64,000 nucleotides of DNA from Bacillus subtilis subsp. subtilis str. 168 (GTDB lineage Bacteria > Bacillota > Bacilli > Bacillales > Bacillaceae). A program made the translations under genes and the position numbers. Positions 1 through 64,000 of the stretch are shown here, one piece after another. Within the stretch, counting starts at the first letter, position 1, and every line of letters starts with the position of its first letter. A model generated the notes under the pieces. The model did not search any database. It worked only from the letters and a program-made list of their open reading frames with translations, and had not been told where the DNA came from. The stretch spans positions 930,001 through 994,000 of the forward strand of contig NC_000964.3 of the NCBI RefSeq assembly GCF_000009045.1. Reading direction: 5' to 3'.

Positions 1-585
1 ACTGATGAAAAAGCAATTGTCATCGGTCATGACTGGGGAGGAGCTGTCGCATGGCATTTGGCTTCCACACGCCCGGAATATCTTGAAAAACTGATCGCGA
101 TCAATATCCCGCACCCGCACGTCATGAAAACCGTAACGCCGCTTTATCCGCCGCAATGGCTGAAAAGCTCGTATATCGCATACTTCCAGCTGCCCGATAT
201 ACCGGAGGCATCACTAAGGGAAAATGATTATGATACATTAGACAAAGCGATTGGATTATCCGACCGTCCCGCGCTTTTTACATCCGAGGATGTCAGCAGG
301 TACAAAGAAGCGTGGAAGCAGCCGGGCGCGCTGACAGCTATGCTGAACTGGTACAGAGCCCTCAGAAAAGGAAGCTTGGCAGAGAAACCCTCTTACGAAA
401 CAGTACCTTACCGAATGATCTGGGGAATGGAAGACCGCTTTTTGAGCAGAAAGCTTGCGAAAGAGACGGAAAGGCATTGCCCGAATGGACATCTCATCTT
501 TGTTGATGAAGCTTCCCATTGGATTAACCACGAAAAGCCAGCCATCGTCAATCAGCTGATTTTGGAATATCTTAAGAACCAATAA
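1..585 (+). CDS. yfhM: alpha/beta hydrolase (epoxide hydrolase-like), 5'-truncated by the window edge
   Basis: The frame is open from base 1 (TDEKAIVIGHDWGGAVAW, a GHDWGG nucleophile elbow) and has a C-terminal ASHWINHE catalytic His motif; it lies upstream of csbB. Confidence 0.9.
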   Translation, partial: TDEKAIVIGHDWGGAVAWHLASTRPEYLEKLIAINIPHPHVMKTVTPLYPPQWLKSSYIAYFQLPDIPEASLRENDYDTLDKAIGLSDRPALFTSEDVSRYKEAWKQPGALTAMLNWYRALRKGSLAEKPSYETVPYRMIWGMEDRFLSRKLAKETERHCPNGHLIFVDEASHWINHEKPAIVNQLILEYLKNQ

Positions 586-703
586 GCTAAAATTTCTCTC
601 CATCCGTCTGTCATAATGGCAGACTTTTTCTGTGCGTTTTTTTTCATAGTCTGTTTTAAACATGACAAAATAACATTAAAAATCATGAATGTCACCATAA
701 AAT

Positions 704-745
704 TGTAACAAAAAACAGGTTTAAACGACTTTAAAAAAAGGAATA
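704..745 (+). promoter_or_regulatory. overlapping SigX-type and SigB-type promoters of csbB
   Basis: TGTAAC(704-709)-N16-CGAC(726-729) fits the ECF SigX consensus. GTTTAA(719-724)-N15-GGAATA(740-745) fits the SigB consensus. csbB is a known SigB/SigX gene. Confidence 0.7.
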
Positions 746-817
746 GCCTTACTGAAGATTTGTGTAAAACTCCCCTAAGGCAATACTTAAAAAGAATAAT
801 AAAAAGAAGGTGCCTTA

Positions 818-1807
818 ATGAAGCAAGGATTAATCTCGATTATTATCCCGTCTTACAATGAAGGGTATAATGTTAAACTCATTCATGAATCTTTAAAAAA
901 GGAATTTAAAAACATTCATTATGACTATGAAATATTCTTCATAAACGACGGAAGTGTTGATGACACGCTTCAGCAGATCAAAGACTTGGCAGCGACGTGC
1001 AGCCGGGTAAAATATATATCTTTTTCTCGAAACTTTGGAAAAGAAGCCGCAATTTTGGCGGGCTTTGAGCATGTTCAGGGCGAGGCGGTTATTGTCATGG
1101 ATGCCGATCTGCAGCATCCGACATATTTGCTGAAGGAATTTATCAAAGGCTACGAAGAAGGGTATGACCAAGTCATTGCCCAAAGGAACAGAAAAGGGGA
1201 CAGCTTTGTCCGCTCACTCTTATCATCTATGTATTACAAGTTCATTAATAAAGCGGTGGAAGTCGATTTGCGTGACGGTGTCGGTGACTTCAGATTGTTA
1301 AGCCGCCAAGCTGTGAATGCACTTTTGAAGCTGAGCGAAGGAAACCGCTTCTCAAAAGGCCTTTTTTGCTGGATTGGCTTTGATCAGAAAATTGTATTTT
1401 ATGAAAATGTCGAACGAAAAAACGGCACCTCCAAATGGTCGTTCAGCAGTCTGTTTAACTACGGAATGGACGGCGTCGTTTCATTTAATCATAAGCCGCT
1501 GAGATTATGTTTTTATACAGGCATTTTCATCCTGCTGCTTTCCATCATTTATATCATTGCCACATTCGTTAAAATTCTGACTAACGGTATTTCTGTGCCT
1601 GGGTATTTCACCATTATCTCAGCAGTGTTATTTCTCGGCGGAGTACAGCTGTTAAGTCTTGGAATAATAGGTGAATATATCGGCCGAATCTATTATGAAA
1701 CAAAAAAACGCCCGCATTATTTGATCAAAGAGGCGAATATCCCGAACAAAGACCTGCCTGAAACGAACGAATTAAAAAGCATGCGGCGTCTGACAAAAAT
1801 GCACTGA
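818..1807 (+). CDS. csbB: GT2 undecaprenyl-phosphate glycosyltransferase (GtrB-like), LTA glycosylation
   Basis: 329 aa; INDGSVD, SRNFGKEAA and MDADLQHP motifs; two C-terminal TM helices. Confidence 0.95.
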   Translation: MKQGLISIIIPSYNEGYNVKLIHESLKKEFKNIHYDYEIFFINDGSVDDTLQQIKDLAATCSRVKYISFSRNFGKEAAILAGFEHVQGEAVIVMDADLQHPTYLLKEFIKGYEEGYDQVIAQRNRKGDSFVRSLLSSMYYKFINKAVEVDLRDGVGDFRLLSRQAVNALLKLSEGNRFSKGLFCWIGFDQKIVFYENVERKNGTSKWSFSSLFNYGMDGVVSFNHKPLRLCFYTGIFILLLSIIYIIATFVKILTNGISVPGYFTIISAVLFLGGVQLLSLGIIGEYIGRIYYETKKRPHYLIKEANIPNKDLPETNELKSMRRLTKMH

Positions 1808-1878
1808 AAATACCAAGCGCCATTGGCAGTGCTTTTTTTGCGTGTCTATTATCTTAAAAGCAAGACTGGAGAATTCAT

Positions 1879-4464
1879 ATGAAAAGAAAACATATCATGA
1901 TCTATGCGGCCAGTTTGCTGGTGTCCGTTCTGGCACACGCTTTTTTTGTGAAAGAATGGGCGGAAGGCAGGTATATGACAGGTCCGGGTGACGGGCTTGC
2001 GCAAATGATCGTATTTAAAAAATTATTATTTGACCAATATACACACGGGAATTTTTTCTACAATTATTCATTCGGACTTGGCGGCGGCACATTCAGTCAG
2101 CTCGGCTATTATTTTTCTGCGTCTTTTCTTTTTCTTGCTGTGTCTGCCGCTGTTTGGCTGCTTCAAGCCGTCCAGCTGATCGGAGAAACGGATACGCTTT
2201 TTTGGGCAGAGTCAGCTGTTTTTATCAGTATTTTCAAATTGAGCTTGATCATCTTTACGTCCGCTTCTGTTTTTCATTATCTTCTTAAGCACAGGGCGGC
2301 ATCGTTCACGGGAGCCGTGTTATACGGCGTCTCAATTATTTATTTCCGTCACGAAGCGTATTGGGAATTTTTCACCGATACAATGGTTTGGCTTCCGCTG
2401 CTTGTGCTTGGCGCAGAAAAAATTATTAGAGAGCGGCGTCCGGCGTGGTTTATCGTTGCGTGTTCGCTGACGTTAATCAACAATTTTTACTTTGCATACA
2501 TAAACCTTATATTCATCGGAATCTATGTGCTGTTCAGATGGCTGATCCGTTTGGAACCACATGAAGAGAAAAGATGGATTCAAATCAGATTATTTCTCGT
2601 TTCAGGCTTCATTTCTTTTGGCATCAGTGCGGCGGCGTTTGTGCCGGTAGTATACGGTTTTTTAAACAACCTGCGCCCTCCATACAGCCAGAAAATAGAG
2701 TGGCTCAATTTCGATGATAATATCTTATTTTCGAGCCGGATCATCATTGTGCCGGCCGCTTTTCTGCTGTTTTTGTTTATTATTTCTTTTTACAAAAACC
2801 GTGTGTTTCGTCTCTTTGCCGGGTTGAGCCTGCTGTTTATTCTGTTTCATTTCAGTCCGTATGCGGCAAGCGTCTTTAACGGTTTTTCCGCCCCGCAAAA
2901 CCGGTTTGAATATGTTCTGGCCTTTACCATTGCGGGAGCAGCTGCGGCTGGTTTGTCACAGCTGTCTGAATTGAAACGGAAAGAACTGCTCCCGGCCGCA
3001 GCTGTCGTCCTGCTTCTTTACTTGTATCATATCCAAAGGTATAAGCTCGATATATGGAAGCCTGCGAATGAAAGTATTCTATTGCTCTTACTCATGACAA
3101 TCGCAGCCTTGTTTGCTGCAGCTTTTGCGAAAAAACGGGCAAAAATGGCTGTGTACGGTATAATCATTCTTTCTTCGCTGTTTGTCGCCAACTCCTATCA
3201 AAAATACGCGCTCTCAGAAGGCGGCGATTTGGACAGTGTGACAAAAGAATATCTTACAAGTGAGGAATACAGAGGGCGGGAATCATCTGAGCTCATCAGA
3301 CGTTTACAGAAGGAAGACGATGACCCGCTCATGAGAATCGACTGGATGAACGGGGTCCGCAATAATACGCCAATCATTTACGGATTTAATGGCTTCAGCG
3401 CGTATTCCAGCATTTTAAACAAAGATCTGCTGGCCTTCTATTGGAATGATTTAAGCATCGATATGGGCAGGGAAAGCGTCAGCCGTTACGCGTCATTGGG
3501 AGACAGGGCGAATTTATACAGCCTGCTTTACGGCAAATATTATATGACCGAAAAAACAAACGAAGCCAGCGTCCCGTACGGCTTCAAAAAGCATTTAGAA
3601 ACAGAGCATTATGCAGTTTATGAGAATCAGTACATGCTTCCATTCGTTAAAACAGCGGATGCCATATACAGCGAAAGTGAGCTGGACCGATTGCCCGCTC
3701 TTGCGAAAGAACAGGCGATGCTGAAAGGAATTATATTAAAAGATCCATCAGGAAAAACGGAGCAGACACCAAAACCGTCCAATTTGATCACCAAGTCGGA
3801 CATCACCGCAAAACAAGCCCAGTATCAAAACGGGCTGCTAACCGTAACTGGAGAAAACGGAGGAGAGCTGATCATCACCCCGAAACAGCCATCATCCGCT
3901 CCGGGAGACTACTATGTCAGCTTTTATTTGAAAAGCAAAGCAAAAGACAAAGGATTTACATTAAAGGTAAATGATTATGTCACAACAAGGAAATCGAACA
4001 AATCGATCTATAAAACCGGAGTAAATAATATAACGGTAAGAGTGCCTAAATCAGGCCATATCTCAATCAATCTTCCGAAAGGAACCTATGAGCTGAGAAA
4101 CATAGCGCTCTATGAAGAAAATTACCAAACGCTGAAAAACGCTGTAATGCAAAATAAAACAGAGAAAGCAGACAAACTGAATTGGAACAAAAATCGACTG
4201 ACCTTTTCCTATCATCTGTCAAAAGACCAGTACATCATGCTTCCGATCCCATATGAAAAAGGCTGGGAGCTGAAGATCAACGGAAAAACACAGAAGATCG
4301 AAAAAGCGGATTATGCTTTTATAGGCTTCAAGGCGCAAAAGGGAGACAATCACATTGAGCTGACTTACTATCCGCCATACTTCAAAATATCGGCGATCAT
4401 ATCTCTCGTCAGTCTGCTGCTTGCTGTTTTTTATATAAGACGTAAAAAGCCCGGCTCTATATAG
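1879..4464 (+). CDS. yfhO: YfhO-family polytopic GT-C glycosyltransferase (LTA glycosylation)
   Basis: 861 aa with many TM segments, a large extracellular loop and a C-terminal IPYEKGW...YYPP motif; directly downstream of csbB. Confidence 0.92.
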   Translation: MKRKHIMIYAASLLVSVLAHAFFVKEWAEGRYMTGPGDGLAQMIVFKKLLFDQYTHGNFFYNYSFGLGGGTFSQLGYYFSASFLFLAVSAAVWLLQAVQLIGETDTLFWAESAVFISIFKLSLIIFTSASVFHYLLKHRAASFTGAVLYGVSIIYFRHEAYWEFFTDTMVWLPLLVLGAEKIIRERRPAWFIVACSLTLINNFYFAYINLIFIGIYVLFRWLIRLEPHEEKRWIQIRLFLVSGFISFGISAAAFVPVVYGFLNNLRPPYSQKIEWLNFDDNILFSSRIIIVPAAFLLFLFIISFYKNRVFRLFAGLSLLFILFHFSPYAASVFNGFSAPQNRFEYVLAFTIAGAAAAGLSQLSELKRKELLPAAAVVLLLYLYHIQRYKLDIWKPANESILLLLLMTIAALFAAAFAKKRAKMAVYGIIILSSLFVANSYQKYALSEGGDLDSVTKEYLTSEEYRGRESSELIRRLQKEDDDPLMRIDWMNGVRNNTPIIYGFNGFSAYSSILNKDLLAFYWNDLSIDMGRESVSRYASLGDRANLYSLLYGKYYMTEKTNEASVPYGFKKHLETEHYAVYENQYMLPFVKTADAIYSESELDRLPALAKEQAMLKGIILKDPSGKTEQTPKPSNLITKSDITAKQAQYQNGLLTVTGENGGELIITPKQPSSAPGDYYVSFYLKSKAKDKGFTLKVNDYVTTRKSNKSIYKTGVNNITVRVPKSGHISINLPKGTYELRNIALYEENYQTLKNAVMQNKTEKADKLNWNKNRLTFSYHLSKDQYIMLPIPYEKGWELKINGKTQKIEKADYAFIGFKAQKGDNHIELTYYPPYFKISAIISLVSLLLAVFYIRRKKPGSI

Positions 4465-4478
4465 AGCCGAGCTTTAAT
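4446..4478. terminator. bidirectional terminator hairpin embedded in the overlapping ends of yfhO and yfhP
   Basis: AAAGC-C-CGGCTCTAT/ATAGAGCCG-A-GCTTT inverted repeat with T-rich tails on both strands. Confidence 0.6.
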
Positions 4479-5440
4479 TTTTTCTGAAGTTTTTCTTCGC
4501 TGAATATCCATCCCGTATAGGATGAACGAATCGTGAGATCATGGCCGATATGAACAATTGCGACAAACGGATAATGGCCTTTGCTCCGATAACGCAGGTC
4601 GATAAATCTCACCTCATAATGATCTTTAAACGTATCCACTTCCCACCGGTATACCGGAGAAAAGGACAGAAACGCCGCGATGTTATCATCCTGCTTTGCC
4701 GCATGCATTACATCGGTTTCAGGAACAGGCACCCGATTAAATGTATCCAGAATCACGACATGTCCTTCCATGCTTCTTCCTACATAGAAAGCATGTGCTG
4801 TCGTCACTGCGATTCGCCATTGCCTGAATTTCATCGTTGGAGAAATAATAATGCTTTCGATCTCATCATGAATCATCTCATGAAGCTTCCGTTTAATTCT
4901 CAGCTGCATGATCAGGCGCACCAAGTAGTAGCCTACCAATATGATATATAAGCTGAGAAACGTGATGCCGGGACTCCCGCCTGCATACCAAATCGCGATA
5001 GCTGCCAGATGGCTGATAAAAATAAACGGATCAAACGTATTAATCAGCCCGAGCGCAACCCATTTTTTCGAAAACGGACGAATGGCTTGTGTTCCATAGG
5101 CGTTGAATATATCAACAAAGACATGCAGAACGACTGCCAGCAGTGTCCACAGCCACAGGTGCAGAAAATCGGCCTGAGGATAAAATAAATACAGAATCGC
5201 CGGGATGATGACAGACCAAAACAAAACGGCGGGAATTGAATGGGTAAATCCTCTGTGATTCCTTATATAAACAGCATTGTTTTTAAGCTTTAACACAGTA
5301 TCAATATCCGGAGCCTGAGAGCCCGCAAGCGTTGCGATCATAACAGCGTGAGCCATTGCCGGATCTGATCCGACAACAGGATCAAGCGTCGCAATACCGC
5401 CCAGTGCGATGCCCATAACGACATGTGTGCCCGTATCCAT
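4457..5440 (-). CDS. yfhP: membrane-bound metal-dependent hydrolase (YdjM/DUF457-like)
   Basis: 327 aa from the ATG at 5440 (SD AGGAGG); THVVMG, PDID and HRGFTHS motifs. Confidence 0.85.
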   Translation of the reverse strand: MDTGTHVVMGIALGGIATLDPVVGSDPAMAHAVMIATLAGSQAPDIDTVLKLKNNAVYIRNHRGFTHSIPAVLFWSVIIPAILYLFYPQADFLHLWLWTLLAVVLHVFVDIFNAYGTQAIRPFSKKWVALGLINTFDPFIFISHLAAIAIWYAGGSPGITFLSLYIILVGYYLVRLIMQLRIKRKLHEMIHDEIESIIISPTMKFRQWRIAVTTAHAFYVGRSMEGHVVILDTFNRVPVPETDVMHAAKQDDNIAAFLSFSPVYRWEVDTFKDHYEVRFIDLRYRSKGHYPFVAIVHIGHDLTIRSSYTGWIFSEEKLQKKLKLGSI

Positions 5441-5655
5441 AGGTGACCTCCTTGCAGGGTGATCCTGCACATTCACTTTGTAAGAAATTCCCCATTTTCA
5501 TATACCCAATTTTTAAACTGATTCAATCGTTCTCATATGTTTCCGCTTTTTCTTTATTACTATTTAATGTAACATATTATCGTACTGTGCCCTTAGTGTA
5601 CAACAAAAAACAGTCTAAAGAAAAGCGGGGCGCGAAAGACTGGGGAGAAACACAT

Positions 5656-6765
5656 ATGAACGTACTTGAAGACAAATTAAAACAAAAAGACATACAGCAA
5701 TTTCGCGATGATTTAATCTCATGGTTTGAACGAGAGCAGCGCGTTTTGCCGTGGAGAGAGGACCAAGATCCATATAAGGTGTGGGTATCTGAAGTGATGC
5801 TGCAGCAAACGAGAGTAGAGACAGTGATTCCTTACTTTCTCCGGTTTGTAGAACAATTCCCGACAGTGGAAGCGCTCGCTGATGCTGATGAAGAAAAGGT
5901 GCTGAAAGCATGGGAAGGGCTCGGCTATTATTCGCGAGTCAGAAACCTGCAAAGCGCGGTAAAAGAAGTGAAACAGGAATACGGCGGCATTGTTCCTCCA
6001 GACGAGAAAGATTTTGGCGGGTTAAAAGGCGTCGGCCCTTATACAAAGGGAGCGGTGCTCAGCATTGCCTACAATAAACCCATTCCCGCGGTTGACGGAA
6101 ATGTGATGCGTGTCATGTCCAGGATTCTATCTATTTGGGATGATATTGCCAAACCAAAAACAAGAACGATCTTTGAAGACGCCATACGAGCTTTTATTTC
6201 CAAAGAAAAACCATCTGAATTTAATCAGGGCTTGATGGAGCTTGGAGCCTTGATCTGTACGCCAAAATCACCCTCATGCCTGCTTTGCCCGGTTCAGCAG
6301 CATTGCTCAGCATTTGAAGAAGGCACTGAACGGGAGCTTCCGGTAAAAAGCAAAAAGAAAAAGCCCGGGATCAAAACCATGGCCGCGATCGTACTGACTG
6401 ATGAAGACGGACAAGTGTATATCCACAAACGGCCGTCTAAAGGTTTGCTCGCCAACCTGTGGGAATTCCCGAATCTTGAAACACAAAAAGGGATCAAAAC
6501 TGAGCGTGAACAGCTCATTGCTTTCTTAGAAAACGAATATGGCATACAAGCTGATATCAGTGATCTGCAAGGTGTAGTCGAGCATGTTTTCACCCACCTG
6601 GTATGGAATATTTCAGTGTTTTTCGGTAAAGTAAAACAAGTGTCGGATACCAGCAAGCTGAAAAAAGTAACGAAAGAAGAGCTCGAACAATTTGCGTTCC
6701 CGGTGTCACATCAAAAAATCTGGAAGATGGCAGGAGAAGCAGCCGCCATCTCGGCTGCTCCGTAA
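5656..6765 (+). CDS. mutY: A/G-specific adenine DNA glycosylase
   Basis: 369 aa from the ATG at 5656 (SD GGGGAG); [15 protein letters not shown], Hh[14 protein letters not shown] and the Fe-S motif C-X6-C-X2-C-X5-C. Confidence 0.97.
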
Positions 6766-6772
6766 ACCATTC

Positions 6773-6997
6773 TTAATCGTAAGAGACGCGCGTGCCGTGG
6801 CTGTAGTCCGCTTCATTGCGCTTCATTCCGCCGCGCGCTTCAATTTCTTGCGTTAATTCCCGGTATTTTGATTGGCCTTCTTCGTTCAAATAAGGCATAA
6901 TTTGCTGAAAGGCATGATGAAAATAAGCGAGTTCACTGTTCTTCCAATCTTTTTTGGAAACCATGTTCAATTCGCTCATATCACGTCCGACATACAT
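6773..6997 (-). CDS. yfhS: small conserved protein
   Basis: 74-aa ORF with SD AGGGGG; position between mutY and fabL. Confidence 0.8.
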   Translation of the reverse strand: MYVGRDMSELNMVSKKDWKNSELAYFHHAFQQIMPYLNEEGQSKYRELTQEIEARGGMKRNEADYSHGTRVSYD

Positions 6998-7072
6998 AAC
7001 AGAAGACCCCCTTTAAAGTTCTTGCCATTATTGTTTGTGGAAATAAAAGAACTATACGCTACAAGGAGATGA

Positions 7073-7831
<759 letters not shown>

Positions 7832-7847
7832 AAATTTTTAAAAAAGA

Positions 7848-7878
7848 GGAATAGCTATACGATCACCTGCACATTCTA
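7848..7878 (+). promoter_or_regulatory. SigG-type forespore promoter of sspE
   Basis: GGAATA(7848-53)-N18-CATTCTA(7872-78). Confidence 0.7.
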
Positions 7879-7899
7879 ATGACCGTGGAGGTGATAACA

Positions 7900-8154
7900 A
7901 TGGCTAACTCAAATAACTTCAGCAAAACAAACGCTCAACAAGTTAGAAAACAAAACCAACAATCAGCTGCTGGTCAAGGTCAATTTGGCACTGAATTTGC
8001 TAGCGAAACAAACGCTCAGCAAGTCAGAAAACAAAACCAGCAATCAGCTGGACAACAAGGTCAATTCGGCACTGAATTCGCTAGTGAAACTGACGCACAG
8101 CAGGTAAGACAGCAAAACCAATCTGCTGAACAAAACAAACAACAAAACAGCTAA
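7900..8154 (+). CDS. sspE: gamma-type small acid-soluble spore protein
   Basis: 84 aa, MANSNNFSKTNAQQVRKQN...; repeated GTEFASET GPR cleavage motif; SD GGAGGTG. Confidence 0.97.
   Translation: MANSNNFSKTNAQQVRKQNQQSAAGQGQFGTEFASETNAQQVRKQNQQSAGQQGQFGTEFASETDAQQVRQQNQSAEQNKQQNS
7925..8124 (+). repeat. internal 81-bp (27-codon) tandem repeat in sspE, about 2.5 copies
   Basis: The unit TNAQQVRKQNQQSA(A/G)(G/Q)QGQFGTEFASE is repeated at both DNA and protein level. Confidence 0.85.
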
Positions 8155-8166
8155 TCACTGAAACAG

Positions 8167-8203
8167 AAAAAAGCACTTCATCTTCGGGTGGAAGTGCTTT
8201 TTT
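8167..8203 (+). terminator. sspE intrinsic terminator
   Basis: AAAAAAGCACTTC...GAAGTGCTTTTTT hairpin. Confidence 0.85.
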
Positions 8204-8326
8204 CTGTTTGAAAAACGACAAAACTTGTGGAAGGTCTACAGAATGAGTCAAAGGGTTTGCTTTATGGAGATCGAAATGATTAAAGGAGGAAATGTTTATA
8301 CTTTCATCAGGCTGAAGGAGGAACCG

Positions 8327-8587
8327 ATGACCGAATTTGAAAAGCTGGTAAGTGAACAGATGAAAACGATGGATAAGCTTCTCGATCTCCAATCAGAGCT
8401 CGACCGCTGCAAACAAATTGAGGCGGAACTCCGGCATTTGGAAAGGGATGCAAGGCTGCGTGGGATTCAGGCTGAAATTGCGGTAAAACGGAAACACCTT
8501 GCCGATATACAGGATATGTTTCAAAAGCAGACAGAGCAGGTCATTCGTTCATATCGCAGCTCAGAAAAGCCGTCTTCCTTTGTGTAG
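8327..8587 (+). CDS. ygaB: YgaB-family coiled-coil protein (start uncertain: 8243, 8276 or 8327)
   Basis: SD AAGGAGG precedes the ATG at 8327 (MTEFEKLV...); the ORF is open further upstream. Confidence 0.75.
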   Translation: MTEFEKLVSEQMKTMDKLLDLQSELDRCKQIEAELRHLERDARLRGIQAEIAVKRKHLADIQDMFQKQTEQVIRSYRSSEKPSSFV

Positions 8588-8730
8588 TGCAGGAATGTGC
8601 CATTCCCCGGCCGGAATGGCTCTTTTATTTTCATTTTTCAATTTGTAACGTTATAATAGGTAAAAGACGTTGTCGGTAAGCAAATTTGGACATACTAACT
8701 GTAGGGCTTTATAGAAAGTAGGGGAGAAAT

Positions 8731-9261
8731 ATGGGCTATCCCAAGGAAGGAGAAACCATTCAAATTCACAGCTATAAGCACAACGGGCTGATTCATAGAA
8801 TTTGGAATGAGACAACAATCTTAAAAAGTACAGAAATGTGTGTCATCGGAGCCAATGACCGGACGATGGTAACCGAATCAGACGGCCGGACATGGATAAC
8901 CAGAGAGCCCGCAATCTGTTATTTTCACGCAAGACAATGGTTTAATGTCATCGGGATGCTGAGGGAAGACGGGGTTCATTATTATTGCAACATCAGTTCT
9001 CCGTTTGCCTATGATGGCGAAGCAATTAAATATATTGATTATGACTTAGATGTTAAGGTTTTTCCTGACATGACCTACAATATTCTCGATGAAGACGAAT
9101 ATGATGATCATCGGAAAGCCATGAATTATCCAAAAGAAATCGACAGTATTTTAAGAGACTACTTAAATACGCTGCTCCATTGGATTCACCAGCGTCAGGG
9201 ACCGTTTGCGCCCGAGTTTGTCGATATGTGGTATGAACGGTATTTGCGCTATACAAAATAA
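8731..9261 (+). CDS. ygaC: DUF402-family nucleoside tri/diphosphate phosphatase
   Basis: 176 aa; [19 protein letters not shown] and YIDYDLDV motifs. Confidence 0.88.
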
Positions 9262-9348
9262 TGGTTACGTAAAAACCTGTTGCGGGGTACAACAGGTTTT
9301 TCACATGGGCTCACACACATCATGATAAAGAGAGAGGGGGAATCAACC

Positions 9349-11091
9349 GTGGGGGTTATGAAACGCTACATGCAATTCGTCAAACCTTATAAGAAGCAAA
9401 TTTTCGTTACAGTGTTAATCGGGATCGTAAAATTCTCCATTCCGCTTGCTCTCCCATTGCTTCTGAAGTACGTAGTTGACGACATTATTCAAGGAGGCGG
9501 CACGGCCAGTGACAAAACCACGTCATTGTTCACGATTATGGCGATCATGTTCGCCTTATTTTTAATTTTGCGCCCGCCTGTTGAATATTACCGGCAATAT
9601 TTTGCCCAGTGGACTGCCAGCAAGGTGCTTTATGATATAAGAGCTAAGCTGTTTGACCATATACAAAAACTGAGCCTTCGTTTTTACGCGAATACAAGAA
9701 CAGGGGAAGTCATTTCCCGAGTGATTAATGATGTAGAACAAACAAAGGATTTCGTCATCACAGGGCTGATGAATATATGGCTCGATATGCTGACGATTTT
9801 GATTGTAATCTCTATCATGCTCACACTGGACGTTAAATTAACGCTGATCTCTATCGTTTTATTCCCATTATACGGAATATCAGTGAAGTATTTTTACGGC
9901 CGTTTACGAAAGCTGACAAGGGAGCGCTCACAGGCTCTTGCTCAAGTGCAGGGGCATTTGCATGAACGCATTCAAGGCATGCCTGTCATCAGAAGCTTTG
10001 CGATAGAAGATCATGAACAGGCTCAATTTAATGAGAAAAACGGTCATTTCTTAGATAAAGCCATCCGCCACACGAATTGGAACGCGAAAACCTTTGCGGT
10101 CGTTAATACCATTACAGATTTGGCGCCGCTCATCGTCATAGCGTGCGCCGGGTATTTTGTCATTAATGGACCGCTGACAGTCGGAACAATGGTCGCGTTT
10201 GTCGGATATATTGACAGAATGTACAACCCTGTTAGAAGGCTGATCAATTCCTCTACAACTTTGACACAGTCAATCGCATCAATGGACAGGGTGTTTGAAT
10301 TTATTGACGAGCCCTATGAACTCACTGACAAACCAAATGCGATAAAGGCCGATCAGATTCGCGGAGGAGTGGAGTTTCAAAACGTTTCGTTTCAATATGA
10401 GAAGGACAAAGAAAATATTCTTCATGATGTATCCTTAAAAGTAAATAGAGGAGAAACTGTAGCTCTCGTCGGCATGAGCGGAGGAGGAAAATCAACGCTC
10501 GTCAGCCTGATCCCAAGATTTTATGATGTAACAAGCGGCAGACTGCTGATTGATGGGACGGATATTCGCGATTATGAAGCAAGAAGCCTTCGCAACCAGG
10601 TTGGTATGGTGCTTCAAGATACCTTTTTATTTAGTGAAACGATTCGGGAAAATATCGCGATCGGCAAGCCTGATGCCACACTTGAAGAGATAATCGAAGC
10701 CGCCAAAGCTGCAAATGCCCATGAATTTATCATGAGTTTTCCAGAAGGATATGAGACCCGGGTGGGGGAACGAGGCGTTAAGCTTTCAGGCGGACAAAAG
10801 CAGCGGATCTCAATTGCGCGGGTATTCCTGAAAAATCCGCCGCTCCTCATTTTAGATGAAGCTACATCAGCTCTGGATTTGGAAAGTGAGCATTACATTC
10901 AAGAAGCGATGGACAAACTGGCGAAGGATAGAACAACTTTTGTTGTCGCCCACCGTTTATCGACAATCACCCATGCGGATAAGATTGTTGTCATGGAAAA
11001 CGGGACAATCATTGAAATCGGAACCCATGATGAACTCATGGACTATGAGAGCCAATACAAGCACTTATTTACCATTCAAAATTTGAACTAA
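9349..11091 (+). CDS. ygaD: Sav1866-like ABC exporter (fused TMD + NBD)
   Basis: 580 aa from the GTG at 9349 (SD GAGGGGG); Walker A GMSGGGKS, signature [15 protein letters not shown]. Confidence 0.93.
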
Positions 11092-11167
11092 AACATCAAT
11101 CTTATATCCTTTTAACGAAGGATATAAGATTTTTTTGTATATAAAAAAACCCGGCTGTTTAACCGGG

Positions 11168-12229
11168 TTACTCTTCTGTTTCTATTTCGCAGTCTTTCGG
11201 ATGATACGTTTGAAAACTTGTGATAAGTGTTTCTAAATGTTCAAGCTGCTCGCGATATTCCACGGCGCTTGCCATAATATTGAGCATGTTGTAATCAATA
11301 AGCTCCTCATCCGTATTCTGCTGATTTTTTAAAAATGACTTTGTTAAAAGCTGCTTATACCGGATGCCTTCTTCAACCGCGTCATCATGCGGCTTGATTT
11401 TTCCGACAAACCTCATCAAAATCCGCTCGTGCCAGTAAAGCAGGTAATCAAGTTCTTCAGTCAATGTTTCCTGAAACTCTTCCGGCATATGATAGATCTC
11501 GTTTTCCAGACGATGCAGCTTCTTCAATGTATCAAGCGCCCGATTTGCAGTAATAATGGCCTGTCTGAACAGGACAAGCTTTCTTGATTTCACATAAGTC
11601 GTTTTCTTAAAGTAACTTCTTTCTTCTTTATATAGAAGATATGTCTGATCAAGCTTGATCATTTTTTCTTTCAGTTTTTCAATATCCTCTTTCAAAATCG
11701 AATGCTCTGTCGACTGCCGCATGGACAATCTGATCCACTTCATAATTTCTTCGGTGTTTTCGACGGTATTATGAATCAGCTTTGTTTCGTACTTAGGAGG
11801 CAAAAACACAAGGTTGACGATAAAGGAAGAAAGCACCCCTAAGATGACTGTGCTTGTTCTGATCAGCGCGAACATTAAAAAGTCGTCACCGGCAGATTCT
11901 AATATCGCAATGACTGTTACAAGAGCAATTGAAATTGTATGTTCAATTTTAAGTTTCAGCATGATTGTAATGACAATAACTGCTGTTAACCCGATCATAA
12001 TCGGGCTGGGTCCGAAAATAAGGCCGAACACTGTGGCAATCACAGCTCCGATGATATTTGCTTGAACCTGGTCAATAATAATGAGAAAAGAGCGGTAAAT
12101 CGACGGCTGGATCGCAAATATCGCTGCAATTCCAGCGAAAATCGGCGCGGGAAGCCCGATCCACGAAGCCAAATAAAGGGCAAGTGTAATCGCAATCCCG
12201 GTTTTGAAAATGCGGGCACCAAGTTTCAT
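11168..12229 (-). CDS. ygaE: aromatic acid exporter / FUSC-like membrane protein
   Basis: 353 aa from MKLGARIFKTGIA; N-terminal TM bundle followed by a helical C-terminal domain. Confidence 0.85.
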   Translation of the reverse strand: MKLGARIFKTGIAITLALYLASWIGLPAPIFAGIAAIFAIQPSIYRSFLIIIDQVQANIIGAVIATVFGLIFGPSPIMIGLTAVIVITIMLKLKIEHTISIALVTVIAILESAGDDFLMFALIRTSTVILGVLSSFIVNLVFLPPKYETKLIHNTVENTEEIMKWIRLSMRQSTEHSILKEDIEKLKEKMIKLDQTYLLYKEERSYFKKTTYVKSRKLVLFRQAIITANRALDTLKKLHRLENEIYHMPEEFQETLTEELDYLLYWHERILMRFVGKIKPHDDAVEEGIRYKQLLTKSFLKNQQNTDEELIDYNMLNIMASAVEYREQLEHLETLITSFQTYHPKDCEIETEE

Positions 12230-12448
12230 TGGTTTGTGCGTGCATTCCTTTCTATAGTAAATTGTGTGACATAGCAAATGGGCTAATCCTTAAAATTCCC
12301 GGTTAGTTTATTTGCTAAACAATTAAGTAATATACAGGGATCGATACAAATATTCAAGCTATTTTTCTAGAAAAAGACCAAAATCTTACACGCTGTTTGA
12401 TTCCATAAAAAAACAGGAGCTCAAAGCTCCTGTTCAAGGTATTTGATT

Positions 12449-13738
12449 CTAGTTTTTTAGATGTTTAAATGCATCCTCGACCGCTGTAAGCGTGTCTTTA
12501 ATATCCTGCTCTGTATGTGCTGTGGTAATAAACCAAGCTTCATACTTAGAAGGTGCTAAATTAATTCCGCGTTCCAGCATCAGCTTGAAAAACGTAGAGA
12601 ATGTTTCTCCGTCACTCCGTTCAGCCTGCTCGTAATTTTCCACTTTCTCATCAGAGAAGTATACCGTGAGCGCACCTTTTAACCGGTTGACCGTAATGGT
12701 GATGCCGTGTGTTTCTGCGTGCTTCAAAATGCCTTCCTCAAGCATAGCGCCAAGGTGATCAAGCTTTTCATACACGCCTTTTTCTTTGAGCACTTCCAGA
12801 CAAGCGATGCCTGATAGGATGGAAGCGGGGTTCCCTGCCATTGTTCCTGCCTGATAAGCAGGCCCTAGCGGAGCTACCTGCTCCATGATTTCTTGTTTGC
12901 CGCCATAGGCCCCAATCGGAAGTCCGCCGCCGATAATTTTCCCGAGTGCTGTTAAATCTGGTTTCACCTGTAAGAGATCCTGCGCGCCGCCATACATAAA
13001 GCGGAAAGCCGTAATGACTTCATCGTAAATAACGAGAGCCCCTGCATTATGTGTTAATTCATTTACTTGTTCTAAGAAGCCCTCTTTCGGCTCCACGATA
13101 CCGAAGTTGCCGACAATCGGTTCAACGAGAACCGCCGCGATTTCACTGCCCCATTTTTCAAGAGCTGCTTTATAGCTATCGATATCATTAAATGGTACTG
13201 TGATCACTTCGTTTGCAATGCTTTTCGGTACACCGGCTGAGTCTGGTGTGCCGAGAGTAGACGGGCCGGAGCCTGCGGCGACAAGCACAAGGTCCGAATG
13301 CCCGTGATAGCAGCCCGCAAATTTAATGATTTTTGTCCGGCCTGTATATGCGCGAGCCACGCGGATGGTCGTCATAACGGCTTCTGTACCCGAATTGACG
13401 AATCTTACTTTGTCCATAGCGGGAATGGCTTCTTTGAGCATTTTTGCAAATGTAACCTCGTGTTTCGTTGGTGTTCCATACAATACACCGTTCTCTGCTG
13501 CTTTTTTAATCGCTTCTGTAATATGCGGATGGGCATGTCCTGTAATAATCGGACCGTACGCCGCTAAATAATCGATGTATTTGTTGCCGTCCACATCCCA
13601 AAAATAAGCGCCGCTTGCTTTCTCCATTGCAACAGGAGAACCGCCGCCGACTGCTTTATATGATCTAGACGGGCTGTTTACACCGCCGACAATGTGCTGT
13701 AATGCCTCATTGTGAAGTTCAATTGATTTTGTATGCAA
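12449..13738 (-). CDS. gsaB: glutamate-1-semialdehyde 2,1-aminomutase paralogue
   Basis: 429 aa, TTG start with SD GGAGG; [20 protein letters not shown] and LGKIIGGG (PLP lysine) motifs. Confidence 0.95.
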
Positions 13739-13890
13739 GAATAAAAACCTCCTATATCTCCATGCGTCCTTTCTATTGTAGCATGCTTCCGAACAAGAAC
13801 AATGGCTTCGGGCTTCAGATTCAGCTGAGATGGTTGTAATCTGGACAAGAATTGGATACGCTTAATAAAAAAACATCCGGAGGTAACGTA

Positions 13891-14364
13891 ATGACTATAG
13901 AAATCGGACAAAAAGCGCCTGATCTTGAGTTAAAAGGTGATCATGGGGAAACAGTAAAATTATCGGATTATAAAGGAAAGTACATCGTGCTTTATTTTTA
14001 TCCAAAGGACATGACACCGGGATGTACAACTGAAGCATGCGATTTTCGGGACAGTCACGAAAGCTTCGCCGAACTGGATGCCGTCATTATCGGCGTCAGC
14101 CCGGACAGCCAGGAAAAACACGGAAAATTTAAAGAGAAGCATAACCTTCCATTTCTGCTTCTTGTTGATGACGAGCATAAGCTGGCGGAAGCATTTGATG
14201 TGTGGAAGCTGAAGAAAAACTTCGGAAAAGAGTATATGGGAATCGAGCGTTCCACTTTTTTAATTGATAAAGAAGGCCGGCTCATTAAAGAATGGAGAAA
14301 AGTAAAAGTAAAGGACCATGTAGCCGAAGCGCTTCAAACCCTCAAAGATATGTCTGAAAAGTAA
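13891..14364 (+). CDS. ygaF: BCP/PrxQ peroxiredoxin
   Basis: 157 aa; YFYPKDMTPGCTTEAC motif. Confidence 0.95.
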   Translation: MTIEIGQKAPDLELKGDHGETVKLSDYKGKYIVLYFYPKDMTPGCTTEACDFRDSHESFAELDAVIIGVSPDSQEKHGKFKEKHNLPFLLLVDDEHKLAEAFDVWKLKKNFGKEYMGIERSTFLIDKEGRLIKEWRKVKVKDHVAEALQTLKDMSEK

Positions 14365-14403
14365 ATCTCTATGAGCCTATGCTTACTTTTACCCTGATAT
14401 CAA

Positions 14404-14450
14404 TTGACAAATTATCGTAGAAAGAGTTACACTAATTATAAACATTACAA
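14404..14450 (+). promoter_or_regulatory. perR SigA promoter with two overlapping Per boxes
   Basis: TTGACA(14404)-N18-TACACT(14428). Boxes TTACACTAATTATAA(14427-41) and TTATAAACATTACAA(14436-50) versus the consensus TTATAATNATTATAA. Confidence 0.8.
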
Positions 14451-14486
14451 TGTAAGAATTTTTTTTAGAAGAGAGGTGCATGACGG

Positions 14487-14924
14487 ATGGCTGCACATGA
14501 ACTAAAAGAAGCCTTAGAAACGTTGAAGGAAACCGGAGTTCGCATTACTCCTCAACGTCATGCGATTCTGGAATATCTCGTTAACTCTATGGCTCATCCA
14601 ACAGCGGACGATATATATAAAGCTCTGGAAGGGAAATTTCCTAACATGAGCGTAGCGACGGTATATAACAATTTGCGTGTGTTCCGGGAATCAGGTTTGG
14701 TAAAAGAGCTCACATACGGTGATGCTTCCAGCAGATTCGATTTTGTCACATCCGATCACTATCACGCGATTTGCGAAAACTGCGGTAAAATTGTGGACTT
14801 CCACTACCCGGGCCTTGATGAAGTGGAGCAGCTCGCTGCCCACGTCACGGGCTTCAAGGTAAGCCACCACCGTTTAGAAATTTACGGCGTCTGCCAAGAG
14901 TGTTCGAAAAAAGAAAATCATTAA
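14487..14924 (+). CDS. perR: peroxide-sensing Fur-family repressor
   Basis: 145 aa; [24 protein letters not shown] and CQEC motifs. Confidence 0.98.
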
Positions 14925-14960
14925 AAATAAGCTGACCGCACGAAACGGTCAGCTTATTTT
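14924..14960. terminator. bidirectional terminator perR/ygzB
   Basis: AAAATAAGCTGACCG...CGGTCAGCTTATTTT. Confidence 0.85.
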
Positions 14961-15312
14961 ATTTCGACATTTTCTTTTTATTATAAGACTCATCAAATTC
15001 TTTTCCTTCTAATCCCTTATCTAAAGTCAGCGGCTCTCGGCAATGCATGCACATATCGACTACTCCTAAAACCTTTGTCTCTTTATCACAGCCTGGACAA
15101 ATGACGCGAACCGCTTTAGTCGAAAGCATTCCGATCCAAAAGTAAACTACCGTGCTGAGACCGATGGATAAAAGCCCAAGTATCATAAACAAACTAGAAA
15201 GCAAAACTGACTCTTTGAAAAAGATCCCGATGTACATAATGATAAACCCAACGAAAACCAAACTTAACGCAAATGTTCTGATTTTATTAATTTTGCTGGA
15301 GTATTTCGCCAT
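14959..15312 (-). CDS. ygzB: UPF0295 membrane protein with a CxxC/CxxC zinc ribbon
   Basis: 117 aa; two TM helices, CPGC and CMHC motifs; SD AGAGGGG. Confidence 0.85.
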
Positions 15313-15519
15313 GTCCATCCCCCTCTGTTTTAACTATAGCACAAACCCGATGGGATTTTCTTCATGTTTTCGGTTGAACTGGAATTTACATATGGAGAGT
15401 TACTGTGAAATTGTTTATAATAGTTCAATGTGTTTAGAAAAAAGGAATTTCGTTTTAACCATAGAATTGAATCAAATAGAGAATAAAAAAATTTGAACAA
15501 TTGCATTGGAGGAATAGTG

Positions 15520-16404
15520 ATGGAAAATCTTCTCCGTCCAATTTACCAAGAAAGAGCAAGTCACCCCAATACATTGGCTGTCATTATGATTGAGAGAAGA
15601 AACAAAACATCTTCCTTAACAGATAACTTTGATGCAGCTTTGCTGGTGATTGTAAAGGATGCTGATGAGCCAGTTTTTATAAAGCATTATGAATTTGATC
15701 ATCAAACAGCTTCTTTGCATGTGGTAACAGATTCTCAGATTCAAGAATGGATTTTGCTTGGAACAAATAGAAGAATCATAGATTGGATTGTAAATGGCAG
15801 AGTCTTGTTTGACCGTAATGAATACGTAGTTGAACTGATTGACAGGCTGAATACATTTCCGTTTGCCGAACGTAAACTGAAGATCGGACTCGAATACGGC
15901 AAATTAATCAGAAGGTATGTTGAAGGGAAAGCTTTTTTTGAAGCCAATCAATTTTTAGATGCCTACAATGCCGTTGTTCATGCGCTGCATCATTTAGCAC
16001 GTATTGAAGTAATCGACAGAGGATTCCATCCCGAAACCACGGTGTGGAGCCAAGTGCGCCAGATGGAGCCCCAAGTGTACAAATTATATTCCGAGCTGAT
16101 TGAAAGTCATGAGAGCCTGGAAAAAAGACTTGAATTATTATTCTTAGCAAATGATTTTCTCATCCATTCCAAAGCCGAGATCGGTTCGGCGCATCTTTTC
16201 GAAGTAATGAAAGAAAAAGACATTTGGCAATTCGGTGAGCTTCTTCAACATCATGACCTAAAGCACTTTACCCAAGATCTTGGCGTTATGCTTGATTACT
16301 TGACGGAAAAGGGACTTATCAACGTCTGCCAGATAGAAACGAAAGGACAGGCTGTCTATCACCGAGGATATTCTTTTAAAAAAGGTGTTGACTCTGATTC
16401 TTGA
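15520..16404 (+). CDS. ygxA: nucleotidyltransferase-like protein of unknown function
   Basis: 294 aa, SD GGAGG; immediately upstream of the rRNA operon; the family call is from recall. Confidence 0.8.
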   Translation: MENLLRPIYQERASHPNTLAVIMIERRNKTSSLTDNFDAALLVIVKDADEPVFIKHYEFDHQTASLHVVTDSQIQEWILLGTNRRIIDWIVNGRVLFDRNEYVVELIDRLNTFPFAERKLKIGLEYGKLIRRYVEGKAFFEANQFLDAYNAVVHALHHLARIEVIDRGFHPETTVWSQVRQMEPQVYKLYSELIESHESLEKRLELLFLANDFLIHSKAEIGSAHLFEVMKEKDIWQFGELLQHHDLKHFTQDLGVMLDYLTEKGLINVCQIETKGQAVYHRGYSFKKGVDSDS

Positions 16405-16416
16405 CCGTGTTATATT
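16388..16416 (+). promoter_or_regulatory. rrnD P1 promoter (overlaps the ygxA 3' end)
   Basis: TTGACT(16388)-N17-TATATT(16411) with an extended -10 TG and an upstream A-tract. Confidence 0.85.
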
Positions 16417-16485
16417 ATTAAACGTCGCTGATGCGCTTCTGAGAAAACAAGCTCACAGCGGCGGGAAAATAAATCAAAAAAACAT

Positions 16486-16514
16486 TTGACAAAAGAAAGT
16501 CAAAATGTTATATT
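16486..16514 (+). promoter_or_regulatory. rrnD P2 promoter
   Basis: TTGACA(16486)-N17-TATATT(16509) with an extended -10 TG and an A-tract UP element. Confidence 0.88.
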
Positions 16515-16696
16515 AATAAAGTCGCTTCAACAAGAAGTGAAAATGATCTTTGAAAACTAAACAAGACAAAACGTACCTGTTAATTCAGTTTTTAAAAAAT
16601 CGCACAGCGATGTGCGTAGTCAGTCAAACTAGGGCCTGCACGACGCAGGTCACACAGGTGTCGCCGCAGGATGCGGTGAACTTAACCTGTGATCCA

Positions 16697-18257
<1,561 letters not shown>

Positions 18258-18417
18258 TATACGGAATATAAGACCTTGGGTCTTATAAACAGAACGTTCC
18301 CTGTCTTGTTTAGTTTTGAAGGATCATTCCTTCGAAACGTGTTCTTTGAAAACTAGATAACAGTAGACATCACATTCAATTAGTAATACAAGATATCACA
18401 TAGTGATTCTTTTTAAC

Positions 18418-21345
<2,928 letters not shown>

Positions 21346-21407
21346 ATTTTTGAATGATGTCACACCTGTTATCTAGTTTTGAGAGAATAAGTTTTTCAAA
21401 AAAACAC

Positions 21408-21436
21408 TTGATTTTCTCAAGAATACATAGTATAAT
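21408..21436 (+). promoter_or_regulatory. internal SigA promoter in the 23S-5S spacer
   Basis: TTGATT(21408)-N17-TATAAT(21431), preceded by an A-tract. Confidence 0.75.
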
Positions 21437-21456
21437 GTTAAATGTCACTGAAATTG

Positions 21457-21572
<116 letters not shown>

Positions 21573-21581
21573 AGACTTCAT

Positions 21582-21656
21582 TCCGCAGTAGCTCAGTGGT
21601 AGAGCTATCGGCTGTTAACCGATCGGTCGTAGGTTCGAATCCTACCTGCGGAGCCA
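21582..21656 (+). tRNA. trnD-Asn: tRNA-Asn(GTT)
   Basis: Cloverleaf, anticodon loop CTGTTAA, CCA encoded. Confidence 0.95.
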
Positions 21657-21661
21657 TTATT

Positions 21662-21753
21662 GGAGAGCTGTCCGAGTGGTCGAAGGAGCACGATTGGAAA
21701 TCGTGTAGGCGGTCAACTCCGTCTCAAGGGTTCGAATCCCTTGCTCTCCGCCA
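21662..21753 (+). tRNA. trnD-Ser: tRNA-Ser(GGA)
   Basis: Loop TTGGAAA, long variable arm, CCA encoded. Confidence 0.95.
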
Positions 21754-21787
21754 CTGATACTTATACATAATTACAATTGAAAGTCTG

Positions 21788-21859
21788 GGCCCGTTGGTCA
21801 AGCGGTTAAGACACCGCCCTTTCACGGCGGTAACACGGGTTCGAATCCCGTACGGGTCA
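21788..21859 (+). tRNA. trnD-Glu: tRNA-Glu(TTC)
   Basis: Loop CTTTCAC; CCA not encoded. Confidence 0.93.
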
Positions 21860-21868
21860 TTATATGAT

Positions 21869-21944
21869 GGAGGATTAGCTCAGCTGGGAGAGCATCTGCC
21901 TTACAAGCAGAGGGTCGGCGGTTCGAGCCCGTCATCCTCCACCA
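21869..21944 (+). tRNA. trnD-Val: tRNA-Val(TAC)
   Basis: Loop CTTACAA, CCA encoded. Confidence 0.95.
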
Positions 21945-21953
21945 TTATATCAT

Positions 21954-22031
<78 letters not shown>

Positions 22032-22041
22032 ATTTTAAAAT

Positions 22042-22118
22042 GGTCCGGTAGTTCAGTTGGTTAGAATGCCTGCCTGTCACGCAGGAGGTCGCGGGTTCGA
22101 GTCCCGTCCGGACCGCCA
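22042..22118 (+). tRNA. trnD-Asp: tRNA-Asp(GTC)
   Basis: Loop CTGTCAC, CCA encoded. Confidence 0.95.
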
Positions 22119-22130
22119 TTTGAATACTTA

Positions 22131-22206
<76 letters not shown>

Positions 22207-22211
22207 CCTAT

Positions 22212-22284
<73 letters not shown>

Positions 22285-22306
22285 CTGTTTTTTCAAAATT
22301 TAATGT

Positions 22307-22391
22307 GGAGGGGTAGCGAAGTGGCTAAACGCGGCGGACTGTAAATCCGCTCCCTCAGGGTTCGGCAGTTCGAATCTGCCCCCCTCCACCA
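22307..22391 (+). tRNA. trnD-Tyr: tRNA-Tyr(GTA)
   Basis: Loop CTGTAAA, long variable arm, CCA encoded. Confidence 0.95.
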
Positions 22392-22396
22392 TTTAT

Positions 22397-22470
22397 AGGG
22401 GCATAGTTTAACGGTAGAACAGAGGTCTCCAAAACCTCCGGTGTGGGTTCGATTCCTACTGCCCCTGCCA
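22397..22470 (+). tRNA. trnD-Trp: tRNA-Trp(CCA)
   Basis: Loop CTCCAAA, CCA encoded. Confidence 0.95.
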
Positions 22471-22493
22471 AATTTATGACATCTTGAGATTAT

Positions 22494-22570
22494 GGCGGTT
22501 GTGGCGAAGTGGTTAACGCACCAGATTGTGGCTCTGGCACTCGTGGGTTCGATTCCCATCAATCGCCCCA
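22494..22570 (+). tRNA. trnD-His: tRNA-His(GTG)
   Basis: Loop TTGTGGC, encoded G-1, CCA encoded. Confidence 0.95.
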
Positions 22571-22579
22571 TATTATCAT

Positions 22580-22651
22580 TGGGCTATAGCCAAGCGGTAA
22601 GGCAACGGACTTTGACTCCGTCATGCGTTGGTTCGAATCCAGCTAGCCCAG
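22580..22651 (+). tRNA. trnD-Gln: tRNA-Gln(TTG)
   Basis: Loop CTTTGAC; CCA not encoded. Confidence 0.93.
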
Positions 22652-22700
22652 TCTCACTTTTTATATCAACTGCATATAATGTATTAAGTCCATTAAAAAT

Positions 22701-22775
22701 GCGGAAGTAGTTCAGTGGTAGAACACCACCTTGCCAAGGTGGGGGTCGCGGGTTCGAATCCCGTCTTCCGCTCCA
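22701..22775 (+). tRNA. trnD-Gly: tRNA-Gly(GCC)
   Basis: Loop TTGCCAA, CCA encoded. Confidence 0.95.
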
Positions 22776-22780
22776 ATTAC

Positions 22781-22851
<71 letters not shown>

Positions 22852-22858
22852 TCTTATT

Positions 22859-22947
22859 GCCGGGGTGGTGGAATTGGCAGACACACAGGACTTAAAATCC
22901 TGCGGTAGGTGACTACCGTGCCGGTTCAAGTCCGGCCCTCGGCACCA
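22859..22947 (+). tRNA. trnD-Leu1: tRNA-Leu(TAA)
   Basis: Loop CTTAAAA, long variable arm, CCA encoded. Confidence 0.95.
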
Positions 22948-23009
22948 ATTTTACTTACATGGTAAGTTGAATTGGTGTTTGTGTTTTATCATTATAACTA
23001 ATCATATTA

Positions 23010-23037
23010 ATGATCTACATAAGTAGATCATTTTTTT
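23010..23037 (+). terminator. probable terminator of the rrnD/trnD transcript
   Basis: ATGATCTAC-ataa-GTAGATCAT followed by a T6 run. Confidence 0.6.
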
Positions 23038-23151
23038 AATGCTTTGATTTATCATAACAAGTTAAGTTCCGAGGCCTATTATAAAGCGGCTGTATAGCTA
23101 GTCTTTCAACACTTTTATTTTATATTTCCATAAAAACTTTTTTGAAATACG

Positions 23152-23180
23152 TTGACACTTTATGAGATCCATGATATATT
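23152..23180 (+). promoter_or_regulatory. SigA promoter of tRNA-Leu(CAA)
   Basis: TTGACA(23152)-N17-TATATT(23175) with an extended -10 TG. Confidence 0.8.
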
Positions 23181-23212
23181 TATATTCGTCGGTTAGATAC
23201 GACGTAAAACTT

Positions 23213-23294
23213 GCCGGTGTGGCGGAATTGGCAGACGCGCACGACTCAAAATCGTGTTCCTTCTGGAGTGTCGGTTCGACCCCGACCACCGGTA
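23213..23294 (+). tRNA. trnD-Leu2: tRNA-Leu(CAA)
   Basis: Loop CTCAAAA; followed by the terminator AAAAACCCGTTTC...GAAACGGGTTTTT. Confidence 0.93.
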
Positions 23295-23372
23295 TACTGA
23301 AAAACCCGTTTCTTAACAGAAACGGGTTTTTATTTTTTATTAAAGAAAAGGAGCCTCGGCTCCTTTTTATAC

Positions 23373-24149
23373 TTACTCAGCGTATTGGTCTAGGATCTCT
23401 TCTAGCACCTCTTCTAGCTCTTCTGTATCTTCAAGCTCTGATTGGCTGAAACGGACGCGTACAAGCTGTTCTCCGTCATTATACATCTCTTCCAACCACC
23501 CTCGGAGTCCTCTTGCTCTGCGGTCGACTTCGAAAATGATTTCCAAACCGTCTTCGTCTAAAAGGAAAATGAGCTCTAATTCATCAAGCATCTGACGATA
23601 ATATCCGGAAGTCGGAACGAATTCGAATTCTTGAACGAACGGAAGACGACGCTGGAAGTAGGGCGCTTGTTCGCAGTCTGCTTCGTTAAGACGGAAGCCC
23701 AGGTTTTCGATTGCTTCAAGCACATTTTCAATCCAAGGGTGCGCTTCAACGAAAATGCGGTCATGATCGGATTTATCGATACCGCCTTGAATGTCAAGGT
23801 CTGTCACCACGGCAACCTCTACTTTCCCTACAGTGATCGGCGTATCTAGAGGCAGAGTGAATGTGAACGGAAATTGATGCTCTTCACCAGGCTGTATGGT
23901 AAATGAACCAGTGACCCGGAAAGAATGAATTGTAGCGTATTTCCGGTGCTCTTCATCGTCTTTTACAATGACATACCGTGTGCTAAGCTGTAAATCGATA
24001 TAACGGATGTCCTGAGCGATTTTTCCGCCTTTGACATGTACCGTTCCCTGTACTTCTTCTCCTGGAAAATATGCGTCTTTTTCTAAAATTGTATCTACTT
24101 TTGCAGCTCCAATTCCGGCACTTGCCGCAAGCTTCTTAAAAAATGACAT
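23373..24149 (-). CDS. spo0M: sporulation-control protein, arrestin-like fold
   Basis: 258 aa, MSFFKKLAASAGIGAAKVDT...EFEFVP...EVDRRARG. Confidence 0.95.
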   Translation of the reverse strand: MSFFKKLAASAGIGAAKVDTILEKDAYFPGEEVQGTVHVKGGKIAQDIRYIDLQLSTRYVIVKDDEEHRKYATIHSFRVTGSFTIQPGEEHQFPFTFTLPLDTPITVGKVEVAVVTDLDIQGGIDKSDHDRIFVEAHPWIENVLEAIENLGFRLNEADCEQAPYFQRRLPFVQEFEFVPTSGYYRQMLDELELIFLLDEDGLEIIFEVDRRARGLRGWLEEMYNDGEQLVRVRFSQSELEDTEELEEVLEEILDQYAE

Positions 24150-24208
24150 GTTAGATCTTCCCCTTTTTCTTTTTTCTCAACAGATATACGTAAGAAGGAG
24201 GAAAAAAG

Positions 24209-24234
24209 ATTCGTTTGATTCATACTTTTTTCCT
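24209..24234 (-). promoter_or_regulatory. SigH-type promoter of spo0M
   Basis: Minus strand AGGA-N18-GAAT; spo0M is a known SigH gene. Confidence 0.6.
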
Positions 24235-24290
24235 ATTATTCGTCTCGGCCTAGGGACAGACTAAGAATAATATTGAAAATAAAGGAGTCG

Positions 24291-24494
24291 ATGGAAGTGA
24301 ATAAAGAAAGTTTGGTTGCAGATGAATTACACAGAATGTTTTTGGCTGGTGAGCTGCAAATCACAGTAGAGGAGGATATAAACAATATTTCCGAAAGGCT
24401 GAGAAACGGCGATCTCAGTTTAGACCGATTAAGCGGTGAAGACGTGTTTATAAAAGAAACGGTAAATGAGGCTTTAAGAAGAGTGGAGCAATAA
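24291..24494 (+). CDS. ygzA: small hypothetical protein
   Basis: 67 aa from the ATG at 24291, SD AAGGAG. Confidence 0.7.
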   Translation: MEVNKESLVADELHRMFLAGELQITVEEDINNISERLRNGDLSLDRLSGEDVFIKETVNEALRRVEQ

Positions 24495-24578
24495 AAAAGA
24501 GACGGCATCTCATCTTTGAGATCCCGTCTCTTTTTGTGGTCTTTGCTGTAAGATAAAAGCGAATCGATTTGGAATTGC

Positions 24579-24776
24579 TCACCCGAGCCACCCCTTTTCT
24601 AACAGAAGATCTGACAGTTCATCATGGAGATAAACAGCTGTATCTAATTGATCATGCAATGCTCTTCTGATGTGGGGATTTTCGGTTGCTGTTGTTGCGA
24701 CAGTGTATTTGTTAATGCTGGTTTTTATTGTTGTTAACAAATCAAGAATATCTTTGGGACAAAGACTTTGTTCAAT
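24579..24776 (-). CDS. ygzC: Coat_F-like small spore coat protein; start codon atypical (see findings)
   Basis: RRALHDQL...HDELSDLLLEKGW resembles Coat_F. SD AAAGGAGGTG at 24793-24784 precedes an in-frame ATT at 24776; the ORF-finder start (TTG 24851) has no SD. Confidence 0.6.
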   Translation of the reverse strand: MEQSLCPKDILDLLTTIKTSINKYTVATTATENPHIRRALHDQLDTAVYLHDELSDLLLEKGWLG

Positions 24777-24892
24777 GGGAAACCACCTCCTTTGTTTTTT
24801 TAGCAGCTCCTGATAAGAAAGTATTTGACTTTGTTTCTTGCTTCTATACAAAATGCTATAATAAGCAACAAATTTTGTTGGGGGGTGTGATG

Positions 24893-25585
24893 ATGAAGCA
24901 GATTATTGCGATGGGGGGCGGGGGTTTTTCGATGGAGCCGGATAATTTGTCCCTCGATCAATATATCCTCAATCAATCAAAACGAGAGCAGCCTCGTATT
25001 TGTTTTTTGCCGACGGCGAGCGGAGATTCCCAAAACTATATTCAGCGGTTTTATCATGCATTTCAAACATTGGATTGCGTGCCGTCTCATTTATCTTTGT
25101 TTAAGCCACCATCATCAGATTTAGTTTCTTTTGTTATGGAAATGGACGTGATTTATGTTGGCGGGGGAAATACGCGGAATTTACTTGTGTTATGGAAAGA
25201 GTGGGGGCTGGACCATATTCTCAGGGAAGCATGGAAGAACGGTGTGGTTGTAGCTGGAATAAGTGCCGGTGCGATCTGCTGGTTTGAAGAAGGGGTGACA
25301 GATTCAGCCGGACCGCTGACAAGTTTGAAAAGTTTAGGTTTTTTGCAAGGGAGCTTTTGTCCCCATTATGACGGGGAAAAGGATCGGAGACCGGCATACC
25401 ACCAGCTGATATCTAACAAGTTCTTATGCAGTGGCTATGCAGCGGATGATGGGGCTGCTCTCCATTTCATAAATGATCAGCTGTTTCAGACTGTGAGTTC
25501 AAGGTCGGGTGCAAAGGCATATCGGGTGATGATGGCTGAACATGAAATAGCTGAAATCCCGTTGCCGGTCAAATATTTAGGGTGA
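24893..25585 (+). CDS. ygaJ: peptidase E (S51) family protein
   Basis: 230 aa; FLPTASGD, YVGGGNT, AGISAGA (catalytic Ser) and CPHY motifs. Confidence 0.92.
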   Translation: MKQIIAMGGGGFSMEPDNLSLDQYILNQSKREQPRICFLPTASGDSQNYIQRFYHAFQTLDCVPSHLSLFKPPSSDLVSFVMEMDVIYVGGGNTRNLLVLWKEWGLDHILREAWKNGVVVAGISAGAICWFEEGVTDSAGPLTSLKSLGFLQGSFCPHYDGEKDRRPAYHQLISNKFLCSGYAADDGAALHFINDQLFQTVSSRSGAKAYRVMMAEHEIAEIPLPVKYLG

Positions 25586-25654
25586 AATTGGCTGAATATT
25601 ATCTATATTCCTCTTTTTTTCAGATTGATTTTATGATAAGATGAGTGCGAAATC

Positions 25655-25765
25655 AATAGTTACTGGGGGTGCCCGCTTTCGGGCTGAGAGAGAAGGCAAG
25701 CTTCTTAACCCTTTGGACCTGATCTGGTTCGTACCAGCGTGGGGAAGTAGAGGAATTGTTTTTGT
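25655..25765 (+). promoter_or_regulatory. TPP riboswitch (thi box)
   Basis: GGGGTGCCCG...GGGCTGAGAG...ACCCTTTGGACCTGATCTGGTTCGTACCAGCGTGGGGAAG; lies upstream of thiC. Confidence 0.95.
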
Positions 25766-25805
25766 TATTGTCTTGCTGGGCAATAATATGTTTCTTTCTG
25801 ACTGT

Positions 25806-25837
25806 AACCGGGTTCATTTATATGAATCCGGTTTTTT
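25806..25837 (+). terminator. riboswitch-controlled terminator in the thiC leader
   Basis: AACCGGGTTCAT-ttat-ATGAATCCGGTT followed by a T run. Confidence 0.85.
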
Positions 25838-25876
25838 GTGCTGGTTATGGGCTTGATTTTGTCCTTTCAAACGTAG

Positions 25877-27665
<1,789 letters not shown>

Positions 27666-27667
<2 letters not shown>

Positions 27668-27706
27668 AAAAAATGAAGATGGAGAATGCTCCATCTTCAT
27701 TTTTTT
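27666..27706. terminator. bidirectional terminator thiC/ygaK
   Basis: A8-TGAAGATGGAG-aatg-CTCCATCTTCA followed by a T run. Confidence 0.88.
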
Positions 27707-29060
27707 AGAAAAACAGAGAGCGTCGAAGCGGAGGAATACTCTGTTCAAAGCGGAAAACATTTTCTGGATCATATGTCGTTTTGACACGGCGGAGTCGTTC
27801 AACGTTTTCGCCGTAATATGTTCTTGGCCAGTTTCTGATTTCGATATCTGGCCAATTTACGTAGTCTCCCATCGTTTCTTTCGAAAGGGACGTTCTCAGC
27901 CCCTCAATCCAGCGGACATTTTGTCTTTTTTCTCCAGGGGATGTCCAGTTTGTTAAGTATTCCTGGGCGATGATTGCGTCACGATAATAAAATGCCGTTT
28001 GGTCGGGAGCGACCCGTCCGGCTGCCCCGCCGAGTGCTTGCTGCCAGACACTGGCGTTTTGATTCGGAGCGTGCTCTAAAAAGTGTTTTATTGTTGAGAT
28101 CGCACGTTCTGATAATGGCTTTTCAATGAAAGAGCCGGAGCGTTTCATTTTTTGAGGCTGATTGCCTCCCGGGCTGTTAAAAAAGGTTACCGCTTCAATG
28201 AATGGCGTTGTTTTTACCATTCCGCTTGTCGGACTTCCTGCTTTCAATAAAGGCTTTAACAGTTTTTTTAACTCTGTTTTTGGCCCGACAAATTGGCCGA
28301 GGGCTTCTATGCGGTTTACTTCTTTAGGCCAAAACTCTATTGATGATGTAAGCCGGTCATCTGTATACGGGGCCCAGTTCTGCCACGTGTTATATACTTC
28401 CTCAAAATCATCCCATCCCCATGTAATAGAAAAAATCGACACTTGAGAGATGGGCACTGCTTTAAATGTCATGGAGGTGACTATGCCGAAATTGCCTCCT
28501 CCGCCTCCCTGAGACGCCCAAAATAAGTCTGGATGATTTGAACAGCTGACTGTAATCAGATCAGCGCCCTCTTTTTCGTCTGCTACGATCATCTCAAGCT
28601 GCACGAGGCTGTCGCAAGTAAGACCGGCAGCCCTTGTTAAAAGTCCAATTCCCCCTCCGAGAGTTAAACCTGTGAGCCCTACATTAGCAATGGTGCCTGC
28701 GGGAAGCGTCAGGCCGTATTGCCAGAGTGTCCGATAGACTTCTCCCAATTCAGCCCCCGCTTCAATATAGGCCAGCTTTTTATCCTGATTCACAGTTATT
28801 TTTTTCATCTCGCTTAAATCAATAACAAGACCGTTATTTAAAAGGGAAAAGTTCTCATAGCTGTGTCTGCCGCCTCTAATACGGAAAGGCACACGGTTTT
28901 CACGCGCCCATTTCAGCGCATTGAGTGCATCCTGTTTGTTTTGGCAAAACACAATGATGTCAGGATACCTTTCTAAGCTTAGGTTAATATTGGTTCTTGC
29001 TTCGTTATAGTCCGGATCATCCCGTGTCACGATACGTCCGGTCAATTTTGTCTTTTCCAC
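27705..29060 (-). CDS. ygaK: FAD-linked oxidase (berberine-bridge-enzyme-like)
   Basis: 451 aa from a GTG start; RGGRHSYE (covalent FAD His), GLTLGGGIG, GGGGGNFGIVT and C-terminal YVNWPD...DPENVF motifs. Confidence 0.9.
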   Translation of the reverse strand: MEKTKLTGRIVTRDDPDYNEARTNINLSLERYPDIIVFCQNKQDALNALKWARENRVPFRIRGGRHSYENFSLLNNGLVIDLSEMKKITVNQDKKLAYIEAGAELGEVYRTLWQYGLTLPAGTIANVGLTGLTLGGGIGLLTRAAGLTCDSLVQLEMIVADEKEGADLITVSCSNHPDLFWASQGGGGGNFGIVTSMTFKAVPISQVSIFSITWGWDDFEEVYNTWQNWAPYTDDRLTSSIEFWPKEVNRIEALGQFVGPKTELKKLLKPLLKAGSPTSGMVKTTPFIEAVTFFNSPGGNQPQKMKRSGSFIEKPLSERAISTIKHFLEHAPNQNASVWQQALGGAAGRVAPDQTAFYYRDAIIAQEYLTNWTSPGEKRQNVRWIEGLRTSLSKETMGDYVNWPDIEIRNWPRTYYGENVERLRRVKTTYDPENVFRFEQSIPPLRRSLFF

Positions 29061-29170
29061 ACTCCCACATCTCTTTCTCTCGTATTCTAGTTTCTCTAGC
29101 TTATGCGTCAGGGGAAAAGAGTGTATAAGGAAAAAGCGGGGATGCAATCTGATACAGTGTCAACACCCTC

Positions 29171-29288
29171 AAAAAATAGTTGACAGGTCGGTATTGTATG
29201 AATTAACATGGTCAGTACAAATTTTTCAAATTTATCGCGCTGATCGGAACACCGAAGGCTCTTATCGTTTAGATAAGGGCCTTTTTTG
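29171..29288 (+). promoter_or_regulatory. senS promoter and leader attenuator (paralogous to the ssuB leader)
   Basis: TTGACA(29180)-N18-TAACAT(29204); TCGG-aaca-CCGA hairpin; terminator AAGGCTCTTATC/GATAAGGGCCTT plus a T run. Confidence 0.8.
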
Positions 29289-29310
29289 TATGAAAAAGGG
29301 GGGATTATTG

Positions 29311-29508
29311 ATGGGAGTCAAAAAAGAAAAGGGGAGAAAACGATTCAGGAAGCGAAAAACCTACGGGAATCAGATTTTGCCGCTTGAGCTGCTGATTGAA
29401 AAAAACAAACGAGAGATTATAAACAGCGCGGAACTCATGGAAGAAATTTATATGAAGATTGATGAGAAGCATACGCAATGTGTAACTAAATATAAAAAAA
29501 CCCGCTGA
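29311..29508 (+). CDS. senS: small basic regulator of extracellular enzyme genes
   Basis: 65 aa, MGVKKEKGRKRFRKRK...; SD AAAAAGGGGGG. Confidence 0.9.
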   Translation: MGVKKEKGRKRFRKRKTYGNQILPLELLIEKNKREIINSAELMEEIYMKIDEKHTQCVTKYKKTR

Positions 29509-29534
29509 CTACAACGGGTTTTTGCATTTCTCCA

Positions 29535-30986
29535 TTAAGAATCTTTTTTAATCGGCAATCCAAGGCCTTCTGCCACGCGTTTTCCGTATTCAGGATCCGC
29601 TTTGTAGAAGTGCTCGATTTGGCGCAGCTTGATTTCTTCTTTTTCTACCGGCTTCATGGCATTAACGATATTTTCAACAAGGCGGGTACGTTCATCTTCA
29701 CTCATTAAACGATACAGATCGCCGGCTTGAGTGTAGTGATCGTAGTGATCGTAGCTTACGCTGTCAGCGATACCTTGTACCGGATATGCTGCTTGCTTAT
29801 CCTCAGGTGACTCTTTTGGACCGCCGAAGCTGTTAGGCTCGTAATACACAGATCCGCCGCCGTTATCATCAAAACGCATTTGCCCATCACGCTGATAATT
29901 GTTTACTTTGTTGCGTGCGCGGTTGATTGGCAGCGCTTGATGGTTTGCACCGACACGGTAGCGGTGTGCATCATGATAAGCAAAAAGTCGACCTTGAAGC
30001 ATTTTATCCGGTGAAACATCAATACCAGGCACGAGGGTTCCAGGTGAAAATGTCGCTTGTTCTACCTCTGCAAAGTAGTTTTCCGGATTTCTGTCTAGAA
30101 CCATGCGTCCGACCTCGATTAACGGGTAGTCTTTTTGAGACCAAACTTTTGTGACATCAAACGGATCGAAACGGTACGTATTTGCATCTTCTAAAGGCAT
30201 GATTTGCACATATAGTTTCCATGCAGGATAATCACCGTTTTCGATTGCGTTGAAAAGGTCTTCTGTATGGTAATCAGGGTTTTCACCGGCAATTTTTGCT
30301 GCCGTATTGACATCAAGGTTTTTCACGCCTTGTTCTGTTTTAAAGTGATATTTAATCCATACGCCTTCGCCTTCGGCATTTGTCCATTTGAATGTATGGC
30401 TTCCGAAGCCGTGCATGTGGCGAAGTGTCGCAGGAATTCCGCGGTCAGACATCAGGATTGTCACTTGGTGCAGTGACTCTGGTGAAAGTGACCAGAAATC
30501 CCATACAGCCGTAGGGTTTTTCAGGTGTGTTTTTGGATCTCTTTTTTGTGTATGGATGAAATCAGGGAACTTAATCGCATCGCGGATAAAGAATACAGGC
30601 GTATTGTTGCCGACGATGTCGTAGTTTCCTTCTTCAGTATAAAATTTAACAGCAAATCCGCGCGGGTCGCGAACTGTGTCAGCAGAGCCAAGTTCACCGG
30701 CAACTGTTGAGAAACGGATGAACAACGGTGTGCGTTTGCCGACTTCAGAAAGGAAAGCGGCTTTCGTGTATTTTGTTACGTCGTTTGTCACTTCAAAATA
30801 TCCGTGTGCGCCTGCTCCTTTGGCGTGAACAACACGTTCAGGAACACGTTCTCGGTTGAAATGGGCCAATTTTTCGAGTAAATGTACATCTTGAATTAAA
30901 GTTGGTCCGCGAGAACCGGCAGTCATTGAGTTTTGATTATCTCCAACCGGAGCGCCCCAGCTAGTTGTCAGTTTATTTGAACTCAT
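29535..30986 (-). CDS. katA: vegetative monofunctional catalase
   Basis: 483 aa; [13 protein letters not shown] and RLFAYHDAH heme motifs. Confidence 0.98.
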
Positions 30987-31049
30987 GTTATCACCTCTTG
31001 GAATTTATAAGAACATAATATCATCTCTAAGTAAAAAGTCAATATTATT

Positions 31050-31064
31050 TTATAATTATTATAA
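31050..31064. promoter_or_regulatory. perfect Per box upstream of katA
   Basis: TTATAATTATTATAA matches the consensus exactly and sits just upstream of the katA -35 (TTGACT, minus strand 31042-31037). Confidence 0.92.
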
Positions 31065-31227
31065 AATAGTTATCTCTATTAATCGATATATAGTATCGAA
31101 ATTGTTGAAAAACCTTGTTGTAACAGCTTTTTATGACACTTAATAATTTTTGGAGAAATAATTTTTCCTTCTCTATTTGCGAAACAAGCAGAGTAAGTGA
31201 TAAACAAGGATATCAAAAATCGTATTT

Positions 31228-31352
31228 AAAAAAGAGTTGACATATCGGAATAATTTGAATTAACATGTTATTCAAACAAAAAAACAATTGGGCAGCTGAT
31301 CGGACCGCCGAAGGCTCTCATCTCTACAAGAACAGAGATGGGGGCCTTTTTG
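31228..31352 (+). promoter_or_regulatory. ssu operon promoter with a CymR-like motif and leader terminator
   Basis: TTGACA(31237)-N18-TAACAT(31261); ATCGGAATAAT at 31244; 15-bp terminator stem 31311-31349 plus a T run. Confidence 0.8.
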
Positions 31353-31393
31353 TTTTTTTTGAAGGCGGGGTTGGCAGAAAGAGAGGGATAAAA

Positions 31394-32161
31394 GTGGCTG
31401 TGACCATCAGCATCAAAGAAAAGGCATTTGTTCAAGAAGGCCGCAAAAACACGGTCTTAGAAAACATAGAATTATCAATCGCACCAGGCGAATTTCTAAC
31501 GCTTATCGGACCGAGCGGGTGCGGAAAAAGCACCCTGTTAAAGATTATTGCAGGGCTTGATTCTGAATATGACGGGAGTGTGGAAATTAACGGCCGCAGC
31601 GTAACAGCTCCGGGTATTCAGCAAGGATTTATTTTTCAGGAACACCGCCTCTTTCCTTGGCTGACTGTTGAGCAGAATATTGCAGCCGACTTGAATTTGA
31701 AGGACCCAAAAGTCAAACAAAAGGTGGATGAACTGATCGAGATTGTCAGATTGAAAGGATCGGAAAAAGCATATCCGCGCGAGCTGTCAGGCGGCATGTC
31801 ACAAAGAGTAGCCATCGCCCGGGCCCTGCTGCGGGAGCCTGAGGTGCTGCTTTTAGATGAACCGTTTGGTGCACTCGACGCTTTTACAAGAAAACACCTG
31901 CAGGACGTGCTGCTGGATATATGGAGGAAGAAAAAAACAACGATGATTCTCGTGACTCATGATATAGATGAATCTGTTTATTTAGGAAATGAGCTTGCGA
32001 TCCTTAAGGCCAAACCGGGGAAAATCCATAAGCTGATGCCCATTCACCTGGCGTATCCGCGAAACCGGACGACTCCGGATTTCCAAGCGATCAGACAGAG
32101 AGTGCTGTCGGAATTCGAGAAAACAGAAGATTTGGAGTACGCAGAAGGATCAGGGATATAG
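31394..32161 (+). CDS. ssuB: aliphatic sulfonate ABC transporter ATPase
   Basis: 255 aa from a GTG start; [22 protein letters not shown]. Confidence 0.95.
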
Positions 32162-32178
32162 AAAGGGCGGAAGCGGAA

Positions 32179-33177
32179 ATGAAAAAAGGACTCATTGTAT
32201 TGGTTGCCGTTATTTTTCTGCTCGCAGGCTGTGGAGCAAATGGAGCCAGCGGTGACCACAAACAATTGAAGGAAATTCGTATTGGTATTCAGCAAAGCTT
32301 AAGCCCCCTTTTGATTGCAAAAGAAAAAGGCTGGTTCGAAGATGCATTTGAAAAAGAAGGCATCAAAGTGAAATGGGTGGAGTTTCAAAGCGGTCCGCCC
32401 CAATTTGAAGGCCTTGCGGCAGACAAACTTGATTTTTCTCAAGTCGGTAATTCGCCTGTGATCGCTGGACAGGCGGCAGGCATTGACTTTAAAGAAATCG
32501 GTTTGTCTCAGGACGGCTTGAAAGCAAACGGCATCCTTGTCAATCAAAACAGCGGCATTCAAGACGTTAAGGGCTTAAAGGGGAAGAAAATTGCAGTCGC
32601 CAAAGGCAGCAGCGGGTTTGATTTTTTGTATAAAGCGCTTGATCAAGTGGGGTTGTCAGCTAACGATGTGACAATTATTCAGCTTCAGCCTGATGAAGCA
32701 GCTTCCGCATTTGAAAACGGATCTGTTGATGCCTGGTCCATTTGGGAGCCGTACTTGTCCTTAGAAACAATGAAACACGGAGCAAAAATCCTTGTGAACG
32801 GAGAAAGCACAGATTTATATTCACCGGGTTTTACTTTAGTAAGAACAAAGTTTTCAGAAGAGCATCCAGACGAAGTGGTCCGTTTTCTGAAGGTGTTTAA
32901 TAAAGCCGTTGTATGGCAAAAGGAACATCTGGATGAAGCAGCGGACTTATATTCTGACATTAAAGATCTCGATAAAAAGGTCGTCGAAAATGTGCTGAAA
33001 AATACTGAGCCACTTAATGAGATCATCAGTGACGACATTGTGAAAGCACAGCAGGAAACAGCAGATTTTCAATTTCGAACAAAGGCGATAGATAAGAAGA
33101 TTGATGTGAAGGATGTTGTCGATAACACTTTTATCAAAAAAGCATTAGAGGAGCATTCCTCAGGAGGTGATCAATGA
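32179..33177 (+). CDS. ssuA: aliphatic sulfonate-binding lipoprotein
   Basis: 332 aa; lipobox LAGC; VDAWSIWEP motif. Confidence 0.95.
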   Translation: MKKGLIVLVAVIFLLAGCGANGASGDHKQLKEIRIGIQQSLSPLLIAKEKGWFEDAFEKEGIKVKWVEFQSGPPQFEGLAADKLDFSQVGNSPVIAGQAAGIDFKEIGLSQDGLKANGILVNQNSGIQDVKGLKGKKIAVAKGSSGFDFLYKALDQVGLSANDVTIIQLQPDEAASAFENGSVDAWSIWEPYLSLETMKHGAKILVNGESTDLYSPGFTLVRTKFSEEHPDEVVRFLKVFNKAVVWQKEHLDEAADLYSDIKDLDKKVVENVLKNTEPLNEIISDDIVKAQQETADFQFRTKAIDKKIDVKDVVDNTFIKKALEEHSSGGDQ

Positions 33178-34004
33178 TGAAAGCAGAGGCTGCGGGCTCG
33201 CTGCCCAAAACGAATGCGGAAGCGGTGCGAAAAAAGCCCGGAAGGAAGAGATACGGCTGGATGAAGGGGCTTTTACTGCCCGCTGTCATCATTGCCATCT
33301 GGCAGGTCATCGGCGGGCTGGGGGTTGTGTCCGCTACAGTGCTGCCTACACCTGTTACGATTGTTCTGACCTTTAAGGAGCTTATTTTGTCCGGCGAACT
33401 GTTCGGCCATCTGCAAATCAGCATTTATCGGGCGGCACTTGGTTTTTTGCTTGGCGCGGGGCTTGGATTGATGATCGGGATTTTGGCCGGATTTTCCAAA
33501 CGGACGGAGCTGTATCTTGATCCGTCGTTGCAAATGCTTAGAACCGTACCTCATCTGGCCGTCACGCCGCTGTTTATTTTATGGTTCGGATTTGACGAAG
33601 TATCTAAAATTTTGCTGATTGCGCTCGGTGCCTTCTTTCCTGTCTATATCAATACGTTTAACGGCATCCGCGGGGTTGACGCGAAGCTGTTTGAAGTCGC
33701 CCGGGTGCTTGAATTTAAATGGCATCAGCAGATATCCAAAGTGATATTGCCGGCAGCCCTGCCCAATATATTGCTAGGCATTCGCTTATCGCTCGGCATT
33801 GCATGGCTCGGGCTCGTTGTGGCAGAGCTGATGGGCTCAAGCTCGGGAGTCGGCTATATGATCATGGATGCGAGACAGTTTTCACAAACGAATAAAGTCT
33901 TTGCAGGGATTATCATTTTTGCAGTGGTTGGAAAGCTGACGGATTCCTTCGTCAGGCTGCTTGAACGAAAGCTGTTAAAGTGGAGAAACAGCTACGAAGG
34001 ATAA
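33174..34004 (+). CDS. ssuC: aliphatic sulfonate ABC permease
   Basis: 276 aa; EAA-like loop, WLGLVVAEL motif. Confidence 0.95.
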
Positions 34005-34026
34005 AAGATATAAAGGGGAGATGAAT

Positions 34027-35157
34027 ATGGAAATTCTTTGGTTTATACCGACTCATGGAGACGCGAGATATTTAGGATCTGAAAGTGATGGACGGACTGC
34101 GGATCATCTTTACTTTAAACAAGTCGCGCAGGCGGCAGACAGGCTGGGATATACAGGAGTTCTTCTGCCAACGGGAAGATCGTGCGAGGACCCGTGGCTT
34201 ACAGCGTCGGCACTGGCAGGAGAAACAAAGGACTTAAAGTTTTTAGTCGCGGTAAGACCTGGTTTAATGCAGCCTTCTCTGGCAGCCAGAATGACATCCA
34301 CCCTAGACCGCATTTCAGACGGCCGGCTGCTGATCAACGTTGTGGCAGGGGGCGATCCGTATGAGCTGGCAGGCGATGGCCTGTTTATCAGCCATGATGA
34401 GCGCTACGAGGCAACAGACGAATTTTTAACCGTTTGGCGGAGACTTTTGCAGGGAGAAACGGTTTCCTATGAAGGAAAGCATATAAAAGTGGAAAACAGC
34501 AATCTGCTTTTCCCGCCGCAGCAAGAGCCGCATCCGCCCATCTATTTCGGTGGTTCGTCACAGGCTGGAATTGAAGCTGCCGCAAAGCATACAGACGTGT
34601 ACTTGACATGGGGTGAGCCGCCTGAACAAGTAAAAGAAAAGATAGAAAGAGTCAAAAAGCAAGCGGCAAAAGAAGGGAGATCCGTTCGATTTGGCATTAG
34701 GCTGCATGTCATTGCCCGTGAAACTGAACAAGAGGCATGGGAAGCGGCAGAGCGCTTGATCAGCCACTTGGATGATGACACCATTGCCAAAGCGCAGGCA
34801 GCTTTGAGCCGTTACGACTCTTCAGGCCAGCAGCGGATGGCCGTCCTTCATCAAGGCGATCGGACGAAGCTTGAAATCAGCCCGAATCTGTGGGCGGGGA
34901 TCGGCCTGGTCAGAGGAGGGGCAGGAACAGCTCTTGTCGGTGATCCGCAGACGATTGCCGACCGGATAGCGGAGTACCAGGCACTCGGCATAGAATCGTT
35001 TATATTCTCCGGCTATCCGCATTTAGAAGAAGCGTATTATTTTGCAGAGCTTGTATTTCCGCTTTTGCCGTTTGAAAATGATCGGACGAGAAAGCTTCAG
35101 AACAAAAGGGGAGAAGCGGTAGGAAACACTTATTTTGTCAAAGAGAAAAATGCATGA
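34027..35157 (+). CDS. ssuD: FMNH2-dependent alkanesulfonate monooxygenase
   Basis: 376 aa; [18 protein letters not shown] and [10 protein letters not shown] motifs. Confidence 0.97.
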
Positions 35158-35218
35158 GTTTAACTAAAATACAGCCCCCCGAACATGGTATGATATTCAA
35201 AAAAAGGGGGCTTTTTTT

Positions 35219-35797
35219 CTGAAAACATTGAGAAGCGCGGCAGTCATTTGCCTCATAGCTATGCTGTCAGCATGCGGACATTCAAAACAGATGGAAATCA
35301 AAGCGGCGGACATATCAGATCTTGAAAAAAACAGAATGGATGTCGCAGCTTCACAGGCATTCACTGCCGAAGCCGTCAATATCGGTGAAGGTATTTCTTC
35401 AGCTGACATGTACATCGAACATTATCAAAAGGGAAAGCTTGTTGAGAGGTTTGGACCGGTTCGTGCAGATTATTCAGAGGAAAAAACTGATACCATACAA
35501 TTTGTTTATTTTGAGAATGAAGAGGGGGAAGGAAAGAATAAACATACCACCATTCATTTTGGCATTGTGGATAAACAGGGAACTATAGCGGCTGATTCAT
35601 CGGTGAAACGCGACGATAGCACAACACAGGAAATGACTCAGAATATTTCATCGCCGGAACCGATTACTTTCGAGAAGCCTGCTTTGATCGGCAGCAGTAT
35701 TAGAGGGACTGACGAGACAATGCACACCTCTGAACATAAAAAAGAGCTCATTAAGCATCAAGATGCGTTACTGTATTATGTGGAATTGCATCATTAG
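35219..35797 (+). CDS. ygaN: putative lipoprotein (start uncertain: CTG 35219, TTG 35228 or ATG 35261)
   Basis: Hydrophobic stretch AAVICLIAM plus lipobox LSA-C; SD AAAGGGGG is 8 nt before the CTG at 35219. Confidence 0.7.
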   Translation: MKTLRSAAVICLIAMLSACGHSKQMEIKAADISDLEKNRMDVAASQAFTAEAVNIGEGISSADMYIEHYQKGKLVERFGPVRADYSEEKTDTIQFVYFENEEGEGKNKHTTIHFGIVDKQGTIAADSSVKRDDSTTQEMTQNISSPEPITFEKPALIGSSIRGTDETMHTSEHKKELIKHQDALLYYVELHH

Positions 35798-35869
35798 AAT
35801 GGGCGGCTTCAGGCCGTCTGTTTTACAAAGCGGTATGCTTGCTTTTTTGAATGGTGAATGATACATTTT

Positions 35870-35890
35870 AAATCGTAACAATTTCGATTT
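35870..35890. promoter_or_regulatory. Zur box
   Basis: AAATCGTAACAATTTCGATTT versus the consensus AAATCGTAATNATTACGATTT, just upstream of rpsNB. Confidence 0.9.
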
Positions 35891-35908
35891 AAAGGGAGGC
35901 TATGTGAC

Positions 35909-36178
35909 TTGGCTAAAAAATCAAAAGTGGCAAAAGAGTTAAAACGCCAACAGCTTGTTGAGCAATACGCTGGTATTAGACGCGAGTTGAAGGAAAAAGG
36001 AGATTACGAGGCACTCAGCAAGCTGCCAAGAGATTCAGCACCGGGAAGGCTTCACAACCGCTGCATGGTAACGGGGCGCCCGAGAGCATATATGAGGAAG
36101 TTTAAAATGTCCAGAATCGCTTTCAGGGAGCTGGCCCATAAAGGCCAGATTCCCGGTGTGAAAAAAGCAAGCTGGTAA
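35909..36178 (+). CDS. rpsNB: zinc-independent ribosomal protein S14 paralogue
   Basis: 89 aa, TTG start; lacks the CxxC zinc ligands; ends [11 protein letters not shown]. Confidence 0.95.
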
Positions 36179-36195
36179 GAAAAAACTCCGGCCGA

Positions 36196-36669
36196 TTACA
36201 GCGCGCCGGAGTTTTTTTCGTTTTTCTTGAAAGAGATGACGTAGGAAAGGTGCTGGATGATCATGATGATAAACACAATAATAATAGGGAAAAACGGAAT
36301 GCGCGATTGAAATAGCGGATAAAAAATGAGAAGAACCGCTGCGGCAGGCAGCGAGAAGTAGACAGCGATATATGACGCGCGACATGCTTTTGCCGTCATC
36401 ATCTGCTCTCTTTCATCCTGCTCTTCAAACTCATCAGGCAGAAGTAGCTGCTTTCTGGCAGGGCGGCTTTTTTTCTGTAAGTACAAATAAACCGCAGACG
36501 CCGCAACAAACAGAATAAAGGGAGTGAGGTTTAAATCAAATACCATCCCGCCGCTCTTTGTGCCGAAAAAAGATGCTATGCCTTCTGAGGCTTCAAAGTA
36601 TGAAATCAGCGCCCAGCATGCAAGGCCAAATAAAACAAGGTGAAAAGCTGCTTTTGTTTTCATGCTCAT
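36196..36669 (-). CDS. ygaO: integral membrane protein of unknown function
   Basis: 157 aa with 4 TM segments; coupled to the upstream HTH gene. Confidence 0.8.
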   Translation of the reverse strand: MSMKTKAAFHLVLFGLACWALISYFEASEGIASFFGTKSGGMVFDLNLTPFILFVAASAVYLYLQKKSRPARKQLLLPDEFEEQDEREQMMTAKACRASYIAVYFSLPAAAVLLIFYPLFQSRIPFFPIIIVFIIMIIQHLSYVISFKKNEKNSGAL

Positions 36670-36670
36670 C

Positions 36671-36874
36671 TTAGTTTTCCTCCTCTAACCAAAAGACATC
36701 CTCCATTTTCATGGAGAAGGCTTTGCAGATTTTCAGTGCTAACAGCAGTGAGGGAACATAATCGCCTTTTTCAATCGCTGCCACAGTCTGTCTTGTGACG
36801 CCGACCGTTTCTCCGAGTTTTTCCTGAGAATAGCCGAAGCGTGCCCTCAGCTCTTTTACTTTATTTTTCATCAT
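36671..36874 (-). CDS. ygzD: small XRE/Cro-family HTH regulator
   Basis: About 67 aa; SQEKLGETVGVTRQTVAAIEKGDYVPSL motif. Confidence 0.88.
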   Translation of the reverse strand: MMKNKVKELRARFGYSQEKLGETVGVTRQTVAAIEKGDYVPSLLLALKICKAFSMKMEDVFWLEEEN

Positions 36875-36995
36875 GACGTCTGTCCCCTTCACAATCTCGA
36901 TTGATTATATTGTATAGTATACTTAACATTATGTAAATGGAACTTAACAACTTTACAAAAAGATAACTTTTTTTCGACAAAATTTTTATATTCCC

Positions 36996-37024
36996 TTGAC
37001 GAAAAATAAATAAACATGTAATAT
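36996..37024 (+). promoter_or_regulatory. SigA promoter of the solitary tRNA-Gly
   Basis: TTGACG-N17-TAATAT. Confidence 0.7.
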
Positions 37025-37064
37025 AAAAAAAGTCAGAGCGGTACTGTTGCTGACAATCACAAAT

Positions 37065-37138
37065 GCGGGTGTAGTTTAGTGGTAAAACCTCAGCCTTCCA
37101 AGCTGATGTCGTGAGTTCGATTCTCATCACCCGCTCCA
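37065..37138 (+). tRNA. trnSL-Gly1: tRNA-Gly(TCC)
   Basis: Cloverleaf, loop CTTCCAA, CCA encoded; a long hairpin terminator follows. Confidence 0.95.
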
Positions 37139-37228
37139 TACATACGTTATTAACGCAGTGTTTCGTTTCTCAGATAAACGAAGTATTGCGTTTTTTTATG
37201 TGAAAAAGAACACGGTATTCGTGTTCTT

Positions 37229-37858
37229 TTACGTAAGCCAATGTACTGTATGGGTGCCGCCGTGAATTTGTTCAAACATTTTCGTTAATGATGATAAGAG
37301 GTTAACAGCGCTGCTTTTCTCAATCGATGGCGGGAAAAAAATGATTTGCAGCATATTCTTAGTCTCGTTTGAAACGGGATAGTGGTTGACGCTGTTTTTG
37401 AAATCGCCAAAAATGCCGTTTTCATCAGAGAAAAGCAGTATGTTTTCTTTTTCTCCCAATGAGATCCGGACCGGCTCATGAAGCTTTCCGGCATCATAAA
37501 TCATAATAGGCAGAGAATATTTTAATGCGAAAAAATCGATTGTGTCATGGGCCGAGTCTTTACTTTCCATGAATTGTTCCTTGGATATCGGGACCAGCAT
37601 GTCCTCCATTGGGGTTGTTTCTCCCTCAAATGAAGGGTTAAGCTGTTTAAAGAGTTTCTGCCATTCCTTGACGAAGGATTCATCGGATATACCGCCGTCC
37701 GCATAGTCGAAAAACAAGGATTCTTGAAACAGGCGGAGTCTGCCTTTCAGCATTTGCGGTGAGGAGCCGACTTCGATATTCTCATAAATGACAGCAGCTG
37801 CATGTAAGCCGGCCGCACGTTCAGTAATAACAGAATCAAGTTTGATATTCACTAGCAT
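37229..37858 (-). CDS. yhzB: divergent B3/B4 (PheT editing-like) domain protein
   Basis: 209 aa; GRLRLFQESLFFD and LPIMIYDAGKL resemble stand-alone B3/4 proteins (from recall). Confidence 0.65.
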   Translation of the reverse strand: MLVNIKLDSVITERAAGLHAAAVIYENIEVGSSPQMLKGRLRLFQESLFFDYADGGISDESFVKEWQKLFKQLNPSFEGETTPMEDMLVPISKEQFMESKDSAHDTIDFFALKYSLPIMIYDAGKLHEPVRISLGEKENILLFSDENGIFGDFKNSVNHYPVSNETKNMLQIIFFPPSIEKSSAVNLLSSLTKMFEQIHGGTHTVHWLT

Positions 37859-37934
37859 TCACTCCAGTTACGTGATATCAACCTATTATAAACGCTGTGT
37901 CGTTTTATCACAAAGAAAGGAGGCTGTGCAAAAC

Positions 37935-39095
37935 ATGAACGTTTATCAGCTCAAAGAAGAATTAATTGAATACGCGAAAAGCATTGGCGTAGACAAGATT
38001 GGTTTTACGACCGCTGATACTTTTGACAGTTTAAAAGACCGTTTGATTCTTCAAGAATCACTCGGCTATCTCTCCGGCTTTGAAGAGCCAGATATCGAAA
38101 AAAGGGTGACGCCGAAGCTTCTTTTGCCGAAAGCGAAATCAATAGTGGCAATTGCTCTCGCATATCCTTCCAGAATGAAGGATGCGCCGAGAAGCACGAG
38201 AACTGAGCGCAGGGGCATTTTTTGCAGAGCTTCCTGGGGAAAAGACTATCATGATGTGCTGAGGGAAAAGCTTGATCTGCTGGAGGATTTTCTAAAAAGC
38301 AAGCATGAGGATATCAGAACGAAGTCAATGGTTGATACAGGTGAATTGTCTGATCGCGCCGTTGCGGAACGTGCCGGAATCGGATTCAGTGCGAAAAACT
38401 GTATGATCACAACACCCGAGTATGGCTCTTATGTGTATTTGGCGGAAATGATCACAAATATCCCTTTTGAGCCTGATGTGCCGATTGAAGATATGTGCGG
38501 GTCCTGCACGAAATGCTTGGACGCCTGCCCAACGGGAGCACTGGTTAATCCCGGGCAGCTTAATGCGCAGCGCTGCATCTCTTTTCTGACCCAGACAAAA
38601 GGATTTTTGCCTGATGAATTCCGGACAAAAATCGGAAACCGCCTGTACGGGTGCGATACGTGCCAAACGGTATGCCCTCTCAATAAAGGGAAGGATTTTC
38701 ATCTTCATCCGGAAATGGAGCCTGATCCTGAGATTGCCAAACCGTTATTGAAGCCGCTTTTGGCCATCAGCAATCGGGAATTTAAGGAGAAATTCGGGCA
38801 TGTCTCAGGTTCTTGGCGCGGAAAAAAACCGATTCAGCGAAACGCCATTCTCGCGCTTGCCCATTTTAAGGATGCTTCCGCACTGCCTGAATTGACGGAA
38901 CTGATGCACAAGGATCCGCGTCCTGTCATCAGGGGGACAGCCGCATGGGCAATCGGAAAAATCGGAGACCCCGCCTACGCGGAAGAGCTTGAAAAAGCGC
39001 TGGAAAAAGAGAAGGATGAAGAGGCAAAGCTGGAAATTGAAAAAGGAATTGAGTTGCTAAAAGCTTCAGGCATGACTAAACAAGGCCTGTCCTGA
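37935..39095 (+). CDS. queG: epoxyqueuosine reductase
   Basis: 386 aa; DYHDV, VDTG, CGSCTKCLDACP and GCDTCQTVCP (two 4Fe-4S clusters), C-terminal HEAT repeats. Confidence 0.96.
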   Translation: MNVYQLKEELIEYAKSIGVDKIGFTTADTFDSLKDRLILQESLGYLSGFEEPDIEKRVTPKLLLPKAKSIVAIALAYPSRMKDAPRSTRTERRGIFCRASWGKDYHDVLREKLDLLEDFLKSKHEDIRTKSMVDTGELSDRAVAERAGIGFSAKNCMITTPEYGSYVYLAEMITNIPFEPDVPIEDMCGSCTKCLDACPTGALVNPGQLNAQRCISFLTQTKGFLPDEFRTKIGNRLYGCDTCQTVCPLNKGKDFHLHPEMEPDPEIAKPLLKPLLAISNREFKEKFGHVSGSWRGKKPIQRNAILALAHFKDASALPELTELMHKDPRPVIRGTAAWAIGKIGDPAYAEELEKALEKEKDEEAKLEIEKGIELLKASGMTKQGLS

Positions 39096-39161
39096 CATAC
39101 GTATAGAGCAGAAGGAAAAAACACTTGAGATCATCCAAGTGTTTTTTCTCTATAAAAAAGT

Positions 39162-40097
39162 ATGGCGGGTGGGGTGAGCTTGAAGTACATTTTAGAACAA
39201 TTAGCGGAGGAGCGGCTGGGCTTTCTGGTTAACGGGCATGCTATGAGACAGGAGTCTCAAGTCGGAGACCTTAAAGTCATGGAGCGTAAGAAAAAGCTTC
39301 TGGAAAAACGTAAAGTTGACATCATAAAAGCGAAAGCAAAGGCCGTGATTAATCATGTGCGGGTTGAGGATGACGGAACGACCTGCCTTTCGTATACCAT
39401 CCATTACGAATACGTGTGTAAGGAACAAGATGACAGCTTGTATATAGAAGAGCACATAGAGGAGCGAATGGCTTTCCTGTATGATCACATTTTGATTAGT
39501 GATCAGGAAATTGCGAAAAAGCCGGCTGGATTTCATGAAGGGACCAGTATTATTGACTATTCTGAAGCTGAAGAGGAAAGAGAAGCGTTTGGCAGGGCTT
39601 TTCAATACGATCGTCTCGGCGCTGTCCAATATGCCGAGAAATTTTGGAACAAGCGCAATCCTGCTTATAAAAATTTCAGCGATAACTGTACAAATTTTAT
39701 TTCTCAGTGTCTTCATGCAGGAGGCGCGCCGATGCGCGGTCATCCGAACAGGGGATCAGGCTGGTGGATGAAACAAAGCTCATGGAGCTACAGCTGGACG
39801 GTGGCTCACTCTATGAAAATGTATTTGTCGAATTCAAAGGCCGGACTGCGTGCGGTGCGGGTGAAATCAGCGGAAGAACTGATGCCGGGCGATGTGATTT
39901 GCTATGACTTCGAAGGAGACGGCCGGTTTAATCATACAACGATTGTCGTGGCAAAGGACAAAGGCAATATGCCGCTTGTCAACGCCCAGACTTATGACAG
40001 CAGGATGAGGTATTGGTCATATGAGGATTCTACGGCATACACGCCGTCAATACGATATGCCTTTTTTCATATCGTTGATGATACGACAAAAGAGTAA
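39162..40097 (+). CDS. yhbB: putative amidase (Amidase_6/CHAP-like) domain protein; the TTG at 39180 is a possible start
   Basis: YDRLGAVQYA, DNCTNFISQCL and NHTTIV motifs. Confidence 0.85.
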   Translation: MAGGVSLKYILEQLAEERLGFLVNGHAMRQESQVGDLKVMERKKKLLEKRKVDIIKAKAKAVINHVRVEDDGTTCLSYTIHYEYVCKEQDDSLYIEEHIEERMAFLYDHILISDQEIAKKPAGFHEGTSIIDYSEAEEEREAFGRAFQYDRLGAVQYAEKFWNKRNPAYKNFSDNCTNFISQCLHAGGAPMRGHPNRGSGWWMKQSSWSYSWTVAHSMKMYLSNSKAGLRAVRVKSAEELMPGDVICYDFEGDGRFNHTTIVVAKDKGNMPLVNAQTYDSRMRYWSYEDSTAYTPSIRYAFFHIVDDTTKE

Positions 40098-40143
40098 TTA
40101 ATGTTATAATGATGGGCGGATAAGAAAAACAGAGGTGAACATT

Positions 40144-40617
40144 GTGGCATTACATGTCGTTTTATATCAACCAGAAATTCCCGCTAACACAGGGAATATT
40201 GCACGTACTTGTGCAGCAACCAATACAACGCTACACCTGATTCGTCCGCTCGGCTTTTCAACGGATGATAAAATGCTGAAGCGTGCCGGACTCGATTATT
40301 GGGAGTTTGTTAACGTTGTGTATCATGATTCGTTAGAAGAATTGTTTGAGGCATATAAAAAAGGCAAGTTTTTCTTTATTACAAAATTTGGCCAGCAGCC
40401 TCATACATCATTTGATTACACTGATCTTGACGAGGATTATTTCTTCGTGTTCGGAAGAGAAACAAGCGGTTTGCCAAAGGATTTAATTCAAAATAATATG
40501 GACCGCTGCCTGCGTCTTCCGATGACAGAGCATGTCAGATCGTTAAATCTGTCCAATACTGCCGCGATTCTTGTTTATGAAGCGCTGCGCCAGCAAAATT
40601 ACCGTGATTTAAAATAG
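40144..40617 (+). CDS. trmL: tRNA (cytidine/uridine-34 2'-O)-methyltransferase, SpoU family
   Basis: PEIPANTGNIAR, FGRETSGLP and RSLNLSN motifs; SD AGAGGTG; also known as cspR. Confidence 0.95.
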   Translation: MALHVVLYQPEIPANTGNIARTCAATNTTLHLIRPLGFSTDDKMLKRAGLDYWEFVNVVYHDSLEELFEAYKKGKFFFITKFGQQPHTSFDYTDLDEDYFFVFGRETSGLPKDLIQNNMDRCLRLPMTEHVRSLNLSNTAAILVYEALRQQNYRDLK

Positions 40618-40741
40618 TGAAAAACCCGCTCATCGATGATGGGCGGGTTTTTTTGCGGATGTTGAAATGCTTTGTTTCGTTTTTGGGCTTAACAACGTAA
40701 CAGTGTTATGTTACAATGTACCCATCAAAGGAGCTGGACTT

Positions 40742-41383
40742 ATGGAAGAACAATTAATCTCTAAAAAAGAATTACTTGAAAGAACATCGATTTCATACGG
40801 TCAGCTGTATCGATGGAAGCGGAAAAACTTAATACCTGAGGAATGGTTTATTCGTAAATCCACATTTACAGGGCAAGAGACGTTTTTTCCGAGAGAGGAG
40901 ATTTTAAAACGTATATCAATGATTCAAAAGATGAAAGAAAATTTGTCTTTGGATGAAATGAGGGAAATGCTGTCGCCGAAAATGAAGGATGTCAGCATGA
41001 CCGCTGATGAATTGCTTCATAAAGGTTTGGTTTCAAGGCCTGCTCTTGAAGCCTATTCAGAAGACGGAGGAAGTCCGGTTTTTTCATCCAGCGATTTGCT
41101 TTCGCTGTTTGTGCTTGAGGGCCTGCTGCAGTCTGGAAATGTCAGCCTTGCAGAAGCAAAAATGGCTGCAGAGGTATTAAAGAAGCATGATACTGAAGAG
41201 ATTGAAAAACAGACGGAGCTGATTGTGCTCCGCAAGCTCGGTGTCACAACTTGTTTTATAGCGGCTGCGGCGGACAGCATTTTGTTTGAATCATCCGTAA
41301 AGGTTGTGGAACGGGTAGATTTATTAAAAGCTTCAGAGGAATTAAAAACAACATTTATGCAGGAGGGCCATCAATGGATGTAG
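40742..41383 (+). CDS. yhbD: YhbD-family protein with an N-terminal MerR-like HTH
   Basis: 213 aa from the ATG at 40742 (SD AAGGAG); [27 protein letters not shown]. Confidence 0.85.
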
Positions 41384-42087
41384 TGGAAAAGCTGGTGATA
41401 AATGGATCAGGAAGTTCTAAGGGAGGAACATTTCAATCAGTTGAGATTAATGGCAGCGGGACAGTGGCCGGGGACGTGGAGTGTGACACTTTTTCTTTTA
41501 ATGGAAACGGAAAAGCGGACGGCAGCGTCAAAGCGAAAGCGGTAACTATCAGCGGTTCAGGAAAGATACATGGAGACGTTGAAGCAGAATCTATCCGGAT
41601 GAATGGCACTGGTTTTATTCAAGGAGAGGTATCTGCAAAACAATTGAAAATCGCTGGATCATCAACATTTGGCGGCACTGTCAAGGCTGATGGAATTGAC
41701 ATTAGCGGAAAAGCTGTCATGGAAGCAGATTGTGAAACAGAAACCTTTCAATCAGAAGGGAAATGCAAAATCAGCGGGCTTTTAAATGCAGACCAGGTGA
41801 TCATTAAGCTTTCTGCAGGGGAAAGCTATGCGCGGGAGATCGGCTGCCGCCATCTTCAAGTGACCTGCAGAAAAGGAATGCTGACATTGCTCAGATTGAT
41901 GCCGCAGCCTGTTCTAACAGCAGAGCTGATCGAAGGTGACGTGATTGAATTGACAAATACAAAGGCGAAAACCGTGCGCGGTAATAAAGTGATCATCGGC
42001 CCGGATTGCCAGATTGAAACCGTCGAATACAGCGGGGACTATACCTGTGATCCAAGCGCGTCGGTTGAAACATCCACAAAGTTGTAA
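41374..42087 (+). CDS. yhbE: bactofilin-like polymer-forming protein
   Basis: 237 aa; Gly-periodic beta-helix repeats, IEGDVIEL...[10 protein letters not shown] motif. Confidence 0.85.
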
Positions 42088-42098
42088 GGAGGATCGTA

Positions 42099-42806
42099 AT
42101 GGAGACAACAAAACTGGGAAATTTAAAATTATATGGCGCTGGGCATGCCGCAGGAGGCGCGTATCACAATGTCAGCATCAAAGGAGAAGGTATAGTTGGA
42201 GAAGGGCTGTCTGCTGTAGGCTGCCGCATATACGGAACGGGCCTTTTTCTCGGAAAAGCAGAGACTGAGCGGCTGCGTGTGCTCGGAGAAAGTGAATGTA
42301 AAGGCGATCTGACAGCCGGCAAAATCAATATATATGGGACAATGAAAGTCAGCGGCTCACTTCAATTTGATCGATTCAATCTGAAAGGCCAGACTGAAAT
42401 TGGCGGGAATATGACTGGAGAATCCTGCGATGTGAAAGGGAAGCTTAGCGTAATAGGTGATTGTGAAACAGAAATGTTCCATGTCACAGGCTGTGTTGAT
42501 GTATCGGGGTTATTAAATTCGGGTGAGATCAAGCTGGGATTGAGCCATGATATAAGCCATGTGCAGGAAATCGGCGGAACAACAATTACAGTGAAAAGAC
42601 GCGCGAGTTTTTTTAGCCGGAAGAAAGGGAAGCTGATCGCCGATGTCATAGAAGGAGATCGGGTTTATTTGGAGAATACCGAAGCGGCAGTTGTCAGGGG
42701 AAAAGAAGTGATCATCGGGCCGGGATGCAGCATCGGAACGATTGAGTACGAATACAAATGTGAATGCGATCCGCATTCACAGATTAAAGAAAAAACAAAA
42801 CTGTAA
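42099..42806 (+). CDS. yhbF: bactofilin-like polymer-forming protein (tandem paralogue of yhbE)
   Basis: 235 aa; same repeats, IEGDRVYL...VRGKEVIIGP motif. Confidence 0.85.
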   Translation: METTKLGNLKLYGAGHAAGGAYHNVSIKGEGIVGEGLSAVGCRIYGTGLFLGKAETERLRVLGESECKGDLTAGKINIYGTMKVSGSLQFDRFNLKGQTEIGGNMTGESCDVKGKLSVIGDCETEMFHVTGCVDVSGLLNSGEIKLGLSHDISHVQEIGGTTITVKRRASFFSRKKGKLIADVIEGDRVYLENTEAAVVRGKEVIIGPGCSIGTIEYEYKCECDPHSQIKEKTKL

Positions 42807-42824
42807 AACATTGTTCTGTTATAC

Positions 42825-42857
42825 AAAAAGGGTGCTCTTTCAGGAGCACCCTTTTTT
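42825..42857. terminator. bidirectional terminator yhbF / small ORF
   Basis: AAAAAGGGTGCTC-tttcag-GAGCACCCTTTTTT. Confidence 0.88.
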
Positions 42858-42945
42858 ATTCTTTTCCAGGCTTGCTTTCGTATCCTGCGGTAAAAATTGA
42901 TACTAAAAAAGTGACAATGACACCCATCATGATGATTGTTTTCAC
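42856..42945 (-). CDS. putative 29-aa single-pass membrane peptide, MKTIIMMGVIVTFLVSIFTAGYESKPGKE
   Basis: GTG start with SD AGAGGGGGAG 5 nt upstream; TAA falls at the terminator; TTGACA-N18-CATAAT upstream. Confidence 0.6.
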   Translation of the reverse strand: MKTIIMMGVIVTFLVSIFTAGYESKPGKE

Positions 42946-43155
42946 CGTCTCTCCCCCTCTTCAATTTTTCCGTGCTGTCCGAGTCTGGATGATTCTGTAT
43001 TTTTCTTTATTATGAACGGTCGCAGTCTGCCTTGTCAACGATGTATGAGTATCTTTATTTTTAAGAAACCAAAGCATGTATCACGAGATGGCGGCATAGA
43101 TTGTATCAAAGTACCTTATTTGCATAGTGTATCAAACATGATAGAGGAGGTCCTT

Positions 43156-45051
43156 ATGGATATATTAAAGAAAATTGAAAAGTACAGAGAGGAAGAGCAG
43201 CGGCTGAAATGGGAAGGAACTTTCGCCGATTATTTGGAGATTATTAAAGAAAATCCGATGGTCGCGCAATCTGCTCATTCTCGAGTTTTTAATATGATAA
43301 AAGACAGCGGGATAGAGGAGATTGACGGACGCAAGAAGTACAGTTTTTTTGACCGCGAGCTGTTCGGGCTTGAAGAATCTCTGGAGCGTCTTGTGGAAGA
43401 GTATTTTCATCCGGCTGCCAAACGTCTAGATGTCAGAAAGCGGATTCTATTGCTGATGGGGCCTGTGAGCGGCGGTAAATCCACGCTGGTCACAATGCTT
43501 AAAAAAGGTCTCGAAGCGTACACGCTGACAGATAATGGCGCTGTATATGCGATTAAAGGCTGCCCGATGCACGAGGACCCTCTACATTTAATCCCCCATC
43601 ATTTACGCGATGACTTTTACAGAGAATACGGCATTAGAATAGAAGGAAGTCTTTCTCCTTTAAATGTCATGAGGCTGGAGGAAGAGTACGGAGGAAGAAT
43701 TGAGGATGTGAAGGTGGAGCGCATCTTCTTTTCAGAAGATAAGCGTACGGGAATTGGAACATTCAGTCCCTCTGATCCGAAATCTCAGGATATTGCCGAT
43801 TTGACGGGGAGTATTGATTTCTCAACAATCGCCGAGTACGGTTCAGAATCAGATCCGCGCGCTTATCGATTTGACGGAGAGCTGAATAAAGCGAACCGCG
43901 GGATGATGGAGTTTCAGGAGATGCTGAAATGTGATGAGAAATTTCTCTGGCATTTGCTTTCCTTGACACAGGAAGGGAATTTTAAAGCTGGGCGGTTTGC
44001 GTTAATTTCTGCTGATGAGCTGATCGTGGCTCACACGAATGAAACGGAGTATCGCTCATTTATTTCTAATAAGAAGAATGAAGCCCTGCACTCAAGAATC
44101 ATCGTGATGCCGGTTCCTTATAATTTAAAAGTGTCTGAGGAAGAGAGAATTTATGAAAAAATGATTGCAGAAAGCGATGTGGCGGATGTTCATATTGCCC
44201 CGCATACGTTGAAGGTCGCCGCGATGTTCTCAATCCTTACCCGGTTAAAAGAGCCGAAGCGGTCGGATATTGATCTGGTCAAGAAAATGAGACTGTATGA
44301 TGGGGAAAGTGTGGAAGGATATAACTCTGTCGACGTTGAGGATATGAAAAAAGAATATAATGATGAAGGCATGAGCGGAATTGATCCGCGGTACGTGATC
44401 AACCGGATTTCTTCAACGATTATCAGAAAAAATATGGAATCGATTAATTCTCTCGATGTCCTTCGCTCCTTAAAAGAAGGTCTTGATCAGCACCCATCAA
44501 TTTCAAGCGAGGACAGGGAGCGGTATTTGAATTTTATCTCTGCCGCCCGCAAGGAATATGACGATATTGCGAAAAAGGAAGTTCAAAAAGCGTTTGTTTA
44601 TTCATATGAAGAATCAGCAAAAACACTTATGGACAATTACCTCGATAACGTAGAGGCCTATTGCAATAAAAACAAGCTTCGTGATCCTTTGACAGGAGAG
44701 GAAATGAACCCTGACGAAAAGCTGATGAGATCCATCGAAGAGCAGATCGGCATTTCGGAAAACGCCAAAAAAGCGTTCCGCGAAGAAATTTTAATCCGCA
44801 TCTCGGCCTATGCGAGAAAAGGCAAGCGGTTTGATTACAATTCCCATGAAAGACTGCGTGAAGCTATTCAGAAAAAGCTGTTTGCTGATCTGAAGGATGT
44901 CGTTAAAATTACGACCTCAACAAAAACGCCGGATGAGCAGCAGCTGAAAAAGGTAAATGAAGTCGTGGCCCGTTTAATTGATGAGCACGGCTACAACTCG
45001 ACGAGCGCCAATGAGCTGCTGAAATATGTCGGCAGCCTGCTGAACCGATAA
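43156..45051 (+). CDS. prkA: PrkA AAA+ sporulation protein
   Basis: 631 aa; Walker A GPVSGGKS; ANRGMMEFQEMLK motif. Confidence 0.96.
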   Translation: MDILKKIEKYREEEQRLKWEGTFADYLEIIKENPMVAQSAHSRVFNMIKDSGIEEIDGRKKYSFFDRELFGLEESLERLVEEYFHPAAKRLDVRKRILLLMGPVSGGKSTLVTMLKKGLEAYTLTDNGAVYAIKGCPMHEDPLHLIPHHLRDDFYREYGIRIEGSLSPLNVMRLEEEYGGRIEDVKVERIFFSEDKRTGIGTFSPSDPKSQDIADLTGSIDFSTIAEYGSESDPRAYRFDGELNKANRGMMEFQEMLKCDEKFLWHLLSLTQEGNFKAGRFALISADELIVAHTNETEYRSFISNKKNEALHSRIIVMPVPYNLKVSEEERIYEKMIAESDVADVHIAPHTLKVAAMFSILTRLKEPKRSDIDLVKKMRLYDGESVEGYNSVDVEDMKKEYNDEGMSGIDPRYVINRISSTIIRKNMESINSLDVLRSLKEGLDQHPSISSEDRERYLNFISAARKEYDDIAKKEVQKAFVYSYEESAKTLMDNYLDNVEAYCNKNKLRDPLTGEEMNPDEKLMRSIEEQIGISENAKKAFREEILIRISAYARKGKRFDYNSHERLREAIQKKLFADLKDVVKITTSTKTPDEQQLKKVNEVVARLIDEHGYNSTSANELLKYVGSLLNR

Positions 45052-45230
45052 GCAACGTGACCCGTCCGAATAGGGCGGGTTATTTTGTCCCATTTTCTAA
45101 ATAGTTTGTCAATTAAACGTGCATATGTGCATATGATGAATATAAATCTTTTCAAAAGACTTGTTTCATAATCTGGCACAAGCCGGAATACGTATGTATC
45201 ACGACCACAAATGGTTAAGGAGGGGAATTC

Positions 45231-46409
45231 ATGTCCCAAAATGACAGCGGCCATTTTTTGATTTCTGAGGAAAACTGGTCCCTCCATCGCAAAGGCTTCG
45301 ATGACCAGCAGCGCCACCAGAAAAAAGTGCAGGAAGCGATCAAAAACAATCTTCCGGACCTCGTAACTGAGGAAAGCATTATTATGTCTAATGGAAAAGA
45401 TGTAGTGAAGATCCCAATCCGTTCACTTGATGAGTATAAAATCCGTTATAACTATGATAAAAATAAACATGTAGGGCAAGGAGACGGCGAGAGCCAGGTT
45501 GGAGATGTTGTGGCCCGGGATGGATCAGACAAAAAACAAGGGCCTGGAAAAGGGCAGGGTGCCGGTGATCAGGCAGGCGAGGATTATTATGAAGCGGAAG
45601 TTTCATTAATGGATTTAGAAGAAGCGCTTTTTAAAGAATTAGAGCTTCCGAATCTCCAGCAAAAAGAGCGGGACAATATCATTCATACAGATATCGAGTT
45701 TAATGATATCCGTAAAACAGGGTTAACCGGTAATATTGATAAGAAAAGAACGATGATGTCAGCCTTTAAACGAAACGCAATGTCAGGAAAACCGTCGTTC
45801 TACCCAATTTATCCGGAGGACCTGAAATATAAGACGTGGAATGACATCACAAAGCCCGAATCAAAAGCCGTCGTTTTAGCCATGATGGATACAAGCGGCA
45901 GTATGGGGGTTTGGGAAAAATACATGGCCAGAAGCTTCTTTTTCTGGATGACCCGTTTTTTGCGGACAAAATACGAGACTGTGGAAATTGAATTTATTGC
46001 CCATCATACAGAAGCAAGAGTGGTCTCGGAGGAGGATTTTTTCTCAAAGGGAGAAAGCGGCGGAACAATTTGTTCTTCCGTATATCGGAAGTCGCTTGAG
46101 CTTATTGATGAAAAGTACAATCCCGCCCGCTATAACATTTACCCGTTTCATTTTTCTGACGGTGACAACCTGACATCTGATAACGCGCGCTGTGTGAAGC
46201 TGGTCAATGATATTATGAAGAAGGCCAATCTGTTTTGCTACGGCGAGGTCAATCAGTACAACAGGCATTCAACGTTAATGTCTGCATATAAAAATGTAAA
46301 AGATGAGAAATTTAAGTACTATATTTTAAAACAGAAATCTGATGTTTTTCAGGCTCTAAAGAACTTTTTCAGAAATGAAGAGTCTGGTGTAAGCCATCAA
46401 TTTTCGTAA
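45231..46409 (+). CDS. yhbH: DUF444/YeaH-family vWA-domain sporulation protein
   Basis: 392 aa; MIDAS-like MMDTSGSM; HFSDGDN motif. Confidence 0.92.
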
Positions 46410-46497
46410 TGAAAAGCCCATTTCAGGGCTTTTTTTTATTTAATAAAAGCAAGAAAACGCTTGCGAAAAAAATACGGGAGAAAAAGAAATTTTTCCT

Positions 46498-46526
46498 TTG
46501 ACAAATCTTCTTTCATTTATTAATAT
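46498..46526 (+). promoter_or_regulatory. SigA promoter of the yhbI operon
   Basis: TTGACA-N17-TAATAT. Confidence 0.7.
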
Positions 46527-46568
46527 TTTATCTTGTGAACTATTATTGAGGAATGAGGTGAAAAGGAG

Positions 46569-47033
46569 TTGACTGAATCAGAACGTGCTTTGCTCACTTT
46601 TGAACAGCTCTTCGATACGTCTCGGGCGATATATAAAAAACAGAAGAAGATATTGGAGATTGTGCTTGAGCCTTTTGATATTACAGTCCTTCAATATTTG
46701 CTGATGTTTAAAATTCATCAAAGCGGAAGCACCCCGCTAAGCAAGCTGGCAATGTCGCTTGATCTTAAGCCTGCTTCTGTGACGCGGATGACAGATATTC
46801 TGTATAAGCGCCAATTGATGAATCGATATGACAGTCCGGATGACCGCCGTATCGTCATGATTCAGTTAACCGAAGAGGGGGAAGAACTGATAGAAAAAGC
46901 CGCTGTGCAATATGCAAAAATGGGTGCTGGCTTGTACCAAAAGCTTGATACCTCCCAGCTGCAGTATTTGCGCAAACTAGCCGGAAGTTTAACGAAGCTT
47001 GCTGAAGGCTGTTCAGAAAAAAGCGGTAATTAA
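46569..47033 (+). CDS. yhbI: MarR-family regulator
   Basis: 154 aa, TTG start; DDRRIVMIQLTEEG motif. Confidence 0.92.
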   Translation: MTESERALLTFEQLFDTSRAIYKKQKKILEIVLEPFDITVLQYLLMFKIHQSGSTPLSKLAMSLDLKPASVTRMTDILYKRQLMNRYDSPDDRRIVMIQLTEEGEELIEKAAVQYAKMGAGLYQKLDTSQLQYLRKLAGSLTKLAEGCSEKSGN

Positions 47034-47101
47034 AAACTTCTCACATATTTTCACCAGCTTTCCGCAAAATGATAGAGGATGAAACGAAAGGAGAAAACAA
47101 A

Positions 47102-47734
47102 ATGAACAGAGGACGTTTAATTCTGACCAACATTATCGGTTTGATTGTTGTTCTTGCAATTATAGCTGGAGGTGCTTACTACTATTATCAAAGCACAAAC
47201 TACGTAAAAACAGATGAAGCAAAAGTAGCGGGCGATATGGCTGCTATTACTGCTCCAGCAGCAGGTAAAGTATCTGACTGGGATCTGGACGAAGGAAAAA
47301 CAGTGAAAAAAGGCGACACAGTTGCAAAAATCAAAGGTGAACAAACTGTTGACGTAAAATCCATTATGGATGGCACAATTGTGAAAAACGAAGTGAAAAA
47401 CGGACAAACCGTACAAGCTGGTACAACAATTGCACAAACGATTGACATGGACAACCTATACATCACAGCAAATATTAAAGAAACAGATATTGCGGATATT
47501 GAAGTAGGAAATAGTGTAGACGTAGTAGTTGACGGAGACCCTGATACTACATTTGACGGTACTGTAGAAGAAATTGGTTATGCGACTAACTCAACTTTTG
47601 ATATGCTTCCTTCTACAAATTCAAGCGGAAACTACACAAAAGTAACACAAAAAGTTCCTGTGAAAATTTCAATCAAAAACCCATCTGATAAGGTGCTTCC
47701 TGGAATGAATGCATCTGTTAAAATTTCTGAGTAA
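47102..47734 (+). CDS. yhbJ: EmrA/HlyD-like adaptor protein (short)
   Basis: 210 aa from the ATG at 47102 (SD AAAGGAG); N-terminal TM, lipoyl-like halves, NYTKVTQKVPVKI and LPGMNA motifs. Confidence 0.88.
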   Translation: MNRGRLILTNIIGLIVVLAIIAGGAYYYYQSTNYVKTDEAKVAGDMAAITAPAAGKVSDWDLDEGKTVKKGDTVAKIKGEQTVDVKSIMDGTIVKNEVKNGQTVQAGTTIAQTIDMDNLYITANIKETDIADIEVGNSVDVVVDGDPDTTFDGTVEEIGYATNSTFDMLPSTNSSGNYTKVTQKVPVKISIKNPSDKVLPGMNASVKISE

Positions 47735-47774
47735 AACAGATCAGTCATCAAACCATGAAAGGAGGTTGTCTTAG

Positions 47775-49373
47775 ATGGCTACAGGCAAAGAAAAAAATGC
47801 AAAAAACCCTATGTCATTGCTGATTGTGCTAATGGCGGGTTTATTTTTGGCAATTCTAAACCAAACACTGCTTAATGTTGCAATGCCGCACTTAATGACT
47901 GAATTTGGCGTAAGTGCAACGACGATTCAGTGGCTGACAACAGGTTACATGCTTGTTAACGGTGTATTGATTCCGTTATCTGCTTTCCTGATTACACGAT
48001 TTGGCCAGCGGAGTCTCTTTCTCGTCGCGATGTTTTGTTTTACGCTCGGTACGTTAGTCTGCGGTATCGCACCTAACTTCTCTACAATGCTGATCGGCCG
48101 TTTGATTCAGGCCGTGGGCGGAGGTATCTTGCAGCCGCTCGTTATGACAACCATTCTGTTAATTTTCCCGCCTGAAAGCAGGGGGAAAGGAATGGGGATT
48201 TTCGGGCTAGCGATGATGTTTGCTCCAGCGGTCGGCCCGACTCTTTCCGGGTGGATTATTGAGCATTATACATGGCGCATTATGTTTTACGGACTTGTGC
48301 CGATCGGCGCAATTGTTATCATTGTGGCTTTCTTCATCTTTAAAAATATGGTGGAGCCGCAAAAAATCAAACTCGATACTCTTGGCGCAATCCTCTCGAT
48401 TGTCGGATTCGCCTCCTTATTATACGGAGTCAGTGAAGCCGGATCTGACGGCTGGACCGACCCGATTGTATTGTCTACAGTTATTATCGGAGCCATTGCA
48501 ATTGTTGCTTTTGTTGTTCAGCAATTGCGTCATGATGATCCGATGCTTGATTTCAGAGTGTTTAAATATGACATTTTCTCACTCTCGAGTGTCATTAATA
48601 TCATTATTACAGTGGCACTTTACACTGGTATGTTCCTTTTACCGATTTATCTGCAAAACCTGGTCGGCTTTACGGCGCTTCAATCCGGTCTGCTTCTGCT
48701 TCCGGGTGCGATCGTTATGCTGATTATGTCACCGATCTCAGGTATTTTGTTCGATAAATTCGGACCGAGACCGCTTGCGATTATCGGGCTTCTCGTGACA
48801 GTGGTAACAACGTATCAATACACGCAATTGACAATTGATACACCATATACACACATCATGCTGATCTATTCAATTCGTGCATTTGGTATGTCTCTCTTAA
48901 TGATGCCAGTCATGACAGCCGGGATGAACCAGCTTCCTGCCCGTCTGAACAGCCACGGAACGGCGATGAGTAACACGCTTCGCCAAATCAGCGGATCAAT
49001 CGGAACAAGTTTAATTACGACGATTTATACAAACCGGACGACATTCCATTATTCACAAATTGCAGATAAAACAAGCACGGCGGACCCGAACTTCCTCCAT
49101 GCGTTCCAAAATGCAGTTTCGAATTTAATGGTGAATATGAATGTGTCTTATGATACGGCGAAAACATATGTGTACTCACATATTTATAAACACGCATCAC
49201 TCGATTCCAATGTCATGGGGATAAATGATGCCTTTATGTGGGCAACCTTATTCTGTGTAGCAGGTTTGATTTTAAGTATCTTCCTGCGTGACGTCAGAAA
49301 AGATAAATTGCGTAAGAAGAAAAAAGAGGAGCTTTCATTACTTCCTGCTCCAAAAGAAGCTAAGGAATCTTAA
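47775..49373 (+). CDS. yhcA: DHA2/EmrB-family MFS efflux pump
   Basis: 532 aa with 14 TM segments; LNQTLLNVAMP and GPTLSGW motifs. Confidence 0.93.
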   Translation: MATGKEKNAKNPMSLLIVLMAGLFLAILNQTLLNVAMPHLMTEFGVSATTIQWLTTGYMLVNGVLIPLSAFLITRFGQRSLFLVAMFCFTLGTLVCGIAPNFSTMLIGRLIQAVGGGILQPLVMTTILLIFPPESRGKGMGIFGLAMMFAPAVGPTLSGWIIEHYTWRIMFYGLVPIGAIVIIVAFFIFKNMVEPQKIKLDTLGAILSIVGFASLLYGVSEAGSDGWTDPIVLSTVIIGAIAIVAFVVQQLRHDDPMLDFRVFKYDIFSLSSVINIIITVALYTGMFLLPIYLQNLVGFTALQSGLLLLPGAIVMLIMSPISGILFDKFGPRPLAIIGLLVTVVTTYQYTQLTIDTPYTHIMLIYSIRAFGMSLLMMPVMTAGMNQLPARLNSHGTAMSNTLRQISGSIGTSLITTIYTNRTTFHYSQIADKTSTADPNFLHAFQNAVSNLMVNMNVSYDTAKTYVYSHIYKHASLDSNVMGINDAFMWATLFCVAGLILSIFLRDVRKDKLRKKKKEELSLLPAPKEAKES

Positions 49374-49395
49374 TCTGTACAGGGAGGTTTCCTGA

Positions 49396-49926
49396 ATGAA
49401 AATTTATGTAGTGTATGATAGTGAAGGCGAACATACTAAAGTGCTTGCAGAAGCGATTGCTGAAGGCGCGAGAGAAAACGACGCGGCTGAAGTGTTCATC
49501 GACCATGTAGATCAGGCTGATATCCGCAAGCTTAAAGATATGGATGCGATTATTTGGGGATGCCCAGGGCATTTCGGAACAATCAGCTCCGGTCTTAAAA
49601 CTTGGATCGACAGACTTGGCTACTTGTGGGCTGAAGGCGAGCTGATCAACAAAGTCGGTGCTGTCTTCTGCACAACGGCAACAACACACGGCGGCTTGGA
49701 AATGACAATGCACAATTTAATCACGCCGATGTTCCACCAAGGCATGATTGTTGTCGGACTGCCTGGCAACGTGCCTGAAAACGCACTTTATGGCTCTTAT
49801 TACGGAGCAGGTGTCACTTGTCCGGTAGACAGTGATGAGTTAATGTCTGAGGAAGGTATTCAGCTTGGACGCGCGTTGGGAAGACGTGTCAGCCAAGTCA
49901 CAGGAAACCTAACAGCAGGACAGTAA
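49396..49926 (+). CDS. yhcB: WrbA-like flavodoxin / NAD(P)H quinone oxidoreductase
   Basis: 176 aa; [21 protein letters not shown] and YYGAG motifs. Confidence 0.88.
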
Positions 49927-49938
49927 GGAGAGGTTGAA

Positions 49939-50313
49939 ATGGCCATTATTATAGCAATAATTGCTGCTGTCATTGTCATTGCGGCCCTTATTACATTTAA
50001 CGTCCGCAACGCCTCACCTGGACCTGAGAAGCAAGAAGCAACCGATAGAATCGCACCTCCAGAAGAGGAAAAAAACGAAGCGCATTACCCTGCTGAAGCA
50101 AGGGCTGCCGAGCATACGCCATCCGTTGTCAAAAACGATTCTCCAAAAGAGAAGCGTGACACAATGGGTGATGATATTTACAGGCAGGCGCTGCAAAAGT
50201 TTAAGCATTCTGATGAAGTTCATGCAGAAGAAGAGGTCACTGAGGAAAGTGACAAAATGCAGGACCGCAGCTATCGTGATGCGCTGCTCTCTATGAAAAA
50301 TAAGAAAAAGTAA
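49939..50313 (+). CDS. yhcC: membrane-anchored acidic protein
   Basis: 124 aa with an N-terminal TM helix; SD AAGGAGAGG. Confidence 0.8.
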   Translation: MAIIIAIIAAVIVIAALITFNVRNASPGPEKQEATDRIAPPEEEKNEAHYPAEARAAEHTPSVVKNDSPKEKRDTMGDDIYRQALQKFKHSDEVHAEEEVTEESDKMQDRSYRDALLSMKNKKK

Positions 50314-50315
50314 TG

Positions 50316-50356
50316 AAAAAGGCAAATCCGTTTACTCATGCGGGTTTGCCTTTTTT
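50316..50356 (+). terminator. terminator after yhcC
   Basis: AAAAAGGCAAATCCG...CGGGTTTGCCTTTTTT. Confidence 0.8.
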
Positions 50357-50472
50357 GCTGTTTCCATCAATTATGTTTTTATCAAATAAATCCATGGAAT
50401 ATGTTGTATTCCACCTTGATCTAGTGTACTATGTTACTCATACACCGAGGATTTTTTCCGGGAGGTAAAGAC

Positions 50473-51234
50473 ATGAATTCTTTTTTAGGTTTATTAAAGA
50501 AAGATATCAAGCTTTCAAGAATGTGGCTGCTAGTATGGATATGCGGAATCATTTTCTTATTGGGAACAGGCCATATTATAGCTTCTCGCACGAAAGAACC
50601 TCTAGTCATTTTTGGTTTTTTTGTTGCAGTTGCTTTTTTTCTGCTTTTCTTATCTCCTGTTTTTGTTTTTTATCACCTTCGCAAGGAAGGGAAATCACAG
50701 CTTTGGCTGTACAATCCAAATGGCGGCTTATGGCTGTTTTCTTCTAAATTGGCAGCATCTTTGCTCTATCAATTTGTGATTCAGTTGGCATTAACAGCCT
50801 ATGGCATATGGATGTATCATATGCTCTCTGTAAAAAATCTGCTGGAGCATCAAGTTGATATAACGAGTACAGTGGCTTTGCTGAATATGTATGGGCTTAT
50901 TTCTTCGTTAGATATGTCAGTAACAGTCATTGTGTTTTGGACTGTTTTTCACTCTCTCAGAAATTGGCGCGGAATGCGGTGGGCTGCGATGGTTCTGTTG
51001 GTCGCAATGTGGTTATTCTTCGATGAATACATCATAAGCCCTTTGGTTGAATCTCAAAAGCATTTCTGGCCTGTAACAGTCTATTGCAATTTTGATTTCC
51101 ACTTCCACAATGTTTGGAGATTGGAACTAAAACCTATCCATCTGTCTGTGCTAGGGTTTCCTATTGCTATAGTCATCACATTCTTGCTGCTCATCATGGC
51201 TTCAAAACTGCTTGATCGTAAAGTAGAGGTGTAA
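50473..51234 (+). CDS. yhcE: ABC-2-type membrane protein
   Basis: 253 aa with 6 TM segments; SD GGGAGG. Confidence 0.85.
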   Translation: MNSFLGLLKKDIKLSRMWLLVWICGIIFLLGTGHIIASRTKEPLVIFGFFVAVAFFLLFLSPVFVFYHLRKEGKSQLWLYNPNGGLWLFSSKLAASLLYQFVIQLALTAYGIWMYHMLSVKNLLEHQVDITSTVALLNMYGLISSLDMSVTVIVFWTVFHSLRNWRGMRWAAMVLLVAMWLFFDEYIISPLVESQKHFWPVTVYCNFDFHFHNVWRLELKPIHLSVLGFPIAIVITFLLLIMASKLLDRKVEV

Positions 51235-51236
51235 AT

Positions 51237-51602
51237 ATGGACAATCAATTCCAATCCTCGAAACCGATTTATCTGCAGATCGCTGATCAGATCTTTTATA
51301 GGCTGGTCAGGAAGGAGCTGCTCCCAGGAGACAAGCTTCCTTCAGTAAGAGAAATGGCGATTCAAACTAAAGTAAATCCCAATACAATTCAAAGAACTTA
51401 CAGTGAGATGGAAAGGCTGGGTATTGTGGAGACAAGAAGAGGTCAAGGGACGTTTATTGCGGAAAAAGCAGAAATCGTAGACGAGCTGAAAGACAAGCTG
51501 ACACGAGAGGTGCTGGAAGGCTTTGTCAAGCAAATGAAAGAGCTGGGGCTAACGAAAGAAGAAATGTTAGAAGGGATTAAAACATTCACAGAGGGAGGCT
51601 AA
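51237..51602 (+). CDS. yhcF: GntR (YtrA subfamily) regulator
   Basis: 121 aa; PIYLQI, KLPSVRE and VNPNTIQR motifs. Confidence 0.93.
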
Positions 51603-51603
51603 A

Positions 51604-52302
51604 ATGGAAATCAAGCTAGAACATGTATCAAAAAAATACGGCCGCCATACGGCCGTCAATGATGTGTCAATCACCCTATCATCCGGACGGATTTATGGCC
51701 TGATTGGACCGAACGGCAGCGGCAAGTCAACGACCCTGAAAATGATGGCTGGCCTTCTGTTTCCGACTTCAGGATTTGTAAAAGTTGATGAAGAGCAGGT
51801 TACGAGAGAAATGGTGCGTCAAACGGCTTATCTTACTGAGCTTGATATGTTTTATCCGCATTTCACTGTTAAAGATATGGTGAATTTTTATCAGTCGCAG
51901 TTTCCTGATTTTCATACAGAACAGGTTTATAAGCTATTGAATGAGATGCAGCTGAATCCGGAAAAAAAGATCAAAAAGCTATCAAAAGGAAATCGGGGCA
52001 GGCTGAAAATCGTTCTTGCTTTAGCGAGACGGGCAGACGTCATCTTGCTTGATGAACCTTTTTCCGGGCTTGATCCGATGGTCAGGGATTCCATCGTAAA
52101 CAGCCTTGTGTCGTACATTGATTTTGAGCAGCAGATTGTCGTGATCGCGACACATGAAATTGATGAAATTGAGACTTTGTTAGATGAAGTAATCATCCTC
52201 GCCAATGGAGAAAAAGTTGCGCAGCGTGAAGTAGAAGATATTCGTGAACAGGAAGGCATGTCTGTTTTGCAATGGTTTAAATCAAAAATGGAAGTTTGCT
52301 AG
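51604..52302 (+). CDS. yhcG: ABC transporter ATPase
   Basis: 232 aa; [23 protein letters not shown]. Confidence 0.93.
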
Positions 52303-52315
52303 AAAGAGGAGGAAT

Positions 52316-53236
52316 ATGATGAAAACAGTGTTGGAATTGAAAAACGTGACTAAAAACATCAGAGGCCGAACGATCATTGATGATCTCAGTTTTACGATTC
52401 GTGAAGGCGAGGTATTCGGTTTTTTAGGACCAAACGGAGCGGGGAAAACGACAACCATCCGGATGATGGTGGGGTTAATGAAGCTGTCGAAAGGTGATGT
52501 CCTCATTTGCGGCCAATCAATTACGAAAGAATATGCCAAGGCGATTAAGCATATCGGAGCGATCGTTGAGAATCCCGAGCTGTATAAATTTTTGAGCGGA
52601 TATAAAAATCTCCAGCAATTCGCAAGGATGGTCAAGGGTGTCACGAAGGAAAAAATTGATGAAGTTGTTGAACTGGTCGGTTTAACAGACAGAATCCACG
52701 ACAAGGTGAAAACATATTCTCTGGGGATGAGACAGCGTCTTGGCTTGGCACAATGCCTTCTGCACGATCCGAAAGTGCTGATTTTGGATGAACCGACAAA
52801 CGGCCTTGATCCGGCGGGGATCAGAGAAATCAGAGATCATTTAAAGAAGCTGACCCGAGAAAGAGGAATGGCTGTCATCGTTTCAAGCCACCTGCTGTCA
52901 GAAATGGAACTGATGTGTGATCGAATTGCGATTCTGCAAAAAGGAAAGCTGATCGATATTCAAAATGTAAAAGATGAAAACATTGATGAGAATGATACAT
53001 ATTTCTTCCAGGTTGAGCAGCCGAGTGAAGCCGCTACTGTTTTAAATCAGTACGATTTGCTGAGTAAGACAAATGGTGTAGAAATCAAACTGGCTAAAGA
53101 GGAAGTCCCTGCGGTTATTGAATTGCTGGTGATGCAGCAAATCCGTATTTATGAGGTCAAGGTCATAACAAAATCATTAGAGGACCGTTTCTTAGAAATG
53201 ACAGGTGAAACAAAAGAGGAGGTTCAGCATGCTTAA
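52316..53236 (+). CDS. yhcH: ABC transporter ATPase (BcrA-like)
   Basis: About 305 aa; GPNGAGKT, YSLGMRQR, LDEPTNGLD. Confidence 0.93.
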   Translation: MMKTVLELKNVTKNIRGRTIIDDLSFTIREGEVFGFLGPNGAGKTTTIRMMVGLMKLSKGDVLICGQSITKEYAKAIKHIGAIVENPELYKFLSGYKNLQQFARMVKGVTKEKIDEVVELVGLTDRIHDKVKTYSLGMRQRLGLAQCLLHDPKVLILDEPTNGLDPAGIREIRDHLKKLTRERGMAVIVSSHLLSEMELMCDRIAILQKGKLIDIQNVKDENIDENDTYFFQVEQPSEAATVLNQYDLLSKTNGVEIKLAKEEVPAVIELLVMQQIRIYEVKVITKSLEDRFLEMTGETKEEVQHA

Positions 53237-54170
53237 TTTGATTTATAATGAGTGGCTCAAAATTTTCAGCCGTGCCGGAACATGGGTGATGATCGGAATT
53301 CTGGGGCTGACAATGGTTGGATTTGCATTTTTGGCGAATCATTTTTCTGCCGGTGAATCAAATTCCCATTGGAAACAAGAGCTTCAAGCACAAAACGCCG
53401 AATTAAAGAAAGAAATCAAAGAAGATCCTTCACTGAAAGATGGGTATAAAGAAACAATCACACTCAATGACTATCGCATCGAGCATAATATCCCTAGTGA
53501 CACGGGCTATACGGTATGGTCTTATGTAACGGATTCAGCAAACTTTACCATCCTTACCGGTCTGTTTACTATTATCATCGCGGCCGGAATTGTCGCGAAC
53601 GAATTTAATTGGGGAACGATTAAGCTATTAATGATTCGGCCGCTCAGTCGTTTTCAAATTTTGATGTCCAAATATATTACAGTTCTCCTGTTTGGGCTCC
53701 TGTTGCTGTTGATTTTATTTATCGGTTCTACTTTATTAGGGTTGATCTTCTTCGGAACGGGTGGTGAAACCGCCGCGAATATTCATTTAATCTATAAGGA
53801 TGGCCATGTCATTGAGCAAAACATGATGGGGCATTTGGCTACAACGTATCTTTCTGAATCCGTCTCGGCTTTAATGGTGGCGACGATGGCGTTTATGCTG
53901 TCTGCGGTATTCAGAAACAGCTCTCTTGCGGTTGGTTTTTCCATCTTCTTGTTGGTTGCCGGTACGACTGCAACTGCATTTATTGCAGCGAAATTTGACT
54001 GGGCAAAGTATATATTGTTTGCTAATGTCGACTTGACTCAGTATGTGGATGGCACACCGTTAATAAAAGGGATGACTATGACGTTTTCTCTCGTCATGCT
54101 GGCGATCTACTTTATCATCTTCCTGTTGCTTGCTTTCGGAATCTTCATGAAGCGGGATATTGCAAACTAA
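53229..54170 (+). CDS. yhcI: ABC-2 permease
   Basis: 313 aa; EFNWGTIK motif, 6 TM segments. Confidence 0.9.
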   Translation: MLNLIYNEWLKIFSRAGTWVMIGILGLTMVGFAFLANHFSAGESNSHWKQELQAQNAELKKEIKEDPSLKDGYKETITLNDYRIEHNIPSDTGYTVWSYVTDSANFTILTGLFTIIIAAGIVANEFNWGTIKLLMIRPLSRFQILMSKYITVLLFGLLLLLILFIGSTLLGLIFFGTGGETAANIHLIYKDGHVIEQNMMGHLATTYLSESVSALMVATMAFMLSAVFRNSSLAVGFSIFLLVAGTTATAFIAAKFDWAKYILFANVDLTQYVDGTPLIKGMTMTFSLVMLAIYFIIFLLLAFGIFMKRDIAN

Positions 54171-54261
54171 TAAAAAAAGCTGTTTTGCTTATGCAAAACA
54201 GCTTTTTTGTCAAAATAAAAACTGCAGGTTTGCACCTGCAGTTTTTCATATCAATTTATGC

Positions 54262-54582
<321 letters not shown>

Positions 54583-54590
54583 TTACCTTT

Positions 54591-54619
54591 ACTCTACCAG
54601 TAATCTTCAGAAAAAACAA
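54591..54619 (-). promoter_or_regulatory. cspB SigA promoter (long 5' UTR follows)
   Basis: Minus strand TTGTTT-N17-TAGAGT. Confidence 0.65.
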
Positions 54620-54900
54620 CTGCTTATTGAAATTTTTTTCGGAAAATACCATATTTATTTTTCAATTTGATATTTATTTACGGAAATTCATCTGTTTTCT
54701 CGATATGTGATCATACGTTTGCCTTAGTATTCCTTCATTTTGGGAAGATAAGTAATAGGAATTGACAACCTTATTGGATATGAGTAAGGTAAAAGTTAAT
54801 CAATATTACAAATGACAACGTTTATCAACTAAGAGAGCGTATGATTTTTATGTCTGATATTGCTTGCATGCTCTAATACATAGATAGGAGTATGGTCACA

Positions 54901-55731
54901 ATGAAAAAGTGGCTTATATGCAGTTTCGTCCTTGTTCTTCTCGTTTCATTTACTGCATGTTCACCGTCTGCAGAACATGAATCGATAAAAATCGGGATTG
55001 CTGAGTCTGACGGGGCAATATGGAACTATATTGCTCAAAAGGCTGAAGAGGCAGGGCTGGATATTCAGCTGATCCCTTTTTCTGATTATGCGGAGTCTGA
55101 TATCGCACTTGCTAACAAAGAAATTGATGCCAACGCCTTTCAAACCATTTCATATTTTCAGTCGTTCACTGAAAAATACAAACTTAATTTGGCACCGCTC
55201 GGGACGACATACATAACGCCCATGGGCATTTATTCAAAACGATATGAACGAATCCGAGATATATCGCGGGGAGCTGTCGTTTCTGTTCCGGATAAAGCGT
55301 TCGATTTTGGCAGGGCGCTTACGGTGCTCCAGGAAGCGGGTTTGCTAACGCTGAAAAACGGATTTAACGGAACAGGTTCAGTTGATATGATTAAAGATAA
55401 TCCGAGACACCTGAAATTAAAAGCTGTCCGGCAACAGGATGCAGTGAGCGGTGCCGACGTGTTTGTCATGAAACCATCAGAAGCAAAAAAAGCGGGCTTG
55501 AACCCGAAAAAGCATACGCTAAAGAGCGGCGGACTCATGTCTGAGGAAGAGATGAATTTGATTGTTGTCAGAGCGGAGGATCAAGATCGGGAAGCGCTGC
55601 AAACCATTCTTGAGCTTTATCAAGCTGATGATACAGCGGCATTTATAGAAAAAGAATATCAGGGAGATCTTGTCCCGGCTTTTCTGCCTTTGAAACGTCT
55701 TTCAGATTGGAAGAATGAATTCGAACATTGA
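54901..55731 (+). CDS. yhcJ: MetQ/NlpA-family substrate-binding lipoprotein (orphan)
   Basis: Lipobox FTA-C; EIDANAFQT, PMGIYSK and GRALTVLQEAGL motifs. Confidence 0.88.
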   Translation: MKKWLICSFVLVLLVSFTACSPSAEHESIKIGIAESDGAIWNYIAQKAEEAGLDIQLIPFSDYAESDIALANKEIDANAFQTISYFQSFTEKYKLNLAPLGTTYITPMGIYSKRYERIRDISRGAVVSVPDKAFDFGRALTVLQEAGLLTLKNGFNGTGSVDMIKDNPRHLKLKAVRQQDAVSGADVFVMKPSEAKKAGLNPKKHTLKSGGLMSEEEMNLIVVRAEDQDREALQTILELYQADDTAAFIEKEYQGDLVPAFLPLKRLSDWKNEFEH

Positions 55732-55733
55732 AT

Positions 55734-56813
55734 TCATTCTTTTTTTTCTGAAAAACACACTCTGTTCCGTCCCGTTTCTTTCGCTTTGTAAAGCATTTGA
55801 TCGGCAAGAATGGGCAAGGATCCTGGCTGTTCCGTATTATTGGGGTAATGAGCGGCCCCTAGTGATATCGTAACTGAAAGCTCGTCGCCGTTTGTTAATA
55901 CAATCGGTGCATCACTTACAGTGCTCCTGATCCGTTCAGCGATCCGGGCTGCTTTATCAAGAGAACAGTTCGGCAGGAGCACGGCAAATTCTTCACCGCC
56001 GATCCGAGCGGCAGGATCAGTATTTCGGATGGTCTGCTTCAGACGTAACCCTAGCTCTTTGAGCACCTGATCTCCTTCATGATGGCCATATTGGTCATTG
56101 ATGGTCTTAAAATGATCGATATCCATATAAATCAGTGCAAATTGAAAATGCGGGGTATCGGCCGCCTGCTGATACAGAGCTTTTGTGGTTTCTTCAAATT
56201 TTCTTCGGTTATACACGCCTGTTAAAAAGTCAAAGTGCGCCTGAAACTTATATTGTTTAAAAAGAAGATGTGCATTTGTTTCATGATCAATAATATATAA
56301 ACTGAGCATGCCGCCCGCTATTGATATGATCCAAAAATACAAATGAAGTTCGTATGAATGTAAATCTATAAGAAAATAAAAGGAAAAGGAGATCAAGCTA
56401 TTTGTGATTATTAAAAGATAGAAAGCATGTTTTAGTTGAACTTTTTTTCTTCTAGAAACAATGAGTGACGGAATGGCAGCGATACAAATGATAATAACCG
56501 AGTATAGTGCAGATGTGTTCATCGTAATCAGCAAGCGGCCTGCAGTGATCATGGCCAGGGCCGTTGCCGTTGAAACCCAGCCTCCATAAAGAGCGGCAAT
56601 CATAATAGGGATATTTCGAAGATCAATAATTGAATGCTGATAGGTAAATCCAAAAACCATCAGAATAACCCCGAGCAAACCGCAGGCCAGTCCTTTAACA
56701 GCTTGAAAGGATATGCTGTCTTTTTTATGTACTAGCCTTTCTTTAAACAGGTGGGTGAAGAGATAATTAAATGTGATTAAAATGGTCAAATTTACAAACA
56801 GTTCTTTCAGCAA
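55734..56813 (-). CDS. dgcK: membrane diguanylate cyclase (5TM-LYT + GGDEF)
   Basis: 359 aa; DFLTGVYNRR, DIDHFKTINDQYGH and GGEEF motifs; also known as yhcK. Confidence 0.95.
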   Translation of the reverse strand: MLKELFVNLTILITFNYLFTHLFKERLVHKKDSISFQAVKGLACGLLGVILMVFGFTYQHSIIDLRNIPIMIAALYGGWVSTATALAMITAGRLLITMNTSALYSVIIICIAAIPSLIVSRRKKVQLKHAFYLLIITNSLISFSFYFLIDLHSYELHLYFWIISIAGGMLSLYIIDHETNAHLLFKQYKFQAHFDFLTGVYNRRKFEETTKALYQQAADTPHFQFALIYMDIDHFKTINDQYGHHEGDQVLKELGLRLKQTIRNTDPAARIGGEEFAVLLPNCSLDKAARIAERIRSTVSDAPIVLTNGDELSVTISLGAAHYPNNTEQPGSLPILADQMLYKAKETGRNRVCFSEKKE

Positions 56814-56912
56814 ATATTATCACCCTTATATAAGGTACTAAAGATGGAAGGGAAAGAAAAGAACAAAAAAGGCATTATATAAGGTTTTTTTACTTGAATT
56901 GATAAGTTAAAA

Positions 56913-56951
56913 TAATTCGCACTTGACCCATCGGAATTAGTGTAATATAGT
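56913..56951 (+). promoter_or_regulatory. tcyP SigA promoter with a 27-bp imperfect palindrome (candidate CymR operator)
   Basis: TTGACC(56923)-N17-TATAGT(56946); TAATTCGCACTTGACCCATCGGAATTA is centred on the -35. Confidence 0.7.
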
Positions 56952-56985
56952 AAATGAGAAAATTTGAAGGGAGAGTTTACCTGCT

Positions 56986-58377
56986 TTGGAGACTTTACTG
57001 GTTGTATTACATGTATTTATTTTATTTTTACTTATCTTAGGGCTCTTTGTTATGCAGAAAAAACATGTTTCCTTCTCTAAACGTGTATTTACTGCGCTGG
57101 GGCTGGGGATTGTATTCGGATTTGCGCTTCAGCTGATTTACGGCCCGACTTCAAATATAGTCATTCAAACAGCCGACTGGTTTAATATTGCCGGGGGCGG
57201 ATATGTCAAATTGCTTCAGATGGTTGTCATGCCGCTCGTCTTTATTTCGATTCTCGGCGCCTTTACAAAGCTGAAGCTGACAAAAAATCTTGGGAAAATC
57301 AGCGGTTTGATTATCGGGATTTTAGTAGCAACAACAGCAGTTGCTGCAGCTGTCGGTATCGCGTCCGCGCTTTCATTTGATCTGCAGGCGATTCAGGTTG
57401 ACCAAGGAAGTACAGAGCTTTCACGGGGACAGGAGCTTCAGCAGAAATCAGAGGATATGACAGCGAAAACGCTGCCGCAGCAGATTGTTGAACTGCTGCC
57501 TGGAAACCCGTTTTTAGATTTTACGGGAGCTAGACCGACTTCAACGATCGCTGTCGTTATTTTTGCCGCTTTCCTTGGAGTGGCATTCCTCGGCGTAAAA
57601 CACAAACAGCCGGAACAGGCAGAAACATTTAAAAAACTGGTTGATGCCGTTTATGCCATTGTCATGCGTGTTGTCACACTCATTTTGAGACTGACGCCTT
57701 ATGGGGTGCTGGCCATCATGACAAAAACAATTGCAACGAGTGATCTTGACAGCATTCTAAAACTGGGCATGTTCGTGATTGCATCATATGCCGCGTTAAT
57801 CACTATGTTTATCATTCATTTGCTGCTGCTGACGTTCAGCGGCTTGAATCCGGTGATTTATTTGAAAAAAGCGGTGCCTGTACTTGTATTTGCATTTACG
57901 TCAAGGTCTAGCGCAGGTGCTTTACCGCTGAATATTAAAACACAGAGAAGCATGGGTGTACCGGAGGGAATCGCAAACTTTGCCGGTTCGTTCGGTCTTT
58001 CGATCGGCCAAAATGGATGTGCCGGCATTTATCCTGCGATGCTGGCGATGATGATTGCTCCGACTGTCGGCCAAAATCCATTTGACCCGGTGTTTATTAT
58101 CACTGTTATCGCAGTCGTTGCCATCAGCTCCTTCGGGGTTGCCGGAGTCGGCGGCGGAGCGACATTCGCGGCGCTTCTTGTTTTATCATCATTAAACATG
58201 CCTGTCGCGCTCGCCGGTTTGTTAATCTCAATTGAACCGTTAATCGACATGGGGCGTACTGCTTTGAATGTCAGCGGAAGCATGACATCCGGTCTTATTA
58301 CAAGTAAGGTCACAAAAGAAATTGATCAAGGGGCATTTCATGATCAATCCAGAGTGATTGAAGCTGAAGAAGCGTAA
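56986..58377 (+). CDS. tcyP: L-cystine:cation symporter (DAACS family)
   Basis: 463 aa, TTG start; FTSRSSAGALP, SIGQNGCAG and DMGRTALNV motifs. Confidence 0.96.
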   Translation: METLLVVLHVFILFLLILGLFVMQKKHVSFSKRVFTALGLGIVFGFALQLIYGPTSNIVIQTADWFNIAGGGYVKLLQMVVMPLVFISILGAFTKLKLTKNLGKISGLIIGILVATTAVAAAVGIASALSFDLQAIQVDQGSTELSRGQELQQKSEDMTAKTLPQQIVELLPGNPFLDFTGARPTSTIAVVIFAAFLGVAFLGVKHKQPEQAETFKKLVDAVYAIVMRVVTLILRLTPYGVLAIMTKTIATSDLDSILKLGMFVIASYAALITMFIIHLLLLTFSGLNPVIYLKKAVPVLVFAFTSRSSAGALPLNIKTQRSMGVPEGIANFAGSFGLSIGQNGCAGIYPAMLAMMIAPTVGQNPFDPVFIITVIAVVAISSFGVAGVGGGATFAALLVLSSLNMPVALAGLLISIEPLIDMGRTALNVSGSMTSGLITSKVTKEIDQGAFHDQSRVIEAEEA

Positions 58378-58416
58378 CATATGAAAACGTGTAATCCAAG
58401 AGGATTACACGTTTTT

Positions 58417-58872
58417 TTAACGGCCAGGCTCTAAGTCCTCCAGCATTTCCATCATCGTGTTGTCGTCCATGACATTCATTGCGTTTTGTTCAAAATGAAT
58501 GGGTTCAGCATAATGCGGCTGTCTTTTTTTCGCGGCTGTCTCAGTTTGCCTAGTTTGAGACTGTGTATGCTGATGCTGTGGTTGCTGCTGTCCAGCGTGC
58601 TGGTGCTGACGGCCATTTTGCCGCTGGCTTTGATGCTGCGAACGGTCCTGGTTATCACCGCTGCTTCCGCTGCTTCCGCTAAATGCTTGTTTGACCATGT
58701 TTCCTACATTAGAAGCATCAAACGTGTTATTTTCTGAATTTCGTCTGTTCATTTGTCCTGTGATAAACCCGCTGATTCTTTGGCGGATCTGAGGTGATAA
58801 TGCAGTAATAAGCATAGTTGATCCTATGATCAATGCTGCGGGGCTGATTCCTCTTCGCTGGTTGAACAACAT
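58417..58872 (-). CDS. yhcM: Gln/Ser-rich sporulation-associated protein
   Basis: 151 aa; SD AAAGGAGG; low-complexity Q/H-rich core. Confidence 0.85.
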   Translation of the reverse strand: MLFNQRRGISPAALIIGSTMLITALSPQIRQRISGFITGQMNRRNSENNTFDASNVGNMVKQAFSGSSGSSGDNQDRSQHQSQRQNGRQHQHAGQQQPQHQHTQSQTRQTETAAKKRQPHYAEPIHFEQNAMNVMDDNTMMEMLEDLEPGR

Positions 58873-59021
58873 GATCCCTCCTTTGCAGTGTATTCATATT
58901 TTCCCCCTCGTTAGACAAATTAACCGTTATATTTCCCGGGAAAGCATTTCCTCCAGATTTGCATGCATAATTAAAGCCAGTTAGAAAAACCTATAAGTAA
59001 AGTGATAAAGGAGGAATTCAC

Positions 59022-59591
59022 ATGTTTGGAAAAAAACAAGTCCTTGCGTCTGTGCTTCTTATCCCTTTGCTTATGACTGGCTGCGGTGTAGCCGACCAAG
59101 GTGAGGGCAGACGTGATAATAATGATGTAAGAAACGTAAATTATCGAAATCCGGCCAATGACGATATGCGGAATGTAAACAATCGGGATAACGTTGACAA
59201 CAATGTTAATGATAATGTCAATAACAATCGTGTAAATGACGATAATAACAACGACCGAAAACTTGAGGTTGCTGATGAAGCAGCTGATAAAGTAACAGAC
59301 CTAAAAGAAGTAAAGCATGCCGATATCATTGTGGCTGGAAATCAAGCCTACGTTGCAGTCGTTTTAACCAATGGAAATAAAGGTGCAGTAGAAAACAATC
59401 TGAAGAAAAAAATAGCCAAAAAGGTAAGATCTACTGACAAAAACATTGATAATGTTTACGTTTCAGCTAACCCTGATTTTGTAGAGCGTATGCAAGGATA
59501 TGGAAAGCGTATTCAAAATGGTGACCCAATCGCCGGATTATTTGATGAATTTACACAAACTGTACAGCGTGTATTCCCTAACGCTGAATAA
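59022..59591 (+). CDS. yhcN: YhcN/YlaJ-family spore lipoprotein
   Basis: 189 aa; lipobox MTG-C, Asn/Asp-rich tract, VYVSANPDF motif. Confidence 0.93.
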   Translation: MFGKKQVLASVLLIPLLMTGCGVADQGEGRRDNNDVRNVNYRNPANDDMRNVNNRDNVDNNVNDNVNNNRVNDDNNNDRKLEVADEAADKVTDLKEVKHADIIVAGNQAYVAVVLTNGNKGAVENNLKKKIAKKVRSTDKNIDNVYVSANPDFVERMQGYGKRIQNGDPIAGLFDEFTQTVQRVFPNAE

Positions 59592-59636
59592 ATGAAAGAA
59601 GCCGCACAATTTGTGCGGCTTTTTCTTTGCGTTAAT

Positions 59637-59667
59637 GACACACTGCGAACTCAGGCTGCATAGAGTA
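59637..59667 (+). promoter_or_regulatory. SigK-type promoter of yhcO
   Basis: CACA-N16-CATAGAGTA fits the SigK consensus. Confidence 0.55.
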
Positions 59668-59711
59668 AAAATAAAAAGGTACAAGACGGACCGGCTCAGG
59701 GAGGGAGACGT

Positions 59712-60680
59712 TTGCGGGATGGCATAGGAAAGCGTGCGGCATCCGCTCTATTCCTGTGCGGAGTCCTTGTGATGCTGGCTGTAAGCTCAGCCATCGTATC
59801 AAGCGCGATGTATATCCTGTCTTTTCCAGGTCAGGCATCTGGAATAACAAAAGAACAAGTGACGAAGCACATGAAGAAAGAGTCATTCAAACAGGCCGAT
59901 ATTTATTACACTTCTAAGGAAAAGTCCTTACTGCCATTGACGAAAGAAACGCTTGAATATGCGGTCAGTATTAATCAGATTATGATTGGATATTCGAATC
60001 AAAAGCCTATTGACATTATTTTTTTTCCTAATGAAAAACAGATGGAGGCTTACTCCGGTTTATTGGATGTAGTTGGTTTTTATTCTGAACGGGAGCAGCT
60101 GATCGGATTGTTGCCTGAAGAGAAAAAGAAACTGTTAGAAGGGGACGAGGTAGCGGTTTATTTGTACCAGAGATTGTTGATTCATGAATACTCGCACCAT
60201 GCGTTTCACCAGAAATTGAAGGAGCTTGAGACGGATCCCGATGAGTTTCCGTTATGGTTTCATGAAGGGTTAAGCGAGTGGATTGCGAACTATGAATTGC
60301 TCATAGATCCGATCACGTTTTCTGTCGTGCCCTTTGACCGTTTGCAGACTGATCGAGACTGGCAGGAAGCTAGAGCCGAATATGACACTGATGTCTATTT
60401 GCAAAGCTTTTATATGATCGATGAGCTGACGGACAAATACGGGAAAGACATTATTTCAGAAATGATTAAGGAAACGGCAAAAAAAGGGGACTTTGAAAAA
60501 GGGTTTAAATCAGCAACAAAGGAAAGTCTTGATCAATTTGAAAAAGATTTTAAGAAAAAATTTGAAAAAAACAGTGCGGCATTGGATAGTATCTATCCAA
60601 TGCCTTTGTTATTAGTGAAGTCCTTGCTGACCCATTCCGCCTTGTGTCGGAGGCATTTGTCCTTGGGCAGGGGCGAATGA
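59712..60680 (+). CDS. yhcO: putative secreted zincin metallopeptidase
   Basis: 322 aa, TTG start; N-terminal hydrophobic segment, HEYSH and WFHEGLSE motifs. Confidence 0.82.
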   Translation: MRDGIGKRAASALFLCGVLVMLAVSSAIVSSAMYILSFPGQASGITKEQVTKHMKKESFKQADIYYTSKEKSLLPLTKETLEYAVSINQIMIGYSNQKPIDIIFFPNEKQMEAYSGLLDVVGFYSEREQLIGLLPEEKKKLLEGDEVAVYLYQRLLIHEYSHHAFHQKLKELETDPDEFPLWFHEGLSEWIANYELLIDPITFSVVPFDRLQTDRDWQEARAEYDTDVYLQSFYMIDELTDKYGKDIISEMIKETAKKGDFEKGFKSATKESLDQFEKDFKKKFEKNSAALDSIYPMPLLLVKSLLTHSALCRRHLSLGRGE

Positions 60681-61265
60681 ATTTCGCAGCTGTTCCATAT
60701 CCTGCGCATCAAGCTGAGGAACCTGGTAATAGCCGTGTTTGTTTTGGTATAGGAAAATTTCAAATGCCATTTCAACATACTCCTGAATTTGCGCAGACAG
60801 TACGCGTCTTACGGCCGGATTTGTCATTTCCAGAGAAGCCATCGTCAGCATAGAAGCTTGTGCTTTAATCGCGCAAAGCATTTGTCGGCTGATGATGCTG
60901 TCATCAATATCATTCATGGATTGAACAGGTTTTTTAGGCTGTGACGGCTGCATGCCGTAAACAGTCTGGTTGTCTTCCTTCATCATATAAGTTGCTGTTT
61001 TTTGTGAAGGTTCGCTTCCTGTTTTGAAGCATTCTGCAGTTATATTGTATTGAGATGTGATGAATTGATGTTGACGATCAAGGATGTTTAGTAATTCTTG
61101 ATCCTTACAGAATTGTCTCAGCATCATAAACTGATCAAGCACAGTAAGTGTTCCGGAAAGCACCTCATGCATATCAAACATTTCATGTCCGCCGTGGTTT
61201 TTATGCGGTTTGCCAGGAATACCTTTGTTCATTTGGGATTGCTGCTGCTGATTGAACTGATCCAA
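60612..61265 (-). CDS. yhcQ: Coat_F-domain spore protein
   Basis: 217 aa, TTG start, SD AAAGGAGG; two Coat_F-like repeats. Confidence 0.88.
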   Translation of the reverse strand: MDQFNQQQQSQMNKGIPGKPHKNHGGHEMFDMHEVLSGTLTVLDQFMMLRQFCKDQELLNILDRQHQFITSQYNITAECFKTGSEPSQKTATYMMKEDNQTVYGMQPSQPKKPVQSMNDIDDSIISRQMLCAIKAQASMLTMASLEMTNPAVRRVLSAQIQEYVEMAFEIFLYQNKHGYYQVPQLDAQDMEQLRNSFAPAQGQMPPTQGGMGQQGLH

Positions 61266-61410
61266 ACCGAATTCCTCCTTTTTTTTCAGATCAGCTGTAT
61301 TTTGTGTCAGTCTGCCGTGTATTATGCAGAAGCCTGAAAGGAATTATATGCTGTCTGTCGAAATGATAAGCAGACAAAATCGTTGTCATTATGTGTATAA
61401 GGGAGGAAAT

Positions 61411-64000
61411 ATGATGAGGCGTATTCTGCATATTGTGTTGATCACGGCATTAATGTTCTTAAATGTAATGTACACGTTCGAAGCTGTAAAGGCAGCTGAA
61501 CCGCAACAGCCTATATCGATTGAGAAGGCAATACAGCAAAAAGAAGGACAGGCACTTGTCGAAGGATATGCAGTCGGCCAGGCTGTTTCCCCGCAGCATT
61601 ATAAACTGACAAGCCCTTTTTCAAATGATTATAATGTTGCGCTGGCAGACCGTAAAAACAAAACATCGCCCGAACACATCCTTCCTGTGCAAATCCCCTC
61701 CGCCTTCAGAAGCCAATTTGGGCTGCAAACCAATCCGCTTCTTCTTGGGAAAAAGATAACGGTTCAAGGAAAGCTTGAAAATTACTTTAACACGACAGGA
61801 CTTAAAAACGTTCAGTCGATGAACGTAACCGATGACACAAAAACTCCGCCGGCTGAACAGCAAGTGACCATAAATGAAGCACGGGGAAGGCTGAATGAAG
61901 AAGTAACGATAAAAGGGATCATTACAGCTGATCAAAACGCAATCGGAGGCGGGAAGCTGTCGACCTTTTTGCAAGATGAAACCGGAGGCATTAACATTTA
62001 TTCGCCATCCCCTGAACAATTTCCCGAATTAAAAGAGGGTATGGATGTCACGGTGACAGGGAAAATCACGTCTTACCAGGGGCTGAAAGAAATCGTTCCA
62101 AACTCATCAGGCATCAAAATCAACCAGTCAAATCAATCCCTCCCCGCCCCCAAACACTTAACAATCAATGAACTTATTAACGGCAGCCTAGGTGATCAGT
62201 ATGAAGGACGCCTTGTGAAACTAACCGCTTTTGTTTCCTCAATTCCAAGTTCTCCTGCCGGCGGCGGTTACAATGTAACAATGATTGATGACGACCATCA
62301 TGCAATGACGCTCCGGGTTATGAATGAAACAGGGGTGATAAACGAGCTTGATGAGGGCAAATGGTATGAATTTACCGGTGTGTTAAGCAGATACCAAACC
62401 TTTCAGCTGCTTCCGCGAAAATCGGCTGACCTGAAGCTGCTTGAAGAGCAGCCCGCACCTCCGTCTGCAGAGGGAGAATATGAAGGGATTGTTGACCGGG
62501 TAGTTGACGGCGATACCATTCATCTTAAATCTCCGGTGCTTGGAACGACAAAAATCCGGTTTGTAAATGTAGATGCACCCGAAACATATCACACACCAAA
62601 AAATGACGCAGATGAAAATCAATTAAGATTTGGCAAAAAAGCATCTGACTATCTAAAAACGGTTCTGTCCCCGGGTGATAAAATTACTGTCAAGGTCGGG
62701 AGTGAAGCCAAGGACAGCTATGGCAGATTGCTCGGACAAGTCATAACCGAATCAGGTTCAAACGTGAACTTAGAGCTTGTAAAAAACGGCTATGCTCCGA
62801 CGTATTTTATTTGGCCGGTTGACAATGAAGAGGATTATCAGCAATTTCAGGCCGCAGTAGCCGCTGCAAAAAAAGATCAAAAAGGAATTTGGAATGAAAA
62901 CGATCCCCTCATGGAAATGCCGTTTGAATTCAGAGCCAGAGAGCAAGGGAAAGGCCTGACAAGATATGTGGGGGACTCGTCGAATAAAACATATGTGCAG
63001 CCAGCTGACTGGAAGAAGATAGCTGTGGAAAACAGAATTTTCTTCGCCTCAGCAAGTGAAGCGGAGAGCGCGGGATATAAAAAAAGGCAAACGGCACCTC
63101 AAGAACATGTGCCGCTTAGAATTCTCAGCATGAATGATTTGCATGGCAAAATCGATCAGCAATATGAGCTTGATCTTGATGGAAATGGAACTGTAGACGG
63201 CACGTTTGGACGCATGGATTATGCCGCCGCATATTTAAAAGAAAAAAAGGCTGAAAAGAAAAACTCGCTGATTGTGCACGCGGGAGATATGATCGGCGGA
63301 AGCTCTCCAGTTTCCTCTCTTCTTCAGGATGAACCGACTGTAGAACTGATGGAGGACATCGGATTTGATGTCGGAACCGTGGGAAACCACGAATTTGATG
63401 AAGGCACGGATGAACTTCTGAGGATCTTAAATGGCGGTGATCATCCGAAAGGCACAAGCGGATATGATGGACAGAACTTTCCCCTTGTATGTGCCAATTG
63501 TAAAATGAAATCAACTGGAGAGCCCTTTTTGCCGGCTTACGACATCATTAATGTGGAGGGCGTACCCGTTGCTTTTATCGGAGTTGTCACACAGTCGGCA
63601 GCTGGCATGGTTATGCCTGAAGGAATAAAAAATATCGAGTTTACAGATGAAGCAACAGCGGTGAATAAGGCGGCCGAAGAGCTCAAGAAAAAAGGCGTGA
63701 AGGCCATCGCGGTTCTCGCACATATGTCAGCTGAACAAAACGGCAACGCCATTACCGGTGAGTCTGCTGATCTTGCAAACAAAACAGATTCTGAAATTGA
63801 CGTGATTTTTGCCGCGCATAATCATCAGGTTGTTAACGGTGAAGTGAATGGAAAACTGATTGTTCAAGCGTTTGAATATGGAAAAGCGATAGGTGTCGTT
63901 GATGTAGAGATCGATAAAACGACAAAAGACATTGTCAAAAAGTCCGCGGAAATCGTATATGTTGATCAAAGTAAAATCGAACCGGATGTCAGCGCGTCAG
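61411..64000 (+). CDS. yhcR: extracellular sugar-nonspecific nuclease / 5'-nucleotidase, 3'-truncated by the window edge
   Basis: Signal peptide MMRRILHIVLITALMF...AVKA; OB-fold repeats; thermonuclease VDGDTI...NVDAPET; metallophosphoesterase MNDLHG, HAGDMIG and GNHEFD motifs. Confidence 0.93.
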   Translation, partial: MMRRILHIVLITALMFLNVMYTFEAVKAAEPQQPISIEKAIQQKEGQALVEGYAVGQAVSPQHYKLTSPFSNDYNVALADRKNKTSPEHILPVQIPSAFRSQFGLQTNPLLLGKKITVQGKLENYFNTTGLKNVQSMNVTDDTKTPPAEQQVTINEARGRLNEEVTIKGIITADQNAIGGGKLSTFLQDETGGINIYSPSPEQFPELKEGMDVTVTGKITSYQGLKEIVPNSSGIKINQSNQSLPAPKHLTINELINGSLGDQYEGRLVKLTAFVSSIPSSPAGGGYNVTMIDDDHHAMTLRVMNETGVINELDEGKWYEFTGVLSRYQTFQLLPRKSADLKLLEEQPAPPSAEGEYEGIVDRVVDGDTIHLKSPVLGTTKIRFVNVDAPETYHTPKNDADENQLRFGKKASDYLKTVLSPGDKITVKVGSEAKDSYGRLLGQVITESGSNVNLELVKNGYAPTYFIWPVDNEEDYQQFQAAVAAAKKDQKGIWNENDPLMEMPFEFRAREQGKGLTRYVGDSSNKTYVQPADWKKIAVENRIFFASASEAESAGYKKRQTAPQEHVPLRILSMNDLHGKIDQQYELDLDGNGTVDGTFGRMDYAAAYLKEKKAEKKNSLIVHAGDMIGGSSPVSSLLQDEPTVELMEDIGFDVGTVGNHEFDEGTDELLRILNGGDHPKGTSGYDGQNFPLVCANCKMKSTGEPFLPAYDIINVEGVPVAFIGVVTQSAAGMVMPEGIKNIEFTDEATAVNKAAEELKKKGVKAIAVLAHMSAEQNGNAITGESADLANKTDSEIDVIFAAHNHQVVNGEVNGKLIVQAFEYGKAIGVVDVEIDKTTKDIVKKSAEIVYVDQSKIEPDVSAS

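What the first reader, a model, noticed from the sequence alone, without database searches (positions are those of the whole stretch)
29171..31352. Duplicated promoter + structured leader module upstream of both senS and ssuB, flanking katA
Seen in sequence: 29171-29210 and 31228-31267 are identical at 33 of 40 positions without gaps, and both carry TTGACA-N18-TAACAT. After an unconserved 28-29 nt spacer, a second block matches at 25 of 28 positions (GCTGATCGGA[A/C]C[A/G]CCGAAGGCTCT[T/C]ATC at 29239 and 31295). Two of the three differences fall in the loop of a small TCGG-N4-CCGA hairpin. The third is a compensatory T-A/C-G swap in the terminator stem that follows. The copies therefore conserve RNA structure rather than just sequence, and they sit as direct repeats about 2 kb apart around senS-katA. 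Established, from memory: ssu is CymR/sulfur-regulated with control at termination, and senS has a leader terminator. Inference: this is one cis-regulatory attenuator family, possibly a protein-bound or ligand-responsive antiterminator. It would link senS to sulfur status, or mean senS captured a duplicated ssu leader. I do not know whether this paralogy has been described.
Basis: partly seen in the sequence, partly recalled or inferred. Interest (0 to 1): 0.72.

Follow-up and report, generated by a model that had tools for sequence, protein, structure and literature searches.

The report
Conserved sulfur-gene antiterminator leader RNA
The look-alike stretches in front of senS and ssuB are two real copies of a small RNA switch, a hairpin that competes with a transcription stop signal; the same switch sits in front of sulfur-scavenging genes in many Bacillus relatives, appears undescribed, and has no known reader.

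Summary
The blocks match at 33/40, 25/28 and 14/16 positions, are collinear, and occur only twice in the window; no shuffle came close.

The copies are not a recent duplication relic. Each is a module of four parts: a sigma-A promoter, a CymR-like half-site (TCGGAAT / TCGGTAT), a conserved 21-nt hairpin, and an intrinsic terminator.

Its outer strand GGC is also the base of the terminator's 5' arm, in 71 of 74 distinct instances. It therefore has the anatomy of an antiterminator.

A genome scan and a covariance model found 80 instances in at least 15 Bacillales genera. All are followed by a T-run. Fifty-seven directly precede sulfate, sulfonate or taurine uptake or assimilation genes, or yezD (DUF2292). 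All four inner pairs covary, and 99% of pair cells are paired.

No Rfam family matches, and the literature I could reach describes nothing like it.

senS encodes an FbpB-family basic peptide. Its leader places it in this sulfur-gene set, but its sulfur response was not tested.

Best reading: termination by default, relieved when an unidentified factor, probably a protein, clamps the hairpin under sulfur limitation.

The parts
29171..29210 (+). senS promoter block: -35 TTGACA at 29180-29185, CymR-like half-site TCGGTAT at 29188-29194, -10 TAACAT at 29204-29209.
   Evidence: 10/12 promoter match. The same TTGAC-N2-3-T[AC]GG[AT]AT layout occurs in orthologous promoters. The CymR consensus is recalled from memory (Even et al. 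2006), not tested.
29239..29259 (+). senS leader antiterminator hairpin: G1C2U3 (29239-41), G4A5 (29242-43), UCGG (29244-47), loop AACA (29248-51), CCGA (29252-55), A18 (29256), G19G20C21 (29257-59).
   Evidence: Model R1 hit at 29233-29266, 41.7 bits, E 1e-8. The 21-mer folds to (((..((((....)))).))) at -6.5 kcal/mol with 90% of the ensemble. It is also the minimum-energy structure of the nascent leader.
29254..29290 (+). senS leader intrinsic terminator: stem 29254-29284, then a T-run. Its 5' arm starts inside the hairpin (GAAGGC).
29311..29508 (+). senS coding sequence: a 65-aa basic peptide of the Fur_reg_FbpB family.
   Evidence: Pfam PF13040 at 46.7 bits against a cut-off of 25.
29496..29523 (.). 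Bidirectional terminator shared by the convergent genes senS and katA.
   Evidence: plus spurious Rfam terminator-only matches.
29535..30986 (-). katA (catalase). It lies between the two modules only in the subtilis, atrophaeus and velezensis lineages.
   Evidence: compared.
31228..31267 (+). ssuB promoter block: -35 TTGACA at 31237-31242, CymR-like half-site TCGGAAT at 31245-31251, -10 TAACAT at 31261-31266.
31295..31315 (+). ssuB leader antiterminator hairpin: GCU (31295-97), GA (31298-99), UCGG (31300-03), loop ACCG (31304-07), CCGA (31308-11), A (31312), GGC (31313-15). It can extend outwards through UGGG/CUCA.
   Evidence: Model R1 hit at 31289-31322, 38.4 bits. Folds; the nascent leader reaches -13.4 kcal/mol with the extension.
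31310..31359 (+). ssuB leader intrinsic terminator: 16-bp stem at 31310-31349, then a T-run.
   Evidence: (-33.9 kcal/mol, z -5.3). The title of van der Ploeg et al. 2001 (PMID 11251850), seen in a reference list, states that ssu is regulated at initiation and termination.
31394..32161 (+). ssuB, the first gene of the ssuBACD sulfonate uptake and desulfonation operon.

Best explanation
Each copy is a two-tier sulfur-limitation control module.

Tier 1 is a sigma-A promoter whose spacer begins with a CymR-type half-site, T[A/C]GG[A/T]AT.

Tier 2 is the leader RNA. It first folds into a small hairpin, 5'-GCY-GA-(4 bp)-loop-(4 bp)-A-GGC-3'. The 3' outer strand of this hairpin is also the bottom of the 5' arm of an intrinsic terminator.

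The hairpin is worth -5 to -8 kcal/mol, and the whole leader, dominated by the terminator, folds at -17 to -43. The terminator therefore wins by default and yields a short leader transcript. Under sulfur limitation a trans-acting reader clamps the hairpin, the base of the terminator cannot form next to the U-tract, and RNA polymerase reads into senS or ssuBACD.

Shown here:
- The sequence family and its association with sulfur genes.
- Covariation of the inner helix.
- The overlap of the hairpin with the terminator.
- The old age of the duplication.

Inferred:
- That the hairpin acts as an antiterminator.
- That a factor stabilises it.
- That the signal is sulfur limitation.
- That senS responds to sulfur as ssu does.
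For: - The Bacillales hits inspected lie between or just after genes and are followed by a hairpin and T-run. Model R1 found 79 hits at E<=0.2 in 514 kb, plus one in L125.
- Context: the downstream genes are Sbp 20, SsuB 11, SsuA-like 6, YezD 6, SenS-like 6, SsuE-like 3, TauE 3, TauD 2, CysH 2, and CysT, MetN, arylsulfotransferase and an LLM monooxygenase once each.
- Structure: 99% of pair cells are paired, and the four inner pairs show double-sided changes in 7, 7, 12 and 1 sequences. Position 3 is C or U opposite G (UG 38, CG 32). No shuffle of 500 reached the observed covariation score.
- Folding: seven different 21-mers all fold to the same shape as their minimum-energy structure, at 84-96% of the ensemble. 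The hairpin is also the minimum-energy structure of both nascent B. subtilis leaders.
- Overlap: G19G20C21 pair with the terminator 3' arm in 71 of 74 distinct full-length folds.
- Orientation: the element is always on the strand of the T-run and open reading frame that follow it.
- Literature: the title of van der Ploeg et al. 2001 states that ssu is regulated at initiation and termination. B. subtilis yezD is reported as repressed by CymR and Spx (PMC3479203).
Against: - No expression or biochemical data were available, and no reader was identified.
- No PRD, CAT or ANTAR gene appears in the five neighbourhood gene tables I obtained.
- The outer helix shows no double-sided covariation. Its GGC is constrained anyway by the terminator, and the 5' GCY could instead be read as single strand.
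- Most instances were collected with a pattern that fixes the core. The divergent ones came from a structure-aware model, so the pair counts lean towards the structure.
- The hairpin is weak compared with the terminator.
- Sulfur or CymR control of senS is undocumented in anything I could read. The senS half-site is TCGGTAT rather than TCGGAAT.
Confidence: 0.6

Rival explanations
1. Minimal riboswitch. The hairpin itself binds a small metabolite that reports sulfur shortage, such as O-acetylserine or N-acetylserine, or a sulfur intermediate. Ligand binding stabilises the antiterminator without any protein.
For: The anatomy is the same as in the best explanation. The internal-loop purines are invariant. 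No candidate protein is found in all neighbourhoods. The element works in very different upstream contexts, either leader-proximal or just after the yezD stop codon.
Against: Only 21 nt, with a 2x1 internal loop and a variable tetraloop. No conserved flanking sequence exists that could build a pocket. This is smaller and simpler than known aptamers that act alone.
Confidence: 0.12
2. The hairpin is a sulfur-regulon RNA element with a job other than antitermination. It could be a site for a protein that promotes termination when sulfur is plentiful, a processing or stability determinant, or a pause signal. The terminator would then only set a fixed attenuation level.
For: Compensatory changes are proven only for the inner helix. 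The hairpin often lies 3-23 nt after the yezD stop codon, so a terminating ribosome would cover its 5' strand. This suggests interplay with translation in those operons.
Against: 5'-GCY is conserved and complementary to GGC, and C/U varies only opposite G. The overlap with the terminator base holds in 71 of 74 instances. These facts are hard to explain if the outer helix never forms. B. subtilis-type leaders have no upstream open reading frame.
Confidence: 0.15
3. The short terminated leader transcripts are the functional product. They would be small RNAs, about 70-90 nt, that act in trans. The hairpin would be their seed or protein-binding module.
For: A strong promoter followed by a strong terminator within about 110 nt gives a discrete short RNA.
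Against: In many genera the element has no promoter of its own and sits inside operons, after yezD and before sbp or cysH. The 5' parts of the leaders are not conserved.
Confidence: 0.05
4. Neutral relic of a segmental duplication around katA, or a DNA operator (an inverted repeat bound by a dimeric regulator) rather than an RNA structure.
For: The copies are direct repeats 2 kb apart. TCGG-N4-CCGA is a DNA palindrome.
Against: The element is conserved in at least 15 genera and at unrelated loci. Orthologous modules are more alike than paralogous ones. The helix changes sequence but keeps complementarity: UCGG/CCGA, UCAG/CUGA, CUAG/CUAG, CUUG/CAAG, CCAU/AUGG. U.G pairs are tolerated. Neither fits a protein-DNA half-site. 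The orientation relative to the terminator is fixed.
Confidence: 0.03

Closest known systems
RAT/terminator antitermination by PRD-family proteins (LicT, SacY, SacT, GlcT) in B. subtilis
   Same: A small imperfect hairpin with asymmetric internal loops lies just 5' of an intrinsic terminator and overlaps it by a few nucleotides. Termination is the default, and the hairpin needs a bound factor to win.
   Different: No sequence resemblance to RAT. The hairpin is shorter, 21 nt against about 29. No CAT/PRD gene appears in the neighbourhood gene tables obtained. The associated genes concern sulfur, not sugars.
B. subtilis ssu leader terminator (van der Ploeg, Barone and Leisinger 2001, Mol Microbiol 39:1356)
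   Same: This is the same terminator as the ssuB copy here. The paper's title states regulation at initiation and at termination.
   Different: I could not read the paper. As far as I know, the antitermination mechanism, the senS paralogue and the distribution across Bacillales were not described. Treat this as unverified.
CymR (Rrf2-family) repression of cysteine and sulfur genes
   Same: The gene set is the same (ssu, yezD; sbp and cysH in relatives). A T[AC]GGAAT half-site abuts the -35 box in many of these promoters.
   Different: CymR acts on DNA at initiation. The hairpin-terminator is a separate RNA-level layer, and it also occurs inside operons far from any promoter.
S-box (SAM-I) riboswitch leaders
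   Same: Both are transcription-attenuation leaders in front of sulfur-metabolism genes in the same organisms. S-box elements occur in locus L020, next to a motif copy.
   Different: The S-box is a 108-nt four-way-junction aptamer that switches off when ligand binds. This element is a 21-nt hairpin, probably switched on by a factor, and does not match the Rfam SAM models.
Small hairpin riboswitches (guanidine-II / mini-ykkC, preQ1-I)
   Same: The size range is similar, and a simple stem-loop serves as the sensing unit.
   Different: Those have strictly conserved loop nucleotides or a pseudoknot. Here the loop varies and conservation sits in the internal loop and the outer helix.

Membership tests
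Factor-dependent antiterminator/terminator attenuators (generic kind) | Intrinsic terminator between the promoter (or an upstream gene) and the regulated gene | tested here: met
   Terminator-like hairpins at 29254-29284 and 31310-31349. All 80 instances are followed by a T-run.
Factor-dependent antiterminator/terminator attenuators (generic kind) | An alternative structure that is mutually exclusive with the terminator | tested here: met
   G19G20C21 pair with G1C2Y3 in the isolated and nascent RNA. They pair with the terminator 3' arm in 71 of 74 full-length folds.
Factor-dependent antiterminator/terminator attenuators (generic kind) | Condition-dependent read-through | not testable with these tools
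   Needs fusions, Northern blots or Term-seq. Only the title of van der Ploeg et al. 2001 was available.
PRD/RAT antitermination (LicT/SacY type) | RAT consensus hairpin and a cognate CAT-PRD protein gene | tested here: not met
   No similarity to RAT by eye. The Rfam scans returned nothing at the motif. No CAT_RBD or PRD Pfam domain appears in the gene tables.
Known riboswitch or leader families (Rfam 15, including SAM, T-box, ykkC) | A score at or near the family's gathering threshold | tested here: not met
   Window 28500-32000 at E<=10 gave only chance terminator matches. Seventeen loci at gathering threshold gave only SAM and tRNA elsewhere.
CymR regulon promoters | A CymR box overlapping the promoter | tested here: inconclusive
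   TCGGAAT (ssuB) and TCGGTAT (senS) lie right after the -35 box, and the layout recurs in relatives. The consensus was recalled from memory, and no position matrix was available.
CymR regulon promoters | Derepression in a cymR mutant or under cysteine limitation | not testable with these tools
   Papers I could read describe the cysteine-metabolism genes, including yezD, as CymR-repressed. CymR repression of ssu itself is recalled from memory. Nothing was found for senS.
Fur_reg_FbpB (PF13040), for the SenS protein | Pfam gathering score | tested here: met
   46.7 bits against a cut-off of 25. The pumilus-group homologue scores 33 bits. The NCBIfam FbpB equivalog score is below its cut-off, 30 against 60, so SenS is a family member, not FbpB itself.
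DUF2292 / YezD, for the small gene next to many copies | Pfam gathering score | tested here: met
   66.7 bits against a cut-off of 22. Twenty-three such open reading frames lie in the motif-bearing loci. The match to NCBIfam sulfur_OscA is 48 bits, below the cut-off of 85.

The most novel reading that the evidence does not exclude
The hairpin is the recognition element of an undescribed sulfur-status sensor. One possibility is a new family of small RNA-binding antiterminator proteins. By adjacency, the candidates are YezD/OscA-like DUF2292 proteins, and in the subtilis and pumilus groups the FbpB-like basic peptide SenS. SenS would then control its own leader and the ssu leader. The other possibility is that the 21-nt RNA itself binds a sulfur-starvation metabolite, which would make it one of the smallest riboswitches known.
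Probability: 0.35. Interest if true: 0.85.

Novelty: new member of a known kind. Interest (0 to 1): 0.7.

Why it matters
By the title of the 2001 paper, termination control of the B. subtilis ssu operon has been known since then. As far as I know, no mechanism has been given.

A 21-nt element that is conserved, covarying and overlapping the terminator gives a concrete target for mutagenesis, pull-down and ligand screens.

The element also defines an RNA-level sulfur regulon across Bacillales, separate from CymR and the S-box. That regulon includes sbp-cysTWA, ssu, tauD, cysH and yezD.

It draws in two small proteins of unclear function. SenS is so far known only as a multicopy stimulator of exoenzyme genes. 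YezD/OscA proteins are annotated as sulfur-starvation proteins. Both become candidates for sulfur-limitation physiology or for the regulation itself.

Tried and rejected
- Rfam at permissive thresholds gave only chance terminator hits, and nothing at the motif in 17 related loci.
- A fuzzy regex with up to 4 substitutions and indels was too loose: 285 hits against 205 in shuffled sequence. I used it only to spot candidates, then replaced it with model R1.
- YezD as an RNA-binding fold: there is no PDB relative by sequence. The AlphaFold model is of medium confidence (pLDDT 72: helix, beta-hairpin, helix). Foldseek against the PDB gave nothing below E 0.9. The idea stays a guess based on adjacency.
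- SenS against PDB sequences gave only a non-significant Rop match.
- I tried to reach B. subtilis yezD to look for a third copy in the same genome. The two protein searches did not return it. A related Bacillus locus (L125) shows a motif after yezD and before tauD.
- Literature: van der Ploeg 2001, Even 2006, Wang and Doi 1990 and Kawachi 2005 are not held. Ten searches found no description of this motif. One hit on 'CymR' concerned the unrelated cumate repressor.
- CsrA (GGA), K-turn, T-box and RAT resemblances were considered by eye and dropped. The required nucleotides are either absent or not invariant.
Full report
**1. The observation**

The window reads as the thiC - ygaK - senS - katA - ssuBACD region of a B. 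subtilis-type chromosome.

The repeat finder returns three collinear direct repeats:
- 29171-29210 vs 31228-31267, 33/40.
- 29239-29266 vs 31295-31322, 25/28.
- 29271-29286 vs 31336-31351, 14/16.

Both upstream regions carry TTGACA-N18-TAACAT and a terminator-like hairpin (folds). Shuffling the ssuB upstream region 300 times never gave more than 26/40 or 20/28. Each consensus pattern occurs exactly twice in 64 kb, and 0 of 100 shuffles reached two.

**2. Orthologous loci**

I fetched loci around SsuB orthologues.
- B. atrophaeus has the same layout: thiC, module-senS, katA, module-ssuB.
- B. paralicheniformis has a single module between thiC and ssuB.
- B. velezensis has a module before ssuB and a diverged one before an Amidohydro_2 gene next to katA. 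Its senS module lies 8.7 kb away (L054, L058).
- In B. safensis, B. australimaris and B. altitudinis a 51-53-aa senS-like gene and ssuB are direct neighbours, each with its own module and no katA between them (L105, L120).

An identity matrix of whole modules shows that orthologous modules are 79-98% alike. The senS and ssuB modules of one genome are only 67-73% alike. The duplication therefore predates the B. subtilis species complex. What is still shared between the paralogues is a set of discrete islands: the -35 box, a T[AC]GG[AT]AT half-site, the -10 region, 21 nt of leader, and the terminator base.

**3. The family is much wider**

- About half the rows are high-GC genomes. In the ones I looked at, the 23-mer lies in GC-rich sequence with no hairpin and T-run after it, and many share a near-identical flank that reads like a conserved coding region. 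I treat these as unrelated.
- The other 57 matches are in low-GC genomes, and all but two MAG hits that I set aside are Bacillales. The genera include the Bacillus subtilis, pumilus and licheniformis groups, Neobacillus, Peribacillus, Fictibacillus, Priestia, Niallia, Mesobacillus, Robertmurraya, Ectobacillus, Sporosarcina, Brevibacillus, Aneurinibacillus, Paenibacillus, Tumebacillus and Alicyclobacillus.
- The Bacillales matches inspected lie between or just after genes, and each is followed by a hairpin and a T-run.

**4. Gene context**

I built covariance model R1 (34 positions, 7 pairs) from 41 distinct cores. It found 79 hits at E<=0.2 in 514 kb of held Bacillales sequence, and exactly two in the window. 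One more hit is in L125.

All 80 are followed by a T-run. The next genes are:
- Sulfate-binding protein Sbp, 20.
- SsuB, 11.
- SsuA-like binding proteins, 6.
- YezD/DUF2292, 6.
- SenS-like peptides, 6.
- SsuE-like FMN reductases, 3; TauE/SafE, 3; Amidohydro_2, 3.
- TauD, 2; CysH, 2; an Rrf2-family regulator, 2.
- CysT, MetN, an arylsulfotransferase and a luciferase-like monooxygenase, one each.
- The remainder are unclassified or at locus ends.

A frequent operon form is promoter - (variant hairpin/terminator) - [rrf2] - yezD - hairpin/terminator - sbp-cysTW. L011 is an example. The element is thus a marker of sulfur-scavenging genes, both in leaders and inside operons. No Rfam 15 family matches it.

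**5. Structure**

The conserved 21 nt read 5'-G1C2Y3 G4A5 U6C7G8G9 NNNN C14C15G16A17 A18 G19G20C21.

On the model-aligned set (71 distinct sequences), 99% of pair cells are standard pairs. All four inner pairs show changes on both sides:
- U-A to C-G in 7 sequences.
- C-G to U-A in 7.
- G-C to A-U or U-A in 12.
- G-C to U-A in 1.

The resulting helices include UCAG/CUGA, UUGG/CCAA, CUAG/CUAG, CUUG/CAAG and CCAU/AUGG.

The outer pairs are G-C in 69 of 71, C-G in 68 of 71, and Y-G (U.G 38, C-G 32). C/U variation occurring only opposite G is the RNA signature of a pair. It also explains the single degenerate position in an otherwise invariant stretch. None of 500 column shuffles reached the observed covariation score, and slid registers collapse to 25-59% paired.

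Caveats:
- Most sequences were gathered with a pattern that fixes the core.
- The alignment is fitted to the model.
- The outer helix has no double-sided change.

**6. Relation to the terminator**

Seven different 21-mers fold to (((..((((....)))).))) as their minimum-energy structure, at -4.9 to -8.4 kcal/mol and 84-96% of the ensemble. In both B. subtilis leaders this hairpin is the minimum-energy structure of the nascent RNA before the terminator's 3' arm exists. In ssuB it can extend to 12 bp at -13.4 kcal/mol.

In the full-length leader, G19G20C21 instead pair with the nucleotides just before the U-tract. This holds in 71 of 74 distinct instances. The median hairpin energy is -6.5 kcal/mol, against a median of -26 for the full-length leader fold, which the terminator dominates.

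This is the classic design of a factor-dependent antiterminator. It is weak, forms first, and overlaps the base of a strong terminator.

**7. Mechanism proposed**

- Shown: the anatomy described above and its association with sulfur genes.
- Inferred: termination is the default, and a reader clamps the hairpin under sulfur limitation and allows read-through.

The invariant GA/A internal loop, the variable apical loop and the absence of any further conserved sequence point to a protein rather than a metabolite. A metabolite is not excluded.

Candidates by adjacency only:
- YezD/DUF2292. It lies in 23 of the motif-bearing loci and is distantly OscA-like. B. subtilis yezD is reported as CymR- and Spx-repressed (PMC3479203). 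Its predicted fold has no structural relative.
- SenS. It belongs to the FbpB family of small basic peptides, but occurs only in the subtilis and pumilus groups.

Promoter-level control by CymR is a separate layer. T[AC]GGAAT half-sites abut the -35 box in many of these promoters, but I matched them to a consensus recalled from memory.

**8. What this means for senS**

The senS leader is a full-scoring family member (41.7 bits). So are its orthologues in B. atrophaeus, B. velezensis, B. nakamurai and the pumilus group. By its cis elements, senS belongs with the sulfur-limitation genes. Whether its expression follows sulfur supply could not be checked.

**9. Comparison with the known, and novelty**

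The element works like RAT/PRD antitermination but fails the membership tests: it has no RAT sequence, and no CAT/PRD gene appears in the neighbourhood gene tables obtained. It is not an S-box, a T-box or any other Rfam family.

That the ssu leader terminator is regulatory was published in 2001; I saw only the title. As far as my ten literature searches reach, three things are new:
- The conserved antiterminator hairpin.
- The senS paralogy.
- The Bacillales-wide distribution.

The key older papers could not be read, so prior mention cannot be excluded. I file the element as a new member of a known kind (attenuator leader RNAs) with an unknown reader.

Noticed in passing
window 29311-29508: SenS passes the Pfam threshold for Fur_reg_FbpB (46.7 bits against 25). 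It is a small basic FbpB-family peptide. Older literature lists it as an HTH transcription factor unique to B. subtilis (PMC1524751). Homologues of 51-60 aa exist in B. atrophaeus, B. velezensis, B. nakamurai and the pumilus group.
   Followed up: partly
L002:2753-2810; L058:7508-7541(-); L094:4270-4303(-): B. velezensis and Bacillus sp. ISL-51 carry a third, diverged module between katA and ssuB, in front of an Amidohydro_2 gene. Its inner helix is CUUG/CAAG, three compensatory double changes relative to UCGG/CCGA.
   Followed up: partly
L011:2880-6904 (also L029, L005): In Neobacillus-type loci a variant hairpin and terminator precede an Rrf2-family regulator. The regulator is CymR-like but scores below the equivalog cut-off. 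It is followed by yezD, a second hairpin and terminator, and sbp-cysT-cysW. The promoter carries a palindromic TAATCCTAT...ATTGGATTTA box.
   Followed up: partly
L028:5363-5396(-), L062:2792-2825: In Fictibacillus a CUAG/CUAG variant of the hairpin sits directly after the yezD stop codon and before cysH (phosphoadenylyl-sulfate reductase). Another copy precedes a TauE/SafE gene that lies next to two SAM riboswitches (L020).
   Followed up: partly
L125:2880-2930: The yezD promoter of a Bacillus genome (CP035232.1) reads TTTACAGGTAGGTATTATGTGAATTATAT. It closely resembles the senS promoter block but has no leader hairpin. The hairpin and terminator come after yezD, before a decayed arylsulfotransferase-like reading frame and tauD.
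   Followed up: no
window 31043-31068: An AT-rich palindrome, TATTATTTTATAATTATTATAAAATA, lies in the katA upstream region. It is probably the PerR operator of katA (from memory), and is unrelated to the finding.
   Followed up: no
window 29496-29523: A single hairpin flanked by A-runs and T-runs serves as a bidirectional terminator for the convergent genes senS and katA. It produced the spurious low-score Rfam leader hits.
   Followed up: no
L006, L014, L015, L017, L022 and other high-GC loci: The 23-nt search pattern also occurs in high-GC genomes. Many of these hits share a near-identical flanking sequence that looks like a conserved coding stretch of an acyl-CoA-dehydrogenase-like gene. 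No terminator follows. I judged them unrelated to the RNA element.
   Followed up: no
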